Below, in pieces: positions 1 through 60,245 of a stretch of DNA of 60,245 nt; the first letter of the stretch is position 1, and every line of letters starts with the position of its first letter. This DNA comes from Candidatus Spechtbacterales bacterium (lineage in GTDB: Bacteria > Patescibacteriota > Minisyncoccia > Spechtbacterales > 2-12-FULL-38-22). The notes beneath the pieces are model-generated. The model saw only the letters and a program-made list of their open reading frames with translations, was not told the DNA's origin and did not search any database. The stretch is taken from NCBI GenBank assembly GCA_040879145.1, contig JBBDKX010000038.1, positions 1 through 60,245 on the forward strand, in the 5' to 3' direction. The position numbers and the translations under genes were made by a program.

Positions 1-38
1 GTTTTTCTGTTATCTGTTTTCTGTTATCTGTTTTCTGT
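1..38. repeat. Tandem heptamer 'word' repeat (CTGTTWT-type), truncated by the window edge
   Basis: Read directly: g tttttct gttatct gttttct gttatct gttttct gt. It has the same 7-nt periodic style as other spacers in this window. It lies in frame inside the partial minus-strand ORF 1-187. Confidence 0.8.
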
Positions 39-187
39 ACATATATCCTCCCCTCTTTTGCGCTTATATTTTTTCTCTCAACGCCTGTTGTTTTGGCAAT
101 ATTTAAAACAAGACGATCTATAAAATCATCCCTGTTTTTACCCTTGAGCCAAAGCTCGCCTAATTTTATTAAAATTACTTTATCCAT
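1..187 (-). CDS. Partial CDS (N-terminal part only; runs off the left edge), ThiI-like tRNA 4-thiouridine synthase N-terminus
   Basis: Not in the ORF track because it is open to the window edge. Hand translation from the ATG at 185-187 gives MDKVILIKLGELWLKGKNRDDFIDRLVLNIAKTTGVERKNISAKEGRIYVQKTDNRKQITEK. The GELxLKGKNRxxF and GRIxV pattern resembles ThiI N-terminal domains. It starts 9 nt after the stop of the upstream minus-strand gene. Confidence 0.35.
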   Translation of the reverse strand, partial: MDKVILIKLGELWLKGKNRDDFIDRLVLNIAKTTGVERKNISAKEGRIYVQKTDNRKQITEK

Positions 188-196
188 CTTCAAGGT

Positions 197-1804
197 TTAA
201 ATTGTCTTTGTTAAAAATATATTTAACGGACCGTCTTTATATATATCCTCAAATAATAAGCTGTCCAAATTACCCCCATTAACCTTAAGGTAGTTTAGCC
301 TATATCTCAAGTGTTCCTTGCAATCAGAGGTTGGAAATACTGCTGATTTTTTATTAATGCAAACTAAAAATACGTAATTCTTTTTTTGACTATCTGTAAT
401 TAAGCCACTTTTAGAAATATCTATAAAATCTGTATTAAGTTTATCTTCAAGAGCTAAATAAAAAATATAGTTTCTTACCCCATAAGGTCCTTTTTTATAT
501 ACTATAATGTCAAAGAAATTTAAGTCTTCATAATTATTAGTTTTTTTTATTTCAATAGCAGTGTCTTTTATTTTATCGGTGGCTTGATTTATGTAGTATG
601 AATTGGGTCGTTCAAATTTATCTACATCATTAAATAGTGCAAATGCAGAGCTTGAAAAAAACAACACGTACGCAATAAAAATAAATTGAATCACCCTTAA
701 TAATCCTTTGTTGATTTTTAATAGTTTAATTTTATCTAAGGAAAAAATTAAACCTACTGCAAAAATATAAAGTGGCGCAAATACTACCGAAAAATAGTGT
801 ATATGGAACTCTTTTACACCAAACAAAACAAACGCAAGAAATGGTTGAACTGCAATAAATATAACTACTGCTAATGTCTTAGTTGTTTTTTTGTTTTTAT
901 CAAAAGCGTAGATAATTATGAACAACAAATATAAAAAGTATAAAAAAAGCAAAGGATGAAAAATTTTTATACTTGAAAAGCTTAAAAAACTTAAAAATTG
1001 CTTGAATACTGCAAGCAGCTGATCCCAAGCGTAATTCAATTTTAAAAACCCCGAAAACGAAGCTTGAGTTTTGTTTTCTTGTTTATAGAAAAGAATTATA
1101 TTGGGTGCATAAAAGACCAAAAAAGTGGCTACTACTGTAATTACGGGCTTAAAAACTTGTGAAAGTTTTGGTTTATTCTTATAAATAATCCACATACTCA
1201 ATACTAAGAATACAGGCAAAAAAGAATAAGCGGAATTATGTAAAGCCCCCGCTATTATGATGGAAACTATGCCCAAATGTACAAACTTGTTACTTCTATC
1301 TTGGTAAGCTTTTATTAAAAATAAAAAAGATAGCAGGTAAAACGGATACATAAGATGTGGCTGCCAAATATACATAGACTGCAAATAAATAACTGGAACA
1401 GAAACAAAGGCTAAGGAAGATATTAATGCTACATACTTATTAAATAATTTTTTTGCAATTAGATAATAAATAATAATTGAAGCTAAAAAGAATAGTAAAT
1501 TGATTAAATTTAAATAAATATAACTGTCGTATATAAATAAAAATAAAGCCAACAAATAATAATAAAAAGGGCTATTAACCATAGTCCCAAATCCAGCATT
1601 CCACGGTCCTACCAAGGGCAAGCTTTCGCCCCTACTAATACTTCTTGCTATTAAATAATCTCTAGCTGAATCTCCATCACTTAAATCTAAGGGATAATCT
1701 AAATTAACAATTCCAATTGCCAAAATAGAGGCTATTAAAAAAATAAACAAATATTCTGATATGCTTAACTTTTTTACAAGATTTGAAATATAAATTTTAT
1801 TCAT
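197..1804 (-). CDS. Polytopic membrane glycosyltransferase, GT-C fold (ArnT/PMT, GT39/GT83-like)
   Basis: 535-aa ORF with an ATG start. It has many hydrophobic helices, an acidic first-loop motif (LDLSDGDSARDY) and a size typical of GT-C lipid-linked sugar transferases. This is a family-level call only. Confidence 0.5.
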   Translation of the reverse strand: MNKIYISNLVKKLSISEYLFIFLIASILAIGIVNLDYPLDLSDGDSARDYLIARSISRGESLPLVGPWNAGFGTMVNSPFYYYLLALFLFIYDSYIYLNLINLLFFLASIIIYYLIAKKLFNKYVALISSLAFVSVPVIYLQSMYIWQPHLMYPFYLLSFLFLIKAYQDRSNKFVHLGIVSIIIAGALHNSAYSFLPVFLVLSMWIIYKNKPKLSQVFKPVITVVATFLVFYAPNIILFYKQENKTQASFSGFLKLNYAWDQLLAVFKQFLSFLSFSSIKIFHPLLFLYFLYLLFIIIYAFDKNKKTTKTLAVVIFIAVQPFLAFVLFGVKEFHIHYFSVVFAPLYIFAVGLIFSLDKIKLLKINKGLLRVIQFIFIAYVLFFSSSAFALFNDVDKFERPNSYYINQATDKIKDTAIEIKKTNNYEDLNFFDIIVYKKGPYGVRNYIFYLALEDKLNTDFIDISKSGLITDSQKKNYVFLVCINKKSAVFPTSDCKEHLRYRLNYLKVNGGNLDSLLFEDIYKDGPLNIFLTKTI

Positions 1805-1808
1805 ATTA

Positions 1809-2318
1809 TTAATTTTTCACCCTCCTAACCATTTCTATTCTAGGAATAGTTTTTCCAGATTTAAGCACCCATTCTTTCTTTGTTGTCTCTTGAAAACCCA
1901 GGCGCTTATACCAATTATGACGATCCTTGTTATATTCAACCACATATAAAAAAATGTCTTTTTTTCTTTCATCTGCCCACTTAAGCATTTCGTTTATAAG
2001 CATGCGCCCCAAGTCCATTCCATTATACTCGGGCAAAAGATGCATAGTAGAAAATATTAACTTATCTTTTTTTATTTTTGCCGTTGATGCACCTATTGTC
2101 TCGCCCTTATCTTTATCTACAACAAGCCACCCACGTATTTTTTTTGAAGCCAGCCCCTCTTCAAGCGCGTCTACCGCATCGGGGCCACACTGCACTATCA
2201 TATCCTCTTCTGTTATCTTGTGAGTATCGCCAACATAAGCGACAAAAGAAGCCAACATTTTTATGGCTACCATCTCTTCGGCATCTGCCGGTTTTGCTTT
2301 GTTGATCTCTATATTCAT
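1809..2318 (-). CDS. GNAT family N-acetyltransferase
   Basis: 169 aa. It has an acetyl-CoA-binding motif-A-like region (LPEYNGMDLGRMLINEMLKWA) and a C-terminal YKRLGF typical of the GNAT fold. Confidence 0.7.
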   Translation of the reverse strand: MNIEINKAKPADAEEMVAIKMLASFVAYVGDTHKITEEDMIVQCGPDAVDALEEGLASKKIRGWLVVDKDKGETIGASTAKIKKDKLIFSTMHLLPEYNGMDLGRMLINEMLKWADERKKDIFLYVVEYNKDRHNWYKRLGFQETTKKEWVLKSGKTIPRIEMVRRVKN

Positions 2319-2349
2319 ACGTACTCAACAGCTACCACAAAACTTTAAA

Positions 2350-3498
2350 TTACATTCTGGCTACAACATTCCTTAAATTGGGTATAATTTCTTTAAGTGT
2401 TTTACACGTGTAAATAATTTCTTCCTCAGTATTATACCTTGAAAAGCTAAAACGAAGGCTTGAAACCGCGTATTCATAGGGAATATTAATGGCTTCTAAA
2501 ACATGGCTTATCTCCTGCTTGCCCGCGCCACAAGCTGAACCACTGGATGCAAAAATTCCCCGCTCTTCTATTGCGTGAAGTAAAATTTCAGAAGGTATTC
2601 CTTTAAAAGCGATATTTACTATATTTAACAAACCATCCTTGGGAGAATTTATTCGGACATCCGGAACTTCTTTTAATGTCCGAATAAATTCTTCCTGTAA
2701 TTCCTTCATTTTTTTACTATTTATTTCTAAATTTTCATACGAAATTTTAACAGCTTCACTCAAACCCACGATTCCCGGCACATTCTCAGTCCCGCTTCTA
2801 AGACCCCTTTCCTGCCCCCCTCCGTGTAGAACAGGTTCTATATTTACACCCTCTTTTACAACAATCGCGCCAATACCTTTTGGACCATGTATTTTGTGCC
2901 CACTAAAAGAATACATATCAATATTTTCAAGGTCAACATCAAGCTTTCCAACCGCCTGCACTCCGTCAGAAAAAAACAGGGTTTTTGGATTTTTTAGTTT
3001 AACCGCTTCTGCGTATTCGTTTATAGGATGTACTGTACCCAACTCATTGTTTACATGCATTATTGCAACCAAAGTAGTATCTTCCCGCACAGCATTTACA
3101 AGTTCTTCTTTATTTATATTCCCATATTCATCTGTGTCCAGATATGTTAACTCAAAACCATCCTTTTCCAACGCATGGCAACTCTCAATAACCGCTTCGT
3201 GTTCTGTTTTTTGTGTAACTATATGCATACCGTGCCTCTTTAAGGCATGAGCAGCTCCTTTTATCGCAAAATTATCCGCCTCTGTAGCGCCTGAGGTAAA
3301 AAAAACTTCAGAACTTTTCACGTGTAAGGCATCCGCTACTATCTGGCGACCCTCCTTTATAGCCCGCTCTGTTTCAATGCCTTTTTTGTGCCTGCTTGAA
3401 GGATTACCATAATATTCGTTCAAATAGGGTAACATTGCCTCCAAAACTTCAGGGGCTACAGGGGTACTGGCTGAATTATCTAAATATATTTCTCGCAT
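2350..3498 (-). CDS. Cysteine desulfurase (NifS/IscS-type class V aminotransferase)
   Basis: It has IYLDNSASTP at the N-terminus, a PLP-lysine motif SFSGHKIHGPKGIG and an active-site loop SSGSACG. The track start at 3519 is a GTG; the ATG at 3496-3498 (MREIYLDN) is preferred. Confidence 0.85.
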   Translation of the reverse strand: MREIYLDNSASTPVAPEVLEAMLPYLNEYYGNPSSRHKKGIETERAIKEGRQIVADALHVKSSEVFFTSGATEADNFAIKGAAHALKRHGMHIVTQKTEHEAVIESCHALEKDGFELTYLDTDEYGNINKEELVNAVREDTTLVAIMHVNNELGTVHPINEYAEAVKLKNPKTLFFSDGVQAVGKLDVDLENIDMYSFSGHKIHGPKGIGAIVVKEGVNIEPVLHGGGQERGLRSGTENVPGIVGLSEAVKISYENLEINSKKMKELQEEFIRTLKEVPDVRINSPKDGLLNIVNIAFKGIPSEILLHAIEERGIFASSGSACGAGKQEISHVLEAINIPYEYAVSSLRFSFSRYNTEEEIIYTCKTLKEIIPNLRNVVARM

Positions 3499-3625
3499 TT
3501 TGTTCGGCTTCTGCCTCACAATAACCGCAGATATATGCTGATTTTTTGCGGATTCTATGCTGAGATTATCCGCATTAATCTGCTTTAATCCGTATTAATC
3601 CGAGGTTTAAGCGAGCGAAGCGAGC
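3499..3625. repeat. Low-complexity 'word' spacer (CCGC / GCTGAT / ATTAATC words) ending in GCGAGCGAAGCGAGC against the cca stop codon
   Basis: Read directly. CCGCAGATATATGCTGAT (3525-3542) matches the reverse complement of 15787-15804 at 15 of 18 positions. The arms are imperfectly self-complementary. Confidence 0.65.
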
Positions 3626-5080
3626 TTACAAATAGTATTTCCTCTTTAGCTCCTCATCAACTGATTGCTCAAACTTATTCTGTTTATCCTTGGCCTTTTT
3701 TTCTAATTTTTCAAGCTCTTTGTCTGTCTTGGCACTTAAGTCTTTAATTTTTTCAAGTTGATATTTACGTTCATTCTTTTTTGGTTCGTCCAAAACCTCG
3801 TCAAGTAAAATATTTAATATACGCCCTATTTTCTTACCAGGCTTAACATCCGCAGCGCGCATAACATCCTCTCCATCTACCTTTAACATTCCCACTGAAA
3901 TAGGGTCTTTTTGCACCCTATCTATCATATACCTAAAGTGACGCAGTCTGTATGGTTCGGGTTTTGGAACTCCCGAACCCATTCTGTCGCATATCCTCAC
4001 CTTTACCAGATCGTCCATATTATCAGATCCAACTTTAGCTACCAGGCGCCTAACAGAGCTTTCGGTAACCTCTCCAACCTCATAATAAAAGAGGTGATAC
4101 CGAACCAAAAGTACCACTTTTTCTGTGAATTTTTTTGAGAACTTCAGGCGCTTTAAAAGCTTTTCAGCAATCTTGGCACCAACAACCTCATGGCCATAAA
4201 ACGTAGAGTCTTTTCCTTCGCCACGCTTAGTTTGTGGCTTCCCTACATCATGTAAAAGTGCGGCAAATTTCACGTGAAGCGGATAATCATGCTCTGCCGC
4301 CCACTTTAAAGCATACAAGTTGTGCTCAAAAACAGTGTATATGTGGTGTTTGTTTTGTCCCACACCTATGCCTTTTGCTATTTCCGGCAAAACAAGCTCT
4401 AAAAGCCCAGAATCCTGCATAAAAAGAATGCCGTTATGGGCGTATTTATTATCTATCATCTTAATCAATTCGTCTTTAATTCTCTCTTCCGCAACATTTT
4501 TTATCCAATGAGCATTCTCTTTTATCGCCTGAAATGTTTCACCCTCTATTGTAAAATTTAACTGTGTTGCAAAACGCAAAGCGCGCATAAGGCGCAGGGC
4601 ATCTTCAGAAAAACGCTCATTAGGGCTGCCTACCGTACGCACAACCCCTTCCTTAAGATCTTTTTGACCTTCGAAAAGATCTACAATATCATATGCTTTC
4701 TTTTTTGGCCTAAGAGCTAAGGCGTTTATTGTAAAATCGCGTCTTTTTAGGTCTTCTTCTAAGGATTCTGTAAAATCAACACTATCGGGATGGCGCTTAT
4801 CAGAGTATTTTGCCTCAGACCTAAAAGTGGTAACCTCTACTATTTTTAAACTTTCGTCTTTCGAATCTGTCTTTACGGCAACAGTTCCGAAATCATTCTC
4901 ATACACACTATCAGGAAATAATTTTTGTATTTTTTCGGGCTTTGCGCTTGTTGTTAGGTCCCAATCTTTCGGAGTTCTATCTAATAAAATATCGCGCACG
5001 CATCCGCCTACGACATAAGCTTCAAATCCCGCTTCTTCAAGGGTTTTTATAATATTTTTTACTTCTTTAGGTAACTTCAT
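3626..5080 (-). CDS. cca: CCA-adding tRNA nucleotidyltransferase with C-terminal HD domain
   Basis: It has the GGCVRD motif, RRDFTINA, and the HD-domain motif LLHDVGKP. The ATG at 5078-5080 (MKLPKEV) is preferred; an alternative ATG lies at 5107. Confidence 0.85.
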   Translation of the reverse strand: MKLPKEVKNIIKTLEEAGFEAYVVGGCVRDILLDRTPKDWDLTTSAKPEKIQKLFPDSVYENDFGTVAVKTDSKDESLKIVEVTTFRSEAKYSDKRHPDSVDFTESLEEDLKRRDFTINALALRPKKKAYDIVDLFEGQKDLKEGVVRTVGSPNERFSEDALRLMRALRFATQLNFTIEGETFQAIKENAHWIKNVAEERIKDELIKMIDNKYAHNGILFMQDSGLLELVLPEIAKGIGVGQNKHHIYTVFEHNLYALKWAAEHDYPLHVKFAALLHDVGKPQTKRGEGKDSTFYGHEVVGAKIAEKLLKRLKFSKKFTEKVVLLVRYHLFYYEVGEVTESSVRRLVAKVGSDNMDDLVKVRICDRMGSGVPKPEPYRLRHFRYMIDRVQKDPISVGMLKVDGEDVMRAADVKPGKKIGRILNILLDEVLDEPKKNERKYQLEKIKDLSAKTDKELEKLEKKAKDKQNKFEQSVDEELKRKYYL

Positions 5081-5131
5081 TGTTGTTTTAAAATAAGTCT
5101 TACACATTTAGACTACCCCAAAACATCTCTA

Positions 5132-5160
5132 TTGTCTATTGGTGTGAATTATGGTATATT
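5132..5160 (+). promoter_or_regulatory. Sigma70-like promoter TTGTCT-17-TATATT with TG-extended -10
   Basis: TTGTCT is at 5132-5137, followed by a 17-nt spacer and TGGTATATT with the hexamer at 5155-5160. This places a start about 20 nt upstream of the tRNA-like fragment at 5185. Confidence 0.45.
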
Positions 5161-5184
5161 TCATGTGAAAAGTGGCCACAAAAA

Positions 5185-5230
5185 GCGCCCGTAGCTCAAC
5201 CGGATAGAGTGGTCCGATGTTCATCGGACA
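5185..5230 (+). pseudogene. 5' tRNA fragment (acceptor and D arm of tRNA-Arg type, aberrant anticodon arm, no T arm)
   Basis: 5185-5211 (GCGCCCGTAGCTCAACCGGATAGAGTG) equals the first 27 nt of the intact tRNA at 5509 with 1 mismatch. It is followed by a stem TCCGA/TCGGA with loop TGTTCAT, which lacks U33. No T arm or 3' acceptor strand follows. Confidence 0.6.
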
Positions 5231-5254
5231 GGTGGTGGAGTTTTAATACTTATC

Positions 5255-5518
5255 ATGAAAACAGGGATTTATATTCTAAAATGCTCTAACGGTAGATTTT
5301 ACATAGGTAGCACAAATAACATTGATAGAAGAATAGAAGAACATAAAAATGGACAGGTTATATATACAAAAAATATTTTACCTGTTAAACTACTCCTGTT
5401 TCATCCCTGCACAACAATAAAAGAAGCAAGGCAAATAGAATATAAACTAAAAAGACTAAAAAACCGCACAATTATAGAAAAGATAGTTCAGGATGGAACT
5501 ATAAACATGCGCCCGTAG
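5255..5518 (+). CDS. Small GIY-YIG nuclease family protein (URI/UPF0213-type)
   Basis: 87 aa. GIYILKCSNGRFYIGSTNNIDRRIEEHKNG followed by KLLLF...EARQIEYKLKRL matches the GIY-YIG core. The last 10 nt, including the TAG stop, lie inside the tRNA-Arg gene. Confidence 0.85.
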   Translation: MKTGIYILKCSNGRFYIGSTNNIDRRIEEHKNGQVIYTKNILPVKLLLFHPCTTIKEARQIEYKLKRLKNRTIIEKIVQDGTINMRP

Positions 5519-5582
5519 CTCAACTGGATAGAGTGTCTGGCTTCGGACCAGAAGGTTGGGGGTTCGAATCCCTCCGGGCGTA
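5509..5582 (+). tRNA. tRNA-Arg (anticodon TCG)
   Basis: Hand-folded cloverleaf: acceptor GCGCCCG/CGGGCGT, D arm GCTC-AACTGGATA-GAGT, anticodon arm TCTGG-CTTCGGA-CCAGA, T arm GGGGG-TTCGAAT-CCCTC, discriminator A. No encoded CCA. Confidence 0.85.
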
Positions 5583-5630
5583 CTAATAATTAAAACACCT
5601 ATTTCAGTAGGTGTTTTAATTATTAGTACG
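5579..5630. terminator. Long palindrome (20-bp perfect stem, extendable to about 24 bp) overlapping the tRNA-Arg 3' end
   Basis: ACTAATAATTAAAACACCTA (5582-5601), loop TTTCAG, then TAGGTGTTTTAATTATTAGT (5608-5627). The flanking GCGT/ACGC extend the pairing. Confidence 0.7.
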
Positions 5631-5690
5631 CGGGATTCGAACCCGCGGAGGGGTCCCGCCAGAGGCGGGCAGGCGGGGAACCGTTGAGTA
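5628..5690 (-). pseudogene. tRNA-like 3' fragment (canonical T arm, no matching 5' acceptor strand)
   Basis: The minus strand reads ...CCCGCCTCTGGCGGGACCCCTCC GCGGG TTCGAAT CCCGC GTA. The T stem-loop is canonical, but I could not fold an acceptor stem or D arm. The segment is GC-rich. Confidence 0.4.
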
Positions 5691-5773
5691 TACATAAGTT
5701 TTTAAAAACCCTTTGAATGGGGTTTTTAGTTTTCCCCAATAAAAAATATTGATTTTGTGCTACTATTAACTTA

Positions 5774-7084
5774 ATGAAATTGGGCATTAAATTTTTCTTA
5801 ATTTTTGCAGTGTTGGTATCTGTTGCCGGTTTTTTTGTTGTAGAAGATGTCTCTGCTCAAGGGCAGTATTATTGCCAAATGAGTACTGCGGGGTGTGTAT
5901 TAGACCCGGGAATATCTCCAACCTGTCAACAGGGATATACATATGACTGCGGTCAATTCACAACGCTTTCCTCTTGTTTTAATAATCCACACACTTGTGA
6001 AATAGCAGGCAATCAATTTTCCTGTAATTACGATTTCGGAAGAAGTACATGCAATATAGACAGTAACAACAGCACGTGTGACACAGGTAAATCAGATAAT
6101 TGTTCCAACTGGAATAATGACCCCGCAGGATGTGAAAACGCTTTTGGCACATGCGTAGTAGGAATTCCCCCTGGTGAGGACTGCATGGTAACCTTCCCTG
6201 ACCCATGCTACGACGGAACAGGAGAACACTCATGCATAGCTTATGATGATTCCGGTACGGTTGGAATTTGCCAGCCAAATCCTTGTGAATCTACGGCACA
6301 GTGCCATGGAGGATATGAATGCCTTAGTGGAACATGTCGCCCGGGAGGTTCAAAGGCCCCGCTTGGAGTAAATGAAAAGACATGCATATGGGATACGCTT
6401 TATGGAAGGTGTGTACCTACAGGTACATGCAGGGCGGGGTATGAGGGTTACACTTTTGCTGAATGTAGTGCGTATCCCACCGAAGAAGAGTGTACGGCAG
6501 TACCTAACACAAGCTGTGATTTAATAGCTGAGTTCGGTGGAGAAGACTGTTTCGCGCGTTGCATAGAAGATCCCAATAATACCACCGCAGACCCTGTACG
6601 ACCAGGGGCAAACGACATATGCAATGCTAAGTGTAAAACAAATTTCAAACGATGCGATACAGACGGGGATTGTAAGTTTTTAATAGGGGAGGGTTGGAAG
6701 TGTATTCCAAACGATGTCACAGGAATGGGTATATGCCAATTTGAGCCTGATAAGATTTGTAATGCCGGAGGATTATTGCCCTGTGGAGGAACAGGATGCC
6801 CCTGCCAGCTTTGCGATGTATTTATTGTAATAAACAGAGTGGTAGATTTGCTTCTCTTTACAATAGCGCCCATACTTGTATCTATAATGGTTATAGTGGG
6901 TGGATTCTTTGTTATGACATCACGCGGTGCCGGGCAATTACGAAAAGGTAAGGAATTTATAAAGTGGGCCATTCTTGGATATTTATTAATGCTAACAGCA
7001 TGGGTAATTGTAAACAGCATACTTACTGTATTAGATCTGGCCACATGGGTTGGCGCAGGGGATTGGTGGGACCCAAACTGTTAA
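5774..7084 (+). CDS. Secreted Cys-rich protein with C-terminal TrbC/VirB2-like two-helix pilin module
   Basis: It has a signal peptide MKLGIKFFLIFAVLVSVAGFFVVEDVSAQ and about 40 Cys by hand count. The C-terminal hydrophobic hairpin has a short basic loop (GGFFVMTSRGAGQLRKGKEFIKWAILG), like the modules at 26635-32598. Confidence 0.55.
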   Translation: MKLGIKFFLIFAVLVSVAGFFVVEDVSAQGQYYCQMSTAGCVLDPGISPTCQQGYTYDCGQFTTLSSCFNNPHTCEIAGNQFSCNYDFGRSTCNIDSNNSTCDTGKSDNCSNWNNDPAGCENAFGTCVVGIPPGEDCMVTFPDPCYDGTGEHSCIAYDDSGTVGICQPNPCESTAQCHGGYECLSGTCRPGGSKAPLGVNEKTCIWDTLYGRCVPTGTCRAGYEGYTFAECSAYPTEEECTAVPNTSCDLIAEFGGEDCFARCIEDPNNTTADPVRPGANDICNAKCKTNFKRCDTDGDCKFLIGEGWKCIPNDVTGMGICQFEPDKICNAGGLLPCGGTGCPCQLCDVFIVINRVVDLLLFTIAPILVSIMVIVGGFFVMTSRGAGQLRKGKEFIKWAILGYLLMLTAWVIVNSILTVLDLATWVGAGDWWDPNC

Positions 7085-7105
7085 AGATTATTAAACAAAG
7101 TACAC

Positions 7106-7145
7106 AAATCAATAAGTCCTCCGATATCGGAGGACTTATTGATTT
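7106..7145. terminator. Perfect 40-nt palindrome downstream of the Cys-rich gene
   Basis: AAATCAATAAGTCCTCCGAT / ATCGGAGGACTTATTGATTT form exact reverse complements with no spacer. Confidence 0.7.
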
Positions 7146-7167
7146 AAGGCAAAACACGTGATATAAA
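7139..7167 (+). promoter_or_regulatory. Sigma70-like promoter TTGATT-17-TATAAA upstream of the tRNA-Lys fragment
   Basis: TTGATT is at 7139-7144, followed by a 17-nt spacer and TATAAA at 7162-7167. The -35 overlaps the right arm of the palindrome. Confidence 0.45.
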
Positions 7168-7203
7168 AAGGAGTGTCTTCACTATAAATATCAAATTTCC
7201 GGT

Positions 7204-7250
7204 CCGCCCATAGCTCAATTGGCAGAGCAGTTGCCTCTTAAGCAATTGGT
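7204..7250 (+). pseudogene. 5' fragment of tRNA-Lys (acceptor 5' strand, D arm, anticodon arm; no T arm)
   Basis: 7202-7250 is identical over 49 nt to 7404-7452 of the intact tRNA-Lys. The two copies diverge exactly after ...GCAATTGGT. Confidence 0.8.
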
Positions 7251-7405
7251 CGGGCCCTCTAATTAAAAACTGGGGTGCATTTGACGGGATTTATTTTGCA
7301 AATATTCTAGGCGTTTGGAGTGACGCGATGTTGAAACATCGTTAGCGACAAAGAACACTAAAGATTGGCAAAATAAACCCGCCCTTTTAAAACCCAGTTT
7401 CCAGT
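7251..7405 (+). other. 155-nt structured insert between the tRNA-Lys fragment and the intact tRNA-Lys
   Basis: It contains nested complementary segments. AAACTGGG (7267-7274) pairs with CCCAGTTT (7393-7400). CGGGATTTATTTTGC (7285-7299) pairs with GCAAAATAAACCCG (7368-7381) with one bulged A. There is an inner hairpin at 7325-7342. No ORF is present. Confidence 0.4.
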
Positions 7406-7478
7406 CCGCCCATAGCTCAATTGGCAGAGCAGTTGCCTCTTAAGCAATTGGTTCCAGGTTCAAGTCCTGGTGGGCGGA
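7406..7478 (+). tRNA. tRNA-Lys (anticodon CTT)
   Basis: Cloverleaf: acceptor CCGCCCA/TGGGCGG, D arm GCTC-AATTGGCA-GAGC, anticodon arm GTTGC-CTCTTAA-GCAAT, T arm CCAGG-TTCAAGT-CCTGG, discriminator A. Confidence 0.9.
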
Positions 7479-7536
7479 CTGGGAATTGGGTTGGGGGCAC
7501 AAATCAGACTTTTGCCGGATTTTCATGTGAAAGATA

Positions 7537-7565
7537 TTGCCTAAAATATTATTATATGTTATCAT
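7537..7565 (+). promoter_or_regulatory. Candidate promoter TTGCCT-17-TATCAT for rpsO
   Basis: The hexamers are at 7537-7542 and 7560-7565. The -10 ends 9 nt before the rpsO ATG, implying a very short or absent leader. Confidence 0.4.
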
Positions 7566-7574
7566 TATCTCTAT

Positions 7575-7844
7575 ATGGCAATAGAAACAAGCGACAAGCA
7601 AAAAATAATTGAAAAATACAAGCTGCACGAGAAGGACACTGGCTCAGCGGAAGTTCAGGCCGCTGTTTTAACTGAGGAAATAAAGCGTTTAGTGCGACAT
7701 CTTAAAAAGCATCCAAAAGACAACCACTCACGCAGGGGTTTGCTTATGATGGTGTCTAAAAGAAAAAAACTTCTTGACTACTTAATGCGTGAAAGCACTA
7801 AGCGATACAACGATCTCATAAAGAAGCTTGGTCTTAAAAAATAG
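7575..7844 (+). CDS. rpsO: 30S ribosomal protein S15
   Basis: 89 aa. [50 protein letters not shown] is the canonical S15 pattern. Confidence 0.95.
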
Positions 7845-7848
7845 TATA

Positions 7849-8370
7849 ATGGAACAGCAGATAATCAGGCATCCCGCACAAAGAGTAGCTGTGCTGATAG
7901 ATGTACAAAACTTCTATCACTCGGCAAAAAACTTATATCAGAAAAGGGTAAACTTTAAGGAAATATTAAAAACTGCCGTAGGTAACAGGCAGCTGATTCG
8001 TGCGTTTGCTTATGTTGTAAGCACAGAAGGCGGGGAGGAAAGCGTTTTTTTTGAGGTGTTACAAAAAATGGGGATTGAAATTCGTGTTAAAGAGCTCCAA
8101 ATATATTATGGAGGATTAAAAAAAGCAGACTGGGATGTAGGTCTTGCAATTGATGCGGTACGCCTTTCGGGCTCTGTGGATGTCATAATAATAATGAGCG
8201 GAGATGGGGATTTCATACCTTTGGTTGGTTACTTGCAGAATGAAGGAACACAGGTTGAGGTAATGGCGTTTGGTAAAAGCGCCTCCAGCAAACTTCGGGA
8301 AAGCGCGGACGCTTTTGTTGATTTATGTGAAAGTCCTGAAAAATACCTTCTTAGATATAAAGTAAAATAA
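7849..8370 (+). CDS. NYN domain (LabA-like) protein
   Basis: VAVLIDVQNFYHSAKNLY and IIIMSGDGDFIPLVGYLQNEGTQVEVMAF are typical of LabA/NYN. The ATG at 7849 is preferred because the track start at 7828 overlaps rpsO. Confidence 0.75.
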   Translation: MEQQIIRHPAQRVAVLIDVQNFYHSAKNLYQKRVNFKEILKTAVGNRQLIRAFAYVVSTEGGEESVFFEVLQKMGIEIRVKELQIYYGGLKKADWDVGLAIDAVRLSGSVDVIIIMSGDGDFIPLVGYLQNEGTQVEVMAFGKSASSKLRESADAFVDLCESPEKYLLRYKVK

Positions 8371-8494
8371 TTAAAGCTGCTGCGGATTTTTGTTCAACAT
8401 GAGAGGAGGAAGGCAAAAGAAAGCTTACTAAAATACTCTTATTAGTTTTCTCTTGTCTTTACTCTCCGACAAAGTTTCGTATCAGTAAAAATAC

Positions 8495-10627
8495 ATGGAG
8501 AAAAAAGAATACTCCGTTGACATGGGTGGGAAACCGCTTGTTTTAACATTTACAAACTGGGCAGAGCAAACAAATGCTTCTGTTCTTGCCCGTTACGGCG
8601 ATACTGTTGTGCTTACAACTGCTGTAATGAGCGGGCATGATGTTAAGTTGCACTACTTTCCTCTTACTCTGGAATACCGAGAAAAATACTATGCCGCCGG
8701 ATTTATAGGCGGTGGTAGATTCCAAAAAAGAGAGGGGAGGCCAAGTGATGAATCTACCCTCAAAGCACGTCTTATAGACAGAACCTTAAGGCCTTTATTT
8801 AAACACTCCATGCGCAGAGAGGTGCAAATTGTAAACACTATTTTATCCTACGATCCAGAACATAGCCCGGACATTGTAGCACTGATAGCTTCCTCTACAG
8901 CACTTGTTGTCTCAGACATACCCTGGAGTGGTCCTATAAGCGCCCTGCGCATAGGCAGGATAAATGGTGATTGGGTAATAAACCCATCACTAAAACAGCA
9001 GGAGGAAAGTGATTTAAATGTAACTGTAGCAGGCCCTGAAGGCAGGATAAATATGGTGGAAACAGATGCTAAAGAGGCCTCTGAAAAAGATATTTTGGAA
9101 GCAATGAGGTTTGGAGAAAAACTCATGCAGGACATCATAGATATTCAAAAGAAAATACAAAAAGATATAGGTAAAGAAAAAGCTGTAGTTGAACTAAAAG
9201 AACCCGGCGAAGAACTCCAGAAAGAGATACGAGAATTTGGAGAAAAGAAGTTAAAAGAAGCCATTTATGCAAAAGAGGCTAAAGAGGGCGGTGCTGAATT
9301 AGACGCCGCGGGTGATGAAATAAAAAAATACTTAGAAGAAAAATATGGCGAAAAAGACCCCGCATACATTGAAAATGCCTCTGCATACATTGAAAAATTG
9401 ACAGATGAACTCATTCACGAGGCAATCCTTAAAGACGAACGCAGAGTTGATGGGCGGGCTCTCGATGAGTTGCGCAATCTTTCAGGCTATACAGGAGTCT
9501 TACCAAGAACACACGGGTCCGGACTGTTTATGCGAGGCCTAACGCACGGCCTTTCTATAGCCACGCTTGACTCTCCGGGAGAAGAAGAGCTCAGCGATGC
9601 AATGGAAGGGGAGACCCGGAAACGATTCATGTTGCACTATAATTTCCCTCCATTTTCAACCGGAGAAACAGGATTTTTCCGCGGACCGGGAAGGCGAGAA
9701 ATAGGACATGGAGCTTTAGCAGAAAAGGCTGTGGAGGCAATGATTCCGGATAAGGAAGAATTTCCCTATGTTATACGAGTAGTAACTGAAATATTATCAT
9801 CAAATGGCTCAACTTCTATGGCGTCGGTTTGTAGTGCGTCTTTAGCGCTTATGGATGCCGGTGTACCCATGAAAAAACATGTAGCGGGAATAGCCATGGG
9901 GCTCATAGCTTCTGGAGATGATTATAAGGTGCTTACGGACATACAGGGACCTGAAGATCACTATGGAGACATGGATTTTAAAGTTGCCGGAACGCGTGAT
10001 GGGGTTACTGCAGTTCAAATGGATGTAAAAGTTGACGGTGTGACTCTTAAAATGATTGAAGATACATTAGAACAGGGTAAAAAGGCTCGGGAAAACATAC
10101 TGGATGTTCTGGAAAAAGCAATACCAGAGCCAAACACAGAGCTTTCTCCTTATGCCCCAAAGATAAAATTCCTTAAAATAGATCCTGAGAAAATAGGAAT
10201 GCTTATAGGTCCCGGGGGGAGGATAATAAAAGAGATAATGGCGGAAACAAATACAGAAATAAACGTTGAAGACGATGGAAGCGTGTCTATCACAGGCTCA
10301 ACGAATGAAGAGGTGGTACGCGCGGCGGAAATTGCAAGCAACATAACAAGAGAAATAAAGGTAGGAGAAATATTTGAGGCCACAGTCGTAAAAATAGCAG
10401 ACTTTGGCGCGTTTGTAGAGCTTGTTCCAAGCAAAGAAGCCCTTGTACATATATCCGAACTTAAAGAAGGTTTTGTAAGCAAGGTTGAAGATGTAGTAAA
10501 AATCGGGGACAAAATAACTGTCAAAATTATAAAAGCAGATGACAGTGGAAAGTTGAGTGCTTCAGCAAAACAGGCTTCACAAACACCTTCCGAAAAAAGT
10601 GAGGACAGAGGTGATGTGGAAAAGTAA
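8495..10627 (+). CDS. pnp: Polynucleotide phosphorylase
   Basis: 710 aa with two RNase PH-like halves, followed by KH (GPGGRIIKEI) and S1 (GEIFEATVVKIADFGAFVEL) domains. Confidence 0.95.
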   Translation: MEKKEYSVDMGGKPLVLTFTNWAEQTNASVLARYGDTVVLTTAVMSGHDVKLHYFPLTLEYREKYYAAGFIGGGRFQKREGRPSDESTLKARLIDRTLRPLFKHSMRREVQIVNTILSYDPEHSPDIVALIASSTALVVSDIPWSGPISALRIGRINGDWVINPSLKQQEESDLNVTVAGPEGRINMVETDAKEASEKDILEAMRFGEKLMQDIIDIQKKIQKDIGKEKAVVELKEPGEELQKEIREFGEKKLKEAIYAKEAKEGGAELDAAGDEIKKYLEEKYGEKDPAYIENASAYIEKLTDELIHEAILKDERRVDGRALDELRNLSGYTGVLPRTHGSGLFMRGLTHGLSIATLDSPGEEELSDAMEGETRKRFMLHYNFPPFSTGETGFFRGPGRREIGHGALAEKAVEAMIPDKEEFPYVIRVVTEILSSNGSTSMASVCSASLALMDAGVPMKKHVAGIAMGLIASGDDYKVLTDIQGPEDHYGDMDFKVAGTRDGVTAVQMDVKVDGVTLKMIEDTLEQGKKARENILDVLEKAIPEPNTELSPYAPKIKFLKIDPEKIGMLIGPGGRIIKEIMAETNTEINVEDDGSVSITGSTNEEVVRAAEIASNITREIKVGEIFEATVVKIADFGAFVELVPSKEALVHISELKEGFVSKVEDVVKIGDKITVKIIKADDSGKLSASAKQASQTPSEKSEDRGDVEK

Positions 10628-10708
10628 ATAACTATGCATTCACATTCTGTGCTAAAATGTATTTAAGCTGAAAAAGTTAAAATACTTCGTGAAGCGAAGT
10701 GAAGGAAC

Positions 10709-12268
10709 ATGCCTGAAGAATATACACAAAATACACCCAAAGGCCAGATAAGAACTATGGCAGATGACTTAGTAAAAGCCAAAGGAGAAAAGGTAGCAGA
10801 AACAAAAGAGGAAAACGCAGAACCAAAAAACACAGAACCCTTGGCTCCCAAACCACAAGATGACACTATTGTGGAATCTTTAGATGACCTTTTACCTCTT
10901 GAAGAGAGTGATGTTAACTCTAAACCTCAAACACCAACTCCTGCACAAAACATGCCTATACCTGAAAATTTGCCTACGGACCAAGCACAAAAAATCACAC
11001 CGCCAGAGCCGCCCAGGCCACCAAGCCCTGCACCTCAAGAAACAATGGGTGAAAAAACTTCAACAAACCTTGAAAGCGAGATATTTCCGGACCCAAATCT
11101 GGATTCCCCTGATGCAAAAACAGAGGCGGAAAGTTCCTCACCTCTCTCTTTGGGCGACGAGGAGGTTCCATCGGAAACTCCTGAAGAATTATTAGGACTC
11201 AACAAAAAAGAGGGTACTACTGAGTCTGTACCTCCGCCACCCAAGCCCGAACCTGATTCAACCATAAAAAGCCCTGAAGAGAAAAAGGAGTATAAAACTC
11301 TTTCTCCTGAGCCTAAGTCTTTCGAGCTTTCTATGGGGAAACCCGGAGGTCTTCCTCATGGCAAAAAGACAGGTTCAAAAAACACCACCAAGATGCTTAT
11401 TTTTGGATCTCTTGCTGTTCTTGGCCTGGTCTTGGCAGGTGCGCTAATATACTTTTTCTTCTTCGGTGGAAGAGAGTTGATATTTAACACAGAAGAGCCC
11501 GAACAAGAGGAACCATACCAAACACCTGACTCCGGGCCGACAAACCCGCCCCCACCATTAACACAGATAGACTATCCATCTCCTCTTATACGGCCTGACT
11601 TTGAACAAGAGGGGTTGGTGACCGCAAACACAGAACAAAACGCATTAAAAGGCGTTATAGGGCGTATAAAGAGCGACTTTAGCGCGCCATCCGAGTCCAT
11701 AACCTATCTTCCCATACAGCTTGGCAGTGTGCCACAAGGAGGAGAGGCTGAATTCGTAAATCTTCGCCAACTTTTGGAAGGACTCAATATTTCTACTCCC
11801 GGAGGATTTTATGATGCTGTAGAAAATGATTTAATGTTTTATGCCTATAGTCCCGGGGAGGAAGAAAGAATAATGTGCCAAAACAATTTAATATCCGAAT
11901 CGGATTGTTACGGAGTTCGCCTTGGTCTGGTTATAAAAGCAAAAGAGGGGAGAGAGGCAGACCTAAACACTCTGGTTACAGAGTGGATAAATCAAATATC
12001 TTCTTCCGGTATAGATTCTTTAGTGCTTAACAGCCTGTCTGTCATGCCGACAGACTTGGAATTTTCAAATGAAGAATATCAAAGCACAGCAGTTGAAAAT
12101 GCTCCTGTGGTAAATGTGCAGTATGTGAACCTACCAATGCCCTCTTATAACAACCTGGCCCTATCAACAACCGCGATAGACATAGCGGTCGTAAATGAAT
12201 ACATGGTTATATCCACATCAAAAAGATCTATGCTCTCTATGATAGATAAAATTTTACAGCAGCAATAA
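10709..12268 (+). CDS. Hypothetical bitopic protein with Pro/Glu-rich N-terminal region
   Basis: 519 aa. It has low-complexity P/E/T-rich residues in the first ~220 aa, a single TM (MLIFGSLAVLGLVLAGALIYFFFF) and a C-terminal globular part. No recognisable motifs. Confidence 0.4.
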   Translation: MPEEYTQNTPKGQIRTMADDLVKAKGEKVAETKEENAEPKNTEPLAPKPQDDTIVESLDDLLPLEESDVNSKPQTPTPAQNMPIPENLPTDQAQKITPPEPPRPPSPAPQETMGEKTSTNLESEIFPDPNLDSPDAKTEAESSSPLSLGDEEVPSETPEELLGLNKKEGTTESVPPPPKPEPDSTIKSPEEKKEYKTLSPEPKSFELSMGKPGGLPHGKKTGSKNTTKMLIFGSLAVLGLVLAGALIYFFFFGGRELIFNTEEPEQEEPYQTPDSGPTNPPPPLTQIDYPSPLIRPDFEQEGLVTANTEQNALKGVIGRIKSDFSAPSESITYLPIQLGSVPQGGEAEFVNLRQLLEGLNISTPGGFYDAVENDLMFYAYSPGEEERIMCQNNLISESDCYGVRLGLVIKAKEGREADLNTLVTEWINQISSSGIDSLVLNSLSVMPTDLEFSNEEYQSTAVENAPVVNVQYVNLPMPSYNNLALSTTAIDIAVVNEYMVISTSKRSMLSMIDKILQQQ

Positions 12269-12269
12269 A

Positions 12270-13196
12270 ATGACAACACCATTACCTCAGGCGCAAAAGA
12301 CTATATTAAAAACTCTTGCATACTATCAAGCCCTGAGTAAACTCTCCCTAACTGTTTTAGAAATTCAAAAATACCTGCGCAAAGAAAAGGGGGTAAGCCA
12401 TGCTTATTCCCTTTTTGAAATACAAAAAGAATTAAACAAGTTAGAAGAATACGGTTTAGTCACAGAACAAAACGGCTTTTGGGTTCTTTCTGTTTCTGTG
12501 ACGAATGAGCCTGGTTTAAGTGTTTTTGAAAACCGAATAACAAACTCAAAATATGCGGCCTTGAAGTGGAAAAAGTTTGCAAAAACAGGCAGATTTTTAC
12601 CCTATATACCGTTTATTCGGTCCGTGGCTGTAACAGGATCTACGGCCTTAAGCAACGCAAAAGAAAAAAGTGATATTGACGTCTTAATAACGAGCAAAGG
12701 CGGAGCAATATGGAGTACGCGCTTTCTCGTAACAACAGTCTCTCTCTTGCTTAAAAGGCGTAGATACGCAAAAAAAATAGAAAATAGGCTCTGTTTTAAC
12801 CAATACTTAACACAAGACGCGATAAACTTAGGTCCCGAAACAGTGGATGATACGGTAAATAGTATAAAAATAAAGGTCTGGGACAACAAAATACCAGCAA
12901 ATAACGAAGCACTACTTTCTTTGCAACCCTCAAAAATTTTAATACTCCTCAAAAACACTGTGGAAAAAATTTTAAAGACGCTTCGTCTGGACAAGTTATT
13001 TGAAACCTTTATAGCAAAATTACAAATAGCTAAAATTCAAAATAATCCGACAGACTACCCCAAAGAGTTGGAACAGCCGAGTCTTAACTCAGCCAATCTC
13101 ATATTTTATTACCCCAGAGTTAAAATTACAGAAAAAAAATATAAAGAGATATTAAGTTCTTTGCGCAATCCGGACACGATTCGGACACATGTTTAA
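12270..13196 (+). CDS. Putative winged-helix plus nucleotidyltransferase-fold protein
   Basis: 308 aa. The N-terminus is wHTH-like, followed by VAVTGSTALSNAKEKSDIDVLI, which resembles the GS...DxD signature of pol-beta-type nucleotidyltransferases. It starts 2 nt after the upstream stop. Confidence 0.4.
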   Translation: MTTPLPQAQKTILKTLAYYQALSKLSLTVLEIQKYLRKEKGVSHAYSLFEIQKELNKLEEYGLVTEQNGFWVLSVSVTNEPGLSVFENRITNSKYAALKWKKFAKTGRFLPYIPFIRSVAVTGSTALSNAKEKSDIDVLITSKGGAIWSTRFLVTTVSLLLKRRRYAKKIENRLCFNQYLTQDAINLGPETVDDTVNSIKIKVWDNKIPANNEALLSLQPSKILILLKNTVEKILKTLRLDKLFETFIAKLQIAKIQNNPTDYPKELEQPSLNSANLIFYYPRVKITEKKYKEILSSLRNPDTIRTHV

Positions 13197-13329
13197 CACT
13201 GCGGAAGTTTTCCACAGTTTATCCTATTGACCAGATGTGTCTCGTACGGGATAATAAGTGTAGTACATTGAAAGATTGCATCTGTCTGACAGAATAAGTT
13301 GATTAAATACACATACTGTTTCGCGGGGC

Positions 13330-13555
13330 CAATCATAGCCGGCAGACGGATATAATCTTATAGGATGTAGACTCTTACATCCTTAGATTGCAATCCCTTA
13401 AGAGGGTGTTTATAAGATTCTCTCTTAAGGGATTGCAATCCCGGCTCTCAGGGCGTGTTAGACACCCTCTAAGTAACTTAGATCTTCGGGGTAACATCAC
13501 ACATCCTGAGAGCCACCCACCTTAACTTTTCAAGTCGCTTTATTGCGGCTTTTTC
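13330..13555. ncRNA. Unassigned highly structured non-coding segment (candidate ncRNA or regulatory leader)
   Basis: It contains an 8-bp hairpin at 13362-13383 and a 19-bp perfect stem (13386-13404 with 13422-13440). A 10-bp helix is formed by GGCTCTCAGG (13443-13452) and CCTGAGAGCC (13505-13514). An alternative pairing joins 13397-13409 to 13462-13473. A weak hairpin plus T-run lies at 13534-13554. There is no ORF of 60 aa or more on the sense strand. Confidence 0.3.
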
Positions 13556-13633
13556 AATACAATAAACGCACCCGACATATTGCGCCTTAAACTGATCTAA
13601 GTTACAATTATTTTAATACTGTAATTTATATTC

Positions 13634-14008
13634 ATGGAAAAAAAAGAATTAGAAAAATTTAAAGAACAACTTCTGAAGCAAAAAGATTCTTTGGAGCAGG
13701 AACTAAAAGAGATAGCCAACCAAAACCCAAACTCTTCTGAAGACTGGGAAAGTAAGTTTCCAAATTTTGAACAGGAAGATTTTGATATTGAAGAGGCCGC
13801 GGATGAGGTAGAAGAATACATAAACCGCTTGCCTTTGGAGCAGGCTCTTGAGCTAAAATTAAAAGCAACCAAAGACGCGCTTGAGAAGATAGAACAAGAC
13901 AAATACGGCATTTGTGAAAATTGTGGAAAAAAGATACCCCAGGAAAGGCTTGCTGTTATTCCCGAAACTAAAATTTGCCTAAACTGTAAGGAAAAAGAGT
14001 GTAAATAA
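13634..14008 (+). CDS. DksA/TraR family C4-type zinc-finger protein
   Basis: 124 aa with an acidic coiled-coil N-terminus and CENCGKKIPQERLAVIPETKICLNC (CxxC-17-CxxC). Confidence 0.75.
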   Translation: MEKKELEKFKEQLLKQKDSLEQELKEIANQNPNSSEDWESKFPNFEQEDFDIEEAADEVEEYINRLPLEQALELKLKATKDALEKIEQDKYGICENCGKKIPQERLAVIPETKICLNCKEKECK

Positions 14009-14154
14009 GTACAACAATTAAAGTGTCTGTTATTAAAAGTGCCGTAAAGCGCTTTTTTATTTGTTAAAATAATGTTTGACACTGAAGCAACTTTTTTGAT
14101 ACCCTAAAGACGTTTACAAATACCTTTAGTCTTACTCTCTAACTTAAATAACCT

Positions 14155-15699
14155 ATGCCTGCAAAACTATACTCTGTTACGCGACACGGAATAAATGCTC
14201 AAACAATTGAAGTAGAAGTTGATGTTGCAAGCGGTCTCCACTCTTTTAGTATTGTAGGTCTTGCGGATAAGGCGGTGGAGGAATCAAAAGAAAGAATATC
14301 CTCCGCGCTCAAAAACAATGGCTTTAAAGCTCCTCGAAGTTTTAACAAAAGAGTTGTTATTAATTTAGCTCCGGCTGATCTAAAAAAAGAGGGCGGGATA
14401 TACGACGTACCCATGGCATTAGGTTTTCTGATTGATTCTGAACAGATGAAGCCCAAAAAAGACATTGAAAACACTTTAATAGTAGGGGAACTTGGATTAG
14501 ATGGTAAAATACGCCCGATAAAAGGCGCTCTTTTATACGCGCTGCATGCTAAAGATGCCGGTTATAGCACAATTTTAGTACCTAAAGAAAATGAAAAAGA
14601 GGCAGCGCTTGTAAAAGGTTTGGAAGTTGTTGCTCCTAAAAACATAAAAGAGTTGGTGCAACACCTTGAGGGTAGAAAAAAAATACAAACAACGTTGTCT
14701 GACAAAAAAGAGAGCAGTTCAAAAGATAGTAGCTTAAAAGAGGATGATTTTGCATATATAAAAGGGCAGGAAAGCGCTAAAAAAGCGCTTGAAATTGCGG
14801 TTGCAGGGGGACACAATATACTATTTCAAGGTCCTCCCGGTACAGGAAAGACAATGCTCGCACGTGCCGCAATAACCATAATGCCCGAAATGTCCTATGG
14901 TGAATCCTTAGAGGTTACAAAGATAGAAAGTGTTTGTCGCCAACTCCCTTCAGATGAGCCGTTAGTTACAAAAAGACCCTTCAGAACACCTCACCATTCA
15001 TCCTCAGAATCCGCTATAATAGGAGGGGGCAGTAAATTGCAGCCGGGAGAAATAACAAGAGCACACAGAGGGATACTCTTCTTGGATGAGTTCCCGGAAC
15101 TACACCGAAATGTACTGGAATCAATGCGACAACCACTTGAAGAGGGAAGTATACTTGTGGCCCGCGCCAGAGGTGTTGTAGAATACCCCGCTCGATTTAT
15201 GCTTGTAGCGGCAGCTAACCCTTGTCCTTGCGGATATTTTGGAGATAGTAGCCGCGCCTGCTCTTGCACGACAGGCAGTATTATTAGATACCAAAAAAAG
15301 CTTTCCGGACCCATAGCAGATAGGATAGATCTTCATGTGCAGGTTCCCAGACAAAAACACGAAAAACTATCTTCCGAAGAGCTGGAGGAAAGCTCCGCGA
15401 ATATAAAAACACGCGTAGATCACGCGCGAAAAGTGCAAACAAAAAGATTTGAAGGTGAAAACATTATTACAAACAGTGAGATGAAGCTACGGCATTTAAA
15501 AAAATACTGCGCGCTCGATGAACATTTAAACAAAAGGCTCGGAACGGCAATTGAAAAATATAAACTATCCGCGCGGGGCTATCACTCAACACTAAAGGTT
15601 TCCCGTACAATAGCGGACCTGGCTGGAGAAAAGGATATTAAGTGGGAACATCTATCACTCGCATTGCAGTACGCAAAAAGGGAAGGACCCGAGATATAA
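14155..15699 (+). CDS. comM: YifB/ComM family Mg-chelatase-like AAA+ ATPase
   Basis: 514 aa. It has a Lon-protease-like N-domain, Walker A GPPGTGKTML, Walker B ILFLDEFPE and a Cys cluster NPCPCGYFGDSSRACSC. Confidence 0.9.
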   Translation: MPAKLYSVTRHGINAQTIEVEVDVASGLHSFSIVGLADKAVEESKERISSALKNNGFKAPRSFNKRVVINLAPADLKKEGGIYDVPMALGFLIDSEQMKPKKDIENTLIVGELGLDGKIRPIKGALLYALHAKDAGYSTILVPKENEKEAALVKGLEVVAPKNIKELVQHLEGRKKIQTTLSDKKESSSKDSSLKEDDFAYIKGQESAKKALEIAVAGGHNILFQGPPGTGKTMLARAAITIMPEMSYGESLEVTKIESVCRQLPSDEPLVTKRPFRTPHHSSSESAIIGGGSKLQPGEITRAHRGILFLDEFPELHRNVLESMRQPLEEGSILVARARGVVEYPARFMLVAAANPCPCGYFGDSSRACSCTTGSIIRYQKKLSGPIADRIDLHVQVPRQKHEKLSSEELEESSANIKTRVDHARKVQTKRFEGENIITNSEMKLRHLKKYCALDEHLNKRLGTAIEKYKLSARGYHSTLKVSRTIADLAGEKDIKWEHLSLALQYAKREGPEI

Positions 15700-15804
15700 A
15701 CCGCTGATCAATGCAGATGGGGCAGATAGAGTGCAGATATAAAAAACCGAGCTGTGCTCGGTTTTAATCTACATAAAATCCGCTTTATCCGCATATATTC
15801 GCGG
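15700..15804. repeat. 'Word' spacer (CCGC / GCAGAT words) whose arms flank a central terminator hairpin
   Basis: Read directly. Its right end, 15787-15804, is an inverted copy (15 of 18) of 3525-3542. Confidence 0.6.
15743..15765. terminator. Bidirectional intrinsic terminator between convergent comM and the M23 gene
   Basis: AAAACCGAGC TGT GCTCGGTTTT forms a 10-bp stem with A/T runs on both sides. Confidence 0.7.
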
Positions 15805-17010
15805 TTAATATGCCAGATAGTTCCTTGCTCCATGCACTTCCCAGTGCAAATGAGATCCGGTAGAGCGCCCCGTAGAGCCCATATACCCTATAACTTGACC
15901 CTTGGTAACGGATTGGCCTGAAGCAACAGCTGTTTGTATCATGTGCGCATACAAAGTTCGCGTTCCGTTGTAATGATTAATGGTTACATAATTTCCAAAA
16001 CCTCCGTTCCAGCGTCCATTACCAATAGAAATGCCTACGGTACCACTTGCGGCCGCATATATTGGCGTCCACCGAGGTGCGGCTATGTCCACAGCATTGG
16101 TACCGTGAAGCCACTGACTTATGCGCCCCACACCGTTTGTAGGATGCGCGAAATATCCATCTATATTTTGAAGTGAAGAGGCATATCTTGGAGCGCGAGC
16201 CGAAGGTGCGGTACGAGCCGGAGCGGGTTTGGTTCCTCCTGGAATAATAATAGTTTGACCGGCAAATATATGAGTCTCGTTCTCTATTCCATTGGTTTCG
16301 AGTATGTCTGCAATTTCTGCTTTATGGTTTCTTGCGATAACCGAAAGGGTGTCTCCGCTCTTTATCTCATAAAGCACGCCGTCCGTTGGCAAAATACTTA
16401 ATACTTCCCCAGGTTGTATATAATTGGAATCTCTAAAGTGATTGCTCCAAAGCAGTGTCTCCAGCTTTAATCCAAATGAGCGTGCTATCCCGTTTGCCGT
16501 ATCTCCCGGCTTTACGGTGTATTCTGTTATTTCATTGCGTTGCTGAGGGGGTGTATCAGCTATTACCGGTGAGTTGTTTGAAAGTAGTGAACTGCCCTGA
16601 TTTGTAGGAAAGGTTGTATCAAAAGCTCCACCGATAGCAACACTGTCTTCATCTTTAGAAGATACAGCATTAGCGGAATTTAGTAATTTAGCACTTATAA
16701 AAGGTTGTACGCCTGCAAAGTTAGCTTTCTGCGCGTCTTTATCTATAACAACCTCTTCCTGCGCGGATGTGTGTAAAGAAACAAGACCATTAAGCTCTTT
16801 AGTATTAAACATGCTAATTAAGCCGGCTACAAAAATAAAAATAGCGACACCTCTCAAGTAATACAAAAAAATGGAGGAGCCGCCTCTTTTAAAAACCTTT
16901 GCTATAATCATGCGTTTATAGCGCTGTATGTCATCCCTCTTCGCATCCCAAAAATGAGACGAAGAAGAAGGGTCTTGTGGGTTGTTTTGGATAGGATTAT
17001 AGTACCTCAT
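15805..17010 (-). CDS. LysM-domain M23 family metallopeptidase
   Basis: It has an N-terminal TM and two LysM repeats (YTVKPGDTANGIARSF; YEIKSGDTLSVIARNH). The C-terminal M23 motifs are VDIAAP...GNYVTINH...LYAHM and GSTGRSTGSHLHWEV. Confidence 0.85.
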   Translation of the reverse strand: MRYYNPIQNNPQDPSSSSHFWDAKRDDIQRYKRMIIAKVFKRGGSSIFLYYLRGVAIFIFVAGLISMFNTKELNGLVSLHTSAQEEVVIDKDAQKANFAGVQPFISAKLLNSANAVSSKDEDSVAIGGAFDTTFPTNQGSSLLSNNSPVIADTPPQQRNEITEYTVKPGDTANGIARSFGLKLETLLWSNHFRDSNYIQPGEVLSILPTDGVLYEIKSGDTLSVIARNHKAEIADILETNGIENETHIFAGQTIIIPGGTKPAPARTAPSARAPRYASSLQNIDGYFAHPTNGVGRISQWLHGTNAVDIAAPRWTPIYAAASGTVGISIGNGRWNGGFGNYVTINHYNGTRTLYAHMIQTAVASGQSVTKGQVIGYMGSTGRSTGSHLHWEVHGARNYLAY

Positions 17011-17167
17011 TAGGTGCAGATTTTGATAACCTTTACCTATAAGGTATGATACTACAATGCAATCTGATTATTACAGTAACTAACTGCAATAAAAAATAGT
17101 GCCTAAGCACCAATACTTATATGATAGCAGTAGGGTATGCTTTGTCAATACATATAATCCACATTCT

Positions 17168-19054
17168 ATGGACTTACTATCATCCTTAAATCCACAACAA
17201 AAAGAGGCTGTCAAAACAACGGAGGGACCGTTGCTTATACTGGCAGGTCCGGGCTCCGGCAAAACCAAAACACTGACGCATAGGGTGGCATATTTAATCG
17301 CGCAAGGGGTACATCCAAAAAGTATTCTGGCTGTTACATTTACAAACAAGGCCGCTTTGGAAATGCGTGAGCGAGTAATACAGTTACTCGCTCAGCAACA
17401 AGCAGTATTGCCTGTTATGGGAACCTTTCACTCTGTTTGTGTGAGAATCTTAAGAGAGAATGCTCCGCTTATAGGGTATACATCATCTTTTGTTATATAT
17501 GATGATGGTGATCAGTTGTCTCTTATAAAAAAAATAATGAAAGAGCTGGAAATAGACCCCAAACAGCTGGCGCCCCAAAAAATCAGGTCTGCAATATCAC
17601 ATGCCAAAGATGACCTTCTGCTTCCCGAAGAATACAGCTCTCAAACAGGCGACTTTTTTGAAAAACAGGTTGCGGAAATATATTCACGCTACCAGAGCGC
17701 ACTTGCCGACAACAACGGATTTGATTTTGACGACCTCATAATGCAGGCGGTCTTGCTTTTTGAAACCAGGTCTGATGTTTTAAAAAAATATCAGAAAAGA
17801 TTTCAATATATAATGGTAGATGAGTACCAGGATACAAACACAGCGCAAAGTTCTCTTCTTGCCATGCTCGCAAAAAATTCAAAGAATATCTGTGCTGTTG
17901 GTGATGACGCGCAAGCCATATACAGTTGGCGCAACGCAAAGGTAGAGAACATTTTAAATTTTCAACGTGAATGGCCCGGCGCAAAAATAATAAAACTTGA
18001 ACAAAACTATCGTTCTACCAAAAACATAGTTGAAGCTGCATCCTTTTTAATACAGAAAAACTCACAGGGATACGCTAAAAACCTGTGGACAAAGAATGAA
18101 ACCGGAGAACCTATTCACATATGCGAATTGGCAAGCGAATACGCGGAAGCAGAATTTATACTCGCCGAAACAGAAAGTCTTATTGAAGAAAAAGGTTATG
18201 GGTTGGACAACTTCGTCGTGCTTTACAGAACAAACGCCCAGTCCCGAGCTATTGAAGAGGTTTTTTTGCGAAACGGCGTTCCCTACAAAATAGTAGGCGG
18301 AGTAAAGTTCTACCAAAGACAAGAAGTAAAAGATGCAATAGCATGGCTTCGTCTTGTACAAAACCCGGGTGATATGGCCGCGACAGACAGATTAGAAAAA
18401 TTAAAACTTAGCATGCTCAAGGAAAACATACAAAAACCCGTAAGAACCAAAACAGAAGCTGTAAATATTTTATCGCAGGCGATACAGGAAAAAGCAAAAA
18501 ACAAAGATATGTCTCTTACACAACTCTTGAGGTTTGTTATAGAAAAAGTTAATTTTGAAAAGATATTAAGAGACAAAACTGAAAAAGGGGAGGAGAGGTG
18601 GCAAAACATTCAGGAACTTCTTTCGGTAACAGAGGATTACGCCCCACTACCTTTAAACGAGGCCTTGGAAGCATTTTTAGAAGACGTAGCGCTTATGCAG
18701 GAGGCCGACAATGTCGCGCAGGATTCTAACCTTGTACACCTTATGACATTACACATGGCAAAAGGACTTGAATTTCCCGTAGTGTTTATAGCGGGGTGTG
18801 AAGAGGGTCTTTTGCCACACTCGAGCAGTATGATGAATAAAAGCGAGTACGAGGAAGAGAGACGGCTTCTTTATGTGGGAATAACACGCGCCAAGGAAAA
18901 GGCGTATCTGCTCTTTACTCGCAGAAGGATGATATGGGGAAGCATACAAAGCAACCCACCAAGCAGTTTTCTCTTTGAAATACCAGAAGAGCATATATTT
19001 TTTAAACCTCTTGAAGAAGGCGGGGAAACAGAAGATTTAATTGACTGGTATTAA
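17168..19054 (+). CDS. uvrD: UvrD/PcrA family ATP-dependent DNA helicase
   Basis: It has AGPGSGKT, VDEYQDTN, QNYRS, TLHMAKGLEFPVVFI and YVGITRAKE. The ATG at 17168 (MDLLSSLNPQQKEAV) is preferred over the track start at 17099. Confidence 0.9.
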   Translation: MDLLSSLNPQQKEAVKTTEGPLLILAGPGSGKTKTLTHRVAYLIAQGVHPKSILAVTFTNKAALEMRERVIQLLAQQQAVLPVMGTFHSVCVRILRENAPLIGYTSSFVIYDDGDQLSLIKKIMKELEIDPKQLAPQKIRSAISHAKDDLLLPEEYSSQTGDFFEKQVAEIYSRYQSALADNNGFDFDDLIMQAVLLFETRSDVLKKYQKRFQYIMVDEYQDTNTAQSSLLAMLAKNSKNICAVGDDAQAIYSWRNAKVENILNFQREWPGAKIIKLEQNYRSTKNIVEAASFLIQKNSQGYAKNLWTKNETGEPIHICELASEYAEAEFILAETESLIEEKGYGLDNFVVLYRTNAQSRAIEEVFLRNGVPYKIVGGVKFYQRQEVKDAIAWLRLVQNPGDMAATDRLEKLKLSMLKENIQKPVRTKTEAVNILSQAIQEKAKNKDMSLTQLLRFVIEKVNFEKILRDKTEKGEERWQNIQELLSVTEDYAPLPLNEALEAFLEDVALMQEADNVAQDSNLVHLMTLHMAKGLEFPVVFIAGCEEGLLPHSSSMMNKSEYEEERRLLYVGITRAKEKAYLLFTRRRMIWGSIQSNPPSSFLFEIPEEHIFFKPLEEGGETEDLIDWY

Positions 19055-19068
19055 CTGACAAATAACCA

Positions 19069-20001
19069 ATGATACAGAGTATGGGACATGAAACAATTAA
19101 AAAACTGCTTGAGAAATACAATGTAGAGCCGAACAAGGTCCTGGGTCAAAATTTTTTAAATGAGCCGAATGCGGTTCATGCCCTTATTAAAACGGCGGAG
19201 GTGTCGAAAGAAGACACAGTTATTGAGGTTGGTCCCGGAACCGGAGCTATAACAAAAGAGCTGGCGAAAAAAGCGGGTCAGGTTATTGCGGTGGAAAAAG
19301 ACGAGAATATGGTAGAAATTCTTAAACATGAGATAAGGGGATTTGAAAACATACAGATAGTGGAGGGTGATATTTTGAAATTTGAAATAACCAAGATACA
19401 AGAAACCCAGCCCGACATCGCGAGACGAAGTCGAGGCGGGCAGGCAAGAAACAAACAAATCTCAAATCACAATAACCAAGCAAAGGAAAACCCAAAAGGC
19501 TACGATCTAAAGCTTGATACCTACAAGCTGGTTGGCGCTCCTCCTTATTATTTAACGGCGCGCTTATTTAGGACCTTTTTAGAACAGGCTAATCTAAAAC
19601 CTGTTTCAATTACTGTTATTATCCAAAAAGAAGTTGCGGAAAAAATATGTGCAAAGCCACCCCGAATGAACCTTCTTGCTGTCTCCGTGCAACTGTATGG
19701 GGAGGCTAAAATTATAGAAAAGGTTCCGAAAGAGTTTTTTTGGCCTCGCCCAAAAGTGGACTCAGCTATTTTGACTGTACAAAATATCAAAAAACCTGGT
19801 GTTGATGAAACTAAATTCTTTAAAGTACTGCAAGCGGGTTTTTCTGCTCCAAGGAAACAGCTTGCGGGAAATCTTTCACGCGTCCTAAGTATTGAACGTG
19901 ATAAAGTAGAAAAAATACTTAAAGAGTGTGGCATAAAGCCCGAACAACGCGCCGAAACGTTAAGCGTTGATGACTGGAAAAAATTAACACTTAAGTTTTA
20001 A
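19069..20001 (+). CDS. rsmA: 16S rRNA (adenine1518/1519-N6)-dimethyltransferase with an internal ~35-40 aa insertion
   Basis: It has VLGQNFL, the SAM motif EVGPGTGAIT and VEGDILKF. The usual GNLPYxIS motif is replaced by VGAPPYYLT. An extra segment QETQPDIARRSRGGQARNKQISNHNNQAKENPKGYDLKLD lies between them. Confidence 0.85.
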   Translation: MIQSMGHETIKKLLEKYNVEPNKVLGQNFLNEPNAVHALIKTAEVSKEDTVIEVGPGTGAITKELAKKAGQVIAVEKDENMVEILKHEIRGFENIQIVEGDILKFEITKIQETQPDIARRSRGGQARNKQISNHNNQAKENPKGYDLKLDTYKLVGAPPYYLTARLFRTFLEQANLKPVSITVIIQKEVAEKICAKPPRMNLLAVSVQLYGEAKIIEKVPKEFFWPRPKVDSAILTVQNIKKPGVDETKFFKVLQAGFSAPRKQLAGNLSRVLSIERDKVEKILKECGIKPEQRAETLSVDDWKKLTLKF

Positions 20002-20085
20002 TGTTCCGTGTTTTGTGTTTTGTGTTTTATGACCATAAGTTATACACAAACACAAACCCTTTAAAGTACTGTATAATAGTAAGTA
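20002..20085. repeat. Heptamer-word hairpin spacer (GTGTTTT x3 facing ACACAAAC ACAAAC)
   Basis: GTGTTTT repeats tandemly at 20008-20028, with complementary ACACAAACACAAAC at 20044-20057. It starts directly after the rsmA stop. Confidence 0.7.
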
Positions 20086-22044
20086 ATGATGGGCTTATTA
20101 AACCCTCTAAAAAATAATCTAAAAAGACCTTCTCTCAAAAAGGGGTATTATTTGGTGTTACTCCTCTTTTTAGCAACTCCTAAATTTGCTCATGCAAACT
20201 TTTTCCTTGACGCCATAGAGAGGGCTGTTTTAGAGATGGGGTTCTTTCTTATAGGTGGAGCTGTAAGCATACTCTTCTTTATAATAAACTCTGTAATCTA
20301 TACCGCTGTGTGGCTTGCAAGATATATTGCTGAAATGGCAATAAGCCTCTCCCTTTCAATGCCATACACAAGCGGAGATGTCTTTAATGCGGGGTGGCCC
20401 GTTATGCGAGACCTGGCAAACATGGGTCTTATACTAATACTTGTCGGCATAGGCGTCGGCACAATGCTTAACCTTAAGCTAAACAAAGACCGCCTCGCGA
20501 TGTTTTTCCTGGTTGCACTGCTAATAAACTTCACAAATGTAATTACGGGGATAGTTATAGACTTTAGCAATATTATTGGAAGTGTTTTCTTTAATGCCGC
20601 GCAAAACAGCCTGAGCGCCCTCATAGGAGTGTCGCCCTTTGATGTCGCCCTGCAAGCTGGAAGAGAAACGGCACAAACCCTGGAAACCCTGGGAAGCGCG
20701 GAGGAATTTGCCAGCGGAATGATAGGGTTGATAGCCGGTCCTCTTATAACAAGCGTACTTGGAATTATTCTATTTTTTGTATTCATGCTCTTAACGGCGC
20801 TCTTTATAGGAAGAATATTGGCGCTAATGCTTTTAGTTATACTCTCGCCCGTGGCATTTCTCGGACTTATATGGAGCAGTGGAAAGATGCGACAGCTTTG
20901 GAACAAGTGGTGGGATACATTTTTACAGTGGGCGCTTATCGCGGTACCGATGCTCTTTTTTCTGTGGCTTGCCGGTATATTCCTTAATGAAGGAGCGGGT
21001 TACTGTACAGCGAGTCTTCCAAGCGGAGCGGAGCCAATAGAAGAAGCTATAGGATTAGGTGTACTGGATAGCGAGGGTGGGTTTGTGTGTAGGTCTATGC
21101 AATCCTTCCTCGCAATAGGCGCGTTGATTACAGGGGTTGTTATGAGTTTTAAAACAAGCGCGGCCGGAAGCAAAATGATTATAAGCAGAGCACAGCGATT
21201 CCAAAAATGGGGCACAAGCAAAGTAAGGCAGGCCGCCACAGCCCCCGGAAGAGCAGCGGGAAGAGTTGTAAAAAGAGAAAGCGCGAGAACAGTGGGGGCA
21301 GCTGGCACAAGAATAGCAGGATCAAAAGCCGCAAAGGTTCCCGTTATGGGCGGTGCCTTCAGAAGTGCGGGAAGGAGGTTGCAGGGATTTGAAGGAAAAC
21401 AAAGAACAGAGTGGAGAAAACATGAAAAAGATTATACCGGAATGACGTGGGATCAATTACAGGCTCACATAAAAACAGAGAAGGACCCTGATAAATTGGC
21501 TGCTATTATGAATCTGGCAGGTAGAAATCACGCCGACGATCTTGATTCCGCTATTCGAAACAATACAATAGATGACAAGAAAATCAAATCTTATCTAAAT
21601 ATGGCCCAATTTAGAACAACGGAAAAAGGTGAGAATCTACAAGATGCATGGATAAAAAATAATCCCCATCATCTTAAAAAGCATTTAGGAAAAACGGATA
21701 CAGACGTAAGAACAAAAACAGAAAGACTTTCGGCAAATGATTTATACAATCTAACGCTTTCAGCAATCAATGAACGGCATGTTGTTGAAGGTGTAATAAA
21801 AAATGATGACGCAAAAGTGAAGCAATTAAGACATGTTATCAACAAAGTTTCTAAAACAAATAATACTGCTATGAGTACCAACCTAAAAACAAACCTAAAA
21901 AATGCTATAATAGGCAGTTTCAATACCCTTGGACCAAATTCATCCACTCAGAACATATTAACTGAGCTTGACAATGCTGGGGGAAGATGGAAGGAGCTTA
22001 AAAATGCTTTAGAAAATGATCCTGATTTTGCAGGAATACTATAA
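20086..22044 (+). CDS. VirB6/TrbL-like polytopic T4SS membrane protein with basic hydrophilic C-terminal third
   Basis: 652 aa with about 8 or more hydrophobic helices in the first ~380 aa, followed by a Lys/Arg-rich soluble tail. The call rests on topology, size and its position at the head of a VirB3/VirB4 block. Confidence 0.45.
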   Translation: MMGLLNPLKNNLKRPSLKKGYYLVLLLFLATPKFAHANFFLDAIERAVLEMGFFLIGGAVSILFFIINSVIYTAVWLARYIAEMAISLSLSMPYTSGDVFNAGWPVMRDLANMGLILILVGIGVGTMLNLKLNKDRLAMFFLVALLINFTNVITGIVIDFSNIIGSVFFNAAQNSLSALIGVSPFDVALQAGRETAQTLETLGSAEEFASGMIGLIAGPLITSVLGIILFFVFMLLTALFIGRILALMLLVILSPVAFLGLIWSSGKMRQLWNKWWDTFLQWALIAVPMLFFLWLAGIFLNEGAGYCTASLPSGAEPIEEAIGLGVLDSEGGFVCRSMQSFLAIGALITGVVMSFKTSAAGSKMIISRAQRFQKWGTSKVRQAATAPGRAAGRVVKRESARTVGAAGTRIAGSKAAKVPVMGGAFRSAGRRLQGFEGKQRTEWRKHEKDYTGMTWDQLQAHIKTEKDPDKLAAIMNLAGRNHADDLDSAIRNNTIDDKKIKSYLNMAQFRTTEKGENLQDAWIKNNPHHLKKHLGKTDTDVRTKTERLSANDLYNLTLSAINERHVVEGVIKNDDAKVKQLRHVINKVSKTNNTAMSTNLKTNLKNAIIGSFNTLGPNSSTQNILTELDNAGGRWKELKNALENDPDFAGIL

Positions 22045-22045
22045 A

Positions 22046-22570
22046 ATGAAAATAGAATACGCAACATATATTTCTACTAAAAATAAGGCACCTGAAAAAA
22101 TTCTCGAGCTAATAGATTCGGGGGGTGTTGGGAATATTCTTGGTATAATTTATTCAAGGTACGGAATTACAAACCAGAAAATATCCTGTACACAGATTGT
22201 TGGCCACGTACTTGTTGGTCTTATTCCTATAAAACGTTTTATTCAGGCGCTTCAAGAAGATGCGGGTCTTGATGAAAGCACCGCGAAAAACATTGCGCAT
22301 GACGTGCGTGCGGAAATTTTTGCTCCCGTAGCCAGGGAGTTGGCAGCCATGCAGGAGCAGGCGATAAAAAACTGGCAGGAATTACATGCTTCGCAAGAAA
22401 CAAGCAATCCTCAAAATACAAACTTTGAACAAGAGAATGAGAAACTACCGACACCTGACGAAGGTGTTGTAAGAGAAGTTTTTCCGGCACCTGAGGTAAA
22501 CGAAAAAAAATTTGATGACGGTTTGGAAAAATCCCAAAACAAAGAGGAGGAGAAAGATGAAAGATTCTAA
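22046..22570 (+). CDS. Hypothetical protein (T4SS-like locus)
   Basis: The ATG at 22046 (MKIEYATY) lies 1 nt after the upstream stop. It has an acidic C-terminus and no recognisable motif. Confidence 0.4.
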   Translation: MKIEYATYISTKNKAPEKILELIDSGGVGNILGIIYSRYGITNQKISCTQIVGHVLVGLIPIKRFIQALQEDAGLDESTAKNIAHDVRAEIFAPVARELAAMQEQAIKNWQELHASQETSNPQNTNFEQENEKLPTPDEGVVREVFPAPEVNEKKFDDGLEKSQNKEEEKDERF

Positions 22571-22744
22571 CTCAGACTTCGTCTTCGTAATTTCAAATTT
22601 TAAATTTCCAATTTTAAAACAATTTTAAATGACTGAATTCCTGCCTGCCGGTTTACATGCCGATTGGTATGCAGGCAGGTTAAAACATTGGAACATTAAG
22701 GCATTAAATTAAAATTTTAAATTTAAAATTAGAGCGTAGCGACT
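22571..22744. repeat. Composite spacer element: CTTCG words, AATTTNN heptamers, GC-rich hairpin, AT words, GAGCGTAGCGAC
   Basis: AATTTCA AATTTTA AATTTCC AATTTTA lie at 22589-22616. CCTGCCTGC (22640-22648) pairs with GCAGGCAGG (22671-22679). GACTTCGTCT at 22575-22584 also occurs, inverted, inside rsmA at 19423-19432. Confidence 0.65.
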
Positions 22745-23185
22745 ATGGCACAATATCCCGTACCACAATTTATAGACAGGGAAACAAGACTTGTAGGCCC
22801 GCTAACAGTTCGGCAGATGATAATATTCGGCATAGATGCCGCGGTTTTATTTGTGCTTTGGTTTGTTTTAAATAAAATTACATTTATTTTTGCCGCCATA
22901 GTACTCACAAGTGCCGCCATAATACTTGCGTTTATAAAGATAAACGGACAACCACTAACAACTATTGTATTCTCTCTTCTAAACTACTTTCTACAACCGA
23001 GGCTGTATTTATGGGGAAAACAAGAAGATGTTGTTCAAAAAAAACCGAAGGGCGGACTATTTGATAAAATAGTGGGAGCGGGAACAGAAAAAAAAACGGC
23101 ACAGTCTTACGAAGTGCCCGAAGAGGCATCCAAAGAGCCGAGTGTTAGTGAAATAAAAGACGTAGCGAAATTGCTCGATGAGTAA
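22745..23185 (+). CDS. PrgI/VirB3-like small T4SS membrane protein
   Basis: 146 aa. YPVPQFIDRETRLVGPLTVRQMIIFGIDAAVLFVLWFVL plus a second TM match the PrgI/TcpE-type pattern. It sits immediately upstream of VirB4. Confidence 0.5.
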   Translation: MAQYPVPQFIDRETRLVGPLTVRQMIIFGIDAAVLFVLWFVLNKITFIFAAIVLTSAAIILAFIKINGQPLTTIVFSLLNYFLQPRLYLWGKQEDVVQKKPKGGLFDKIVGAGTEKKTAQSYEVPEEASKEPSVSEIKDVAKLLDE

Positions 23186-23323
23186 GCTCGCTTCGCGAGC
23201 TTCAAGATTACGCTGATAATAGCTGATACCACAGATGAACAATAAAACCTAAAGAAGCCTGTTAAAATAATTAGTGTAATCAGTTATTATCTGTGAAATC
23301 TGAAATTTTTCAAAGAAAAATTT

Positions 23324-23974
23324 ATGCCTTCAACAGCAACAACACAAAGTTTTATACCAATAGACAACATCCGAAACGATGTCGTTGTTGTTAAGGGCGG
23401 AGAACTTAGAGCCATACTCCAGGTATCAAGTGTCAACTTTGCCCTAAAAAGCCATGACGAGCAGGAAGCTACCATATACCAATACCAAAACTTTCTTAAC
23501 TCTTTGGATTTTCCCATACAAATACTGGTAAACTCCCGCATGATGAATGTTGATGAGTATGTAGGAACAATACAGGCGATGGAAGCCAAGCAACGTTCCG
23601 ACCTTCTAAAAATGCAGACACAAGAATATGTAAAATTTATACAGCGTTTTGTGCAGGAGGCAAACATAGTCTCCACAGACTTTTATCTTATAGTGCCTTT
23701 CAGTTTAATAGACGTGGCAACAACACAGGGGGGAGCAAATGAAAGAATGAAAAGTCTTATAGGAAAACAAAGTCAACTGGGAACGATGGAGGCCGAAAAA
23801 TTCTTGTACTTCAAAGGACAGTTGATGCAGAGGGTAGACTTTGTTGCGAGTGGTCTTCATAGAATGGGTATATCTGCAAGCATGATGACAACGGAGGAGT
23901 TGGTTTCTCTTTTTTGGAGTATATATAACGGGGGAGACCTCAGAAAACGCGGTGCGATAAAACCAATGTTTTAA
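23324..23974 (+). CDS. VirB4/TrbE N-terminal domain encoded as a separate ORF
   Basis: 216 aa. IPIDNIRNDVVVVKGGELRAILQVSSVNFALKSHDEQEATIYQYQNFLNSLDFPIQILV resembles the CagE/TrbE/VirB4 N-terminal region. It ends with its own TAA stop. Confidence 0.5.
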   Translation: MPSTATTQSFIPIDNIRNDVVVVKGGELRAILQVSSVNFALKSHDEQEATIYQYQNFLNSLDFPIQILVNSRMMNVDEYVGTIQAMEAKQRSDLLKMQTQEYVKFIQRFVQEANIVSTDFYLIVPFSLIDVATTQGGANERMKSLIGKQSQLGTMEAEKFLYFKGQLMQRVDFVASGLHRMGISASMMTTEELVSLFWSIYNGGDLRKRGAIKPMF

Positions 23975-24399
23975 AACAGCTTTTAGCTTCTGGCTTTCAG
24001 CTTATTAGCTTATGATAAATTCTTATAAAGAACTAAAGGTTTGGCAACGCGCAATGGAATTAGTTGTTGCTGTATATGAACTAACCGAAAAATACGCAAA
24101 AGAAGAAACTTATGGATTAACGGCACAAACAAGAAGATCGGTAATTTCTATACCTTCAAATATAGCTGAAGGTAGGCACAGGTCCACAAGAAAAGATTTT
24201 ATAAACTTTTTGATAATAGCTTATGCATCTGGCGCAGAATTAGAAACACAAATAGAAATAGCAAAACGATTACCAAAAACCAAACAATTAAACTATGTAA
24301 AAGTTGATAATCTTTTGGAAGAAGTTATGAAAATGTTAAACATAATGATAAAAAAGTTAAAAGCTAGTAGCTAATAGCTATAAGCTATAAGCTAAACAC
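23975..24399 (+). mobile_element. IVS-like cassette: four-helix-bundle gene flanked by mutually complementary NNAGCTT heptamer arrays
   Basis: The left array is at 23977-24011 and the right array at 24361-24399. The reverse complement of the right array aligns with the left at roughly three quarters of positions by hand. The cassette sits exactly between the two VirB4 pieces. Confidence 0.4.
24012..24374 (+). CDS. Four-helix-bundle protein of the 23S rRNA intervening-sequence protein family
   Basis: 120 aa. YKELKVWQRAMELVVAVYELT, LTAQTRRSVISIPSNIAEGRHRSTRKDFINFLIIAYASGAELETQIEIA is the family pattern as I recall it. Confidence 0.8.
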   Translation: MINSYKELKVWQRAMELVVAVYELTEKYAKEETYGLTAQTRRSVISIPSNIAEGRHRSTRKDFINFLIIAYASGAELETQIEIAKRLPKTKQLNYVKVDNLLEEVMKMLNIMIKKLKASS

Positions 24400-26229
24400 A
24401 TGCCTGAAAACCCACTAAGTGACCAACAACCGAATAACCAACCTCAAAAGGGTCCTCAACCCTTCCAGCAGGCGTACCAGGTGGTGCAGCAGTCTGAACA
24501 AGTGGACAAGCGCAAGCGACTTCTTGATATAATAGCTCCGCCCGCACTTGAGGTTACAGCAAACAATGTAAAGTTGGGGAATACATTCGTCCGTACTCTT
24601 TTTGCTTTCTCTTACCCCAGATATCTGGCAGAAAACTGGTTAAGTCCTATTATAAACATAGATAGAACAGTAGATGTTTCTATATTTATAGAGCCGGCTG
24701 ATACAGCTACCATTATGAAACAGCTTCAAAACCAGTTAACCAGTGTTGAGGCGGAAATGATGGAAAGAGAAGAAAAAGGCCTTGTGCGCGACCCGCTGCT
24801 TGAAGCGGCTTATGAGAACATTGAAGATTTGCGGGACAAAATGCAGACATCCGAAGAAAAAATGTTCAAGTTTGGGCTCTATATTATAATCTACGCAAAA
24901 AGCGAGAAGGAGGTAAACGAGATAGAAAATGAGCTTCGCTCTATTTTAGAAAGCCGTCTTGTATATGTAAAACCGGCCGTGTATCAGCAAAGAGAGGGTT
25001 TTAACTCCGGCCTACCGCTGGGGCTTAATTATCTTAACCTGACAAACAGCATGAACACTTCGCCCCTATCTTCCACCTTTCCTTTTGTTTCGTTTGACCT
25101 AACAATGGATGAGGGAATTCTTTATGGAATAAACCGGCACAATTCAAGTCTTATTCTGTTTGACAGGTTCTCTCTTGAGAACGCCAACACTGTAATACTC
25201 GGAAAATCAGGCGGAGGTAAGAGTTACACCGTAAAACTGGAGGTGCTCCGCTCTATGATGTTTGGAGTGGACGTTATAGTAATAGACCCCGAAAACGAGT
25301 ACCAATACTTGGCAGAAACCACGGGCGGAAGTTTTTTCCGTGTATCTTTAACCAGCGGAGACGAGATAAACCCCTTTGATCTGCGGGAGCCCCAGGAGGA
25401 TGAAAAACCTGAAGAGCTTTTTCGCGCAAACATAATAACCCTTATCGGGCTTTTAAAGATAATGTTGGGAGACATGACGCCGGAAGAAGAGAGTGTTTTA
25501 AACGAGGCTATAATCCAAACATATGACTCGCGTGATATATCTCCGGAAACACCCAGATATTGGGAAAAAACACCACCGTTAATGCAGGACCTGCAAACCG
25601 TACTGCAAAATATGGAGGGAGGCGCAAGTTTAGCGCAACGCCTTCTTAAATACACGGATGGCGTATACTCAGGATTTTTAAATAAGCAAACAAATGTAAG
25701 CCTTGAAGGACAGCTTGTTGTGTTTAATATTCGGGATATGGAAGATGAACTTCGTCCCGTAGCTATGTACCTTATAATTAACTATGTATGGAATGCTATA
25801 AGGCGCACACTAAAGAAAAGAATGCTCGTAATTGACGAGGCGTGGTGGATGCTTCAACATCATGAAAGCGCGGCATTTCTTTTTGGTATCGCCAAAAGAG
25901 CAAGAAAATACTACCTCGGGGTTACAACAATAACCCAGGACATAGAAGACTTTTCTACGAGCGACTATGGAAGAGCGATTATCACAAACTCATCCCTGCA
26001 GATATTAATGAAACAGTCTCCGGCAACAATAGACCAACTCCAAAGAATATTTAACCTTACAGATGAAGAAAAATATCTTCTATTAGAAGATAATGTAGGG
26101 GAAGGACTTTTCTTTGCGGGAACAAAACATGTCGCAATAAAAGTTATAGCCTCTTACATAGAAGACCAGATAATAACTTCGGATCCCGAACAACTCTTAC
26201 AAATAGAAGAGTCTAAGGATCGGTTATAA
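24400..26229 (+). CDS. virB4: VirB4-type T4SS ATPase (central and C-terminal part)
   Basis: 609 aa. It has IAPPALEV...RTLFAFSYPRYL, Walker A ILGKSGGGKSYT, Walker B RMLVIDEAWWML and the downstream motif GVTTITQDIEDF. Confidence 0.85.
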   Translation: MPENPLSDQQPNNQPQKGPQPFQQAYQVVQQSEQVDKRKRLLDIIAPPALEVTANNVKLGNTFVRTLFAFSYPRYLAENWLSPIINIDRTVDVSIFIEPADTATIMKQLQNQLTSVEAEMMEREEKGLVRDPLLEAAYENIEDLRDKMQTSEEKMFKFGLYIIIYAKSEKEVNEIENELRSILESRLVYVKPAVYQQREGFNSGLPLGLNYLNLTNSMNTSPLSSTFPFVSFDLTMDEGILYGINRHNSSLILFDRFSLENANTVILGKSGGGKSYTVKLEVLRSMMFGVDVIVIDPENEYQYLAETTGGSFFRVSLTSGDEINPFDLREPQEDEKPEELFRANIITLIGLLKIMLGDMTPEEESVLNEAIIQTYDSRDISPETPRYWEKTPPLMQDLQTVLQNMEGGASLAQRLLKYTDGVYSGFLNKQTNVSLEGQLVVFNIRDMEDELRPVAMYLIINYVWNAIRRTLKKRMLVIDEAWWMLQHHESAAFLFGIAKRARKYYLGVTTITQDIEDFSTSDYGRAIITNSSLQILMKQSPATIDQLQRIFNLTDEEKYLLLEDNVGEGLFFAGTKHVAIKVIASYIEDQIITSDPEQLLQIEESKDRL

Positions 26230-26230
26230 T

Positions 26231-26635
26231 ATGACTGAGAAAATAAACAAAAGAATAAAAGAGGCGGCAGCAAAAAAAGCTGAGCAGGAGGAAAAAGACC
26301 CTTACGAAAATGTACCAGGCTTGGGCAGTCCTGAGGCATTTTTGTGGCTTATGTGGGCCTTTATACTTGATATGATGGGGGTATTAAGCGCCATATTAAT
26401 ACTTGTGTTTGGTGTGGGTCTCGCAATCTCTATTGCTGTTGATATTTTAGCAATGGGCACAATAGGCGTATATATGTACTTTAAAACAAAACACATGCCT
26501 ACAGGGAAAAGAGTGGCGCGTGCGGCAAAAAGAACGGGTTTGGTGTCCGCAATTGAAGCTGTACCCGTACTTGGTGACATAGCGTTTTCATGGACCATTT
26601 ATCTTTTTATGGAATTTAGCAAAGGAAAAGCATAA
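26231..26635 (+). CDS. Small three-TM membrane protein (T4SS-like locus)
   Basis: 134 aa with a charged N-terminus followed by three hydrophobic helices. It is tightly packed between neighbours, and its stop overlaps the next gene's start (ATAATG). Confidence 0.4.
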   Translation: MTEKINKRIKEAAAKKAEQEEKDPYENVPGLGSPEAFLWLMWAFILDMMGVLSAILILVFGVGLAISIAVDILAMGTIGVYMYFKTKHMPTGKRVARAAKRTGLVSAIEAVPVLGDIAFSWTIYLFMEFSKGKA

Positions 26636-27732
26636 TGAAACTCTACATCAAAAAATCAGTTATAGGGTTCTTGTTTTTACTGATATTTTTACTATTTAGT
26701 GCTCCTTCTTTCGCATTAGCCCTTGAGCTTGACTACCCGACAATTCCAACACCAATAGGGCCTCTAGACTTAGACACCATAACAGACGAGGGGGGGTTTA
26801 CCGTAGCTGGTCTTATTGTGTTTATTTATGGAGCCGCTATTTGGATTGCCGGAATACTTGCTTTTATTTCTCTTGTGTACGTGGGGTTTGTTTACATACT
26901 TTCCGGCTCAGGCATGGTGGGGCGCGGAAAGGCCCTCCGCAGATTAAAAAATGTGCTGTGGGGACTGGTTATATTATTATTCGTTACAGCACTTTTAAAT
27001 GTGGTAAATCCTGAAATTTTAAACTTAGAAGACTCTCTTGTTGTAGCTGTTGCGCCTAACGATAAAACATATCAGGAGGTAGAGTTTGAAGGGTTTAAGT
27101 TTGAAGGATTTTTTGTTGACAATGGTAGTGGAGGCGGTGGCACTGGAGATGGTGAGGAGCCTGTCATATCTTGCCAAGAACAGTGTTTGGCTAAATGTGG
27201 TGGCATGCCGGCTTGCGAAACAGAGTGTTTTAAACTTCCCCCTTGTCCTGAGTTAGCATGTCCAGTTCTGCGGGTTACAAGCTCTTTTACTGCGTACTGT
27301 TACGACAGGGGAAGCGCGCGCCACAACGGGCACGATGTTATGGCCAACGAAGGAACTCCTATATACGCAATGGAGGCGGGAACACTGGACAGGGTGGGGT
27401 GGATAGATTCCGGAGGGTGTCGTTTGTGGATAATTGGCACTCAATCTGGAAGAGCTTATGCACATTTACACATGGGTACTACATTAGATTGTTCTGATGC
27501 ATTCGGTTCTGGAATAAGGGAGGGGGCAACTGTTGTTGCAGGGCAAACACTGGGATATGTGGGCACAACATACAATGGACGTGCAGATGGTACTGTTGCA
27601 CACTTACACTTAACAATTGTTAAGCCCAGCGGAAGTGAAGAATGTAGTCCACCACCCCTCAGTGGAAATTATGGCGGACCAACAATGGACGGAGCTCCTC
27701 TTTTTAAACAAGCTGGGTGTCCGTTTACATAA
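26635..27732 (+). CDS. Pilin-module protein fused to a C-terminal M23 metallopeptidase domain
   Basis: In order: signal peptide, LELDYPTIPTPIGPLDLD, TM hairpin (AIWIAGILAFISLVYVGFVYILSGSGMVGRGKALRRLKNVLWGL), Gly-rich linker, a Cys cluster, then M23 motifs HNGHD, AHLHM and GTVAHLHL. Confidence 0.65.
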   Translation: MKLYIKKSVIGFLFLLIFLLFSAPSFALALELDYPTIPTPIGPLDLDTITDEGGFTVAGLIVFIYGAAIWIAGILAFISLVYVGFVYILSGSGMVGRGKALRRLKNVLWGLVILLFVTALLNVVNPEILNLEDSLVVAVAPNDKTYQEVEFEGFKFEGFFVDNGSGGGGTGDGEEPVISCQEQCLAKCGGMPACETECFKLPPCPELACPVLRVTSSFTAYCYDRGSARHNGHDVMANEGTPIYAMEAGTLDRVGWIDSGGCRLWIIGTQSGRAYAHLHMGTTLDCSDAFGSGIREGATVVAGQTLGYVGTTYNGRADGTVAHLHLTIVKPSGSEECSPPPLSGNYGGPTMDGAPLFKQAGCPFT

Positions 27733-27763
27733 TAGGTTTATAATTTAAGACCCATACTTACTT

Positions 27764-28513
27764 ATGCAGCCAACAAACTCCACAACAAAGAAAAAGATAG
27801 TGTTTTTACTTATAGTATCTTTAGTGCTTGTTATGTTGTTGTTTTTCATACAACTATTAACAAACCAGGGCACAACAGATCCGCGTGACGAAGAAAGAAC
27901 TGTGCCTCCTGGAACAATTGGTAATGAGGAGTATTTAATAGAGAATCCGGAACTACCAAAAACAAGTTGGCAAAGGAAGGTAGAGATACAAAAAGAAGAT
28001 GGTATGCAAACCGTAACAAATTTTTATGACGGATACCGCATTGATGTATCAAGTGATTGGGAAATTGTAGAAGAAGTAAGGGGGGGGCTGGGTGGTTTAA
28101 ATTTACTTTACGGACAGCATGAAGAAGATATAAACGAATACGAAACAGAACAACACATACACGACGGTCTCGTTCTTAGTGTTGTTGTTTTTGAAAATGA
28201 AGAAGGGTTTAACCTAATAGACTGGCTGGCCCGATCAGACAATCATGGAAGTTTTCTGTTTGGAGCCGAACTTAGGGAAGTGCCAAGTGATTTATACAAA
28301 ATTTATAAAACCGAAAGGCCCCTAACAGAAGACCGGTTCATAGATGGCAAGATAGTAGATGCTCAAATAGAAGACACGCTATCCTCTAAGTACATAATAA
28401 AAGATCCTAAAATAGACTCGGTTTATGTTTTAATTTGCACTATATATAACAATGTAAACACACTAGTTCCTCTTTGCGAAGAAGCTATGCAAGGGTTTAA
28501 CATACTAAAATAG
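27764..28513 (+). CDS. Bitopic hypothetical protein (VirB8-like size and topology, unverified)
   Basis: 249 aa with one N-terminal TM and a ~210-aa extracytoplasmic domain. There is no motif-level evidence. Confidence 0.35.
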   Translation: MQPTNSTTKKKIVFLLIVSLVLVMLLFFIQLLTNQGTTDPRDEERTVPPGTIGNEEYLIENPELPKTSWQRKVEIQKEDGMQTVTNFYDGYRIDVSSDWEIVEEVRGGLGGLNLLYGQHEEDINEYETEQHIHDGLVLSVVVFENEEGFNLIDWLARSDNHGSFLFGAELREVPSDLYKIYKTERPLTEDRFIDGKIVDAQIEDTLSSKYIIKDPKIDSVYVLICTIYNNVNTLVPLCEEAMQGFNILK

Positions 28514-28516
28514 GCT

Positions 28517-29500
28517 ATGAATATTTTGAACAAATTTCGTTCAAACACAGTTGGTATACTTTTTTTTGTTATACTTTTTAGCATTATCACGCCTCACGCA
28601 GATGCGTTAACCTTGGAATTAAACTATCCGGAGATTCCAACGCCCACAGGGTCTATAGACTTAAACTGTCTGGAAATAGGGCTTTGCGACCTTAGTATCG
28701 CGCTGTTGCTTGTTGTCTTTTATGGAGCAAGTGTGTGGATAGCAGGTATACTGGCTTTTTTGGCTTTAATTTTTGCAGGAATGTCCTATATTATAAGCGG
28801 GGCCAGCCCCGGCGCGCGCGCACGCGCTAATGAAAGATTTATAAATGTTCTGTGGGGACTTTCCATTTTACTCCTTGCAAATGCTATAATATATACAGTA
28901 AACCCACAACTAATAACCGGGTTTGAAGACCCTTTGTTTCCGACAGCATCTTCAGGGTCTACAGAGTATGAAGAGATATACTTTACAAGCGAAGGGTTGT
29001 TAATAAGAGGGGGCTCAAGCGGTACAGGAGGAACAAGTGGAGGTGGGGGTGGAGGAGGCGGTACACCCTCATCCTGTAGTAGTGCAGAAGTTGTGGAAAA
29101 TGGCACAAATGAAACCTACAACCATGAAGGGTCCTCAACCGCAGAGATACAAAACACAGTATCCCAACAACTACGGGCAGAGCTTTCAGCTGGTGGATTA
29201 TCAACAGCACAAGTAGAAGATTACGCAAACTACTTCTTCACCACAGTTATACCTTGTGAAAGCACCTGGGTTCCTCACGCAGAAAACGAAGGGGGAACAA
29301 ATTGTATGGCAGTCGGGTTGTACCAGTTAGAGGATAACAGGTATGGAAAACAGGCTTGTAGGGCAGAGTATCACAGGTGGCACCACTGGCAATGCGAAAC
29401 ATCACATGCTGTAGATAGGTTTTTTGAAATAAGAAACAACAGACCAGGGTGCTCGGGTTGGGAGTACTGGGAATGCGCAAAAACAAGGTGGACCTGTTAG
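28517..29500 (+). CDS. Pilin-module protein fused to a Cys-rich lytic-transglycosylase-like domain
   Basis: It has LELNYPEIPTPTGSIDLN, the TM hairpin SVWIAGILAFLALIFAGMSYIISGASPGARARANERFINVLWGL, and a poly-Gly linker. The C-terminal CESTWVPHAENEGGTNCMAVGLYQL resembles the ES...GLxQ signature of SLT-type enzymes. Confidence 0.5.
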   Translation: MNILNKFRSNTVGILFFVILFSIITPHADALTLELNYPEIPTPTGSIDLNCLEIGLCDLSIALLLVVFYGASVWIAGILAFLALIFAGMSYIISGASPGARARANERFINVLWGLSILLLANAIIYTVNPQLITGFEDPLFPTASSGSTEYEEIYFTSEGLLIRGGSSGTGGTSGGGGGGGGTPSSCSSAEVVENGTNETYNHEGSSTAEIQNTVSQQLRAELSAGGLSTAQVEDYANYFFTTVIPCESTWVPHAENEGGTNCMAVGLYQLEDNRYGKQACRAEYHRWHHWQCETSHAVDRFFEIRNNRPGCSGWEYWECAKTRWTC

Positions 29501-29521
29501 ACCTTAAAACAATCACACAAC

Positions 29522-30031
29522 ATGCCACAAAAAACCAAAATAATACTGTTCTTACTATTTGTGACAACATCGCTTGCTCTTGTGTTTTGGGGGGCCTACA
29601 AAACAAGGGATATTATTGATAATGAGCCTGCGAGTATAACAAATACAACTGGCTCACCAATACAAATACCTGGGGAGACTGTGCAAAAGTTTAATGAAAA
29701 AGGAAACGAGTCACAAGATGCTAAAATTTTAAAGCAAAATCTTATATCCCCCCTGCAGGGAAATTCGGGAACCATACACCAAACAACTGAATATCGTATA
29801 GACTACATACCTCATCCGGACACATTTATGGTAGAAATACTTGCTGCAGACTTTAAAAATGCCCAGGACTCAGTTTTTGGATGGTTTTTAGCTCAAGGGT
29901 TTTCAAGAAGCGACGTGTGTAGTATGAAAATACTATTCTACTTAAGTGGTGCGGTGAAAAATTACTATCAACAAAATGAGCAAACAATAATTTTTAACCC
30001 CGTTTTTGAGCACTGTGATGCAGATTTTTAA
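29522..30031 (+). CDS. Bitopic hypothetical protein
   Basis: 169 aa with an N-terminal TM (IILFLLFVTTSLALVFWGA). No motif is recognised. Confidence 0.35.
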   Translation: MPQKTKIILFLLFVTTSLALVFWGAYKTRDIIDNEPASITNTTGSPIQIPGETVQKFNEKGNESQDAKILKQNLISPLQGNSGTIHQTTEYRIDYIPHPDTFMVEILAADFKNAQDSVFGWFLAQGFSRSDVCSMKILFYLSGAVKNYYQQNEQTIIFNPVFEHCDADF

Positions 30032-30034
30032 ACC

Positions 30035-31630
30035 ATGAGAATGAGTATTTCTAAAAAAACAACTTTTATACTGCTGCTCTCTCTGTTCTTAACAGGATTC
30101 TTTGTAATTTTAAATACCAGCCCCGCTTCAGCCCAAACTTCCTGTACACGTTGTAGTAATAATTATAGTTTTTCTTACGCAGAATGGACGGCAGTTACTG
30201 CGTGCGACCCCTACGGAGGCGAACCTGTTACCTACACTCAGGATAATTCTTGTACGGGACATAACTGTGGTAATGGGGCTTGTGAAAACGATGGATTCAA
30301 CTTTGAAACCTCAACCAACTGCCCTTCTGACTGTTCTTCATCCACATCAACACCCAGCGACACGTGCCAACGGTGTAGCCTTAACTATCCGGGATGCTGG
30401 TCTACGTGGGACAATATTGATGATAGCGACTGTGTAGCTCCCACAACAACAGATGAAATAAGCTCTGTAGAATACACCCCCACAGGATGCACAACCGGAG
30501 AGCCTATAGACAGAAGGTGTGCGGAAGGGCCTGCATGCGGTCGCTGTAGCCTTAACTATCCGGGATGTTGGGCAGTGTGGATAGATATTGATGAAAATGG
30601 ATGCACGGCTCCGAACTCTTTAAATGAGAATATAACTGTTATATATACTCCAGCGGGGTGTCAGTCCGGAAATGACTTTGACCGACGTTGCAACTTTGAC
30701 AGATTGAATGTAAATTATCCAATTGTACAAACACCGAACGGTCCCTTAGACATAAACAGCCTATACACAGGGGGTAATGTTACAATGGCGACCATTGTCT
30801 TGTTTGCATACGCGGCCTCCATATGGGTCGCGGGAATTCTTGCTTTTGTGGCTCTCATTTACGCTGGCTTTATATTTATACTATCGGGCGGAAATCCAGG
30901 CAAAAGAGTTAAAGCCAAAAAACAATTTACCGATGTTTTGTGGGGACTGTTGGTGGTTCTTTTGGTGCCTGTGATAATGAACTACATAAACCCCACAAGC
31001 GCTCTTTTGCGCGACCCCAATCTTTTGGGTGTAGATGGTAGTGACAAAGAGTTTCAATTGCCCTTATTTAGCCAGGAGGGAGATTTCGACATGGCGGCGT
31101 GCTTAAATGCGGGCAACACAACAGATTATTGTCTTGATACCTGCATAGAAGGGAGTGGGGATGATTCCATCCTAAGCTGTTCAATAGGAGCTGCGAATTG
31201 GATAATGAGCAAATGTGAATCCTCCGGAACAGCTACTAGTACTTGTGTGGATCAGTGTACAAACGAACTAATAAGCACGGGGTGGTATAACGATGCAACA
31301 AGAACAGATGCGGAATCCATTTGCGCAGGCACGGGGTCAAGTGGAGGCACTGGGGAAGGAGGGACATTCAGCACCACAGAAGAAGATAATATGTTTGTCT
31401 CATGCGCTACCATACTAGGAATTACAAACTCAAGCCTTGTGCCTTTCAGTATAAACTCAGAGCGTAACCAAGTTTTATGTGACGCACCAAGCACAGCTTC
31501 GTGGGACAACAATACCTGGTGTAGTTCTTGCTCTGATAACGGTGGAGATATTACTTCCTGTAACAATTATATAGGCAACACGTCGGGCGGTTGCTGTGAC
31601 AGGTTTAATGGATCATGCCCAACAAGTTAA
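30035..31630 (+). CDS. Cys-rich repeat protein with an internal pilin module
   Basis: It has a signal peptide and two clear ~57-aa repeats (C.RCSLNYPGCW...DRRC) preceded by a degenerate copy. These are followed by LNVNYPIVQTPNGPLDIN, the TM hairpin SIWVAGILAFVALIYAGFIFILSGGNPGKRVKAKKQFTDVLWGL, and a Cys-rich C-terminal region. Confidence 0.55.
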   Translation: MRMSISKKTTFILLLSLFLTGFFVILNTSPASAQTSCTRCSNNYSFSYAEWTAVTACDPYGGEPVTYTQDNSCTGHNCGNGACENDGFNFETSTNCPSDCSSSTSTPSDTCQRCSLNYPGCWSTWDNIDDSDCVAPTTTDEISSVEYTPTGCTTGEPIDRRCAEGPACGRCSLNYPGCWAVWIDIDENGCTAPNSLNENITVIYTPAGCQSGNDFDRRCNFDRLNVNYPIVQTPNGPLDINSLYTGGNVTMATIVLFAYAASIWVAGILAFVALIYAGFIFILSGGNPGKRVKAKKQFTDVLWGLLVVLLVPVIMNYINPTSALLRDPNLLGVDGSDKEFQLPLFSQEGDFDMAACLNAGNTTDYCLDTCIEGSGDDSILSCSIGAANWIMSKCESSGTATSTCVDQCTNELISTGWYNDATRTDAESICAGTGSSGGTGEGGTFSTTEEDNMFVSCATILGITNSSLVPFSINSERNQVLCDAPSTASWDNNTWCSSCSDNGGDITSCNNYIGNTSGGCCDRFNGSCPTS

Positions 31631-32598
31631 AGATTAAAAAACTGTTTTTTTTAAACATCCTTATTTTCATTGGGTTATTTTTTGTTTTAAACATATCAAA
31701 CGCCCAAACACTAAATCTTGACTACCCGCCGCTTAGGGTGCCGGGAGGGATTTTTGATTTAAACGACGCTTATGAGTCGGGAAAAGTCGGATTAAGACAA
31801 GTAATAATTCTCTTTTATGTACTTACTCTTTGGTCTTCAGGGATTTTAGCTTTTGTACTACTTATCTACACTGGACTTGTTTACATAATATCCGGAGGTA
31901 AGCCGGCGAAAAGAAAAGAGGCATTTCAAAAGTTTAAAAACGTCTGGATAGGAGTTGCGGTGCTTTTATTCTCCTTTTTCTTTTTAAATATTTTAAATCC
32001 CGGCATAACAAATTTGGACCTTTACGTTTTTCTATCTACCACAGGTGGCGGCACAGACTACAATTTTGATACAGATATTGCTTTTGCTCTGCCTAAAAGC
32101 CAGGCCTTAACGGCAGAGGAGGCCGGGACCTTTACTTGCCAATGGACAGGCGCTGACTGTGTCGCGAATATTAATAACTGCAACGAGGGCTTCAGTCCAG
32201 ACTGCCATTTTGGCACCAACCACGACAGCGCCAGTTATTCTGATTTTTGCACAGAAGCACAAGACAATGGACAAGCGTTCGTTTGCGTAAAAGAAGCCTC
32301 AGATATTTCTTCCTCCGAAGGATCTGGTGAGCCCGAACCACCCCCCGGTGCTGATGGTATAGACTCTACTGAAGAGGGCGTCTTAAGACAAGATTGTACT
32401 AATTATTCTATAGGAGCAAGATATGACACAGAAGATGTAGCTGGAAACAGCTATTTCTACTGCGATACAGGGATTTTAACAGACACGTTTGCGACCAGCT
32501 GGCGCAACAAATGCTTGAATGATTTCTCAGGACATGAAAGCGGTGTTTTAGATTCAAATAATGAGGCCAGGCTGTATTGCGGTTACTTAGTAAACTAA
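31615..32598 (+). CDS. Pilin-module protein with Cys-rich C-terminal domain
   Basis: It has LNLDYPPLRVPGGIFDLN plus LWSSGILAFVLLIYTGLVYIISGGKPAKRKEAFQKFKNVWIG, then a Cys-rich acidic domain. Its start overlaps the upstream gene by 16 nt. Confidence 0.5.
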   Translation: MPNKLKIKKLFFLNILIFIGLFFVLNISNAQTLNLDYPPLRVPGGIFDLNDAYESGKVGLRQVIILFYVLTLWSSGILAFVLLIYTGLVYIISGGKPAKRKEAFQKFKNVWIGVAVLLFSFFFLNILNPGITNLDLYVFLSTTGGGTDYNFDTDIAFALPKSQALTAEEAGTFTCQWTGADCVANINNCNEGFSPDCHFGTNHDSASYSDFCTEAQDNGQAFVCVKEASDISSSEGSGEPEPPPGADGIDSTEEGVLRQDCTNYSIGARYDTEDVAGNSYFYCDTGILTDTFATSWRNKCLNDFSGHESGVLDSNNEARLYCGYLVN

Positions 32599-32599
32599 T

Positions 32600-32761
32600 A
32601 TGAACACACATATAAAAATAGGGTTAGGGCTTATTTTAGGTTTTATTTTACTAATCGCGCTTTTTTATTTAAACCTTAAACTTGCATCAAAAATAGAGAA
32701 TAAAAACAACCCGCAGAACGAAAGCGGGCTTTATGAAGAAACACAAGTACGTTTTTTCTAA
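32600..32761 (+). CDS. Possible 53-aa single-TM protein (below the ORF-track cutoff)
   Basis: Hand translation gives MNTHIKIGLGLILGFILLIALFYLNLKLASKIENKNNPQNESGLYEETQVRFF. The ATG is 1 nt after the upstream stop. The 3' end overlaps the convergent flippase gene by 4 nt. Confidence 0.3.
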   Translation: MNTHIKIGLGLILGFILLIALFYLNLKLASKIENKNNPQNESGLYEETQVRFF

Positions 32762-34179
32762 TCAATACTTATGCGGGAAAACAGTCCCGCTTTCCAGGAA
32801 AAGAGCGTATATATAGAAACAGCGCTTAGGGTAACAAAAATAAATTTAAACACAGAGAGGGGTGTTTGTAGGGGAGTTGTCAGATAAAATACGCCCAAGC
32901 CCATAACAGCCGTTACAGCGGCTATTTTTGTTAGAGCACCCAGTGGCACATTAAACCCAACCTCTTTTCTTACTATAAACACGAGATACGTGGTGACTAA
33001 GATTTCTGTAAACACAGTGGTCCAAGCTGTGCCTATATATGAGTACTGGGGAATAACAACAATGTTTGCCGCAAAATTAAACACAAAACCCGCAAAGTAT
33101 GCCCACATGGCCTTGCGTTGAAGCCCTAAAGCTATGACTGTGTTCCCAAAAAGAGTTCCAAAAAATATTACTCCCGTAGCTAAAAATAATATTTGAAGCG
33201 GAAGAGCAGAAGCCAAAAAATCAGCGCCACCAATAAAGTAAACCACCGTCGTTGCTGTAAGTGCTCCGCCAACAACAACAGGAAACGCCCCAACTGTTAT
33301 AAGTTTTAAAAGTTGCGACATTACAAGAGACAGTTTTTCTTTGTTGTTTTTGGCATATCTGCTTAATACAGGCAACATTAAGCCCATAAAGGCCGCGGGG
33401 AAAAATATCAATGTTTCCAAGACCTTATAAGCTGCGCTGTAAATACCGACATCTTCTTGTGTCTTCATTATTGAAAGAAGAATTGTATCCGCCTTAAAAT
33501 AAAGAAGCGTAAAAAGCAAAGAGGCAGCTATGGGTAAAGTCTCTTTGGTTATGCGCCTCCACTCTTTAAAAGATACCAACAACCGAAAACGCACCAATTT
33601 TCTGGTAAAAAACAGGTTGAGCGCAAAAATAACAAACGCGCCCACTATCAGAGCACTTAAATACGATACAAGTACACCCTCTTTTGTAAAAAAATACCAC
33701 ACAAACCCCAGCTGCGCGGTTCTTCCGAGAACCTCTGCTATCGCCGCCTTATATACTTGTGTGTGTTTTTGAAAAACTCCAAGAAATATCTGGCTCAAAG
33801 AAAGAAACAAAAAAGCTGAGGAGGTAATAACTACACCCATTTTAACCTCTAAAGAGTAGGGGAACGCAAAAACAAGGATGGACGCTAAAAACAAAAAAAG
33901 CGCTGCAGTAAACAGGCGCAATGTAAAATAGTGACCGACAAGCTCTTTTTCTTTGTCCGGTTTTTGAGATATTTCTTTTGTTAATAAAGAATAGAGACCT
34001 AAATCTGCAAGTATTTGAAATGTTGAAAGATACGCAACCACTGTTGAATACTCACCAAACCCTCCTTTGCCAAGCCCGCGGGTAATAAACCCGACAGACG
34101 CAAGGGCTAAAATGCCTCCAATAACGCGTCCCAACGATGACGCTATTGTGTTAAATGTTATTTTTCCAAGAACTCCCAT
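32758..34179 (-). CDS. MOP-superfamily oligosaccharide/lipid-linked flippase (Wzx/MurJ-like)
   Basis: 473 aa with about 12-14 TM helices. The N-terminus NTIASSLGRVIGGILALASVGFITRGLGKGGFGEYS is typical of polysaccharide-biosynthesis flippases. Confidence 0.65.
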   Translation of the reverse strand: MGVLGKITFNTIASSLGRVIGGILALASVGFITRGLGKGGFGEYSTVVAYLSTFQILADLGLYSLLTKEISQKPDKEKELVGHYFTLRLFTAALFLFLASILVFAFPYSLEVKMGVVITSSAFLFLSLSQIFLGVFQKHTQVYKAAIAEVLGRTAQLGFVWYFFTKEGVLVSYLSALIVGAFVIFALNLFFTRKLVRFRLLVSFKEWRRITKETLPIAASLLFTLLYFKADTILLSIMKTQEDVGIYSAAYKVLETLIFFPAAFMGLMLPVLSRYAKNNKEKLSLVMSQLLKLITVGAFPVVVGGALTATTVVYFIGGADFLASALPLQILFLATGVIFFGTLFGNTVIALGLQRKAMWAYFAGFVFNFAANIVVIPQYSYIGTAWTTVFTEILVTTYLVFIVRKEVGFNVPLGALTKIAAVTAVMGLGVFYLTTPLQTPLSVFKFIFVTLSAVSIYTLFSWKAGLFSRISID

Positions 34180-34187
34180 TCGTAGTT

Positions 34188-34640
34188 TTATACCGAACGC
34201 ACAACAACTTTTCTGTAAGGATGCTCCCCAACACTCTCTGTTTCAACATCGTCAAAATCAGCAAGTGTTGTGTGAATAATTCTCCTGTCAAACCCGTTCA
34301 TAGGCTCCATTTCTAAAAGGTTTTCACCATCCAAAACCCTTCTTCGTGCGGTTAGAGCAAACTCTTTTAAAAACTCTGCCCTTCTTTGTTTGTATCCATT
34401 TACATCTAAGTCTACTTGTACTTCAGGTCCGTATTTTTTATTCACCACCATTCTAAACAGAGATTGTACATCGCGCAGATTGGCGCCCCGTTCTCCTATA
34501 AACGCACGGGGTTCATCTACAAAAACATGCACCAGAAACCTTTCGTCTGTTCTTTTAACTTCCGGATCGTGCAACAAATTGAATGTCATTTTGTCCACGA
34601 ACTCTTTTATGTCTTTTTTCAATTGTGCCTCTGTACTCAT
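34188..34640 (-). CDS. jag: Jag/KhpB-type KH plus R3H RNA-binding protein
   Basis: It has the R3H motif region MNGFDRRIIHTTLADFDDVETESVG. The start is set at the ATG at 34638-34640 (MSTEAQLKKD); the 77-codon upstream extension in the track runs through repeat DNA. Confidence 0.8.
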   Translation of the reverse strand: MSTEAQLKKDIKEFVDKMTFNLLHDPEVKRTDERFLVHVFVDEPRAFIGERGANLRDVQSLFRMVVNKKYGPEVQVDLDVNGYKQRRAEFLKEFALTARRRVLDGENLLEMEPMNGFDRRIIHTTLADFDDVETESVGEHPYRKVVVRSV

Positions 34641-34902
34641 AGTTTTATTTCGGCTCCGCCTTATAAAAAGTATAAAGTATAGAGTATTCAGTATACAGGG
34701 GTGCTTTGTAATTAGCTTTGCTGAATACTCTATACTATATACTATATACTTGAACGAGCGTGCCTGCCTGCCGCGATAGCGCAGCCTGCCTGAGCGAGGA
34801 CGCTCGCAGACAGGCGGCGCAGGTAGGAAGCGCGAGTTCCAAGCGAGCCCCGTTAGAGACTGCGAGGGCACGTAGCGTGCCTACGACTCTAACGGGGCGA
34901 GT
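34641..34902. repeat. Composite spacer: AT-rich TACTMTA heptamer hairpin plus ~150-nt GC-rich GCGAG/GCCTGCC word block with nested hairpins
   Basis: A 16-bp perfect inverted repeat joins AGTATAGAGTATTCAG (34676-34691) and CTGAATACTCTATACT (34721-34736). CCCCGTTAGAG pairs with CTCTAACGGGG around GGCAC-GTAGC-GTGCC (about 34848-34898). CGCAGACAGGC (34805-34815) recurs at 59962-59972. Confidence 0.7.
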
Positions 34903-35655
34903 TTATCCTACACTCTTGTTAATAACATACTGCTGTCCGATTGAAAAGAGGGTCGTAACAAACCAATACAGCGCCAATCCTGCCGGAAAACTTTGTGCTA
35001 TAAATATAGTAACGAACGGTAAAACATAAGTCATTTGTTTACCCATCATGTTTTGAAAGTCAGGCGCACCGCTTTTTTTGCTCTTAGTTCTAACAGGAAG
35101 TCCTGTTTTATCTTTTTGAGCAAGCGTAAGTTTGCTTAACACAAACTGCGCAAAACCTGCTAAAATTCCGAATACCAAGGAAAGGGGGCCTATCTCTGTA
35201 ATAACACCTATGTTAAAAAAACTCGCATTTATGTTATCTGAAACAGTTACAAAAGGGTAAATTAAGCCCTGCAGTGCATCTCCTCCTCTAAGCTCTACCA
35301 GAAATACTCTATACATACCTATTATAACTGGTATTTGAATAATAAACGGCAAACATCCGGCAAAGGGGTTTATACCCTTCTCTTTATACAAAGCCATTAC
35401 AGCCATAGACTGTTTTTGTTTATCGTCTTTATTTTCTTTTTGTATTTTTTTTATTTCAGGCTGAAGTTTTGTAAGCTCTCTTTGAGATTTTAAAGCTTTA
35501 TACGATAACGGGTACAAGAAAAGACGAATAATAATTGTTACTAATATTATTCCTATCCACAGATCGTTACCCGGAATAAAATCAACAATAACCAACAAAA
35601 AATTTAATATTGGTTTAAATATTGTTTCGTTAAAAATTGTAATAATAAAGTTCAT
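34903..35655 (-). CDS. yidC: Membrane protein insertase YidC (short form)
   Basis: It has LYPLSYKALKSQRELTKLQPEIKKIQ and MALYKEKGINPFAGCLPFIIQIPVIIGMY. The ATG at 35655 is preferred; the track start at 35676 is a GTG. Confidence 0.9.
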   Translation of the reverse strand: MNFIITIFNETIFKPILNFLLVIVDFIPGNDLWIGIILVTIIIRLFLYPLSYKALKSQRELTKLQPEIKKIQKENKDDKQKQSMAVMALYKEKGINPFAGCLPFIIQIPVIIGMYRVFLVELRGGDALQGLIYPFVTVSDNINASFFNIGVITEIGPLSLVFGILAGFAQFVLSKLTLAQKDKTGLPVRTKSKKSGAPDFQNMMGKQMTYVLPFVTIFIAQSFPAGLALYWFVTTLFSIGQQYVINKSVG

Positions 35656-35755
35656 AGTTTTGTTCACTTCGTTCACAAAAAGGTTCTAGGTACTAGGAGT
35701 TAGGTGTTAGTCTAATACCTAAAAGCTAAAACCTAATACCTGCGAGTGAAGCGAG
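35656..35755. repeat. Heptamer-word hairpin spacer (AGGNNNT x4 facing TAAWANC x4) ending in GCGAGTGAAGCGAG against the yidD stop
   Basis: AGGTTCT AGGTACT AGGAGTT AGGTGTT lie at 35681-35708. TAATACC TAAAAGC TAAAACC TAATACC lie at 35713-35740. The arms are complementary at about 21 of 29 positions by hand. Confidence 0.75.
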
Positions 35756-36028
35756 CTAATAGCATTTTTTAATTTGCCTAAAACCAACAACCAAGCCTTT
35801 TGCGGCGCCCAGTCTTTTTACAGCGTTCTTTGTATACTCAGAACAGGTGGGCCTGTGCTTACAGACGCCCGTGTTATACATGCTAAAAATTCCGTGGTCC
35901 GGAGAGAGTGTCCACTGATATACTGTAATCAACACAACAACCAAAAAACCGGGTATTTTGCCCAGTTTGCTTAAAAAAATAGGTTGGTCTTTAGTTGTTA
36001 ATAATGCCTGTTTTGCGAAATAGTTCAT
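35756..36028 (-). CDS. yidD: Membrane protein insertion efficiency factor YidD
   Basis: CKHRPTCSEYTKNAVKRLGAAKGLVVGFRQIKKC is the YidD signature. The ATG at 36028 is preferred (the track start is a TTG). It overlaps the rnpA 3' end. Confidence 0.8.
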   Translation of the reverse strand: MNYFAKQALLTTKDQPIFLSKLGKIPGFLVVVLITVYQWTLSPDHGIFSMYNTGVCKHRPTCSEYTKNAVKRLGAAKGLVVGFRQIKKCY

Positions 36029-36332
36029 ACATTTCTTTTTGTAACTTATCAAATTTTTGTCCTCGCATGTTCTCGTTTGCGATAATTACTACATCATATC
36101 CCGGTGTTGTACTTTCTAAAACACTTTTTATAAGGTGCCTTAAAACTCTTTTATAGTAATTTCTTTTAACGGCCTTTTTTGTTAGTTTTTTCGTAATCCC
36201 AACACCCACTCTTGTGTTCTTTGTGCTGTTTTTTACAACTTTAACAAAAAATGATGTGCTTTTAAAACTCTTTCCTTTACGAAATGTGTCTTCAAAAGAC
36301 TTAGAGTCCAGCCTGTGTTTTTGAGGAATCAT
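35991..36332 (-). CDS. rnpA: Ribonuclease P protein component
   Basis: 113 aa and basic, with the N-terminal pattern HRLDSKSFEDTFRKGKSF. It sits between rpmH and yidD. Confidence 0.8.
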   Translation of the reverse strand: MIPQKHRLDSKSFEDTFRKGKSFKSTSFFVKVVKNSTKNTRVGVGITKKLTKKAVKRNYYKRVLRHLIKSVLESTTPGYDVVIIANENMRGQKFDKLQKEMYELFRKTGIINN

Positions 36333-36358
36333 AAATTAACCAGTTTTTTGGTTTTTTA

Positions 36359-36505
36359 TTAAACAGTGAGTTTTTTACGCCCCTTAGCCCTTCTTCTCTT
36401 AATAGTTTGTTGTCCTGTTTTTGAAGACATTCTCTTCAAAAAACCGTACTTTCTTTTCCTTTTTTTCTTTTTGGGGTTGTAGGTTTGTGCTTTTGCTTTT
36501 CCCAT
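36359..36505 (-). CDS. rpmH: 50S ribosomal protein L34 (below the ORF-track cutoff)
   Basis: Hand translation gives [48 protein letters not shown], which matches the L34 pattern (HGF..RM.T..G..V...RR.KGRK.L). Confidence 0.85.
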
Positions 36506-36620
36506 AAATTAAAATTATTATTTAAAATGATTTATAAACCCGTTCCAACTTATACCTATGATACTTTACCAGTATTTTTGTTACATTTCAAGCTTTATTC
36601 TTCTTTTTTATACGTTATTC

Positions 36621-36662
36621 TTATCCACACCTATTCCACAGCTTCCACACAATTTTCCCCAC
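36621..36662 (+). promoter_or_regulatory. DnaA-box cluster upstream of dnaA (oriC / dnaA promoter region)
   Basis: TTATCCACA (36621-36629) is a perfect box. TATTCCACA (36632-36640), GCTTCCACA (36641-36649) and TTCCCCACA (36654-36662) follow in the same orientation. Confidence 0.7.
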
Positions 36663-36784
36663 AAATCAAGACTTTACTTTATCAACCTTGTTTAGGTATC
36701 ATTAGTATAACTTAAAAAATATTATAACAACTTTCATCTCCTGTGGAATTTTATAGCTTATTTCACACGGGGCTTGGGAACCTT

Positions 36785-38143
36785 ATGGATGAACAAGAAC
36801 TCTGGCAATCTGTGCTAAACGAAATAGAACTACAAACATCAAAGGCCAACTTTATTACGTGGTTTAAGAATACTTATATTGCAAACAAAAAAAATGGCGT
36901 TGTTACTGTGGCTGCGCCTAACGGGTTTAGCAAGGAGTGGTTGGAAAATAAATACGGAAAACAAATACTTAAATTTTTGCGCGCGCAAGAAAACGAAATA
37001 AAAGAGATAAGGTATATTATAGAAAACAAAAAACCTCAAAACATCCTCACGGATACAAAAAGGAAAGATGGTATTCCTGACATAGAAGAGTCTCAGTTAC
37101 AATTTGAAGAATTTAAAATAGATAAAAACACAAACCTTAACCCCAAATACACCTTTGAATCTTTTGTTGTAGGTCCATCTAATGAATTAGCGCATGCCGC
37201 CGCTTTTTCTATTTTCAAAAAACCCGGGCTAACCTACAATCCGCTTTTTGTTTATGGCGGTGTTGGTTTGGGCAAAACACATCTTTTACAGGCATTGGGT
37301 AATAAGTTTTCCTCTAAGGGTATATCTGTTGTGTACTTAACATCGGAGAGATTTACGAGTGAGTTTATATCTTCCATACAAAACCAAGACATAGATGGTT
37401 TTAAAAATAAGTATAGAAAGAAGGATGTACTTATTATAGATGACATACAGTTCCTAGCAGGCAAAGAACAGACTCAGGAAGAATTTTTCCACACATTCAA
37501 CGCGCTCCATGAACAAAACAAGCAGATAATACTTAGCTCTGATAGGCCTCCAAAAGCAATACCCACACTGGAGGAGCGTTTAAGAAGCCGTTTTGAAGGG
37601 GGCATGCTTGTTGATATAGGTTATCCCGATTATGAAACAAGGGTAGCTATACTAAAAACAAAAATAAAAGATAGAAACATATCTTTAACAGATGAGGTTA
37701 TTCACTATATAGCAAGTAATATACAAAGAAACATACGGGAGCTGGAAGGAGCTTTAAACTTAGTTGTTGCTTCTTCGCGTTTATACAACAACGAAGTGGA
37801 TTTAGAACGCGCCAAAAAAATACTGTCTCACATCACTCATAAACCAAGTAAACCCATAAGCTATAAAAAAATATTAAAAGCAGTTTGTAATTTTTATGAA
37901 GTAGAAGAAGAAGAGCTTTTAGGAAAAAACAGAAAAAGAGACATAGTGTTACCAAGACAGGTGGCGATGTATTTAATGCGTACAGAACTTAAAACTTCTT
38001 ACCCAACAATAGGGGACAGGTTTGGAGGTAAGGACCATACAACAGTCATACATGCATGTGATAAAATAGAGTACCAACTAAAAGATAATACTACTTTTGA
38101 GGAGGAATTTAATTTTCTAAAACAACAGCTATACGTTGAGTAA
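36785..38143 (+). CDS. dnaA: Chromosomal replication initiator DnaA
   Basis: It has Walker A GGVGLGKTHL, DVLIIDDIQFLAGKEQTQEEFFHTFN, and the C-terminal DNA-binding region VLPRQVAMYLMRTELKTSYPTIGDRFGGKDHTTVIHA. The ATG at 36785 is preferred; the track start is a GTG. Confidence 0.95.
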   Translation: MDEQELWQSVLNEIELQTSKANFITWFKNTYIANKKNGVVTVAAPNGFSKEWLENKYGKQILKFLRAQENEIKEIRYIIENKKPQNILTDTKRKDGIPDIEESQLQFEEFKIDKNTNLNPKYTFESFVVGPSNELAHAAAFSIFKKPGLTYNPLFVYGGVGLGKTHLLQALGNKFSSKGISVVYLTSERFTSEFISSIQNQDIDGFKNKYRKKDVLIIDDIQFLAGKEQTQEEFFHTFNALHEQNKQIILSSDRPPKAIPTLEERLRSRFEGGMLVDIGYPDYETRVAILKTKIKDRNISLTDEVIHYIASNIQRNIRELEGALNLVVASSRLYNNEVDLERAKKILSHITHKPSKPISYKKILKAVCNFYEVEEEELLGKNRKRDIVLPRQVAMYLMRTELKTSYPTIGDRFGGKDHTTVIHACDKIEYQLKDNTTFEEEFNFLKQQLYVE

Positions 38144-38183
38144 ACCAAAAAGAATAAGTTGTTGAATACTATGTATACAGTAG

Positions 38184-38335
38184 TGTGGAAAACTGTGGAT
38201 AAAAAGTATTTTTAAAACATCTATTTTTAAAAATACTTTTTATCCCCCACAAATCCACAAGACAACGTTCCTGTTTCCCACCCTTTTTACTCTCCTAATT
38301 TGTTTAGTTTAAAGAGTAAAACAACTGTTTCCACA
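38184..38335. promoter_or_regulatory. Second DnaA-box cluster with AT-rich palindrome between dnaA and dnaN (candidate oriC core)
   Basis: The boxes are TGTGGAAAA (38184-38192), TGTGGATAA (38194-38202, perfect), TTATCCCCC (38240-38248), AAATCCACA (38251-38259) and GTTTCCACA (38327-38335). A 16-bp perfect AT-only inverted repeat joins 38202-38217 and 38225-38240. Confidence 0.65.
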
Positions 38336-38363
38336 AAAAACTAAACTTCTAAATACAATAAAT

Positions 38364-39476
38364 ATGGAGTTATTAATTAAAAAAGATTTATTTTTAAAAG
38401 GAATTAATCTTACAGAAAAAAATATTGGGAGAAACTTATCTCTACCGGTATTAAATAATGTTTTAATAAAAACAGAAAAAAATAGTTTAAAAATTATTTC
38501 TACTGATCTTGAAATGGCAGTCTCTGTTAATATGCCGGCAAAAATAGAAAAAGAAGGTTCTATTACTGTTCAACCGAGAGTTTTAAGCGGATTTTTAAAC
38601 AACCTATCTGATGAAAATTTACATATTAAAACAGAAAAAAACACTCTTTTTATAGAGCAAGGAGATTATAAAATAAAACTAAATGGAGAAGACGATAAAG
38701 AGTTTCCTATATTACCCAAAGTAAATAAAATAAATACTATAGAAATAAATACGCAAGACTTCATAAAATCTCTTGGTCAGGTAATAAACTCAGTAGCTTC
38801 CTCCGAACTTAAACCGGAACTCACAGGTGTATTTTTTAGTATTACAAAAAATGGAATTAAACTTGCTGCAACAGACTCCTTCCGATTGGCTGAAAAAACA
38901 ATTAATCATGAAACAAGTATGCAGGGAGATTTTAAATTTATCTTACCCGCTAAAACAGTACAGGAAATTATTAGAAGTTTTCAAGACAATGAAGGACAGC
39001 TTTTACTTTTTGTGGATAAAAACCAAGTAGTTATTCAAAACAAGAGTGATCAAAAAATAAATATTCAACTGATATCCAAACTTATTGAGGGAGATTACCC
39101 GGAATATACACAAATAATACCCAAGGAGTTTAAAACCAGAAGCATAGTAGCTAAAAAAGATTTTATACAACAAGTAAAAGCGGCGAATATTTTCACAAGT
39201 AGGATAAACGATGTAAAACTAAATATTTCCGGAAAAAAAATAGAAATAGAGTCTGAGAACAATGATATAGGAAAATTTCATTCTTCTGTGAATGCGGCAA
39301 TAGAAGGAGAAAACAAAGAGGTTTCTTTTAATTGCCAGTATCTTCTGGATGGTTTAAATAATATAGAGGGAGATGAAATATTATTTAAAGTAAACAATAA
39401 TGAAGGACCGACTCTTTTAGAATCTTCTAAACACAAAGATTACTTTTACGTGTTAATGCCTATAAGAGGAAACTAA
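38364..39476 (+). CDS. dnaN: DNA polymerase III beta sliding clamp
   Basis: 370 aa with three-domain length. It has the pattern LPVLNNVLIKTEKNSLKIISTDLEMA and a C-terminal YVLMPIR, and sits after dnaA. Confidence 0.9.
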   Translation: MELLIKKDLFLKGINLTEKNIGRNLSLPVLNNVLIKTEKNSLKIISTDLEMAVSVNMPAKIEKEGSITVQPRVLSGFLNNLSDENLHIKTEKNTLFIEQGDYKIKLNGEDDKEFPILPKVNKINTIEINTQDFIKSLGQVINSVASSELKPELTGVFFSITKNGIKLAATDSFRLAEKTINHETSMQGDFKFILPAKTVQEIIRSFQDNEGQLLLFVDKNQVVIQNKSDQKINIQLISKLIEGDYPEYTQIIPKEFKTRSIVAKKDFIQQVKAANIFTSRINDVKLNISGKKIEIESENNDIGKFHSSVNAAIEGENKEVSFNCQYLLDGLNNIEGDEILFKVNNNEGPTLLESSKHKDYFYVLMPIRGN

Positions 39477-39477
39477 A

Positions 39478-39759
39478 ATGTGGATAGACCTTTCTTATTT
39501 AATAAAAAAAAGAGAAAGTCATTATGAGGACAATAAAAATGATGCCCAGTTGCCTGTAGTTTGGAGCGAGACAATAAAAAACGTTCATCCGGAACTCGCT
39601 TCTTTTACTCAGTATAAAGAAATAAAAAAAGACACACTTTATATTCAAGTAAAAGACAGTTTTTTATTAAGTGAATTAGAGGCGCGCAAAGAGGATATAA
39701 GGTATGAAATAAATAAAAAAATAGAAAAACCTATTAGTCTTATAAGATTTACAATATAA
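39478..39759 (+). CDS. DUF721 (DciA-like) protein
   Basis: 93 aa directly after dnaN. The pattern VWSETIKNVHPELASFTQYKEIKKDTLYIQVKDSFLLSELE resembles DUF721. Confidence 0.45.
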   Translation: MWIDLSYLIKKRESHYEDNKNDAQLPVVWSETIKNVHPELASFTQYKEIKKDTLYIQVKDSFLLSELEARKEDIRYEINKKIEKPISLIRFTI

Positions 39760-39761
39760 AA

Positions 39762-42299
39762 TTACTCTATTTTAAATATAAAACTACTTTTACCTGTATT
39801 GGTAAGAGTGTCAAAAACTTCCACTAAAATTTGGTGGGAGTTATTTTTTTGAAGGTCCTGTAAGGATATGTTTTTTGTTATCTTTACCGAATATATTCCT
39901 GTATTGGAATACGTATTTCTTAATATCTCTTCTCCGTTTAAGTACACAAAAGATTTTTCAAGAGGATTATTAGAGTTTATCTGTATATCAAGAAACATCG
40001 TTTCTTCTTCAGAAAAAGAACGTTTGGATGGGCTTAAGTATGAAACAATAAAAGGCCCTACAATTTCTGTTGGTATTTCTTCGTCTGTAAAATCTCTCTC
40101 ATCTGTTTCGGTGTCTGAATCTAAATTATTTAATATTGCCCAATTTCTTACAGCGTCCTCCCAGTTTTTATATTGGGGGTTTGAGTTTGGATTGTTTGGA
40201 TTATCACCTAAAGGATTATTCAAAGATATATAGTGCAATATGTTGTGGTATCCTGTCATAACACCATCCAATACCGGTTTGTTTGTTTTCTCTACCATTG
40301 GACGTATAAAAGACCTCTCGTTGTTTATAGAGGGGAGAGAAAAGTAAGAACCTCTTCCTTTAAATTCGGATGACTCCACAGATTTTTTTTGATAAACTTT
40401 GCGCATAAAACTATTCCATATAGGAGCTGCCGCTTGTGACCCGGGAGCTTGATACATTGTTGCGTTGTTGTTATTTCCAACCCAAACACCGGCAGCAATG
40501 CTTGGGGTATATCCAACAGTCCAAGCATCTCTGTAGTCCTGTGTTGTGCCGGTTTTCACTGCAACACTTAAGCCCGGAATAACTAAACTGTTTTGTTCGC
40601 CAAAAACCCTGGAACGATAATCATTTATGCTTAGAATATGATTGATTTGGTCTGCGATATTTTTTTCTAAAACCTGCTGACTGTTTTTAGTATGCTCTTC
40701 TAATATTTTCCCGTTTTTGTCCTGGACACGCAAAATCATTGTTGCGGGGTTGCGTTCTCCGCGTGCGGCAAAAACACCAAAAGCAGATGTTTCCTCAAGA
40801 AGGGTAACATCACCTCCTCCCAGTACCAAAGAAAGACCGTAACGAGAGCTTTCTTGAAGACTCTCTATTCCCATTTCATTAGCTAACTTTATGGTGTCAT
40901 TTATACCAGCTAAATATAATACTTTTACAGCGGGGACATTTCTTGATTGTGCCAAAGCCTCCTTGAGAGTGATTTTCCCGAAGTATTGAAGGTCATAATT
41001 TCTTGGATGGTAACAATTTAAACCGGAATCTTCTTTTTCCTGATTTGCAGAAGAAGAACAGTTTGGATTAAATTCCGTAAGAACATCAAAAACTAAAGTG
41101 TCCGGAGTATAGCCCTTCTTAAAAGCCTGAGCATAAGCAAAAGGCTTAAAAGATGACCCGGGTTGTTGAGGAGATGTAGATATATTAACCTGCGGATCAA
41201 ATAAACACGCTCGTCCTGATGTGCATCCTTCGGGCTCTGATTTACCAAAATAATCCCTAGAACCCACCATCGCCAAGATATGTCCTGTATAAGGATCTAT
41301 TGCCACCAGAGATGCGTTATGAGCATTGAAGTTTCTAATATTATAATTTGCACGCTCATCAACAGCTTCTTCAGCGGCTTCTTGAACAGTTTTGTCTAAG
41401 GTTGTAACAACCCTAAGACCGGCTTGCTGCACGTAAGACGGTCCGTACTTGTTTTCAAGATATTGTTTTACCTCAATAACAAAATGAGGAGCTTGTATGA
41501 AGCTTGCGATAGGTTGGAACTCTATCTCCTCGTTTATAGCTTCTGTGTGCTCCTCTTCCGTTATGTACCCCAAAGAAAGCATTTTGTTTAAAATATTTTT
41601 TTGACGCACCAACAGGTCTTCTCTGTTAGCGTTGTAGTAAGAGGGAGCGTTGGGTAGGGCGGCAAGTATTGCTGATTCGGCAATAGTTATGTCTTTCGCG
41701 CTTTTGTCAAAATATGTCTGGGCTGCAGCCTCTGTGCCATATGCGCTGTTGCCGTAAGGTACCTGGTTTAAATAGAGCATTAATATTTCATCTTTTGAGT
41801 ATTTTAGTTCTAACTCTATAGCCAATATTGCCTCCTTTATTTTTCTTGGAAAAGTTCTTTCGGAAGTTAAAAACGCATTTTTTATAAATTGTTGTGTAAG
41901 AGTGCTTCCGCCCTGGCTTATGCCACCACCTTTTAGGTTTGTTACAACAGCTCTTGCTATTCCACGTATGTCCAAGCCCATATGATGATAGAACTGATCA
42001 TCCTCGGCTACAATCGTTGCCCAACGCACATAATCTGCCATGTCTTCGTAGGAAACAACAGTTCTTTTTTGTTCACCGTGGATATCATACAAGACAACAG
42101 TTTCTGTTCTGTCCAGTATTTTTGTGGACTCAGGTACAAAAAGATCACTCAAAGCCTCGGGAGAGGGTAGGTCTTTAGAGTAGTAAATAAAGAGAAACGC
42201 GACAAAAACACACCCCAAAAAAAGAGCTAATCCAAACCATTCTAATATTTTCATTTTATTTCTCCAAAAAAAATCAAAGAAACTTGATATGTGGCGCAT
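39762..42299 (-). CDS. Class A penicillin-binding protein (GT51 transglycosylase plus transpeptidase) with ~150-aa C-terminal extension
   Basis: The GT51 motifs are EDDQFYHHMGLD, GGSTLTQQ and RKIKEA. The transpeptidase motifs are GSSFKPF, SRN and KTGTT. An alternative ATG lies at 42254. Confidence 0.9.
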   Translation of the reverse strand: MRHISSFFDFFWRNKMKILEWFGLALFLGCVFVAFLFIYYSKDLPSPEALSDLFVPESTKILDRTETVVLYDIHGEQKRTVVSYEDMADYVRWATIVAEDDQFYHHMGLDIRGIARAVVTNLKGGGISQGGSTLTQQFIKNAFLTSERTFPRKIKEAILAIELELKYSKDEILMLYLNQVPYGNSAYGTEAAAQTYFDKSAKDITIAESAILAALPNAPSYYNANREDLLVRQKNILNKMLSLGYITEEEHTEAINEEIEFQPIASFIQAPHFVIEVKQYLENKYGPSYVQQAGLRVVTTLDKTVQEAAEEAVDERANYNIRNFNAHNASLVAIDPYTGHILAMVGSRDYFGKSEPEGCTSGRACLFDPQVNISTSPQQPGSSFKPFAYAQAFKKGYTPDTLVFDVLTEFNPNCSSSANQEKEDSGLNCYHPRNYDLQYFGKITLKEALAQSRNVPAVKVLYLAGINDTIKLANEMGIESLQESSRYGLSLVLGGGDVTLLEETSAFGVFAARGERNPATMILRVQDKNGKILEEHTKNSQQVLEKNIADQINHILSINDYRSRVFGEQNSLVIPGLSVAVKTGTTQDYRDAWTVGYTPSIAAGVWVGNNNNATMYQAPGSQAAAPIWNSFMRKVYQKKSVESSEFKGRGSYFSLPSINNERSFIRPMVEKTNKPVLDGVMTGYHNILHYISLNNPLGDNPNNPNSNPQYKNWEDAVRNWAILNNLDSDTETDERDFTDEEIPTEIVGPFIVSYLSPSKRSFSEEETMFLDIQINSNNPLEKSFVYLNGEEILRNTYSNTGIYSVKITKNISLQDLQKNNSHQILVEVFDTLTNTGKSSFIFKIE

Positions 42300-42356
42300 A
42301 AATACTTAATATGCTATTCTCTTAATAAATGATACCATAGATTTATATAGAAACTT

Positions 42357-43547
42357 ATGGCAAATGTCAAATTCACAAAAAGAGACCTGTTGACCAGAGG
42401 TGTTGCAGAAATAATAGAAGAAGAAAGCTTTAACAAGCGCTTAAAATCCGGAAAAAAACTCCGCATTAAGTTTGGCATTGACCCAACTGGACCCAATATT
42501 CATCTAGGACACACAGTGCCCCTCTGGAAGCTTAGACAGTTTCAAGATTTAGGACATAAAATTGTTTTGGTAATAGGTGATTTTACAGCAACCATAGGTG
42601 ACCCAAGCGGACGCAGTGAAGAAAGAAAAGTTTTATCGGTTAAAGAGGTTAAAGAGAATAAAAAAAGATACGTGGAACAGGTGGGTAAAATATTAGACAT
42701 AAAAAAAATAGAAATTCTACACAACAGCGAGTGGCACAAAAAAGAGGGGTTGGAGGCTATGCTTCAGCTTGCAAGAACCGCAACTGTTCAACAGCTTACT
42801 GAGCGTGCTGATTTTACTGAGAGAATTGCAAAAAAGAGCGGTATTAGCGCTATTGAGCTCTTGTACCCATTACTGCAAGCTTATGACTCTGTTAGGGTGC
42901 GCGCAGATGTAGAAGTTGGCGGCATAGACCAAAAATTTAATTTATTAATGGGTAGGCAGGTACAGAAAAGATATGGGCAAAAAGAACAAGATATTTTTAT
43001 GTTGCTGCTACTTAAGGGCACAGATGGTGTTAAAAAGATGAGTAAGTCCATGGATAACTACATAGCTCTTTTAGACGAACCGGGTGAGATGTTTGGAAAA
43101 ACCATGACAATAACAGACGGTGAGATAGTAGAATACTTTGAGTGTGTTACACCCCTACCACTTGATGAGCTTGAAAAGATAAAAAAAGAAAAAATCACGG
43201 GCAAAAGGGCCCGCGATTTAAAACTTCAGCTTGCAGAGCTTGTAGTCTCTGTTTATTGGGGTAAAAATGAGGCCAAAAAAGCAAGAGATAATTTTCTAAA
43301 AGTTTTTAGAGAACAAAAAAACCCCAAAGATATTTCTGAGATAGAGGCAGGTAAAAATAGCAGTGTTGTAGATGTTCTTGTTAAAGCGGGTTTTGCATCA
43401 TCAAAAACAGAAGCTCGTCGCCTTGTTGACCAGGGCGGAGTTTATCTGGACGATATAAAAATAGGGGATTATGCAAAAAAAATTCCTTTAAAAAGATCTA
43501 TTTTAAGGGTTGGGAGAAGAAAAATAATAAAAGTCGTTGTTAAGTAA
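42357..43547 (+). CDS. tyrS: Tyrosyl-tRNA synthetase
   Basis: It has a HIGH-type motif (PNIHLGH), KMSKS, and a C-terminal S4-like domain (SKTEARRLVDQGGVYLDD). Confidence 0.9.
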   Translation: MANVKFTKRDLLTRGVAEIIEEESFNKRLKSGKKLRIKFGIDPTGPNIHLGHTVPLWKLRQFQDLGHKIVLVIGDFTATIGDPSGRSEERKVLSVKEVKENKKRYVEQVGKILDIKKIEILHNSEWHKKEGLEAMLQLARTATVQQLTERADFTERIAKKSGISAIELLYPLLQAYDSVRVRADVEVGGIDQKFNLLMGRQVQKRYGQKEQDIFMLLLLKGTDGVKKMSKSMDNYIALLDEPGEMFGKTMTITDGEIVEYFECVTPLPLDELEKIKKEKITGKRARDLKLQLAELVVSVYWGKNEAKKARDNFLKVFREQKNPKDISEIEAGKNSSVVDVLVKAGFASSKTEARRLVDQGGVYLDDIKIGDYAKKIPLKRSILRVGRRKIIKVVVK

Positions 43548-43567
43548 AAAATAGGGTGAAGATTATC

Positions 43568-44983
43568 CTATTTTTTACGGTTGCGCCCTTTTTGTTTTGT
43601 AAGACCCGGTCCCTTGACCCTTTTTTCGGGATTAATTATATATTCATAAACCACCCCGTCACCACTTTCTCCAAAGTGGTCTTTTAATATGGTGTCCGTT
43701 TTTTTGAATCCGGCACGTTTAAATGTTGTTTGTCTTTTTTTGTTAGACAAAGGAATCACAGCGTTTATTTTTAAATCCCGCTCTGTTTTTGATATTTTAA
43801 TTAGAGCTCTAAGCATTCTCCTGCCCATGCGTTGCCCTCGATACTTGGGAAGTATTCCATACCTTGTTATACGCCTCACATCATCTTTTTTATAGTGTGT
43901 AAGATAGGCAATAGGTTTTCTTTCTTTGTTAATTACAACCAACTCTCTTTCAAGCACTGTTTTTAAGAATTTTTTAGGTGTTAACAGCGGTTTTTCAAGA
44001 TTTTCTTTTTCAATTTTATAAAGGTTTTCAAAAATACTTTTTTTATCTTCTTTGGCAAATTCAGACTCCACGCTCCAAAGATATTTCTTTTCTATGTACA
44101 TTACCAGTTCCCGCGCCACGTTTATGCCCGTTGCTTGTTCAAAACCCTCAAATCCTGGGAAAATATTTACCTCAAGAACATAGTATATTCCTTTGTGTTT
44201 TATAATATCTACGCCCGCGAATTCAGCGTTAAAAACCTTTGTCGCTTTTACAGCAACCTCCTGCATTTCTTTAGACATACTGCTTTTTTCAGCCTTTCCG
44301 CCGATAGATATATTTGTTCTGAAGTCGCTTCCGGGTGCCACTCGCTTCATAGCGCCGATTGCTTTGTTGCCTAAAACCAAAACCCTGTAGTCCTGGGTTA
44401 TAGGCACATATTTTTGCACCAAAAGCTGTCCAAGCCCGAATTTTTCCAGTAGTTTTCTTGCAGCTTTGCGCTGCGTTATTAAAAAGACCTGTTTTCCCCC
44501 AAGACCCTCTATGCTTTTTATTATGTAGGGTTTTTTAAATTTGTCATATACGGATTTAGGTGTTTGTTTTCCTGTATACAAAAGAGACGGCACAACGGGG
44601 ACATCGTGGGTGCTTAAAAGAAAATGCTGGAATAATTTATCATAAAAAGCCAGTTTTTTTGTTGTATGTTCATTAAGCGCGTGTTTGTGGAAGTGGTTTA
44701 TATACTTTACAACTAAAAAATAGTGCCTGTACAAATGGCTTAACCTCACTTCACTTTCCTTCGCCGCTTTGGTTATGGGTGATTTCGGTATTATATAATC
44801 ATAGTATTTCAAGTCTGTGCCGTTAACACGCTGTATTGATACCCCCTTTTTTCCAAAAGAAAAAACAAGCCCCCTCCAAGACATGTATGTAACAGTATGC
44901 CCGCGCTTTTTAAGTTCGCTAACGAGCCTCTTTACTGTGTAGGACCTCTTCTTTTGGTTGAACCCCAGTAAAAGTATTTTCAT
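43568..44983 (-). CDS. RimK-type ATP-grasp ligase fused to a C-terminal GNAT acetyltransferase domain
   Basis: The N-terminus MKILLLGF...LKKRGHTV and the ATP-grasp core (IIKSIEGLGGKQVFLI, YRVLVLG, YVLEVNIFPGFEG) fit RimK-type ligases. The C-terminal GILPKYRGQRMGRRMLRALI is GNAT motif A. Confidence 0.65.
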   Translation of the reverse strand: MKILLLGFNQKKRSYTVKRLVSELKKRGHTVTYMSWRGLVFSFGKKGVSIQRVNGTDLKYYDYIIPKSPITKAAKESEVRLSHLYRHYFLVVKYINHFHKHALNEHTTKKLAFYDKLFQHFLLSTHDVPVVPSLLYTGKQTPKSVYDKFKKPYIIKSIEGLGGKQVFLITQRKAARKLLEKFGLGQLLVQKYVPITQDYRVLVLGNKAIGAMKRVAPGSDFRTNISIGGKAEKSSMSKEMQEVAVKATKVFNAEFAGVDIIKHKGIYYVLEVNIFPGFEGFEQATGINVARELVMYIEKKYLWSVESEFAKEDKKSIFENLYKIEKENLEKPLLTPKKFLKTVLERELVVINKERKPIAYLTHYKKDDVRRITRYGILPKYRGQRMGRRMLRALIKISKTERDLKINAVIPLSNKKRQTTFKRAGFKKTDTILKDHFGESGDGVVYEYIINPEKRVKGPGLTKQKGRNRKK

Positions 44984-45581
44984 ATTCTGTTATAAAAGAG
45001 TACAACACATGTATAAGTTTATCAAATTTTTGTTCACTTTCTTTTATTGTTTTGTTAATTTCAAGCTGTATTGCTGGTATCCCGAAATATTTGCGCACAT
45101 AGTAGGTTAGGGTTTTTTTACCAGACCCTTTAATTTTTCTATAAAAACCGTTACTCAGCTCTTCAGCAGGGAAGTGTGAAGCAAAAGTGTTACAAAGCAA
45201 CTTTTCTACATACTGGTCGTGGGGGTGTTTGTTTGGAATCATAAAATCATAATCAATATAAAAAGGTCTTGTTTTTTTCGCTCCATGTATGTCTATAACT
45301 AAATTAATACCCTCATTTTGTATGAGGTTTTTTACTGTTTTTTTGTATTTTCCGTAAATGCTTTCTTGCCAGCCATCTAAAGGGCCTTCTTCTGAGGCAG
45401 TGAATATTCCCCATGCGCCATTTTTTTCACAGAGCGTTTTAACGAGCTCATCAGCCCGTTTTTCAGCCATTCGCACATACGATCTCTCTTGTACTGTTTT
45501 CCTGATTGGTGCAGCATGGGGTGCCGAAAGCAAGACCGGTCCGCTTCCTTTTATTAGTTTAATATTTTCGTGCTTTATCAT
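44919..45581 (-). CDS. N-formylglutamate amidohydrolase (FGase)-family hydrolase
   Basis: LLSAPHAAP, LVIDIHGAKK and PAIQLEINK resemble the three metal/active-site segments of the FGase family. The 3' end overlaps the ATP-grasp gene by 65 nt. Confidence 0.5.
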   Translation of the reverse strand: MIKHENIKLIKGSGPVLLSAPHAAPIRKTVQERSYVRMAEKRADELVKTLCEKNGAWGIFTASEEGPLDGWQESIYGKYKKTVKNLIQNEGINLVIDIHGAKKTRPFYIDYDFMIPNKHPHDQYVEKLLCNTFASHFPAEELSNGFYRKIKGSGKKTLTYYVRKYFGIPAIQLEINKTIKESEQKFDKLIHVLYSFITEYENTFTGVQPKEEVLHSKEAR

Positions 45582-45600
45582 GGACAGGTTATGGTATAGC

Positions 45601-46110
45601 TTATTTTTCAGAAAATTGCAACATCTTTAAAGAGTGGGCGCAACTTATAGCTACAGCCAGGGCATCTGCGGCATCATCGGGCTTTGGGGTATCCTCTAAA
45701 TGTAAAATCGCTTTAACCATTTCCTGGACCTGGTGTTTTTCGGCTTGCCCGTAGCCCACAACAGCCTGTTTTACCTGTAGGGGTGTAAAAGAGTAACATT
45801 TTTTCCCGTTGTTTGTTGCGGCAAGAAGGGCTATACCCCTCGCCTGGCTTACCTGCACCAATGTTTTTTGGTTTTTAAAATAAAAAATATCTTCTATCGC
45901 TACAACATCCGGATTGTGCTTGTGTATAAGATTGTTTAACCCCTTGTAAAGATCCTTTAACCTAAGAGCTTCTTCTGTTTTTGTTTCTGTTTCTAAAACA
46001 CCGTACTCTACACATGAAATATCAGGATTTTTATAATTTATGACCCCATAACCCATTCTTGCTGTTCCAGGATCTATTCCCAAGACAACTTTTTCTTCAG
46101 TGTTGTGCAT
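45601..46110 (-). CDS. ruvC: Crossover junction endodeoxyribonuclease RuvC
   Basis: It has VLGIDPGTARMGYGVI, VAIEDIFYFKN and PDDAADALAVAI. Confidence 0.9.
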   Translation of the reverse strand: MHNTEEKVVLGIDPGTARMGYGVINYKNPDISCVEYGVLETETKTEEALRLKDLYKGLNNLIHKHNPDVVAIEDIFYFKNQKTLVQVSQARGIALLAATNNGKKCYSFTPLQVKQAVVGYGQAEKHQVQEMVKAILHLEDTPKPDDAADALAVAISCAHSLKMLQFSEK

Positions 46111-46112
46111 GT

Positions 46113-46835
46113 TTATTCTGTGTTTGTATAAATATCCTGAACATCATCTTGTTCATCCAGCGCTTCAAAAAGCTTTTCTAATTGGGAGTTTTCTTTTTCA
46201 CTAATCTCTACAGTGTTTTTCGGTATCCACTCTAAACTTGCCTCCAACTCATCATAACCCTGTTTTTGCATATATTCCAACATTTTTTGTGTATTGTCAA
46301 CGTTTGTATAGATATAAAAACTACCACCCATATTTTTGATATCTTCTGCCCCCTCTTCTATGGCTAAAAGTTCAAATTCCTCCTTGTTTTTTGTTAAGAC
46401 CTCTTGTATGCGCAACACACCATATCTTGCAAATTGCCACTGTACGCTACCTTCACCGGCCATTTTTCCGTGGTTTTGGTTTAATATGTGGCGTACCTCT
46501 GCTGTCGTGCGGTTGCGATTGTCGGTTATAGCTTCAATTAATATTGCTGAACCTCCGGGACCGAGACCCTCTATTAAAAGTTCTACAAGTTGAACACCTT
46601 CTTTTGACTCTCCTGTTCCGCGTTTTACGGCCTGCTCTATTTTGTCCTTGGGCAAATTGAAAGATTTTGCCCTATCAATTTCACTGCGAAGCGCATAGTT
46701 GGTTTCAGGGTCTCCGCCACCCTGGTTCGCGGCAATTGTTATTGCTTTTGCCAGCTTTGCAAAAACAGCCGACCTTTTTTTGTCGGTAGCAGCCTTTTTA
46801 TGTTTAATTGTTGACCATTTAGAGTGTCCGCTCAT
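46113..46835 (-). CDS. YebC/PmpR family DNA-binding regulator
   Basis: MSGHSKWSTIKHKKAATDKKR is the canonical N-terminus. The ATG at 46835 is preferred over the track start at 46901. Confidence 0.9.
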   Translation of the reverse strand: MSGHSKWSTIKHKKAATDKKRSAVFAKLAKAITIAANQGGGDPETNYALRSEIDRAKSFNLPKDKIEQAVKRGTGESKEGVQLVELLIEGLGPGGSAILIEAITDNRNRTTAEVRHILNQNHGKMAGEGSVQWQFARYGVLRIQEVLTKNKEEFELLAIEEGAEDIKNMGGSFYIYTNVDNTQKMLEYMQKQGYDELEASLEWIPKNTVEISEKENSQLEKLFEALDEQDDVQDIYTNTE

Positions 46836-46851
46836 GTTTTGGGTTGATTGC

Positions 46852-47898
46852 CTACAATAAAGGGTCTTGTAGGTTATCCATAGAAAATCCAAGGTGTTCA
46901 TAAGCTGACCTTGTTGCCATCCTTCCTCTCTGAGTTCTTTCTATAAATCCTATTTGCATAAGGTAGGGTTCATAGACCTCTTCTATGGTGTCAGTTTCTT
47001 CAAATGTTCCGGCGGCAAGAGTTTGAAGACCAACGGGACCGCCGTTAAATTTTGTAATCATCATTTCAAGCATTCTTCTGTCTGTTGGTTCAAGCCCTAA
47101 TTCGTCTATTTCAAGCATCTTTAAAGCGCTTTTTGCCGCGTCAAGAGATATGCCACCCTTATTTTTTACCTCCGCGTAATCTCTAATTCGTTTTAACAAT
47201 CTGTTTGCCACCCTCGGGGTACTTCTTGAGCATCTTGCAATATACAATAAAGCTTCAGAATCGGCTTGTATATTTAATATTTTTGCGGAACGCGTGAGTA
47301 TTTTTTCCAAGTCTTCGTGTTCATAGAAATCTAAACGACTGGTTATACCAAACCTGGAACGCAGAGGAGCTGACATAAGTCCCGCGCGCGTTGTAGCCGC
47401 TATTAGTGTGAATGGGGGAAGGTCTAACTGTATTGTGCGGGCTGAAGGGCCTTTTCCTAAAATTATATCCAGCGTTCTTTGTTCCATTGCCGGATATAAC
47501 ACTTCTTCAACCATTTTATTTAGACGATGTGCCTCATCTATAAACAAAACATCATGCGGTGCAAGATTGGTTAATATGGAAGCTAAATCGCCAACCTTTT
47601 CTATGGCCGGACCGGAGGTTACTCTCATATTAACACCCAACTCTTTGGCTATAAGATGTGAAAGGGTTGTTTTTCCAAGACCGGGAGGGCCGTATAATAA
47701 GGTATGATCTAATGTTTCCTTTCTTTGTTTTGCGGCCGCTATGAATATCTGCAACCTTTCTTTGGTCTTTTCCTGTCCTATGTACTCGTCCCATGCTGCG
47801 GGCCTCAGTGCCATGTCCAGATATTTGTCACCTTTTTGCTCTTCCGGCTGTGTTTTTGACGATTCGGACACCGTATTTTTAGAAAAATTACTTGACAT
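46852..47898 (-). CDS. ruvB: Holliday junction branch migration helicase RuvB
   Basis: It has [14 protein letters not shown], Walker [11 protein letters not shown], Walker [10 protein letters not shown] and [16 protein letters not shown]. Confidence 0.95.
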
Positions 47899-47920
47899 AT
47901 TTTAGATAATCTGATAATAT
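47892..47920 (+). promoter_or_regulatory. Consensus-like promoter TTGACA-17-TAATAT reading away from ruvB into the 47980-48154 element
   Basis: TTGACA is at 47892-47897, overlapping the ruvB start codon on the other strand. A 17-nt spacer and TAATAT at 47915-47920 follow. Confidence 0.4.
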
Positions 47921-47979
47921 AGTGTATCTGTAGTAGTTTACTAATAAAATAAAAAACCTACCTTTAGTAATTGTACCAG

Positions 47980-48154
47980 AAAACACCCTAAAAATGTAGG
48001 CATTCACTCGTCCCGATTGTTTGATCGGGATAAGGGATATTTCTCAGTTAATGGATGGCCCGGCTGCATGGCTGGTCCATTCCTCAGATGTATTCCATAT
48101 TATAGGTTCCCAAGCCAAGATTTGTGGTGAATGCCTACATTTTCAGGGTGTTTT
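47980..48154 (+). ncRNA. Candidate small RNA or MITE: 28-position closing stem around a 119-nt structured interior, followed by T-runs
   Basis: AAAACACCCTAAAAATGTAGGCATTCAC (47980-48007) pairs with GTGAATGCCTACATTTTCAGGGTGTTTT (48127-48154) with 1 mismatch. An inner hairpin TCCCGAT-TGTTTG-ATCGGGA lies at 48011-48030. TTTTTGTTTTTG follows the stem. Confidence 0.35.
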
Positions 48155-48168
48155 TGTTTTTGCGATTT

Positions 48169-49833
48169 TTACAATGTACCCAGAACCCTTTCAACCTCTT
48201 TGTAAGAAGTTGTGCCCTCTAATATTCTTATAACTGCATCTTGTTTTAAATTTGTCATTCCCTCCTCTTTGGCCAATTGCCGTATTTCTTCTTCGGAAGG
48301 GTTTTCCATTATTTTTTCCTTTATCTTTTTTGTTGCAACTACTATTTCAACAATAGCTATTCTGCCTTTATATCCTGTGTGTCTGCACTCTACGCATCCG
48401 CCTGGTGACGGGGTGTGTATGGTCGCGTCGGGTGTTAAGGGAGAGTGAGGAATTTTTTCCGGTAAATCTTTTAATATTTTTTGAAATAGCTCATATTCTT
48501 CATCTGTTATGGTTTTCCCTTGCTTACATTCACCACATAGCCTTCTTACAAGTCGTTGTGCAACAGAAGCAGAAAGTGCAGAGGCAATGGTAGACGGGTC
48601 GCCACCAAGGTCTGTTAAACGCGGAGCAGTTCCCGCTGCGTCTATTGTGTGTAAAGTACTCATGACAAGTCTTCCTGCCAGAGCCGCCTGCATCGCAGCA
48701 TCGGCTGATTCAAGGGTCCTTAGCTCGCTTAAGAGCACAATGTCAGGGTCTTGCCGTAAAATAGCACGCAGACCGGTTTCAAAAGTGTACTCCTTATGTG
48801 GGTTTACCTGTGTCTGAGTTATTCCGGGAAGATGATACTCTATAGGGTCTTCTATTGTAATTACTTTTAACTCTCTCTCTTGTAAAAAACGCAAACCTGC
48901 ATACAGGGTGGTTGTCTTACCGGAACCTGTTGCTCCTGTGATGAGCAGAAAACCCTGGGGTTGTTGTAACTGATTTTTTAATTCTTTTTCTAAATCAGGG
49001 CGTAATCCAAGTTCTGAGAGGGATAATAAAAATTTAGGGTCTAAAACTCTTAAGGCAATATCTTCATTGTATTCACTTGGAATTATTGATATTCTGGCTT
49101 CTATTTCTCTTTCTTCAAATAGTATTGAGAACCTTCCTTCCTGGGGTTCGTCATGAACATTTAGTTTTAAGCTGGAAAGAAGCTTAATGCGCGAAAGGAT
49201 TAATTTGTATAAGTGCTCGTTTATTGTCGCTACCTCGTACAGCATTCCATCTATTTTAAGCCGGATGTCTGTTTTTCCACGCTGGGGTTCTATGTGTATA
49301 TCTGTTGCATCAAAAGCAAGAGCCGCGCTTATTAAGACCTCAAACGCATGAGACGCGTTTATATCTTCTATGTCGCTTAGAAGGATATTAATGTCGTTTA
49401 TCTCTTTTAGTTTGCTTTTAAATCTTTCAAGTGTGCTTGGGTCTATACTTACAGATCCGGTTATGTCTGCCGCTTTCCCGGATGTGTTTTTTGGGTATTT
49501 CTCCCAAACCTCTTCAAGGCTACTGTGTGACACAACAACAAGACTTATATTGCGATAAGTTTTTTTAAGTTCATCGAGCGCCTCTTTTGTTTTGGGGTCT
49601 TTGGGATCCTGAAGAGCAACTTTTATAGACTCTCCCTTTTTATAAATTATAGCAATATTTGCTTCACGAGCTTTTTCTTCTTTAAACAGCATCATGGCCT
49701 CCTCTTGTATCGGTGTCATAGAAAGATTAGCATAAGTCATTCTGTAAGCCTCCGCCCTTTGTTGGGCGACTCTCTCCTCATCTTCTCTCTGAATGTTGTT
49801 TAAATTGTTTTTAGGGTAGAGCTCATCAGACAT
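48169..49833 (-). CDS. pilB: GspE/PilB-family type II/IV secretion or type IV pilus assembly ATPase
   Basis: It has Walker A GATGSGKTTTLYA, ITIEDPIEY, DPDIVLLSELR and the tetracysteine region CGEC...CVECRHTGYKGRIAI. Confidence 0.85.
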   Translation of the reverse strand: MSDELYPKNNLNNIQREDEERVAQQRAEAYRMTYANLSMTPIQEEAMMLFKEEKAREANIAIIYKKGESIKVALQDPKDPKTKEALDELKKTYRNISLVVVSHSSLEEVWEKYPKNTSGKAADITGSVSIDPSTLERFKSKLKEINDINILLSDIEDINASHAFEVLISAALAFDATDIHIEPQRGKTDIRLKIDGMLYEVATINEHLYKLILSRIKLLSSLKLNVHDEPQEGRFSILFEEREIEARISIIPSEYNEDIALRVLDPKFLLSLSELGLRPDLEKELKNQLQQPQGFLLITGATGSGKTTTLYAGLRFLQERELKVITIEDPIEYHLPGITQTQVNPHKEYTFETGLRAILRQDPDIVLLSELRTLESADAAMQAALAGRLVMSTLHTIDAAGTAPRLTDLGGDPSTIASALSASVAQRLVRRLCGECKQGKTITDEEYELFQKILKDLPEKIPHSPLTPDATIHTPSPGGCVECRHTGYKGRIAIVEIVVATKKIKEKIMENPSEEEIRQLAKEEGMTNLKQDAVIRILEGTTSYKEVERVLGTL

Positions 49834-49885
49834 ATTATTTACATACTATATTGATTTTGAGCTTAATACAATATTGACCCCCACA

Positions 49886-50824
49886 TTAAAGTGTTGCAGA
49901 AATCTCTTTTGCAGCTTTATGTGTCGCGGTTTTTATGGCGTGTCCGGAGCGGAGCTGCATAATACATGAGGAGTTTTTTAGCGCCACACCTCTTGTTTTA
50001 GAAAAGTTTTTTAAAAAATCAGGACTTAGCGCGTGTATAAGAGCAATGTTTTTCCCGGGCGCATGTTCTATTCCCAGTATAATAATATTTGCCTGATTAA
50101 AATTATTTTTTAGTTCGTTTATTAAGGAGGCTCCAAGACTTTTATTAAAGCTATTTTTTTTAATATCGCTGTATTCAATAAAACTCCAGCCTATTTTTTT
50201 GTCTTCAACGTAGGAAAAATTAGCTATTACAGAACCCCACAATTTTATAGTTTCCATGGGCTTTGTTTTGTATAAGTGCTGTACTATTAACTCGTTTTTT
50301 GCTTTTTTTGATGTAAGATAGGCTGAAATAAAAAGGGTTTGTGGTTGAACATTCGGGTTTTGAAAATTTTGTGTTGAAGAAACAATCCCAGACAGAAGCG
50401 CTGTTGCAACAACATCTGTTATATAATTTGCATCTAGTTCTTTTAAGGCGCGAGTTAGTTTTTCTGAAGCCGTGTCCGGGGGGTTTCCTGAATGTATATT
50501 TAAAACATTGTTAGCAGTTGTGTGTTCAGGCATAAACATGCGATAACGCTCTTCGTTTGTTACACCCACAAAGACAGTGCCGTCGTGTTTGGGGAACTCT
50601 TTGTACTGCCCTTCGGTAAATTTTTGGATATTTAAAAAACGAAGCTGTTCAGGCAGGTTTTGACCTGTAAAATATATAGAAACATTTTTCCCCTCTTTTT
50701 TTGCGACCAGCGCCAAGGCATAAGAAGATACAAGGTTGTCTATTTTTTTATCATTGCCCGCAACAATGAGTATATTTTTGCAGGCATCTATAAAGTTTTT
50801 TAATGATAGTGAAAAATTATTCAT
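49886..50824 (-). CDS. DHH/DHHA1 (NrnA-like) fold protein with degenerate catalytic motifs
   Basis: The length and motif spacing are NrnA-like. However, ILIVAGNDKKIDNLVSS replaces H..PDGD..GS, LLSGIVSSTQNF replaces DTG.F, and RSGHAIKTA replaces GGGH..AAG. Confidence 0.4.
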   Translation of the reverse strand: MNNFSLSLKNFIDACKNILIVAGNDKKIDNLVSSYALALVAKKEGKNVSIYFTGQNLPEQLRFLNIQKFTEGQYKEFPKHDGTVFVGVTNEERYRMFMPEHTTANNVLNIHSGNPPDTASEKLTRALKELDANYITDVVATALLSGIVSSTQNFQNPNVQPQTLFISAYLTSKKAKNELIVQHLYKTKPMETIKLWGSVIANFSYVEDKKIGWSFIEYSDIKKNSFNKSLGASLINELKNNFNQANIIILGIEHAPGKNIALIHALSPDFLKNFSKTRGVALKNSSCIMQLRSGHAIKTATHKAAKEISATL

Positions 50825-50906
50825 TGTAATGTTGTTGTTTTTGGTTAATAATCTAAAATACAGGATATTGTCGGGCGTGTCAAAGCTTTTTACTTAAATA
50901 AAATTT

Positions 50907-51380
50907 ATGAAACAAAAAATATTTAAATCAGTATCCGTAGAAGAAACTAAAAAAATAGCAGCACATGTTTTAGATGTTTTTTGGGATAAAAAAAGAAGCA
51001 ATGCTTTAGTTGTCGGCTTAACAGGCGAGCTTGGGGCAGGGAAGACACATTTTGCGCAAGGGGTTGCAGAACATTTAGGCCTTAAGCGAAATATAACAAG
51101 CCCAACATTTGTTATAATGAAGAAGTATGGTGTTAAGAAAGAGAATTTTAACACCAAAAAATTCTCTGATGTTAACTACTTGTATCATTTTGACTGTTAT
51201 CGTGTTGGTTTGTCAAAAGAAGTACAGGATATCGGTTGGGATGAGATAGTATCTAATCTCGACAATATAGTTTTGGTTGAGTGGGCTGAAAGAATTAAAA
51301 CTATTATGCCGGATAATTCCATATATATATCTATAGAAAACACAAGCGAGGACAGTAGGGTGCTTACTGTAAGTTTTTAA
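50907..51380 (+). CDS. tsaE: tRNA t6A biosynthesis ATPase TsaE
   Basis: GLTGELGAGKTHFAQGVAEHLG, SPTFVIMKKY, LYHFDCYR and VLVEW are canonical TsaE/YjeE motifs. Confidence 0.85.
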   Translation: MKQKIFKSVSVEETKKIAAHVLDVFWDKKRSNALVVGLTGELGAGKTHFAQGVAEHLGLKRNITSPTFVIMKKYGVKKENFNTKKFSDVNYLYHFDCYRVGLSKEVQDIGWDEIVSNLDNIVLVEWAERIKTIMPDNSIYISIENTSEDSRVLTVSF

Positions 51381-51471
51381 GGCAGTATTCTCAAAAGACA
51401 CGTTCAATATTGGACATGTCTTTTATTTGTCCGAAAAGTTCTAAGTAAGTGTGGTAAAATAAAGTAAATAT

Positions 51472-53679
51472 ATGCCGAACAACAAAAAAATATTTTTAGT
51501 TGTAGACTCTAACTCCCTTTTTCACCGCGCTTATCATGCACTACCCAGGTTAATGACCCAAAAAGGTGAGTTAGTAAACGCTGTTTATGGGTTTAGTACA
51601 ATTTTAATAAAAGCTCTAAAAGATTTTAAACCGGACTATTTGGCGGCAGCTTTTGATGTTTCCGGACCCACATTTCGTGACAATGAATTCGATGCGTATA
51701 AAGCCACGCGAGATAAAGCGCCTGACGAACTTTATGCGCAAATACCCCGGATTAAAGAGATGTTAGAGGCCTTTAATGTTCCTGTCTATGAAAAGGAGGG
51801 TTTTGAGGCAGACGATGTTATTGGGACAATTGCCGCAAAATTAGAAAAAGAACATTCGGACATACACACAATTATAGTAAGCGGTGATTTGGACACACTT
51901 CAGCTGGTTTCCAAAAGTACCAGTGTTTATACAATGAAAAAAAGTGTTACCGAAACGGTTGTTTATAATGTAAGGGCCGTGAAGGAAAGGTTTGGGTTAG
52001 ACCCAAAACAGCTTGCAGATTATAAGGGGCTTCGCGGAGATACTTCAGACAACATACCCGGAGTACCGGGGATAGGTGAAAAAACCGCTTCAATTCTTCT
52101 TCAAAAACATGAGAATCTGGAAAAATTATATGATGCTGTTGAAAAAAATAAAGAGATAGGTGTTAGCGATAGGATAAAAAAACTTCTCGTAGAGCATAAA
52201 GAACAGGCCTTTTTCTCACGAATGTTGGCTCAAATCCGTCTGGATGTTCCTATAAATTTGAGTGTTGAACACGCAAAGTGGGGTGGTTTTAACCCTGTAA
52301 AAGTTGAAGAGTTGCTTAAAGAGCTGGGATTTAACAGGTTGATAAGCAGGTTGGGTGAGTTAGAGGGCTTTGAGGCAAAAGATGCAGATTCGGGGGATAA
52401 AAAAGAGGGTGGAAGAGAAGCGCAGCTTGTGCGTGAAATTGAAGATGCCAACGAAGCGGGGCTTTTATCTGACTATTTGTATAAGATTGAGAAAGAGTTA
52501 GTGTCGGTTATTTTAAAAATGGAAGAAAATGGAATAAAAATAGATAAAAAATCACTTAATAAGCTGCGGGTAGAGCTGGAAAATCAACTTGGCGCTCTTG
52601 AGAAAAAAATATACAGAGAAGCGGGGCAAGAATTTAATATAAATTCACCTCAGCAGTTGTCGGATATTCTTTTTGAAAAACTTGAAATAAGCACCAAAGG
52701 CATTAAAAAAACTCCAGGAAAAAAGATTTCAACTGCAGCAAGCGAGTTAGAAAAAATAAAAAATACACATCCGGTGGTGGATATGGTTTTAGAGCAGAGG
52801 GAGTTGCAAAAAATGCTTTCCACTTATATACACCCTCTTCCGGAGCTTGCTGATGAGAATAGCCGCATACATACAACTTTTCAACCAATGGGCACTACAA
52901 CAGGGAGGCTTTCAAGCAAGAATCCTAATATGCAAAATATTCCAATAAGGGGTGAGTTTGCGAAAAAAATTAGAAACACCTTTGTTGCGGATAAGGGCAA
53001 TCTTTTGTTGGCATGCGATTATTCTCAAATGGAGTTAAGGGTTGCGGCACATCTTGCAAAAGATAAAAATATGATAAATGTCTTTAAAAACGATGAAGAT
53101 ATTCATATAAATACGGCCGCCCTTGTTTTTGGCGTACCCAAAAAAGAGGTAACAAAAAAAATGCGCTACGATGCTAAAGCTTTAAATTTTGGCATAATTT
53201 ATGGAATTGGTCCTCGCGCGTTTGCTCAAAGCGCTGGCATAACTTTTGACGAGGCCCAGGAGTTTATTGATAAATATTTGAAAGTTTTTGATGGTGTTGC
53301 TGCATACATGGAAGAGACAAAAGAAAAGGCCTATAAATTAGGGTACGTGGAGACAATGTTTGGCAGGAAAAGGTTTCTTCCTGATCTTAAATCTCCAAAC
53401 CCCATGCACCGCTCAATGGCGGAGCGCGCCGCAATAAATATGCCCGTGCAAGGCACAGCGGCCGATATTGTAAAAATTGCCATGATAAAGGCCTACAAAG
53501 ACCTTAAAAACATAGACATACTTTTGCAGATACATGATGAATTGTTGTGGGAAGGGGACAGTGATACAATAAAAAAGACAGCAGAACACGCAAAAGATAT
53601 ACTTGAAAACGCGGTGGAGTTATCCGTTCCCTTAAAAGTGGAATATAAAATAGGCGAGTCTTGGGGAGAGATGAAGTAA
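51472..53679 (+). CDS. polA: DNA polymerase I (5' nuclease plus polymerase; short middle region)
   Basis: The 5'-nuclease N-terminus reads VVDSNSLFHRAYHA...GDTSDNIPGVPGIGEKTA. The polymerase motifs are A (DYSQMELRVAAHLA), B (RYDAKALNFGIIYG) and C (QIHDELLWE). At only 735 aa the 3'-5' exonuclease region is reduced. Confidence 0.9.
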   Translation: MPNNKKIFLVVDSNSLFHRAYHALPRLMTQKGELVNAVYGFSTILIKALKDFKPDYLAAAFDVSGPTFRDNEFDAYKATRDKAPDELYAQIPRIKEMLEAFNVPVYEKEGFEADDVIGTIAAKLEKEHSDIHTIIVSGDLDTLQLVSKSTSVYTMKKSVTETVVYNVRAVKERFGLDPKQLADYKGLRGDTSDNIPGVPGIGEKTASILLQKHENLEKLYDAVEKNKEIGVSDRIKKLLVEHKEQAFFSRMLAQIRLDVPINLSVEHAKWGGFNPVKVEELLKELGFNRLISRLGELEGFEAKDADSGDKKEGGREAQLVREIEDANEAGLLSDYLYKIEKELVSVILKMEENGIKIDKKSLNKLRVELENQLGALEKKIYREAGQEFNINSPQQLSDILFEKLEISTKGIKKTPGKKISTAASELEKIKNTHPVVDMVLEQRELQKMLSTYIHPLPELADENSRIHTTFQPMGTTTGRLSSKNPNMQNIPIRGEFAKKIRNTFVADKGNLLLACDYSQMELRVAAHLAKDKNMINVFKNDEDIHINTAALVFGVPKKEVTKKMRYDAKALNFGIIYGIGPRAFAQSAGITFDEAQEFIDKYLKVFDGVAAYMEETKEKAYKLGYVETMFGRKRFLPDLKSPNPMHRSMAERAAINMPVQGTAADIVKIAMIKAYKDLKNIDILLQIHDELLWEGDSDTIKKTAEHAKDILENAVELSVPLKVEYKIGESWGEMK

Positions 53680-53686
53680 GGTATTT

Positions 53687-54829
53687 ATGGTAAAAAAAGA
53701 AAAGAGACGAGTTAAAAAACAAAGCAAATTGCGTACGCGGTTTACGTTTTTGTTCGCGGGGAGCTCACTTTTGCCTTTGGTTGTTATTATTAGCATTATG
53801 GAGTGGTGGCCCTATATTCTTGCGGATGACAATGCACTGTTTTTTGTCGGAGCACTTTTTGTTGTATCTATTTTGTTCGCGGTATTTTTTAGCAGTATTG
53901 CATCAAGGAGCATTGTTAAACCAATTGAGGACCTACGCAAAGCCGCAGAGCAGTATGAAAAGGGTAATTTTGATTTTCGTATAAGCGCGGAAACGCATGA
54001 TGAGCTTGGAAAATTGGCGGAAACCTTTAACGAGATGGCGGAGAAGGTTACACAGATGTATGCGCGTGAAAAGTATATCTCTGATATGAAATCTGAGTTT
54101 ATTTCTATAGCAGCACACCAAATGAGAACTCCGTTGTCCGCTATTCGCTGGACACTAAGTATTATTGGAAACGGGAGTATGGGTCCGCTTACGGAGAAAC
54201 AGAAAGATGCTTTGCGTCAGGGCACAGAGGTTTCCGAGCACATGATACGTCTTGTTAATGATCTTTTGAATGTTTCGCGCATTGAAGAGGGGCGTTTTGG
54301 ATATGATTTTAAACAGGCCTCTATTGTAGAGGTTGTAGAGGAACTCATAAAAGAGGAGAACATAAAAGCCGAGGAAAATGATGTAAAACTTGTGTTTCGT
54401 AAGCCAAAACAGAAACTCCCGGATATACTGCTTGATACTGAAAAAATGAGAATAGCACTAAGTAATATTATAGACAATGCTATTAAGTACAGCCTTCCCG
54501 GAAAGAGCGTGGACATAGGCGTGGGTGTGCGTAATAGTCAGATAATAGTAGCCATAAGAGACCACGGTATCGGTATTCCCGAAAAAGATATACCCCGTCT
54601 TTTTTCTAAGTTTTTTCGTGCGGAAAACGCCTTGCGTCTTCAGACATCGGGTAGTGGCTTAGGGCTTTATATAACAAAAAACATAGTTGAACAGCACGGA
54701 GGAAAGCTTTGGGCTGAATCAGAACAAAATAAGGGTTCTATATTTTATTTTAGTCTGCCTATTCATAAAGAAAAAAAGGGGGAGGTGGTGGACGAGAAAG
54801 AGTTCACAGAGTTTCTGGAAGACTTATAA
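53687..54829 (+). CDS. Sensor histidine kinase (2 TM, HAMP, HisKA, HATPase_c)
   Basis: It has the H-box FISIAAHQMRTPL, N-box IIDNAIKYS, G1 DHGIGIP and G2 GSGLGLYI. Confidence 0.85.
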   Translation: MVKKEKRRVKKQSKLRTRFTFLFAGSSLLPLVVIISIMEWWPYILADDNALFFVGALFVVSILFAVFFSSIASRSIVKPIEDLRKAAEQYEKGNFDFRISAETHDELGKLAETFNEMAEKVTQMYAREKYISDMKSEFISIAAHQMRTPLSAIRWTLSIIGNGSMGPLTEKQKDALRQGTEVSEHMIRLVNDLLNVSRIEEGRFGYDFKQASIVEVVEELIKEENIKAEENDVKLVFRKPKQKLPDILLDTEKMRIALSNIIDNAIKYSLPGKSVDIGVGVRNSQIIVAIRDHGIGIPEKDIPRLFSKFFRAENALRLQTSGSGLGLYITKNIVEQHGGKLWAESEQNKGSIFYFSLPIHKEKKGEVVDEKEFTEFLEDL

Positions 54830-54896
54830 AATGTGTACAAGATATATAAATAGTGCTTAGGGAGTGGAAAATAGTAATTGTGGTATACTAAAAAAC

Positions 54897-55709
54897 ATGG
54901 AAACAAAAGTACTGATAATTACAAGCGAAAATAATTTAGTTCAAGCTTTAACTCAGCAATTTGGTGTGGCTGGATATAGTGTAGATAGCGCCGCCAGTAT
55001 TGAAGAAGGTTTAATGAAAATGAAACTAAATAAACCAGGTTTTGTTGTTGTGGATATATCGGTTCCAAACATTGATGGTGTAAGCTTTATACAACAAATG
55101 AAACAAGCTTCATCACTATCGGCAATACCCGTTATAGCTGTTTTGGGGGCTGGACAAGAAGGTCAAGCCGATGCGGTTAAGCAGTCCGGCGCTAACGAGG
55201 TTATAACTCGTGCAGATGTAGAGCAAGGGGCTGTGCTTCAGAAAATTCAGGCACAAACAGGCGAATCTGTCGTGCCAACTCAAGGTGTGGCGAGTACCGC
55301 TTCCGACAAGGATATAATAATGTTTGTTGATGATGACCCATTTTTACATAAGATAATGACGGAACAGCTTCAGGAAAATCCTAACCTCGAGGTTATAAGT
55401 TGTATGGATGCTGAAACGGCACTACAAAAGCTACAAGGAGTAACCCCGAATCTTATTTTATTGGATCTCTTATTGCCTGGGATGAGCGGTTTTGACCTTC
55501 TGGTTAAAATTAAAAGCACGCCGGAATGGAAAGATATTCCGGTTGTAATACTTTCAAACTTTGGACAAGAAGAAGATATTCAAAGATCAAAAAAACTTGG
55601 CGCTGCAGAGTTTCTTATTAAAGCTCATTGCGTTCCCGAAGATATTATCGCTAAAATAAACGAAGTACTAAAAAAAATACAGGGTGGAAGTGCGGGACCA
55701 CTTGCATAA
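54897..55709 (+). CDS. Tandem receiver (REC-REC) response regulator without output domain
   Basis: The second REC is canonical (IMFVDDDP, LILLDLLLPGMSGFDLL, VVILSN, LIKA). The first REC (VLIITSEN, VVVDISVPNIDG) lacks the usual acidic pair at its N-terminus. The ATG at 54897 is preferred. Confidence 0.75.
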   Translation: METKVLIITSENNLVQALTQQFGVAGYSVDSAASIEEGLMKMKLNKPGFVVVDISVPNIDGVSFIQQMKQASSLSAIPVIAVLGAGQEGQADAVKQSGANEVITRADVEQGAVLQKIQAQTGESVVPTQGVASTASDKDIIMFVDDDPFLHKIMTEQLQENPNLEVISCMDAETALQKLQGVTPNLILLDLLLPGMSGFDLLVKIKSTPEWKDIPVVILSNFGQEEDIQRSKKLGAAEFLIKAHCVPEDIIAKINEVLKKIQGGSAGPLA

Positions 55710-55715
55710 TTTAAG

Positions 55716-55898
55716 ATGTCAAAGGTTTCAAAAACTCAGTTGAGTATGGTGTTTTTCTTTATAACAGGACTAAGTGTACTGAGCGCTGTTTGGTTTTTGG
55801 ATACAAAAACCGGACTATTTGTATGGAGGATTGCTAAGGTATTTTATTTTGCGGGTCTTGCGGCTTTTATTTTTAATCTTTTCACATCTAAAAAATAG
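55716..55898 (+). CDS. Small two-TM hypothetical protein
   Basis: A 60-aa ORF with two hydrophobic helices. Only ORF and topology evidence are available. Confidence 0.3.
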   Translation: MSKVSKTQLSMVFFFITGLSVLSAVWFLDTKTGLFVWRIAKVFYFAGLAAFIFNLFTSKK

Positions 55899-55903
55899 TA
55901 AAA

Positions 55904-56902
55904 ATGGAGATATCCGGCGAAATATCAAACATGCTAAGATTTTTAACCCAGGCCAGCCTGGCGGTTGCCGGAGCAGCGTGCCTTTGGGGGTATGTCTTTT
56001 CCAGAAAAGCTGCCACTGGGGATAAAAATAAGAAAAAATATTGGGATCTTTCAGCAGGATTATTTTTTCTTTTTGCGGGGAGTTTCTCCTTTTTTGTTGT
56101 TGGGTGGTGGTTTATGGCGTTGTTTGTTTACCCGACACTTATTTATGGACATGAAGGCGTGGTGCATACAACCCAGGATTTCATACGCGCGGGATTTCAG
56201 GCTGGCTTACCCATTGTTGTTTTGGCAACAATAACAGGGTTCGCCGGTATACTTGCTTTTATCAAAAAGGCAGAATACTTTAAAGGCATAGCTCATAAAT
56301 TTTTTGCGGTTCAATTTATACTTTTGAGTGTAATTCTCGCGCTCTCTTCGTATACAGGAACTGTCGGTAGGCTCCAGTTGTCTTATATTTTGCACAACTG
56401 GCATTCCATCATTACTCTTGGAACAGTTGTTGTTGTTGATTTTCTGTTTTTATACACCCTCCACAAGGACTCACTTAAGAGAGTTTTATATCCCGCCTAT
56501 CCTGTGATGAGCGCTTTTATATGGATTGGTCTTGGAATGGACTTTATAAGCTCCGGTCTTTTTAATAACTTTGACCCCATACATAATACACAGTTTGTGT
56601 TTAACCAGATAGTTATAGCTATAATTATAATGAACGGAGCTTTGCTTTCTGTGTATCTTAATGATGCTTTTACGTCGTTAATCAAAAAAACAAAAGTAAA
56701 CAAACCGAGCGAGGCATTGGAAGAAATAGTAAGAATATCAGGATCAGTTTCCATAGTTTCCTGGGTTACAATTACATTTTTAGATTTTACGAGAGTGTAT
56801 CTTGACTTAAACTATCTTTTTGCGATATATATGGGTCTGATTGCTTTGGCATACCTACTTAAACCAGCAGCTGAAAAATCAGCATCAAAGCTTTTTGCAT
56901 GA
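55904..56902 (+). CDS. Polytopic membrane protein, unknown function
   Basis: 332 aa with about 9 hydrophobic helices. It has an ATGA start/stop overlap with the next gene. Confidence 0.35.
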   Translation: MEISGEISNMLRFLTQASLAVAGAACLWGYVFSRKAATGDKNKKKYWDLSAGLFFLFAGSFSFFVVGWWFMALFVYPTLIYGHEGVVHTTQDFIRAGFQAGLPIVVLATITGFAGILAFIKKAEYFKGIAHKFFAVQFILLSVILALSSYTGTVGRLQLSYILHNWHSIITLGTVVVVDFLFLYTLHKDSLKRVLYPAYPVMSAFIWIGLGMDFISSGLFNNFDPIHNTQFVFNQIVIAIIIMNGALLSVYLNDAFTSLIKKTKVNKPSEALEEIVRISGSVSIVSWVTITFLDFTRVYLDLNYLFAIYMGLIALAYLLKPAAEKSASKLFA

Positions 56903-57942
56903 CTATTTCACGTAAAGACACAGTATTAATAATATTGTCCACATTACTCCTGGTTGTAGTCTCGGGAGTCTTTTATTTTGACCTCAATAAACCTCGCACA
57001 GTAGATGTTTTGCCGCAAACAGTGGTTAAGGAAGAGATAAAAAATGATCCACACCCACTTTCCGGTAAAAGGTGCGAGAACAGTACCACAAGACCTTTTG
57101 CTGTTATGTTGGCTGAAGACACCTCAACACGTCCTCTTTCCGGCATAGCAAAGGCAGATCTTGTGGTGGAAATGCCGGTCGTAAAGGACTCAATTACGCG
57201 AATAATGGCGCTTTACGCGTGTGAAGAGCCGGAAGCCATAGGTTCTGTCAGGTCAGCTCGGGATGATTTTATTCCTCTCGCCGCGGGATTTGACGCCATA
57301 TATGCCCACTGGGGAGGTTCTTCTTTTGCCTTGAAAGAATTGAATAAGGATATTTTAGATAATTTGGATGCCTTAATAAATCCAAACAACGTTTTTTATA
57401 GAAAGAGCGGTATTTTAGCGCCGGATAACGGTTTTACGTCTTACGCCCGCCTTTTAGAAACCTCTATTTTTTTAGACTACCGCTTAAAAACTGATTTTGA
57501 GGGATATCCGGATTTAGAAGAGTCCAGCCCAGAGATAGATACTCCTTCCACAATTTTTATATCGTATCCGAAACCTTTTGATGTTAGTTATATTTACAGT
57601 AAAGATAAAAATGAATACTTAAGATGGCGTGGTTCTAAGCCTGAGATTGATGCACTGGACGGCTCGCAGGTATCGGCAAAAGTCCTTGTTATAATGAAAA
57701 CAAGCACACGCCAGATTAACGCGGATTACAACGATGTAGATGTTACAGGAGAAGGGGATGCTGTAATTTTTCAAAACGGGGGAATGCAGAAGGTTAAGTG
57801 GGAAAAAAGCGTCGATTCAATATATAGCAAACTTAAGTTTTTAGACGCAAAAGGTAATGAGGTTCCGCTGGTTGCAGGTAATAAGTGGATTCACATTATA
57901 GATACATACACCCCGGTCTTGTGGGGGGACAACAATGTCTGA
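56899..57942 (+). CDS. DUF3048 (YerB-like) secreted/anchored protein
   Basis: It has an N-terminal anchor followed by RPFAVMLAEDTSTRPLSGIAKADLVVEMPVVKDSITRIMALY, which resembles the DUF3048 N-domain. Confidence 0.55.
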   Translation: MTISRKDTVLIILSTLLLVVVSGVFYFDLNKPRTVDVLPQTVVKEEIKNDPHPLSGKRCENSTTRPFAVMLAEDTSTRPLSGIAKADLVVEMPVVKDSITRIMALYACEEPEAIGSVRSARDDFIPLAAGFDAIYAHWGGSSFALKELNKDILDNLDALINPNNVFYRKSGILAPDNGFTSYARLLETSIFLDYRLKTDFEGYPDLEESSPEIDTPSTIFISYPKPFDVSYIYSKDKNEYLRWRGSKPEIDALDGSQVSAKVLVIMKTSTRQINADYNDVDVTGEGDAVIFQNGGMQKVKWEKSVDSIYSKLKFLDAKGNEVPLVAGNKWIHIIDTYTPVLWGDNNV

Positions 57943-57976
57943 TGAGTTTTTGCCCCACTTTTGGGTTGGGTTAAAG

Positions 57977-57996
57977 TTATCCACGAGTTATCCACA
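57977..57996 (+). promoter_or_regulatory. Two tandem DnaA boxes outside the origin region
   Basis: TTATCCACG is at 57977-57985 and TTATCCACA (perfect) at 57988-57996, about 110 nt upstream of the ORF at 58106. Confidence 0.55.
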
Positions 57997-58105
57997 GAAA
58001 ACAAACTCTTTTATCAAGGCGCAACTCTGCGCTATAGTTAGCTGTTTACAAAAAGAAAGTGTGGCGTTACACTATGTTTAGTTATTTACAAAAAGGAGGT
58101 TTGCA

Positions 58106-58408
58106 ATGCCCAGGTATGAGCTCCAAAGGGCTGTAGGTGCCTATGGCGAGTGGTATACTGACAAGATTTTTAATTCGGAAAATGAAGATGAGGCGCGCAA
58201 GATTGCAGCGGACCATATAAGTTCCGCAAGAATGATATTTGGAGATAGAAAGATAAGGATTGTAGAAGTTGTTTACGAGGGCAACTTATATGGCTTAAAT
58301 CACCCCATAGAAGATGATGACAGGTACTTGGAACTGAAGGGAATGCAGCTTGCCGAAGAGACCGAAATGCACCTTAGGGTGAAAAAAGGGAAAAATGAGC
58401 AAGACTGA
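58106..58408 (+). CDS. Hypothetical 100-aa acidic protein with strong Shine-Dalgarno site
   Basis: AAAGGAGG lies 6-7 nt upstream of the ATG, the only canonical GGAGG-type SD I noticed before a CDS in this window. No motif is recognised. Confidence 0.4.
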   Translation: MPRYELQRAVGAYGEWYTDKIFNSENEDEARKIAADHISSARMIFGDRKIRIVEVVYEGNLYGLNHPIEDDDRYLELKGMQLAEETEMHLRVKKGKNEQD

Positions 58409-58634
58409 CAAAAAGAAAGAGGAAAAACTCGGAAGAGAAATTTTAAAAATAATTAATACCCACAAAAGCACGGGATGGTCATTTGATAAAAACGGAAAAA
58501 CAGTAAATATAGGATGTAAGTGTGGCCGGAGAGCTCACAATTTAAACCCCGAAGACTACTTTGCCACTACCAAATCTCATAATCGCCACTTGGTAAAAGT
58601 AATTACCAACTTTGTTCTTACAGAGTCCCCATAA
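58395..58634 (+). CDS. Hypothetical 79-aa basic protein
   Basis: It overlaps the upstream ORF by 14 nt. It is Lys-rich, and its stop codon lies in the loop of the terminator hairpin. Confidence 0.35.
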   Translation: MSKTDKKKEEKLGREILKIINTHKSTGWSFDKNGKTVNIGCKCGRRAHNLNPEDYFATTKSHNRHLVKVITNFVLTESP

Positions 58635-58650
58635 GGGACTCTGTTTTTAT
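58621..58650 (+). terminator. Intrinsic terminator
   Basis: CAGAGTCCC CATAA GGGACTCTG is followed by TTTTTATTT. Confidence 0.75.
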
Positions 58651-58695
58651 TTAAGCTGTATATAATATATACTAAATATTAAAGACTATATTTTT

Positions 58696-59643
58696 ATGAT
58701 AATACTTCTTCACGGCAAGGATACATTTAGAAGCCGTCAAAAATTAAAAGAGCTTGAGGTGGCCTATCAACAAAAACACAAAACCGGTTTTTCGTTTGAA
58801 AAAATAGACGGCTTTAGTACAGATATGAAACAAGTAAAAAACGCGCTTCAGAGCGGGTCTCTTTTTGACTCGTCAAAACTTGTGGTTTTAGAGAATGTGT
58901 CCGCAAACGCGGGACTTAAGGGTGAGTTTGCAGATTGGCAGGGTCTTAGGAGCTTTAAAGGAGATAAAGATAATACAATAATTTTATTTGAAAATTCTTC
59001 TGTTGAAAAAGATAAGGATTATAAAAAAATTATCGCCCTCGCGGATAAAAAACAGGAATTTAAAGAATTGGGCGTAGCGGAAACTGCGAGATGGTTTTTT
59101 GCATATTATGCTAACAGAAGTCCTGTGTCTCTGGATATAATAAAGGAAGTAGTTAGTTTGTGTAGAGGGGATATGTGGTTTATATATAATGAACTAAATA
59201 AAATACGCGCATATAGCCATGGGCGGAAGATAACAAAAAAAACACTGGATGCTGTGTCTGTTGGAGGTGCGGAGGCGCAAATTTTTCCTACAATAGACGC
59301 AATATTTAGAGGTGATACAAACAAAGCTTTTTATAATCTGCTTTTGCAGTGGCGCGCTGGAGAAGCTCCCGAATATGTATTTTATATGATAGTTCGTCAG
59401 CTTAAAATTATAGCCCAAGTAAAAGAACAAAAAGACTTAGGCGTTTCTCCTGATTTAATTGCAAAAAAAATAGGAGAACATCCTTTTGTTGTTAAAAAAA
59501 CACTGAGTATTGTCGGCTTGTTTTCCTGGCCTAAAATAAAAGACCTCTACTCAAGGGTAGGGTCTTTAGATGTAAAAAGTAAAACGGGTCAAATTGATGT
59601 CTACTTATCTTGCGAACTGCTTTCGGCGGCGGTAGCGTCCTGA
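58696..59643 (+). CDS. holA: DNA polymerase III delta subunit
   Basis: 315 aa. The N-terminus MIILLHGKDTFRSRQKLKEL, the overall length, and the pattern ending in a helical C-domain fit short HolA proteins. This is a family-level call. Confidence 0.6.
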   Translation: MIILLHGKDTFRSRQKLKELEVAYQQKHKTGFSFEKIDGFSTDMKQVKNALQSGSLFDSSKLVVLENVSANAGLKGEFADWQGLRSFKGDKDNTIILFENSSVEKDKDYKKIIALADKKQEFKELGVAETARWFFAYYANRSPVSLDIIKEVVSLCRGDMWFIYNELNKIRAYSHGRKITKKTLDAVSVGGAEAQIFPTIDAIFRGDTNKAFYNLLLQWRAGEAPEYVFYMIVRQLKIIAQVKEQKDLGVSPDLIAKKIGEHPFVVKKTLSIVGLFSWPKIKDLYSRVGSLDVKSKTGQIDVYLSCELLSAAVAS

Positions 59644-59927
59644 TTTTTTGCAGAAACTTGGTTTTTTTCATTCCCGGATACCCTCCTTGCGTACAGAGAC
59701 TTTCTGCGATTAGCCGTGTTTTTGTGGAAAATATTTATTTTTGTGGCTTTGTCTATAGCTTTAAAATAAATAGGTAGAAGTTTTTCTGCTTCTTCTTTTT
59801 TACCCTCCTTTAGAAGGTCATCTATTTTTCGGGCAGCTTTTTTGACCCTGTTTTTGTATTGGCGATTGTGCGCTTCCTCTTTTTGGCTTTTGCGCAACGC
59901 CTTTTTTGCATTTGGTAATTGTGGCAC
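59601..59927 (-). CDS. rpsT: 30S ribosomal protein S20 with C-terminal extension
   Basis: NAKKALRKSQKEEAHNRQYKNRVKKAARK...IFHKNTANRRKSLYARRV is the S20 pattern. It has a GTG start and an extra ~25 aa tail overlapping the convergent holA by 43 nt. Confidence 0.85.
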   Translation of the reverse strand: MPQLPNAKKALRKSQKEEAHNRQYKNRVKKAARKIDDLLKEGKKEEAEKLLPIYFKAIDKATKINIFHKNTANRRKSLYARRVSGNEKNQVSAKNQDATAAESSSQDK

Positions 59928-60020
59928 GTTTATTCGCTTCGCCTACCTGTGCGTTGACGCACGCAGACAGGCTCAGTCAAATTAAGAGTTAAAAATGAAA
60001 AATTAAAAATTGAGCGAATG
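59928..60020. repeat. Composite spacer: CGCTTCGC word, GC-rich CGCAGACAGGC block, AATNAAA heptamers
   Basis: CGCTTCGC is at 59935-59942. CGCAGACAGGC at 59962-59972 is identical to 34805-34815. AGTTAAA AATGAAA AATTAAA AATTGAG lie at 59987-60014. Confidence 0.65.
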
Positions 60021-60177
60021 TATTAGTTTAACTATTGTTTTTTACCACCCTTTAACTTTTTATGCAAGCCCTTGCGGAAAGGGTTGTTATAAGTTGAATT
60101 TTTGCGAGAACGGCAAAGGGAATTTAATAGCGATAGGTGAACTTTAAGCCGCAAATTAATGAGGCTTTTAATTGGAC

Positions 60178-60227
60178 AAATAACCTACTAGCAAAAAGAC
60201 GGCCGTCTTTTTGCTAGTAGGTTATTT
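60178..60227. terminator. Perfect 50-nt palindrome
   Basis: AAATAACCTACTAGCAAAAAGACGG / CCGTCTTTTTGCTAGTAGGTTATTT form exact reverse complements with no spacer. Confidence 0.7.
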
Positions 60228-60245
60228 TAACCCTTCAATAGTTTG

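Follow-up and report, generated by a model that had tools for sequence, protein, structure and literature searches.

How does a gene for a small nuclease come to lie between a tRNA gene and the promoter of that tRNA, with its stop codon inside the tRNA itself, and what kind of element does such an arrangement represent? The locus that raises this question is located on a contig of a Candidatus Spechtbacterales bacterium (JBBDKX010000038.1), of which a stretch of 60,245 nucleotides, hereafter called the window, was analysed as a whole.

Organization of the tRNA-Arg locus

The locus consists, in this order, of a promoter, a 27-nt copy of the 5' end of tRNA-Arg, an ORF for an 87-amino-acid GIY-YIG protein and an intact tRNA-Arg(TCG). 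These features and those directly downstream are the following:

5132–5160, plus strand: native promoter of tRNA-Arg, TTGTCT, a 17-nt spacer and TG-extended TATATT (consensus scan and conservation)
5159–5171, no strand: palindromic motif TTTCATGTGAAAA, overlapping the −10 box and invariant in the alignment with relatives
5185–5211, plus strand: 5' fragment of a pseudo-tRNA, tRNA-Arg positions 1–27, with 26 of 27 bases identical
5212–5229, no strand: perfect conserved hairpin GTCCGATG-TT-CATCGGAC, in place of the anticodon arm
5230–5254, plus strand: degenerate variable-loop/T-stem/T-loop remnant AGGTGGTGGAGTTTTAAT (the remnant itself being 5230–5247) and, up to the ATG, a short spacer (from the alignment with the intact tRNA)
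5255–5518, plus strand: gene for a minimal GIY-YIG nuclease of 87 amino acids, Slx1/UPF0213-like (Pfam PF01541, E 7e-15)
5509–5582/3, plus strand: intact tRNA-Arg(TCG), CCA not encoded (ARAGORN; Rfam, 67.8 bits)
5560–5644, no strand: long palindrome, the terminator hairpin of the tRNA, with arms reaching into the T arm and 3' end of the tRNA
5632–5694, no strand: GC-rich segment with a T-arm-like sequence GCGGGTTCGAATCCCGC on the minus strand and a CCCGCC/GGCGGG hairpin (alignment; no Rfam match)

The TAG stop codon of the ORF (5516–5518) coincides with positions 8–10 of the tRNA, and the last three sense codons together with the stop cover positions 1–10. Transcription from this promoter would now cover pseudo-tRNA, ORF and tRNA. 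By itself, the consensus scan is weak, with 7 sites found vs. 3.3 expected, and the alignment shows that this site is conserved in four relatives, L081, L082 and L084 among them, directly 5' of tRNA-Arg. The motif TTTCATGTGAAAA, of which a second copy is found at 7521, 5' of rpsO, may be an operator or a promoter-associated site. In the same alignment, the pseudo-tRNA fragment occupies the site of the native tRNA of the relatives, and the sequence of the intact tRNA-Arg is identical in the closest relative, L084. The hairpin motif occurs only once in the window. The duplication is not due to mis-assembly, because an independent assembly, i.e., a Logan contig of sequencing run X1 (58.8x), covers positions 5020–5536 with zero differences. 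All features described in an earlier, sequence-only reading of this DNA were thus recovered at, or a few bases from, the places assigned to them, including the promoter, the 27-nt copy with its single mismatch, the ORF ending inside the tRNA and the tRNA-Arg(TCG) called by a tRNA finder.

Empty and occupied alleles in relatives

In the syntenic relatives L081 and L082, the same promoter is directly followed by one tRNA-Arg, with nothing in between. Therefore, the 324 nt comprising the pseudo-tRNA and the ORF represent an insertion, and occupied (the window) and empty (L081, L082) alleles coexist among relatives, as in homing elements. The empty site with a single tRNA, for which a comparison with related genomes had been proposed, was thus found, and the claim that a nuclease-associated insertion in a tRNA gene had left or regenerated an intact copy agrees with these relatives and with the family survey described below. 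The amino-acid identity of the CCA-enzyme gene to that of the window is 85% for L084, 76% for L081 and 72% for L082. In L084, the same tRNA-Arg gene carries another insert, which is non-coding and follows a 13-nt 5' copy. Neither an empty allele nor a circular junction was seen in the source population in the contigs of runs X1–X5, in which rare variants are dropped.

Downstream of the tRNA, the 24-nt arms of the palindrome (5578–5601 and 5608–5631) are 100% complementary, and pairing stretches over 5560–5644 with a 5-nt bulge (−62.6 kcal/mol, z −12.5). In the alignment, the empty-site relatives contain a homologous simple terminator. The GC-rich segment that follows, in which the minus-strand T arm GCGGGTTCGAATCCCGC is located at 5630–5646, has a positional homologue of about 60% identity in L081, which does not carry the insertion. 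As both have equivalents in relatives without the insertion, neither is a product of it. The palindrome and the minus-strand T arm reported earlier do exist, but their assignment to the insertion is contradicted by L081: by sequence comparison, the palindrome belongs to the tRNA locus and the GC-rich segment is independent of the insertion. That the minus-strand fragment would be part of a tRNA, tmRNA or SRP RNA found no support in ARAGORN and Rfam, and its likeness to an upstream hairpin at locus L072 was that of a GC-rich stem.

A conserved hairpin in the pseudo-tRNA

The anticodon arm of the 5' copy had been described as aberrant, as if decayed. It is instead a conserved and covarying hairpin, common to loci at many different tRNAs, with the consensus NYCCGAYG..CRTCGGRN, and most loci carry it as the hallmark of their pseudo-tRNA copy. 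At least one such hairpin is found at 78 of 84 homologous ORFs, and 180 of 220 motif matches are located at most 200 nt from an ORF, vs. 15 matches in reversed-sequence controls. The core of the stem is invariant, whereas the two outer pairs covary (CG/TA/GC), with Watson-Crick pairing in 171 and 157 of 193 cases, respectively. The hairpin is found at three fixed positions in the tRNA (class A, 19 loci; class B, 8; class C, 11), and at 36 of the 84 loci hairpins are also present 3' of the ORF. When metagenome contigs were searched for the hairpin pseudo-tRNA at the DNA level and irrespective of ORFs, 65 palindromic matches with enough surrounding contig were obtained, of which 37 were accompanied by the ORF, 26 stood alone beside an intact tRNA and 2 had neither.

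Mismatches in the stem are G-T in 21 and A-C in 18 cases. In the absence of a strand bias for G-T, a structure at the RNA level, though possible, is not favored, and a hairpin at the DNA level is compatible with these numbers. The hairpin is probably the recognition structure of the element. The hairpin/cruciform sequence of the locus reads GTCCGATGTTCATCGGAC. For the hairpin and the pseudo-tRNA leader, Rfam 15 yielded matches to tRNA only, both at gathering and at E-value thresholds, in the window, 20 related loci, the relatives and a class-B leader. The possibility that the hairpin is an intron of a functional tRNA was discarded, as its removal in silico produced a complete tRNA in 2 of 81 loci.

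Recurrence at tRNA genes

Of the 84 homologous ORFs, which derive from 80 genomes, 66 are followed by a tRNA gene on the same strand, and 13 tRNA identities are involved. The distance between ORF and tRNA is between −25 and +30 nt in 55 of these 66 cases; its mode, exactly −9 nt in 25 cases, is the distance seen in the window. Eight ORF copies show the mirror order and begin 0–26 nt behind a tRNA. An exact upstream copy of tRNA positions 1–10 accompanies 30 of 54 ORF-adjacent tRNAs vs. 1 of 24 other tRNAs at the same loci. Thus, the survey that had been suggested, for small GIY-YIG ORFs beside partial tRNA copies elsewhere, gave a strongly positive answer.

The module of hairpin pseudo-tRNA, nuclease ORF and intact tRNA occurs in several orders and is present in some and absent from other close relatives; tandem copies, nested copies and footprints without ORF were also observed. 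Pseudo-copies are 99.5% identical to the neighboring tRNA over positions 1–26 and 77% over positions 45–56, and the former value may reflect concerted evolution or recency. Nearest-neighbor proteins are associated with the same tRNA identity in 33 of 63 cases, vs. 7.4 expected; nonetheless, protein pairs of 64–74% identity are found at different tRNAs. Some loci are labelled as belonging to phyla outside the CPR, which may be due to mis-binned metagenome-assembled genomes or to real transfer. An association between GIY-YIG genes, tRNAs and hairpins is described neither in Rfam nor in the literature searched, which included few subscription journals.

A second case at tRNA-Lys

The window contains a second tRNA gene with a partial 5' copy, with the following features:

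7202–7250, plus strand: exact 49-nt copy of the 5' part of tRNA-Lys(CTT), i.e., 2 leader bases and positions 1–47, with no ORF behind it
7251–7403, plus strand: 153-nt non-coding spacer forming one long imperfect hairpin with apex CGATGTTGAAACATCG (folding z −3.6)
7406–7478, plus strand: intact tRNA-Lys(CTT) (ARAGORN, Rfam)

Rfam reads the copy as a tRNA without T arm (31.6 bits). The apex CGATGTTGAAACATCG of the spacer is similar to the core of the family hairpin, and relatives L081, L083 and L087 do not contain the 153-nt spacer. This spacer probably represents a footprint or else a non-autonomous element. A match to a relic of the GIY-YIG ORF within the spacer was not significant (E 0.22).

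The GIY-YIG protein

The protein belongs to the GIY-YIG superfamily by its match to PF01541 (E 7e-15) and by residues Y6, Y16, R26, H30 and E62, which are unchanged across 33 homologs of ~50% identity; the invariance of these catalytic residues is a sign that the predicted enzyme is active. In a profile search of the PDB, the best matches were 1zg2 (BH0048; E 2.2e-17), 1ywl (EF2693; 3.1e-12) and SLX1 (2.5e-5), followed by the weaker I-TevI (6e-3) and UvrC (0.27). Like UPF0213/Slx1-like proteins, it combines this sequence likeness with a stand-alone domain of ~90 amino acids, the homologs being 85–109 amino acids long. The catalytic domain fills all 87 residues, whereas in I-TevI and Seg enzymes it is tethered to C-terminal DNA-binding modules. 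Thus, judged by its sequence, the protein is a minimal Slx1/UPF0213-type nuclease without DNA-binding domain and not a homing enzyme of the I-TevI/Seg type. NCBIfam TIGR01453 matches weakly, over residues 2–34 only (31.6 bits vs. a cut-off of 56), and PHROGs and PADLOC produced GIY-YIG matches at the motif level only. A phage origin was considered and rejected: viral contigs gave just generic matches to the N-terminal GIY-YIG motif and no full-length members. As no homolog of more than 56% identity was found among 5.8 billion proteins, there is no sign of a recent spread of this particular copy.

A proposed selfish cassette in tRNA genes

How, then, should the locus be understood? The 324-nt block, i.e., the pseudo-tRNA with its hairpin plus the ORF, sits just behind the promoter of tRNA-Arg itself, with a complete tRNA-Arg directly 3' of it. 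With some reserve, we favor the reading that it is a compact selfish cassette residing in tRNA genes of CPR/Patescibacteria, with one intact tRNA left in every case. The cassette would be expressed within the tRNA precursor, driven by the tRNA promoter. Cleavage by RNase P at the 5' end of the tRNA would remove the stop codon of the ORF and thereby keep the level of the nuclease low; in the mirror arrangement, 3' processing of the tRNA would yield an mRNA beginning almost at the AUG, with the same effect. The nuclease, a member of a structure-specific family without DNA-binding domain, probably recognizes the hairpin or cruciform with core CCGAYG/CRTCGG and would break the DNA beside it. The duplicated tRNA segments would then serve as homology for recombinational repair, by which the cassette would be copied into a tRNA gene that is cognate or similar and could also be precisely excised. 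In this proposal the host loses nothing, since a whole tRNA is brought along or regenerated with each insertion, and a nuclease gene could thus occupy an essential RNA gene without an intron.

Two points remain unaccommodated by the cassette model. An intact tRNA retains any target within the tRNA, and, therefore, simple homing by cleavage of the empty gene leaves immunity unexplained. Neither does the model explain the hairpins at three precise tRNA positions. A bolder version, which we hold tentatively and think rather unlikely, is that the hairpin and the Slx1-like mini-nuclease constitute a new structure-guided DNA mobility system, in which an extruded hairpin or cruciform in tRNA-like sequence would be cut and repair would move the ~0.3-kb cassette between tRNA genes, for which the D arm and T arm, universally conserved in sequence, would provide portable homology. 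If true, nuclease genes would have a third way into essential genes, in addition to introns and inteins, and the enigmatic bacterial UPF0213/YhbQ family would have a first biological role.

Alternatively, the module might be non-mobile and beneficial to the host, with an RNA-directed nuclease that takes part in the processing of tRNA precursors, in quality control or in regulation, and with the hairpin pseudo-tRNA leader as a cis substrate or decoy. The tight packing of the ORF into tRNA transcription units, with its stop inside the tRNA or its start at the tRNA 3' end, and the 99.5% identity at which leader positions 1–26 are held would suit such a role. So would the fusion of a prokaryotic Slx1-like domain to a TrmH-like tRNA methyltransferase, for which a function in RNA metabolism was proposed (PMC1564403). 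However, close relatives differ in whether a given tRNA gene carries the module, one or few tRNAs of varying identity are affected per locus, degenerate footprints and tandem copies occur, the sense-strand stems are not enriched in G-U, and a leader copy of the 5' strand of the acceptor would compete with, rather than aid, the correct folding of the tRNA. We give this explanation a small chance of being right.

In most loci, one to three conserved hairpins directly precede a small nuclease gene, and the invariant core of their stem suggests recognition by a protein, as would be expected for an addiction module resembling type III toxin-antitoxin systems. The upstream hairpin repeats would then be an RNA antitoxin binding the nuclease as toxin, and the link with tRNAs merely an insertion preference. 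This seems decidedly improbable, given that hairpins also lie 3' of the ORF or alone beside tRNAs without ORF, that no terminator separates hairpins and ORF, that the protein family is specific for DNA structures and that PADLOC matches are weak and confined to the GIY-YIG motif; it also leaves the partial duplication of the tRNA unexplained.

A very unlikely origin is the decay of an integrative element of the classical, integrase-driven kind, or of a group I intron that encoded a homing endonuclease and once interrupted the tRNA. Partial tRNA repeats around an insert are a hallmark of tRNA-targeting islands, and GIY-YIG genes, to which the weak N-terminal TIGR01453 match might be added, are often found in group I introns. 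Yet, the insert measures just 324 nt and has no integrase, the repeat is the 5' and not the 3' part of the tRNA, Rfam detects no intron or ribozyme at this or 20 related loci, removal of the hairpin completes the tRNA in only 2 of 81 loci, and the protein falls outside the I-TevI type. Finally, tandem duplications of tRNA genes are common, but a chance duplication with random decay of one copy and an unrelated ORF is scarcely credible, being contradicted by the family survey, in which the architecture, the junction offsets and the hairpin recur in about 80 independent genomes and about 60 metagenome contigs and different tRNAs share one sequence in the supposedly decayed anticodon arm.

If the cassette reading is correct, essential RNA genes would be open to selfish nuclease genes without splicing machinery, via partial duplication of the target, and bacterial Slx1-like (UPF0213) nucleases, which are widespread but lack an assigned function, would gain a defined nucleic-acid partner, the conserved hairpin with the CCGAYG core. 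CPR bacteria, whose rRNA genes are known to be riddled with insertions (PMC11270868), would also gain a mobile element of a new kind; the tRNA-targeting selfish elements of these ultra-small bacteria would form an apparently undescribed family. The cassettes create tRNA pseudogenes and partial duplications, which can mislead the annotation of tRNAs, interrupt assemblies and be mistaken for integration sites.

Comparison with known systems

SegB of phage T4 is encoded by a GIY-YIG gene in a tRNA gene cluster and is inherited with flanking tRNA sequence by "intronless homing" (PMC2330249). The T4 Seg genes and the cassette share a GIY-YIG gene among or beside tRNA genes without intron, present or absent between relatives. 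However, Seg proteins are >200 amino acids long, with C-terminal DNA-binding domains, and of the I-TevI/UvrC lineage, whereas the cassette protein has 87 amino acids and is of the Slx1/UPF0213 type; moreover, seg genes sit between genes without partial duplication of the target, whereas the cassette duplicates part of the tRNA. We know of no hairpin module associated with the seg genes.

Integrative elements that target tRNA genes, such as phages, ICEs and tyrosine-integrase islands, likewise supply the displaced part, which renders the insertion harmless and results in an intact tRNA and a partial direct repeat. In contrast to the cassette, they replace the 3' part, leave the 3' fragment far downstream, measure kilobases and encode an integrase; the repeat of the cassette is usually the 5' part, its size ~0.3 kb and its sole gene that of the nuclease, and the 324-nt insert contains neither an integrase nor a 3'-part repeat at a far end. 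The locus had been likened to a mirror image of such elements, a comparison that, no integrase being involved, is no more than an analogy.

Group I introns of bacterial tRNA genes that carry homing endonuclease genes likewise place a selfish nuclease gene within a tRNA gene whose function is kept. Such introns rely on splicing, whereas the cassette relies on duplication, without ribozyme and with hairpin copies that are incomplete tRNAs. Rfam matches no intron here, and a full tRNA rather than a 3' exon lies behind the ORF.

UPF0213/Slx1-like proteins, i.e., BH0048 (1zg2), EF2693 (1ywl), E. coli YhbQ and eukaryotic SLX1, match the cassette protein in sequence family and likewise have a domain-only architecture. 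The substrates of SLX1, a structure-specific nuclease, are branched and stem-loop DNA; its activity requires SLX4 and a RING domain. By analogy, this cutting preference would agree with the conserved hairpin as partner of the cassette protein. No report of an association of these proteins with tRNA genes or hairpins was found in the literature searched.

As in the cassette, the stems of integron attC cassettes, REP/RAYT systems and IS200/IS605 ends are short and conserved, their loops vary and their outer pairs covary, and what is recognized is most likely folded DNA; small cassettes and derivatives without ORF are a further shared trait. The enzymes of those systems are tyrosine recombinases or HUH transposases, whereas the cassette encodes a GIY-YIG nuclease and has its hairpins grafted at fixed tRNA-like positions.

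The tRNA-Arg Locus and Its Empty Counterparts

ARAGORN and Rfam both recognize two tRNA genes in the whole 60 kb. The layout proposed by the sequence-only reading for the tRNA-Arg gene is confirmed, i.e., a promoter-like site, a 5' fragment with an aberrant anticodon arm, a nuclease ORF, the intact tRNA, a palindrome and a minus-strand T arm.

Features of the two tRNA loci in the window
5132-5160, + strand, promoter-like site (scan)
5185-5211, + strand, pseudo-tRNA, a copy of tRNA-Arg positions 1-27 with one mismatch
5212-5229, perfect hairpin GTCCGATG-TT-CATCGGAC in the anticodon-arm place of the pseudo-copy
5255 (ATG), + strand, 87-codon ORF, GIY-YIG domain alone (Pfam, E 7e-15)
5509-5583, + strand, intact tRNA-Arg(TCG) (ARAGORN, Rfam)
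5578-5601 and 5608-5631, 24-nt arms of a perfect palindrome
5630-5646, minus strand, canonical T arm
7406-7478/9, + strand, tRNA-Lys(CTT) (ARAGORN, Rfam)

The hairpin is followed by a degenerate remnant of the variable region and T arm (AGGTGGTGGAGTTTTAAT in the pseudo-copy vs. AGGTTGGGGGTTCGAAT). The ORF ends in ATG CGC CCG TAG, which are positions -2 to 10 of tRNA-Arg, so that nucleotides U8-A9-G10 of the tRNA serve as its stop codon. A public sediment run that was assembled independently yielded a contig matching 5020-5536 with zero differences; the duplication is thus not an assembly artefact. The promoter scan says little by itself, as such sites are frequent in the AT-rich DNA of the window (7 observed vs. 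3.3 expected).

Syntenic relatives were found via the neighboring gene for the CCA-adding enzyme, which places the organism among Spechtbacterales-like Patescibacteria; the common gene order is CCA enzyme, tRNA-Arg, pilin-like gene, tRNA-Lys, rpsO, NYN, PNPase. In two relatives, L081 and L082 (CCA enzyme 76 and 72% identical at the amino-acid level), the same promoter and leader as in the window (...TATGGTATATTTCATGTGAAAA...) run directly into a single tRNA-Arg. Compared with these empty sites, the window has 324 extra bases, i.e., the pseudo-tRNA and the ORF, with the full tRNA-Arg downstream, and its pseudo-copy starts where their native tRNA-Arg starts. The proposed insertion into a tRNA gene with retention of an intact copy is thereby borne out. 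In L084 (CCA enzyme 85% identical), the promoter is shared and the intact tRNA-Arg is identical, but between them lie a 13-nt 5' copy and a structured, non-coding insert of ~100 nt unrelated to the cassette. Thus, the same tRNA gene exists in three states among close relatives. In the contigs of sequencing runs X1-X5, no empty allele was seen in the window's own population.

The insert at tRNA-Arg of a further relative, L083, is homologous to that of L084. This type (L084 100-200; L083 3780-3925, minus strand) consists of the 13-nt 5' copy (GCGCCCGTAGCTC or GCTCCTGTAGCTC), a structured element of 100-130 nt (CCTCCTAYGCCC...GGGCTTCGGAAGGGC...GCTCAGAATATTTTCTGAGC) and then the intact tRNA, and has no similarity to the GIY-YIG cassette.

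The tRNA-Lys locus follows the same pattern of an insert present, absent or decayed among relatives. In the window, the tRNA's own 5' part is copied exactly upstream over 49 nt (7202-7250 = 7404-7452). The 153-nt spacer in between contains no ORF and forms a single long hairpin (z -3.6); at its apex, the sequence CGATGTTGAAACATCG is similar to the core of the cassette hairpin. The pseudo-copies are decayed, with hairpin remnants, in L082 and L085, and L081, L083, and L087 are empty, without a pseudo-copy.

Features Outside the Cassette

The palindrome behind tRNA-Arg and the inverted tRNA-like fragment had been listed as part of the insertion pattern, a view that the relatives contradict. The palindrome, whose pairing extends over 5560-5644 with a 5-nt bulge (fold -62.6 kcal/mol, z -12.5), aligns with terminators of a simple kind in L081 and L082. 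The inverted T arm belongs to a GC-rich piece (5632-5694) that aligns at ~60% identity with a longer L081 segment (4700-4830, minus strand; ~135 nt, closed by a long helix), its position between two terminators being conserved. As L081 has no insertion, both features are older than the cassette or independent of it. The GC-rich segment has no match in Rfam and is a candidate small RNA.

A second strain in run X1, a public sediment sequencing run (20.8x vs. 58.8x for the main strain), has the same palindrome (5598-5650) with its 6-nt center altered at three positions, from TTTCAG to CTGAAG, which is near the reverse complement, as if the loop had been flipped; the Logan contigs lack the palindrome of the main strain. 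A palindromic motif, TTTCAYRTGAAA(A), is located at 5159-5171 and 7521-7532 and also in L081, L082, L084, L085, and L087. It adjoins the -10 box of several promoters in the lineage (tRNA-Arg, rpsO, pilin-like gene), where a putative shared regulator may bind. The window further encodes (5774-7084) a very cysteine-rich secreted protein of 436 aa that ends in a T4SS-pilin-like domain; the orthologs of relatives are between 137 and 542 aa long, hence the cysteine-rich part is highly variable.

Distribution of the Cassette and Its Hairpin

Homologs of the ORF are ~50% identical and come nearly all from CPR MAGs. Scanning one genome per species gave 122 relatives; 80 loci, with 84 ORF copies between them, were kept. 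In 66 of the 84 ORFs, a same-strand tRNA starts between -25 and +200 nt relative to the stop codon; the offset is -25 to +30 in 55 of these 66 and exactly -9, as in the window, in 25. Eight ORFs start 0-26 nt past a tRNA 3' end, and 13 tRNA identities host the family. The expected association with partial tRNA copies elsewhere was indeed found: tRNA positions 1-10 are copied exactly upstream of 30/54 ORF-adjacent tRNAs vs. 1/24 other tRNAs in the same loci. The architecture seen at tRNA-Arg is a property of the protein family. Mirror-image loci also exist, in which an intact tRNA is followed by the ORF and a 3' pseudo-tRNA; here, the ORF stops at the TAG within the D-loop 'GGTAGAGC', directly followed by the hairpin. 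In locus L047 (1120-1700), an intact tRNA and the ORF lie between the two hairpin-bearing halves of a disrupted tRNA.

In this last locus, and also in L130 and L149, the intact tRNA beside the ORF has another sequence than the flanking hairpin-marked fragments, suggesting that the cassette may at times supply its own complete tRNA gene instead of regenerating that of the host. In L023 (3246-3319, Yanofskybacteria), the cassette precedes a tRNA with anticodon TTA according to ARAGORN, a possible UAA suppressor. Cassette-bearing contigs labeled Planctomycetota, Omnitrophota or Gammaproteobacteria (L006, L011, L016, L027, L042, L044, L053, L075, L076), and several more from 'Gammaproteobacteria' TPA MAGs, may stem from the mis-binning of CPR contigs or from genuine spread beyond CPR.

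The anticodon arm of the pseudo-copy had been read as aberrant. It is a conserved hairpin (5212-5229 in the window) that makes the same replacement at Pro, Asp, Val, Gly, Ala, and Arg tRNAs, independent of tRNA identity. In 16 loci of the window's type, the pseudo-copy is 99.5% identical to the neighboring tRNA over positions 1-26 and 77% over positions 45-56, with positions 27-43 swapped for NYCCGAYG-(2-5 nt)-CRTCGGRN. Other loci have one to three like hairpins (NNCCGAC-loop-GTCGGNN) exactly behind tRNA position 10 or 15; among the 66 ORF-then-tRNA loci, 19 are of the anticodon-arm, 11 of the position 10 and eight of the position 15 class. In 421 kb searched, 180 of 220 motif matches were within 200 nt of the ORF (reversed-sequence controls gave 15 matches), at least one hairpin accompanies 78 of the 84 ORFs, and the window contains exactly one; Rfam has no family for it. 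The stem core is invariant, whereas the two outer pairs covary (CG, TA, GC, AT; 171/193 and 157/193 Watson-Crick). As G-T mismatches are not more frequent than A-C ones, a DNA-level or strictly Watson-Crick structure is favored.

The association also holds in reverse. When metagenome contigs were searched for the DNA pattern of the hairpin pseudo-tRNA, ignoring the ORF, 86 matches had a fully palindromic stem, 65 of them with enough flank to be assessed. In 37 of these, a family GIY-YIG ORF in the same orientation was no more than 700 nt away; 26 were ORF-less but touched an intact tRNA and are thus solo footprints or non-autonomous copies; two had neither. Non-palindromic ORF-less matches were located in GC-rich coding DNA and were dismissed as chance.

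The Nuclease and Its Possible Mode of Movement

The cassette protein belongs to a 'minimal' Slx1-like lineage (PMC1564403). A profile of 33 homologs matched the bacterial UPF0213 proteins of solved structure BH0048 (2e-17) and EF2693 (3e-12) as well as eukaryotic SLX1 (2.5e-5), and far more weakly I-TevI (6e-3) and UvrC (0.27). The protein has no DNA-binding domain; its catalytic residues are invariant among homologs, which makes an active enzyme probable. Since SLX1 cuts in a structure-specific manner, a conserved hairpin would be a natural partner of the cassette nuclease.

Nearest-neighbor proteins have their tRNA identity in common in 33 of 63 cases vs. 7.4 expected (maximum 18 in 2000 permutations), yet pairs that are 64-74% identical are found at different tRNAs (Thr/Phe, Thr/Val, Ile/Asn, Asp/Ala). 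Tandem and nested arrangements are common, as are versions lacking the ORF. No close relative of the cassette protein at tRNA-Arg was found among 5.8 billion proteins, nor full-length family members in viral contigs. The data show the insertion with one intact tRNA preserved, junctions that recur, the hairpin, the family of the enzyme and polymorphism among relatives. Beyond these observations, a mechanism can be envisaged. The cassette would be expressed from the tRNA promoter, with RNase P or 3' processing damping expression because the ORF shares its stop or start codon with the tRNA. The nuclease would recognize the hairpin, and recombination between duplicated tRNA segments would copy or excise the cassette. 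Campbell-type recombination or gene conversion between a cassette (tRNA 1-26, hairpin, 44-58, ORF) and the cognate tRNA gene would yield exactly the window's layout.

Comparison with Known Systems

No description of the association of tRNA gene, hairpin and GIY-YIG nuclease was found in Rfam or in the literature searched, which consisted largely of journals available without subscription. The closest systems are intron-less GIY-YIG homing genes (T4 SegB among them), integrative elements that target tRNA genes, group I introns located in tRNA genes, and hairpin-defined cassettes such as integron attC, but the locus lacks a defining feature of each. It is, therefore, rated as a selfish cassette that encodes a nuclease and has tRNA genes as its target, and there is a substantial chance that a new, structure-guided mechanism is involved.

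Follow-up and report, generated by a model that had tools for sequence, protein, structure and literature searches.

Transfer RNA genes are standard attachment (attB) sites for integrating elements, and to our knowledge the tRNA-integrating elements known so far carry the 3′ part of the tRNA. The tRNA-Lys locus of the Spechtbacterales genome analyzed here resembles the partial tRNA duplications known as attL and attR: tRNA direct repeats bracket DNA that is lacking in the empty site of relatives, the complete tRNA is preserved, and the same tRNA is repeatedly targeted in related genomes. However, the insert at the Lys locus is only ~150 nt long, an integrase is absent, and the repeat consists of the 5′ part of the tRNA and its leader, so that the intact tRNA-Lys gene is displaced from its promoter. 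In phage T4, SegB is encoded by a free-standing GIY-YIG homing endonuclease gene in a tRNA gene cluster (PMC2330249). Genes of this type, and the GIY-YIG/H-hairpin cassettes considered below, share a formal layout with the Lys locus (DNA inserted into or beside a tRNA gene, preceded by a 5′ partial copy of the tRNA and followed by an intact one), but the Lys locus has no ORF, H palindrome, in-tRNA stop codon, 3′ copy, or detectable homology.

Three other systems are worth comparing. The rRNA genes of CPR bacteria contain short insertion sequences that have no ORF and are not introns (PMC11270868). These come from the same organism group and are likewise short (<200 bp), structured, unclassifiable, associated with a stable RNA gene, and variable among close relatives; however, they interrupt the mature rRNA, whereas here the mature tRNA-Lys is whole and the insertion is compensated by duplication. 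REP/BIME, MITE-like, and Rickettsia palindromic elements match the insert in length (~100-150 nt), imperfect long hairpin, lack of an ORF, and intergenic position, and at least one further partial copy of the insert occurs in the same metagenome. The insert differs from them in that no recognizable target-site duplication or associated transposase was seen, and its conserved center with differing arms is the reverse of the pattern in MITEs. Finally, the RNase III leader-trailer stems of rRNA operons are long duplexes formed by the sequences that flank a stable RNA, as is the 22-bp stem (acceptor stem included) found at this locus, but bacterial tRNAs do not usually have one, and its cleavage here is putative.

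The window, i.e., the whole stretch of 60,245 nt that was analyzed, contains this locus among genes for a CCA-adding enzyme, a pilin-like protein, ribosomal protein S15, an NYN protein, and PNPase. An exact-sequence lookup of the S15 protein gave no entry. A preliminary description had recognized a promoter, a 5′ tRNA copy, an ORF-less structured insert, and an intact tRNA-Lys gene in this order, and had noted a second occurrence of the arrangement within 2 kb. The layout is as described; the tRNA-Arg locus 2 kb upstream shares it in a formal sense only. The features are as follows:

7106-7145, + strand: terminator of the preceding pilin-like gene, a perfect palindrome (20+20 nt) with the -35 box in its 3′ arm
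7139-7172, + strand: ancestral tRNA-Lys promoter (TTGATT, 17-nt spacer, TATAAA, AAGG), from sequence and homology to relative L041
7196-7250, + strand: repeat copy 1, with 8-nt leader and tRNA-Lys nucleotides 1-47; 49 nt exact, 55 nt with one mismatch
7201-7256, + strand: T-arm-less pseudo-tRNA (predicted fold), copy 1 closed by TGGTCGGGCC/GGTCCGCCCA pairing
7251-7397, + strand: orphan insert, with nested helices 7267-7274/7393-7400 and 7285-7299/7368-7382
7281-7308, + strand: weak promoter-like site within the insert (TTGACG-16-TATTCT), from the consensus scan only, 9/12 matches
7317-7351, + strand: conserved apical core of 35 nt, including the hairpin CGATGTT-GA-AACATCG
7391-7405, + strand: 5′ strand of the 15-bp acceptor-helix extension, equal to the 3′ end of the insert
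7398-7452, + strand: repeat copy 2, with the leader and nucleotides 1-47 of the intact tRNA-Lys gene
7406-7479, + strand: intact tRNA-Lys(CTT), from ARAGORN and Rfam (70.4 bits); CCA not encoded
7478-7495, + strand: 3′ strand of the extended helix, of which 7481-7495 (GGGAATTGGGTTGGG) is lineage-specific
7537-7565, + strand: rpsO promoter (TTGCCT-17-TATCAT)

The promoter that the preliminary description placed before the truncated copy, with TTGATT at 7139 and TATAAA at 7162-7167, is backed by homology to the empty site of L041, where TTGATA-17-TATAAA-AAGG stands directly 5′ of the single tRNA-Lys gene. Our consensus scan omitted this promoter because TATAAA fails the T6 rule of the scanner. 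The site within the insert (7281-7308) is a consensus match and no evidence of function. The terminator stem at 7106-7145 covaries in a co-occurring lineage of 89% identity (CCCCGGAT/ATCCGGGG). On the other side of the tRNA, the first significant similarity to the L041 trailer is the rpsO promoter (alignment p = 0.004). We also considered whether the 3′ end of the resident tRNA survives, minus its T arm, at 7486-7509, and rejected this, the similarity being not significant.

Self-comparison of the window confirmed that 7202-7250 and 7404-7452 are identical (49/49) and that this block covers the acceptor 5′ strand, D arm, anticodon arm, and variable loop, i.e., two leader bases and tRNA-Lys nucleotides 1-47. 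The repeat extends beyond the exact block, to 55 nt with one mismatch (7196-7250 against 7398-7452; G7201/A7403), and weaker similarity reaches back to 7182/7384 (69 nt, 90%). The perfect identity had been read as a sign of a recent event or ongoing conversion. Neither is needed, because tRNA-Lys is invariant across the clade: it is identical at 76/76 positions even in a relative with 76% genome-level identity; in L172, the gene is identical at 76/76 positions but inverted. The strain variants described below provide a minimum age for the structure that argues in the same direction.

Two helices were overlooked in the preliminary description. One concerns copy 1, which scores 31.6 bits with the Rfam tRNA model (gathering score 29) with the T arm skipped, because the hexamer CGGGCC at the start of the insert restores an acceptor-like helix. 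In this closure helix, the pair G7201-C7256 is compensatory relative to A7403-T7480. The other encloses the intact tRNA, which sits within a 22-bp helix (7391-7412/7471-7492; inverted-repeat search and predicted fold) that competes with the outer helix of the insert for 7393-7400. The lineage-specific part of its 3′ strand, GGGAATTGGGTTGGG, is present in the X1/X2 strain variant and absent from relatives L041 and L173, the latter having 'aaga' there; compared with a perfect complement of the leader, it has two transitions, both G.U-compatible on the transcribed strand. On both sides of the intact tRNA, the adjoining sequence (the insert as far as 7403 on the 5′ side, 7481-7495 on the 3′ side) is lineage-specific, and the two sides are complementary to each other.

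The insert is a 153-nt imperfect palindrome. The helices named in the preliminary description were recovered as part of a 40-nt imperfect inverted repeat (7267-7306/7361-7400, 70%) around an inner hairpin at 7325-7342. Folded alone, the insert has a predicted energy of -43.1 kcal/mol, with z = -2.8 as RNA and -3.2 as DNA. The minus strand folds as well or better in the strand-asymmetry check, so the hairpin lacks an RNA-strand signature. The absence of ORFs from the insert held, except for a 31-codon GTG frame on the minus strand. Searches proposed in the preliminary description gave no relative of the insert: Rfam 15 returned tRNA matches only and no family for 7251-7403, even at E <= 5 with permissive filters (families without a match include ribozymes, Y RNA, and tmRNA), and BLASTN found no second full copy in the 60-kb window and no homolog in 173 related loci. 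These loci were drawn from GTDB genomes, JGI metagenomes, and Logan/ENA contigs, and were searched by BLASTN/nhmmer; a separate Rfam search of the L173 locus yielded tRNAs only. A group I intron in the tRNA was rejected, given that the downstream tRNA is uninterrupted, the junction lies at nucleotide 47/48, and no intron model matched.

The only partial copy that we found is in a second contig of X1, the sediment metagenome from which this genome derives (369 nt; depth 76.8 vs. ~70 for this genome), which has just the 35-nt core in common with the insert, with 5 mismatches. The flanks of the core in this contig differ from the arms of the insert yet complement each other. This recurrence of the core at the same depth, with different complementary arms, is equally compatible with a structured RNA, a dispersed repeat family, and junk DNA. 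An IMG/VR scan with the core gave two chance matches only, both in coding DNA.

Public metagenomes contain strain variants of the locus. Logan unitigs cover 7221-7433, and these include an identical unitig in X1 (depth ~70) and one in X2 that has three substitutions; X3 has a partial unitig only (7154-7321). As the unitigs span both junctions, the arrangement is not an assembly artifact, and its occurrence in three metagenomes with strain-level substitutions demonstrates that the structure is real and heritable. One of the three substitutions repairs a hairpin mismatch, one changes an A-U pair to G.U, and one is unpaired; the strain substitutions lower the predicted energy of the hairpin from -43.1 to -49.0 kcal/mol. 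The mismatch repair and the retained G.U pair may hint at selection on the insert helix. Furthermore, copy 1 and its closure (7196-7262) have no substitution in X2 or X3, whereas the neighboring DNA differs by ~4%; a substitution-free segment of this kind has P of roughly 0.01-0.1 under neutrality. The arrangement is older than the divergence of strains that are ~4% apart.

Among species-level Spechtbacterales relatives, the locus is a plain series of promoter, tRNA-Lys, and rpsO. The empty-site comparison that had been proposed found a single tRNA-Lys gene with no insert and no partial copy in L041, L002, L003, and L004. Other relatives have rearrangements of their own at this gene: a GC-rich insert of ~160 nt with a 21-nt duplicate of the tRNA 3′ end in L173 (88% nucleotide identity), a 76-nt hairpin insert alongside three partial copies of the 3′ part in L001, and a 19-nt 5′ copy with a 22-nt spacer in L081. 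The tRNA-Lys locus is thus a rearrangement hot spot in this clade. Two tRNA-Lys genes at this locus were found in no Spechtbacterales relative examined; tandem tRNA-Lys pairs do occur in other CPR loci (L043, L054, L059, and L129).

The GIY-YIG/H-hairpin cassette family was defined from seven loci at tRNA-Arg, tRNA-Ala, and tRNA-Asp genes, and its member in the window is the tRNA-Arg locus, which encodes a protein of 87 aa. In all seven, a CCGATGNNCATCGG hairpin stands in place of the anticodon arm of the 5′ copy. The stop codon of the cassette ORF lies inside the tRNA (at U8-A9-G10), and the cassettes combine a complete tRNA with adjacent partial copies of it that are capped by H. In our literature searches, this architecture of a tRNA 5′ copy and a GIY-YIG gene was not found described, and an IMG/VR scan with the H unit had no matches. 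At the Lys locus, copy 1 retains its true anticodon arm (GTTGCCTCTTAAGCAAT) with no CCGATGNNCATCGG replacement, and CGATGNNCATCG is found only once in the window (5215-5226). Neither a GIY-YIG ORF nor a remnant of one lies between the Lys 5′ copy and the tRNA (ORF list; Pfam on insert frames), and the segment downstream (7480-7574) holds no significant tRNA-like sequence that could be a 3′ partial copy. Such a 3′ copy, made up in the family of D arm, H, variable loop, T arm, and acceptor, is also missing at the tRNA-Arg locus of the window.

Four rival explanations of the Lys locus were weighed. The preliminary description had suggested that the insert could be a non-autonomous relative of the GIY-YIG insertion, which would make it a decayed or non-autonomous member of that family, mobilized or created by the nuclease of the tRNA-Arg locus. 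Several resemblances point this way: both are insertions within a tRNA whose 3′ end bears the 5′ part of that tRNA, the inner hairpin CGATGTT-GAAA-CATCG is like the H motif of the window (CGATGTTCATCG) with 4 extra bases, GAGTG precedes this hairpin as in the Arg copy, and GGGATTTAT...ATTCTA at 7286-7309 matches GIY codons at 5264-5278. However, these matches are post hoc and not collinear, and the anticodon arm that is replaced at all seven family loci is intact in copy 1. A covariance model of the H signature, run unfiltered over 7139-7500, matched nothing in the insert at E <= 10, the family HMM reached 2.3 bits on the six-frame translation of the insert (within the background of 4,818 tiles), and local DNA alignment of the insert to the cassette gave p = 0.066. 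In addition, X2 strains have the Lys insert and no GIY-YIG sequence at >= 85% identity, which shows that the insert and the GIY-YIG gene have separate histories, although this genome contains both. The homology claim is largely refuted and a family origin is very improbable. Two narrower candidates fell with it: a decayed GIY-YIG gene in the insert (GGGATTTAT..., KDWQNKPALL) was ruled out by Pfam and the family HMM, and the inner hairpin as an H motif by the covariance model and the local alignment (CGATG-N6-CATCG is unique in the window). A functional RNA is the second possibility, in which a processed small RNA, decoy, or leader element, released with the tRNA and under selection, would be formed by the T-arm-less mimic of tRNA-Lys, by the hairpin, or by both. 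The score of copy 1 above the tRNA gathering threshold with a re-formed acceptor helix, the absence of substitutions from 7196-7262 in three strain populations, the strengthened hairpin, the recurrence of the core between other complementary arms, and a tRNA promoter that drives pseudo-tRNA and hairpin all favor it. Yet the pseudo-tRNA and insert are found in no species-level relative, the insert belongs to no Rfam family, the hairpin has no RNA-strand signature, the z-score is moderate (-2.8), and the informative substitutions are just three, and we regard this reading as unlikely. A search of RNA-seq runs found none that contains this organism.

A scar of classical integrase attachment would interpret the 55-nt repeats as the attL and attR of a tRNA-targeting element that has since lost nearly all of its DNA. 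Direct repeats derived from the tRNA do flank non-homologous DNA, and the small inserts between tRNA 3′-end repeats in relatives look like integrase footprints. In the repeat, however, it is the leader and nucleotides 1-47 that are duplicated, the intact copy is promoter-distal, the remnant is only ~150 nt long and forms one continuous palindrome, and ORFs and Pfam reveal neither an integrase nor a recombinase gene within 3 kb of the locus. The earlier suggestion of an att-site scar stands broadly, as a recombination scar; under the classical definition it fails, because the 5′ and not the 3′ part of the tRNA is duplicated and an integrase is absent nearby, and this origin is rather improbable. 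Still less probable is an old tandem duplication of the tRNA-Lys unit, in which a deletion between the TGGT direct repeats at 7449-7452 and 7468-7471 would have removed the T arm of copy 1, gene conversion would have kept the 5′ 55 nt identical, and the insert would be the old spacer between the tRNAs. In its favor, the identity block stops exactly at TGGT, TGGTCGGGCC and TGGGCGGACT align at 7/10 positions with a compensatory leader pair, ACTGGG lies 3′ of both copies, and tandem tRNA-Lys pairs exist in the CPR loci named above. The insert, on the other hand, has no significant similarity to the copy 2 trailer or the copy 1 leader (p = 0.17-0.52), which indicates that this was not a simple tandem duplication; moreover, the examined Spechtbacterales relatives lack such a pair here, and the lineage-specific 15-nt trailer insertion is left unexplained.

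A rearrangement scar at tRNA-Lys is most likely, ahead of a new RNA gene. Our tentative account, which we hold at somewhat less than even confidence, is a lineage-specific scar of DNA insertion or replacement whose read-through precursor would be processed to tRNA-Lys. In a recent ancestor of the lineage, foreign or ectopic DNA may have struck the plain promoter-tRNA-Lys-rpsO locus, with a break after tRNA-Lys nucleotide 47, at a TGGT that is found beside the T arm as well. Three pieces would have arrived: a palindromic orphan element (~135 nt), a short leader, and tRNA-Lys sequence, either the first 47 nt or, more likely, the whole tRNA-Lys with the matching 3′ inverted repeat. A complete tRNA-Lys gene would thereby have been re-created downstream of the insert, and the 5′ two-thirds of the original tRNA would have kept the ancestral promoter and become the T-arm-less pseudo-tRNA. 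The likely route would be recombination (one-sided homologous, or illegitimate) or else a small non-autonomous element that inserted itself, and not the GIY-YIG cassette; neither a donor locus nor a second full copy of the insert was found in our searches. Transcription from the ancestral promoter would run through the pseudo-tRNA and hairpin, and tRNA-Lys would be excised from a long precursor. The 15-bp leader-trailer duplex, which would lengthen the acceptor stem to 22 bp, may bias the 3′ end of the tRNA toward its genuine 5′ half as pairing partner and away from the decoy copy, and this stem would be long enough for RNase III-type processing. Maturation would presumably be completed by RNase P, 3′ trimming, and the CCA-adding enzyme. 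The scar itself is without demonstrated function.

A more specific version, which we consider unlikely, is that 7251-7495 represents a small non-autonomous 'tRNA-replacement cassette', a palindromic element and a complete tRNA-Lys between 15-nt inverted repeats, that inserts into, truncates, and substitutes the resident tRNA-Lys. By analogy, such a cassette would share the logic of the GIY-YIG/H-hairpin cassettes and, if true, it would explain the inverted identical tRNA-Lys of L172.

Taken alone, the tRNA-Lys locus is a modest curiosity, in which a dead copy of the gene and an orphan hairpin part an essential single-copy tRNA gene from its promoter, and which is nevertheless stably inherited. 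For annotation pipelines, it illustrates that T-arm-less pseudo-tRNAs may pass the thresholds of tRNA models. Should processing really be directed by the extended acceptor helix, the locus would be an example of a reduced genome rescuing tRNA expression after an insertion. Its main interest is as one data point in a wider pattern, in which small rearrangements concentrate at the tRNA genes of Spechtbacterales and other CPR bacteria. These rearrangements comprise inversions, partial copies of the 5′ or 3′ part, and small inserts with structure, and the well-defined GIY-YIG cassette family is one class of them. Replacement cassettes, if they exist, would make tRNA genes mobile cargo in CPR genomes.

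The window comes from a CPR/Patescibacteria genome, and among GTDB species representatives the closest S15 sequences (at most 86% identity) are those of Candidatus Spechtbacterales MAGs. The tRNA genes identified by ARAGORN and Rfam were two:

5509-5583, tRNA-Arg(TCG)
7406-7479, tRNA-Lys(CTT)

The tRNA-Lys gene is preceded by a truncated copy containing tRNA nucleotides 1-47. The layout given in the preliminary description was confirmed: there is an exact repeat (7202-7250 equals 7404-7452, with no difference over 49 nt), an ORF-less spacer, here measured at 153 nt, with the nested helices (-43.1 kcal/mol, z = -2.8; as DNA, z = -3.2), and a promoter, TTGATT-17-TATAAA-AAGG, located before the truncated copy. 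The repeat extends to 7196-7250/7398-7452 with a single mismatch, and weak similarity reaches back to 7182/7384. A weak promoter-like site (consensus match only) lies within the insert at 7281-7308. Logan unitigs cover 7221-7433, including both unique junctions. The unitig from the source sample (X1; depth ~70) is identical to the window, that from a second metagenome (X2) has three substitutions, and that from a third (X3) is partial. The structure is real and heritable.

For comparison, we collected 80 GTDB and 80 metagenome loci by S15, as well as two closer contigs through a protein database. The empty site envisaged in the preliminary description is present in L041 (72% nucleotide identity) and in L002, L003, and L004, each with one tRNA-Lys and no insert. 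In L041, the order is the stop of a pilin-like gene, TTGATA-17-TATAAA-AAGG, 10 nt, tRNA-Lys, and rpsO. This promoter is homologous to that before the truncated copy in the window, such that the ancestral promoter now drives a dead tRNA-Lys. Homology of the L041 type restarts only at the rpsO promoter (p = 0.004), and both flanks of the intact tRNA-Lys are lineage-specific. Rearranged loci include the following:

L172, 1552-1627, opposite strand: inverted tRNA-Lys at the corresponding position, with the pilin-like gene and rpsO on either side
L001, 2792-3262: intact tRNA-Lys, copy of nt 23-38, 76-nt double-hairpin insert, copy of nt 39-73 with terminator, GC-rich element, another copy of nt 56-73 with terminator
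L081, 3331-3444: 19-nt 5' copy of tRNA-Lys (one mismatch), 22-nt spacer, intact tRNA-Lys

The inverted tRNA in L172 (S15 93%, 76% nucleotide identity) is identical to that of the window (76/76). L173 (S15 99%, 88% nucleotide identity) starts inside the tRNA, and its comparison therefore concerns the tRNA and downstream side; here the tRNA is followed by a GC-rich element of ~160 nt and by 21 nt that repeat the tRNA 3' end. The L173 trailer, ACT-aaga-AGCGATAAATCC, lacks GGGAATTGGGTTGGG, which in the window supplies the 3' side of the extended helix. L001, with three 3' partial copies and a hairpin insert, mirrors the window layout on the 3' side, and L081, an unrelated metagenome contig, is a miniature of the 5'-copy layout. 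These varied changes show that the tRNA-Lys locus is a rearrangement hot spot.

The truncated copy is closed by the first six bases of the insert, CGGGCC, which base-pair with GGTCCG at 7201-7206; along with TGG from the variable loop, they re-form an acceptor-like helix, and for this reason the fragment passes the Rfam tRNA threshold (31.6 bits over 7204-7254; gathering score 29), read as a T-arm-less tRNA. The intact tRNA-Lys is enclosed by a 22-bp helix, in which 7391-7405 (the 3'-terminal 15 nt of the insert) pairs with 7478-7492 (the 15 nt after the tRNA). Compared with a perfect complement of the leader, the trailer has two transitions, each of which gives a G.U pair on the transcribed strand. 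In the full-region fold (-124.5 kcal/mol, z = -6.6), this helix outcompetes the outer helix of the insert; both require bases 7393-7400.

The 49/49 identity had been taken as a sign of a recent event or ongoing conversion, but neither is needed to account for it. Even genomes that are 76% identical have the same tRNA-Lys, so copies of different origin would match anyway. Moreover, the structure is older than the split of strains ~4% apart (13/348 in rpsO). At this divergence, 49 nt should carry about one substitution, and zero is thus unremarkable. The absence of changes over 7196-7262 in X2 and X3 (P about 0.01-0.1) hints weakly at constraint or conversion.

Relative to the empty site, the locus represents an insertion or replacement. 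The break lies after tRNA nucleotide 47 at TGGT, a microhomology that also flanks the T arm, and the flanks of the intact gene are novel and complementary to each other. The 3' third of the resident gene may have been exchanged for one incoming segment (hairpin, leader, tRNA-Lys, and inverted repeat), by way of a single illegitimate junction plus a single homologous crossover near rpsO; alternatively, a smaller insertion (7251-7452) may have occurred, with the trailer evolving afterwards. The tRNA-Lys would be expressed by read-through from the side of the ancestral promoter and released from a long precursor, and the 22-bp helix would bias the tRNA 3' end to the genuine 5' half and could act as an RNase III-type stem. 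This specific account of scar, read-through, and processing helix has slightly less than an even chance of being correct. In broader terms, the locus is probably a non-functional DNA scar, and recombination at the tRNA gene is its most likely origin.

A functional RNA or tRNA mimic, to which the folds and the tRNA-like fragment could belong, is unlikely; no Rfam family was identified in the insert even with permissive filters. A classical integrase scar is rather improbable: att-type partial tRNA duplications share a common logic with this locus, but att elements duplicate the opposite tRNA end. An old tandem duplication of tRNA-Lys with loss of the T arm is quite improbable. A simple tandem duplication finds no support, as the insert is not significantly similar to the leader of the truncated copy or the trailer of the intact one. 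Kinship with the GIY-YIG cassette at tRNA-Arg, proposed in the preliminary description, is very improbable. The Lys locus has none of the defining features of that cassette, local alignment with the GIY-YIG locus gave p = 0.066, the covariance model of the H unit (the cassette hairpin) matched 5202-5238 only, and the family HMM scored 2.3 bits on the six-frame translation of the insert (background level). Strain histories also differ. In the X2 strains with the Lys insert, GIY-YIG sequence is missing (≥85% identity; adjacent gene at ~20x), and an X1 minor strain (depth ~28) covers the GIY-YIG flanks with the cassette missing and a 13-nt indel at 5168-5180 before the tRNA; the GIY-YIG insertion is therefore younger than, and independent of, the Lys insert. 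The Lys inner hairpin CGATGTT-GAAA-CATCG resembles the H motif, a post hoc lead only.

Searches for the insert found no second copy within the 60-kb window, and none of the collected loci contains a homolog. Its 35-nt core has no real match in IMG/VR; two exact matches, both in coding DNA, were dismissed as chance. Apart from this locus, a trace of the insert was seen only in a 369-nt X1 contig outside the window that contains the apex (7317-7351; 35 nt, five mismatches) at a depth of 76.8, which matches that of the window genome. There, GCAAAAGAATGAATCGG and ACGGTTTATTCTTTTGC lie on either side of the core; they differ from the flanks in the window and pair with each other (two G.U included). 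The literature searched contained no account of this layout. The nearest known things include the att-type duplications, small palindromic repeats, and the short insertions, neither introns nor ORF-bearing, of CPR rRNA genes (PMC11270868), and the likeness to SegB-type endonuclease genes in tRNA clusters (PMC2330249) is formal only.

Several other elements were observed around these tRNA genes. Small GC-rich elements (65-180 nt) lie directly downstream of tRNA-Arg or tRNA-Lys:

Window, 5626-5690
L041, 1505-1625
L003, 3165-3295
L001, 3065-3250
L173, 20-200
L172, 1-95

They have an inverted T-arm-like start, usually finish with the tRNA 3' end copied in direct orientation, and have no Rfam match. 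At least two sequence families are common to different genomes and different tRNAs (L041 and L003, 71% over 103 nt; L001 and L173, 81% over 47 nt). A perfect 24+24 nt inverted repeat (5578-5631) that starts inside the tRNA-Arg 3' end (GCGTA...) forms the tRNA-Arg terminator hairpin, followed by an inverted T-arm/acceptor fragment (5632-5650) from a different tRNA-like sequence. The 12-mer TTTCATGTGAAA (inverted repeat TTTCA..TGAAA) is found just 3' of the tRNA-Arg -10 box (5159-5170) and just 5' of the rpsO promoter (7521-7532), is conserved at the corresponding positions in L041 and L173, and may be an operator or promoter-proximal element. Between the two tRNAs, 5774-7084 encodes a secreted, cysteine-rich protein of 436 aa whose C-terminal domain is T4SS-pilin-like (PF18895, E = 3e-5), and this synteny is kept across Spechtbacterales. 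In a co-occurring lineage at 89% identity, the stem of this gene's terminator palindrome (7106-7145) differs by compensatory changes (TCCTCCGAT/ATCGGAGGA vs. CCCCGGAT/ATCCGGGG).

At the tRNA-Arg locus, the ORF at 5255-5518 encodes an 87-aa GIY-YIG domain protein (E = 7e-15) with homologs (47-56% identity) on unrelated contigs. Seven independent loci have one common architecture:

Window, 5185-5583
L161, 1403-1960
L162, 1469-1998
L163, 1440-1900
L164, 1442-1915
L167, 1470-1887
L171, 760-1215

The tRNAs concerned are tRNA-Arg(TCG), Arg(GCG), Ala(GGC) (three loci), Asp(GTC), and Val/Ala. Each cassette contains a 27-29-nt identical or nearly identical 5' tRNA copy with the palindrome CCGATGNNCATCGG (8-nt loop AUGNNCAU) in place of the anticodon arm, a GIY-YIG ORF of 85-106 aa, and the intact tRNA; about half (L162, L163, L164, and L171) also have a 3' partial tRNA copy with the CCGATGNNCATCGG palindrome. 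The ORF stop is the TAG of tRNA positions 8-10 in four of the seven (window, L162, L163, and L164) and lies 1-64 nt upstream of the tRNA in the others. The motif CGATGNNCATCG is confined to these loci, bar one chance match in coding DNA. As speculation, the 2-nt centre of the palindrome would fit a dimeric GIY-YIG cut with 2-nt 3' overhangs. In X1, a single unitig (depth 59) covers 5216-5489, and the cassette (5168-5535) is a presence/absence polymorphism. No description of this architecture was found in the literature searched. The more interesting by-products of this analysis are this GIY-YIG/H-hairpin family and, more generally, the plasticity of tRNA loci within the clade.

Follow-up and report, generated by a model that had tools for sequence, protein, structure and literature searches.

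The window analyzed here, a 60,245-nt stretch of DNA from a Candidatus Spechtbacterales bacterium, carries a T4SS-like operon in which the VirB4-like ATPase is encoded by two cistrons, with a small gene of the 23S rRNA intervening-sequence (IVS) protein family lying between them in a frame of repeated heptamers (Table 1). This arrangement raises the question of whether the cassette broke a single virB4 gene in two, as an earlier note on this DNA had proposed, or arrived at a junction that was already there, and of what such an element may do inside an operon.

Table 1. Features of the locus, in positions of the 60,245-nt window.
Feature	Position	Strand	Basis
PrgI-family (VirB3-like) gene of the T4SS-like operon	22745..23185	+	Pfam PrgI (E=1.6e-10); tblastn; junction context
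VirB4/TraC-like ATPase, stand-alone N-domain cistron (VirB4-N), 216 aa	23324..23974	+	36% identity to P0349 residues 1-218
Predicted stem of 33 bp with interruptions, 23967-24011 pairing with 24361-24398, ORF in the loop	23967..24398	+	MFE fold, pair list; duplex z=-3.8
Insertion of 425 nt, made up of the two arrays and the S23p ORF between them	23975..24399	+	Window compared with the empty sites of L001, L003, L004, L087 and L088
Left array, five heptamer/octamer units of NAGCTT type, directly adjoining the S23p ATG	23977..24011	+	Sequence, inverted-repeat search, fold
S23p / 23S-rRNA-IVS-family four-helix-bundle gene, 120 aa, pI 9.55	24012..24374	+	PF05635; 2gsc; AlphaFold2; Foldseek
Right array, five (A/T)AGCTA heptamers and ACAC, ending 1 nt before the VirB4-C ATG	24361..24399	+	Sequence, inverted-repeat search, fold
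Second VirB4 cistron (VirB4-C), 609 aa: remaining N-terminal region and P-loop ATPase domain, Walker A GKSGGGKS	24400..26229	+	P-loop_TraG, AAA_10, 4ag5
ORF-less array hairpin: four TAGGNN units, 1-nt gap, four NNCCTA-type units	35687..35735		Looser array scan; fold

VirB4 was split before the cassette arrived

The two ORFs flanking the cassette are, as the earlier note had read them, a VirB4/TraC-like N-domain and the remainder of the protein with its ATPase, and the ORF coordinates and sequences given there all check out. Residues 1-212 of VirB4-N align to residues 1-218 of P0349, a fused homologue of 797 aa (36% identity, E=4e-43), and residues 43-607 of VirB4-C align to its residues 232-796 (56% identity), placing the two pieces on contiguous positions of a single VirB4 chain. 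VirB4-C matches Pfam P-loop_TraG (E=2e-29) and AAA_10, and among PDB entries the VirB4 C-terminal domain 4ag5 (E=6e-45) as well as TrwK residues 445-735. A sequence search of the PDB with the N-domain profile returned no significant match, and the homology of this domain therefore rests on the fused P0349 instead. Similarly, the local Pfam scan did not return PF26593 for the 216-aa ORF, so that the PF26593 (TraC-like) name comes from precomputed annotations only.

The idea that a virB4 gene for a single chain was split at a domain boundary by the incoming cassette, giving a two-piece ATPase, draws on the contiguity of the pieces on P0349, on their combined length of 825 aa and on the existence of fused forms, which are rare (1 among the best 150 representatives). 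It is not borne out by the relatives. The 216-aa ORF has stand-alone proteins, of 195-243 aa, as all of its 120 best homologues, and the VirB4-like ATPase is encoded by two adjacent genes in 18 of the 18 related loci in which the junction was read, comprising five Spechtbacterales relatives and thirteen distant CPR loci (13/13). In the five relatives the cassette is absent and the N-domain and ATPase genes adjoin each other across gaps of 4, 58, 1, 30 and 14 nt; the earlier note had called for a search for an uninterrupted virB4 at such empty sites, and separate adjacent genes are the outcome that it had itself named as contradicting its claim. The empty site of one of these relatives (L001) reads TAA-TAAT-ATG, and the VirB4 reading frames flanking the cassette have the same extent in the window, where N-domain and ATPase lie on two cistrons rather than in one polypeptide, as in this cassette-free relative. 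Because relatives lacking the cassette already have split genes with a spacer of 1-58 nt, the cassette did not split the VirB4 gene and was inserted into a spacer already present. The VirB4-like ATPase was thus split in the ancestor and the cassette is a lineage-specific gain; the empty sites refute the opposite order of events, to which we attach almost no probability. For the annotation of CPR genomes, two-cistron VirB4 is accordingly to be taken as normal rather than as a disrupted gene. A further 155 nt in the ATPase gene of another locus (L002), which resemble an insertion, are a run of N from scaffolding.

An S23p gene between inverted heptamer arrays

The assignment of the middle gene to the 23S-IVS four-helix-bundle family is confirmed by several lines of evidence. 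The 120-aa protein matches PF05635 (23S_rRNA_IVP) with E=8e-36 and 122.9 bits (cutoff 33.8) over 105 of 106 model positions, and a profile search of the PDB returned 2gsc (E=1e-29). Its AlphaFold2 monomer (mean pLDDT 92.4) has helices at residues 5-25, 36-56, 60-86 and 96-118, a predicted up-down four-helix bundle like those of 2gsc and 2rld, and Foldseek searches with this model retrieved 2gsc (TM 0.82-0.87), 2rld and then Avd. The motif GxxRxxxSxxxNxxE (PMC3936711) is present at R42, S46, N50 and E53 (RSVISIPSNIAEG), with its first G replaced by Q39, a residue invariant in the CPR clade. The crystal entries 2gsc and 2rld contain five chains each, and the Xanthomonas structure of this family has been cited as a homopentamer (PMC4990558); by analogy, the S23p of the window is presumably pentameric. 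Neither Pfam nor Foldseek revealed a recognizable nuclease or recombinase fold. The family (PF05635/TIGR02436) is large, a search for S23p/PF05635 members giving at least 8000 scored candidates, nearly all of them significant. To our knowledge, no function of S23p/PF05635 has been known since the IVS descriptions of the 1990s. An assignment of S23p/bAvd to the HEPN nuclease superfamily was considered but dropped, as a survey of HEPN proteins (PMC3710099) does not contain the terms bAvd, S23, 23S rRNA or intervening.

In the segment 23975-24399, one copy of a widespread element, an S23p gene stands between two inverted arrays, each of about five units of 7-8 nt, in sense orientation within the short spacer between two operon cistrons. 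The left array reads CAGCTTT TAGCTTC TGGCTTT CAGCTTAT TAGCTT, five units with periods of 7, 7, 7 and 8 nt, and the right array AAGCTAG TAGCTAA TAGCTAT AAGCTAT AAGCTAA, five units with a period of 7 nt followed by ACAC; the last four S23p codons and the stop codon fall inside the latter. The earlier note had described flanks of 4-5 units complementary at about three quarters of positions, in agreement with the five units per side and the best ungapped inverted repeat found here (29 nt, 79% complementarity). The arm-arm duplex energy is -37.7 kcal/mol, compared with -23.2 kcal/mol for shuffled arms (z=-3.8). In the MFE fold of 23960-24410, which the note had recommended, the arms pair over 33 bp; the fold of these 451 nt as a whole has z=-1.5 only, and the signal therefore sits in the arms and not in the ORF. 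The predicted stem takes in the last VirB4-N codons and stops 1 nt short of the VirB4-C ATG, juxtaposing the VirB4-N stop codon (23972-23974) and the VirB4-C start codon (24400). No further run of at least three AGCT units occurs within the window, and on the plus strand no promoter-like or terminator-like site was found within the cassette or adjacent to it. Rfam gave no rRNA match in the window, the cassette lying between two protein genes and not inside a 23S or 16S rRNA gene, and a signature-motif scan covering the 60-kb window, with the rest of the genome outside it, found no RNase III gene.

The layout of an ORF inside a long stem, to which the earlier note had drawn attention, matches that of bona fide rRNA IVS. 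In Coxiella, RNase III cuts the 28-bp stem formed by the ends of an IVS that contains an S23p ORF, whose ATG is preceded by 3-4 heptamers in tandem (PMC4990558); this ORF, like that of Leptospira, belongs to the same PF05635 family as the window cassette. In both, a sense ORF lies in a loop closed by terminal inverted repeats (stem of 28 bp in Coxiella burnetii, 33 bp predicted in the window), heptamers stand directly 5' of the ATG (GACAGAT x3-4 and NAGCTTN x5, respectively), and the sizes are 428 and 425 nt. The two differ in their host, a protein-coding operon spacer in the window and helix 45 of 23S rRNA for the IVS, and in their arms, which consist of heptamer arrays throughout in the window cassette, unlike those of rRNA IVS. 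Moreover, the Coxiella IVS ORF is decaying, whereas S23p is highly conserved in CPR (65-77% identity across CPR phyla), and RNase III excision has been demonstrated for rRNA IVS while the window cassette has a predicted stem.

Hairpins of the same type that lack an ORF occupy other intercistronic spacers. A looser scan of the window found one between yidD and yidC in the rnpA-yidD-yidC-jag operon on the minus strand, ending 11 nt before the yidC start (35676); the fold of 35670-35760 has -30.6 kcal/mol and z=-4.3, and the other strand z=-3.5. Twelve such hairpins were found in 474 kb. Co-varying arms occur in an ORF-less hairpin too, with the unit pair CAGGTG/CACCTG. In four of the 13 distant CPR genomes (L016, L025, L026 and L063) an ORF-less array hairpin sits at the VirB4-N|VirB4-C junction, and one of these (L026) has arrays at three consecutive operon junctions.

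Related elements in CPR genomes and Xanthomonas

To place the window cassette in context, we surveyed 80 CPR loci that were the best matches to a CPR alignment and are phylogenetically non-independent and partly orthologous. Arrays of at least two units were present on both arms in 53 of 77 close S23p homologues in CPR, and a clear array was missing on one side in about a quarter of loci; control windows contained 0-1 units. The commonest arms have five TAG units upstream and five CTA units downstream, with a spacing of 7 nt more often than 8 and of 8 more often than 9, giving the CPR consensus 5'-(TAGCTTN)5 - ORF - (NAAGCTA)5-3'. The median arm-arm duplex energy is -37.8 kcal/mol, vs -24.9 kcal/mol for shuffles (median z -3.1), and the arms co-vary: they share 40 non-TAGCTT units, for example the pairs TAGGTT/AACCTA, TAGGAG/CTCCTA and TAGTTT/AAACTA, compared with 16.3 +/- 3.5 after permutation, a value of 40 being reached in 0 of 2000 permutations. 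Arm pairing was more stable on the sense strand in 31 loci and on the antisense strand in 43 (p=0.06), and without an excess of sense-strand stability there is no G-U signature favoring a role at the RNA level over one at the DNA level. The TAG/CTA units give stop codons in all frames in 62 of 75 CPR loci; as the purpose of the units this is not general, because the GGGAATC units of Xanthomonas contain no stop codon.

The S23p gene is co-oriented with its upstream neighbor at 62 of 67 loci and with its downstream neighbor at 68 of 73. Median gaps to these neighbors are about 41 nt upstream and 21 nt downstream only, so that the arrays fill the spacers. About 80% of the cassettes lie between unrelated housekeeping genes, including mraZ|mraW, DnaK (Hsp70), MreB, DNA polymerase I, tRNA synthetases, glycolytic enzymes and rny|ymdB. 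Rfam found no rRNA in the 20 of the 80 homologous loci that were scanned, nor at loci lacking co-oriented neighbors; most of the others lie between protein-coding ORFs.

The same architecture occurs outside CPR. In Xanthomonas, orthologues of the S23p gene XCC0516 lie between accB and accC and are flanked by four GGGAATC-type and four NATTCCC-type units, whose inverted arms pair with z=-4.1 and z=-6.7. These are exactly the repeats described by Rehm et al. (2015; PMC4692102), who reported GGGAATC / GGGGA(T/C)T repeats in Xanthomonas and Nostoc as intergenic, transcribed arrays of about four heptamers, often in convergent pairs, one of those in Nostoc separating pecE from pecF within an operon; a search of their text for the terms '23S' and 'helix bundle' finds neither. 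The Xanthomonas unit is G-rich and was read as G-quadruplex-forming (Rehm et al., 2015), whereas the CPR units differ in sequence and cannot form G-quadruplexes. The agreement between five units and a pentamer is so far a numerical coincidence, and Xanthomonas has four units. Our literature searches found no earlier description of the CPR arrays, and operon-embedded array elements related to rRNA IVS are a widespread class for which we found no description in the literature searched.

Possible modes of action

We are highly confident of the overall picture of a widespread element made of a sense S23p gene and inverted arrays in operon spacers, with VirB4 split beforehand and with ORF-less kin. 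The window cassette is most likely an IVS-like element embedded in operon mRNA, and the reading as a whole, in which this widespread element also acts at the RNA level on polycistronic mRNA, is to our mind slightly favored. The mechanism that we suggest, which builds on analogy with known systems, is more tentative, with a little less than an even chance of being correct. The element would act on polycistronic mRNA as the rRNA IVS does on pre-rRNA: the arms would form the ~33-bp stem with the ORF looped out, bringing the upstream stop codon beside the downstream start codon and thereby preserving the expression of the flanking cistrons, which lie 1-4 nt apart in relatives and are probably translationally coupled, and the stem would be a plausible substrate for RNase III, whose cut would set the cassette RNA free. 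S23p, which is basic and presumably pentameric, would probably recognize the 4-5-unit arrays with one unit per subunit, much as its structural relative Avd, an RNA-binding pentamer, recognizes its RNA; we infer the binding of S23p to the arrays from this analogy. Avd (PDB 4dwl, 8ub7), the accessory variability determinant of diversity-generating retroelements (DGR), assembles as a pentamer into a barrel with positive charge and has an RNA element dedicated to its binding (bioRxiv 10.1101/2023.10.23.563531); it shares the four-helix-bundle fold of S23p (TM about 0.75-0.84), but the two have only about 12% sequence identity and the bAvd HMM scores 19 bits, below its cutoff of 40; no reverse-transcriptase family, such as would be expected next to a DGR Avd, matched among the scanned neighboring (T4SS-like) genes.

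The arrays might alternatively be the terminal inverted repeats, with multiple binding sites, of a DNA-level mobile element of the MITE or REP/RAYT REPtron type; S23p would then supply or recruit the means of mobility, hairpins without an ORF would be non-autonomous copies and the RNA stem would be incidental. IVS have long been speculated to be transposition remnants or mobile elements with the ORF supplying mobility (PMC4990558), and REP/BIME with RAYT (REPtrons) and MITEs are likewise short palindromes in intergenic or intercistronic spacers, in REPtrons with a protein gene between inverted copies of the same repeats and with dispersed ORF-less copies. The presence/absence polymorphism between relatives with 84% identical VirB4 N-domain proteins, the many different insertion contexts, the ORF-less copies and the Watson-Crick symmetry of the arms, free of sense-strand bias, also suit mobility. 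Yet the one clean filled/empty pair has no target-site duplication, Pfam detects no transposase domain, and there are no near-identical copies: S23p copies within one metagenome-assembled genome share 61-82% protein identity, giving no sign of recent bursts, and the closest pairs occupy orthologous positions and therefore point to long vertical residence. In addition, insertion by itself would not be expected to give the sense bias of 62:5 and 68:5, the 120-aa S23p forms a helical bundle in which neither a nuclease nor a recombinase fold is recognizable and, unlike RAYT, is no HUH/Y1 transposase, and the arms are tandem heptamer arrays rather than the single hairpins of REP. On balance we regard a DNA-level mobile element as improbable. 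Still less probable, though not negligible, is a dedicated accessory or regulatory part of the CPR T4SS-like machine, setting for example the VirB4-N:VirB4-C ratio or the timing of the operon. The location of 13 of the 80 closest homologues directly upstream of a PrgI-like gene in the same cluster (in 13 other CPR genomes), with two more adjoining ksgA, a gene flanking the cluster, would fit such a role, as would the fact that 4 of 13 clusters have an ORF-less hairpin precisely at the VirB4-N|C junction and that three consecutive junctions carry arrays in L026. A generic element agrees better with the location of about 80% of the cassettes between unrelated housekeeping genes, with the accB|accC location in Xanthomonas and with the five Spechtbacterales relatives that have the same operon without the cassette, and the T4SS-located copies may represent one old insertion inherited vertically.

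The RNA-level reading can be extended to a broader proposal, which we consider possible but rather doubtful, that S23p and tandem heptamer arrays are a cognate protein-nucleic-acid pair from CPR to Gammaproteobacteria, with a pentameric ring binding the 4-5 units of an arm. The unit differs between lineages (TAGCTTN in CPR, GGGAATC for Xanthomonas and GACAGAT in the IVS of Coxiella), and the ring on the arm would control how operon transcripts fold, are processed by RNase III or are translated. Some members of the system would be autonomous, with an ORF, and others non-autonomous, consisting of the hairpin only; rRNA IVS, the Xanthomonas/Nostoc heptamers and the operon PF05635 genes would then be different aspects of this one system. 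If PF05635 genes are generally bracketed by inverted, co-varying arrays of 4-5 heptamers and lie in sense orientation in intercistronic spacers, the family gains in these arrays a testable partner and, with it, a testable role in operon mRNA processing or coupling. The proposal would also explain the heptamer repeats of Xanthomonas and Nostoc, as well as the repeated reports of "IVS protein" genes in various unrelated operons, cas loci among them. PF05635 genes inside cas operons have been read as cas-associated (PMC3936711), and the part of that paper drawn on here reports no flanking arrays for them; from the coordinates published there, a Pleurocapsa PF05635 gene is wedged between cmr3 and cmr2 with gaps of 85 and 5 nt.

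VirB4 in Two Pieces and the Insertion Between Them

The three plus-strand ORFs of the VirB4 region lie where the earlier note had placed them. The downstream piece, VirB4-C, is a VirB4-type ATPase, matching P-loop_TraG (2e-29), the VirB4 C-terminal domain 4ag5 (6e-45) and TrwK residues 445-735, whereas for the upstream piece, VirB4-N, neither the PDB nor a local copy of Pfam yielded a match. An exhaustive profile search with VirB4-N recovered a fused 797-aa homologue, P0349, with which both pieces align (VirB4-N residues 1-212 with 1-218, E = 4e-43; VirB4-C residues 43-607 with 232-796, 56% identity); the two are thus contiguous on a full-length VirB4, as had been proposed, with the break in a 13-residue linker.

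The further proposal that the cassette split virB4 does not survive comparison with relatives, which carry separate adjacent genes and no cassette. Each of the 120 best VirB4-N homologues, from Spechtbacteria, Giovannonibacteria, Nealsonbacteria, and other groups, is a stand-alone protein 195-243 aa long, and in five Spechtbacterales relatives the N-domain gene lies directly 5' of the ATPase gene, across gaps of 4, 58, 1, 30, and 14 nt (loci L001, L003, L004, L087, and L088, respectively). Two VirB4 ORFs also occur in 13 distant CPR loci. At the L001 junction, which reads ...ATGTTTTAA-TAAT-ATGCCT... and follows an N-domain protein 84% identical to that of the window, the four bases TAAT correspond to 425 nt in the window, with the same frames on either side. 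Collectively, the cassette-free split in relatives and the empty site in L001 indicate that a two-piece VirB4 is the normal state and that the cassette is a lineage-specific insertion into a pre-existing spacer. An apparent insertion in the ATPase gene of the closest relative's ENA contig (L002, 2041-2142), consisting of a run of ~100 N and a duplicated 55-nt edge, was rejected as a scaffolding artefact that produces a truncated 455-aa gene call.

A profile of the 120-aa cassette protein and its relatives matched the structure of the Xanthomonas S23p member XCC0516 (2gsc) at 1e-29. The protein is basic (pI 9.55) and is modelled by AlphaFold2 as a four-helix bundle (mean pLDDT 92.4), with 2gsc, 2rld, and then Avd of diversity-generating retroelements as its top structural neighbours. 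The suggestion that complementary heptamer flanks form a stem is borne out by a minimum-free-energy fold with 33 bp between the arms (23967-24011 with 24361-24398) and by an arm-arm duplex of -37.7 kcal/mol vs. -23.2 when shuffled (z = -3.8). The predicted stem begins in the last codons of VirB4-N and stops 1 nt short of the VirB4-C ATG. No sigma-70-like promoter or intrinsic terminator was found on the plus strand in or beside the cassette, which would therefore rely on read-through transcription of the operon.

Coordinates of the cassette, array hairpins, and T4SS_pilin-matching genes
Feature	Source	Position	Strand	Description
VirB4-N ORF	window	23324-23974	+	216 aa
Left array	window	23977-24011		five units: CAGCTTT TAGCTTC TGGCTTT CAGCTTAT TAGCTT
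S23p ORF	window	24012-24374	+	120 aa
Right array	window	24361-24395		five units: AAGCTAG TAGCTAA TAGCTAT AAGCTAT AAGCTAA
VirB4-C ORF	window	24400-26229	+	609 aa
T4SS_pilin-matching gene	window	26635-27732
T4SS_pilin-matching gene	window	28517-29500
T4SS_pilin-matching gene	window	30035-31630
T4SS_pilin-matching gene	window	31615-32598
ORF-less hairpin	window	35687-35735		four TAGGNN units, then four NNCCTA-type units; fold z = -4.3
Array hairpin	L026	2400-2500		before cassette and prgI
Array hairpin	L026	3310-3380		between prgI and virB4N
Array hairpin	L026	4015-4092		between virB4N and virB4C

Related Cassettes and ORF-Less Hairpins in CPR Genomes

The S23p protein of the window has more than 8000 homologues (a lower bound, among the matches listed), which, spread over many CPR phyla, share 65-77% identity; in the same genomes, VirB4-C is ~53% and VirB4-N ~38% identical. 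We inspected the flanks of close homologues at 80 genomic loci, which are the best matches to a CPR alignment and phylogenetically non-independent, with start codons and arrays called heuristically. In nearly all loci, TAGCTT-type units precede the gene and AAGCTA-type units follow it; the latter array overlaps the last S23p codons, which accounts for the variable C-termini of these proteins. At least two units are present on both sides in 53 of 77 loci, about a quarter of loci have no clear array on one side, and control windows contain 0-1 units. Five units per arm is the commonest count (upstream, five in 25 loci and four in 19; downstream, five in 34), and units are most often spaced 7 nt apart, then 8, then 9.

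The arms of these loci pair with a median of -37.8 kcal/mol vs. -24.9 when shuffled (median z = -3.1), and deviations from TAGCTT are matched by complementary changes in the partner arm (TAGGTT/AACCTA, TAGGAG/CTCCTA, TAGTTGG/CAAACTA, TAGTTT/AAACTA). Cognate arms have 40 non-TAGCTT units in common, vs. 16.3 +/- 3.5 with permuted partners, a value reached in none of 2000 permutations.

The cassettes are co-oriented with their upstream (62 vs. 5) and downstream (68 vs. 5) neighbours, and median gaps of ~41 and ~21 nt, respectively, between these neighbours and the cassette gene mean that the arrays fill whole spacers. These neighbours are ordinary housekeeping genes, including MraZ and MraW, DnaK, MreB, DNA polymerase I, DNA ligase, and Fpg, as well as tRNA synthetases, glycolytic enzymes, and glycosyltransferases; 13 of the 80 cassettes lie in the T4SS-like cluster that is also present in the window, and in those loci directly 5' of the PrgI-like gene. 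The closest Spechtbacterales homologue (76% identity; L086, 3001-3384) is situated between the RNase Y gene (rny) and ymdB, in the same metagenome-assembled genome as L003 with its empty VirB4 junction, so that related genomes hold similar cassettes at different operon junctions. Where one metagenome-assembled genome holds paralogues, these share 61-82% identity, and the most similar pairs occupy orthologous positions; the cassettes are long-resident elements and not actively bursting transposons.

In addition to the cassettes, 474 kb of fetched sequence contains 12 ORF-less hairpins in which a short loop joins a TAG array to a CTA array. One such hairpin, in the window, resembles a non-autonomous relative of the cassette; it occupies the spacer between yidD and yidC in the rnpA-yidD-yidC-jag operon, on the minus strand, and its end is 11 nt short of the yidC start. 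Similar hairpins are located at the VirB4-N/VirB4-C junction in 4 of the 13 T4SS-like clusters (L016, L025, L026, and L063), with covarying CAGGTG/CACCTG units in place of TAGCTT/AAGCTA in L063, and a Paceibacterota genome (L026) has heptamer-array hairpins at three consecutive junctions of its T4SS-like operon. The VirB4-N/VirB4-C junction is thus a recurrent home for such elements, which may be due to selection or to an old inherited insertion.

Known Systems, a Xanthomonas Counterpart, and a Possible Role of the Arms

The Coxiella IVS is a 428-nt element whose 28-bp terminal stem, cut by RNase III, encloses an S23p ORF in its loop, with 3-4 tandem GACAGAT heptamers, variable in copy number, directly 5' of the ATG (PMC4990558). 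23S_rRNA_IVP ORFs have been found among CPR rRNA insertions (bioRxiv 10.1101/2024.02.27.582315), and another report describes PF05635 genes wedged within cas operons (PMC3936711). In Xanthomonas, GGGAATC heptamer arrays, mostly of four units, were described as G-quadruplex-forming, with 70 inverted pairs in X. campestris pv. campestris and similar repeats in Nostoc (Rehm et al., 2015; PMC4692102); a term search of that paper returned neither "23S" nor "helix bundle."

In Xanthomonas loci (L089-L093, about 1424-1873), orthologues of XCC0516 are wedged between accB and accC, co-oriented with both. The first array, of four GGGAATC-type units, starts 5-6 nt past the stop codon of accB, and the second, of four NATTCCC units, runs up to the ATG of accC. 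Arm-pairing energies are -44.7 (z = -4.1) and -56.9 kcal/mol (z = -6.7). The IVS-type cassette recognised in the earlier note thus extends to array-flanked S23p genes across CPR loci and to Xanthomonas, and the layout, a sense S23p gene in an intercistronic spacer between inverted arrays of 4-5 heptamers of lineage-specific unit, is cross-phylum. In some records the orthologue start is annotated inside the array, giving a 129-aa instead of a 109-aa call.

We infer that the cassette arms pair in the operon transcript. Such a stem would restore the adjacency of the VirB4-N stop and VirB4-C start seen in relatives (1-4 nt) and would bury the S23p stop codon and the stretch 5' of the S23p ATG, the place of a ribosome-binding site, and coupled translation of the host cistrons would then hardly sense the cassette. 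The stem is also, on the model of rRNA intervening sequences, a candidate RNase III site. A live rival is a role at the DNA level, in which the arms would serve a slow mobile element as its terminal inverted repeats, and the sense strand has no pairing advantage (more stable on the sense strand in 31 loci vs. 43 on the antisense, p = 0.06), which counts against an RNA-specific role. The modal five units per arm and the basic S23p, together with crystal entries of S23p relatives (five chains each) and the pentameric barrel of Avd, which has a dedicated RNA-binding element, suggest the hypothesis of one array unit per S23p subunit.

Other Features of the Window

Four genes 3' of VirB4 (26635-32598) have T4SS_pilin matches; that of the first scores 20.1 bits, under the curated cutoff of 26.6, and this gene also carries an M23 peptidase domain. 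The four resemble an expanded set of pilin-like paralogues in a CPR T4SS-like locus. An unusually long, AT-rich 174-nt spacer 5' of the PrgI-like gene contains a GC-rich hairpin at 22640-22679 (CCTGCCTGC...GCAGGCAGG; -21.5 kcal/mol), with a promoter-like site just past it (22688-22715), and this hairpin could serve the T4SS-like operon as a terminator or regulatory element. At 7204-7254, 150 nt 5' of tRNA-Lys, a weak 51-nt tRNA match (Rfam, 31.6 bits) without an ARAGORN call may represent a truncated or degenerate tRNA.
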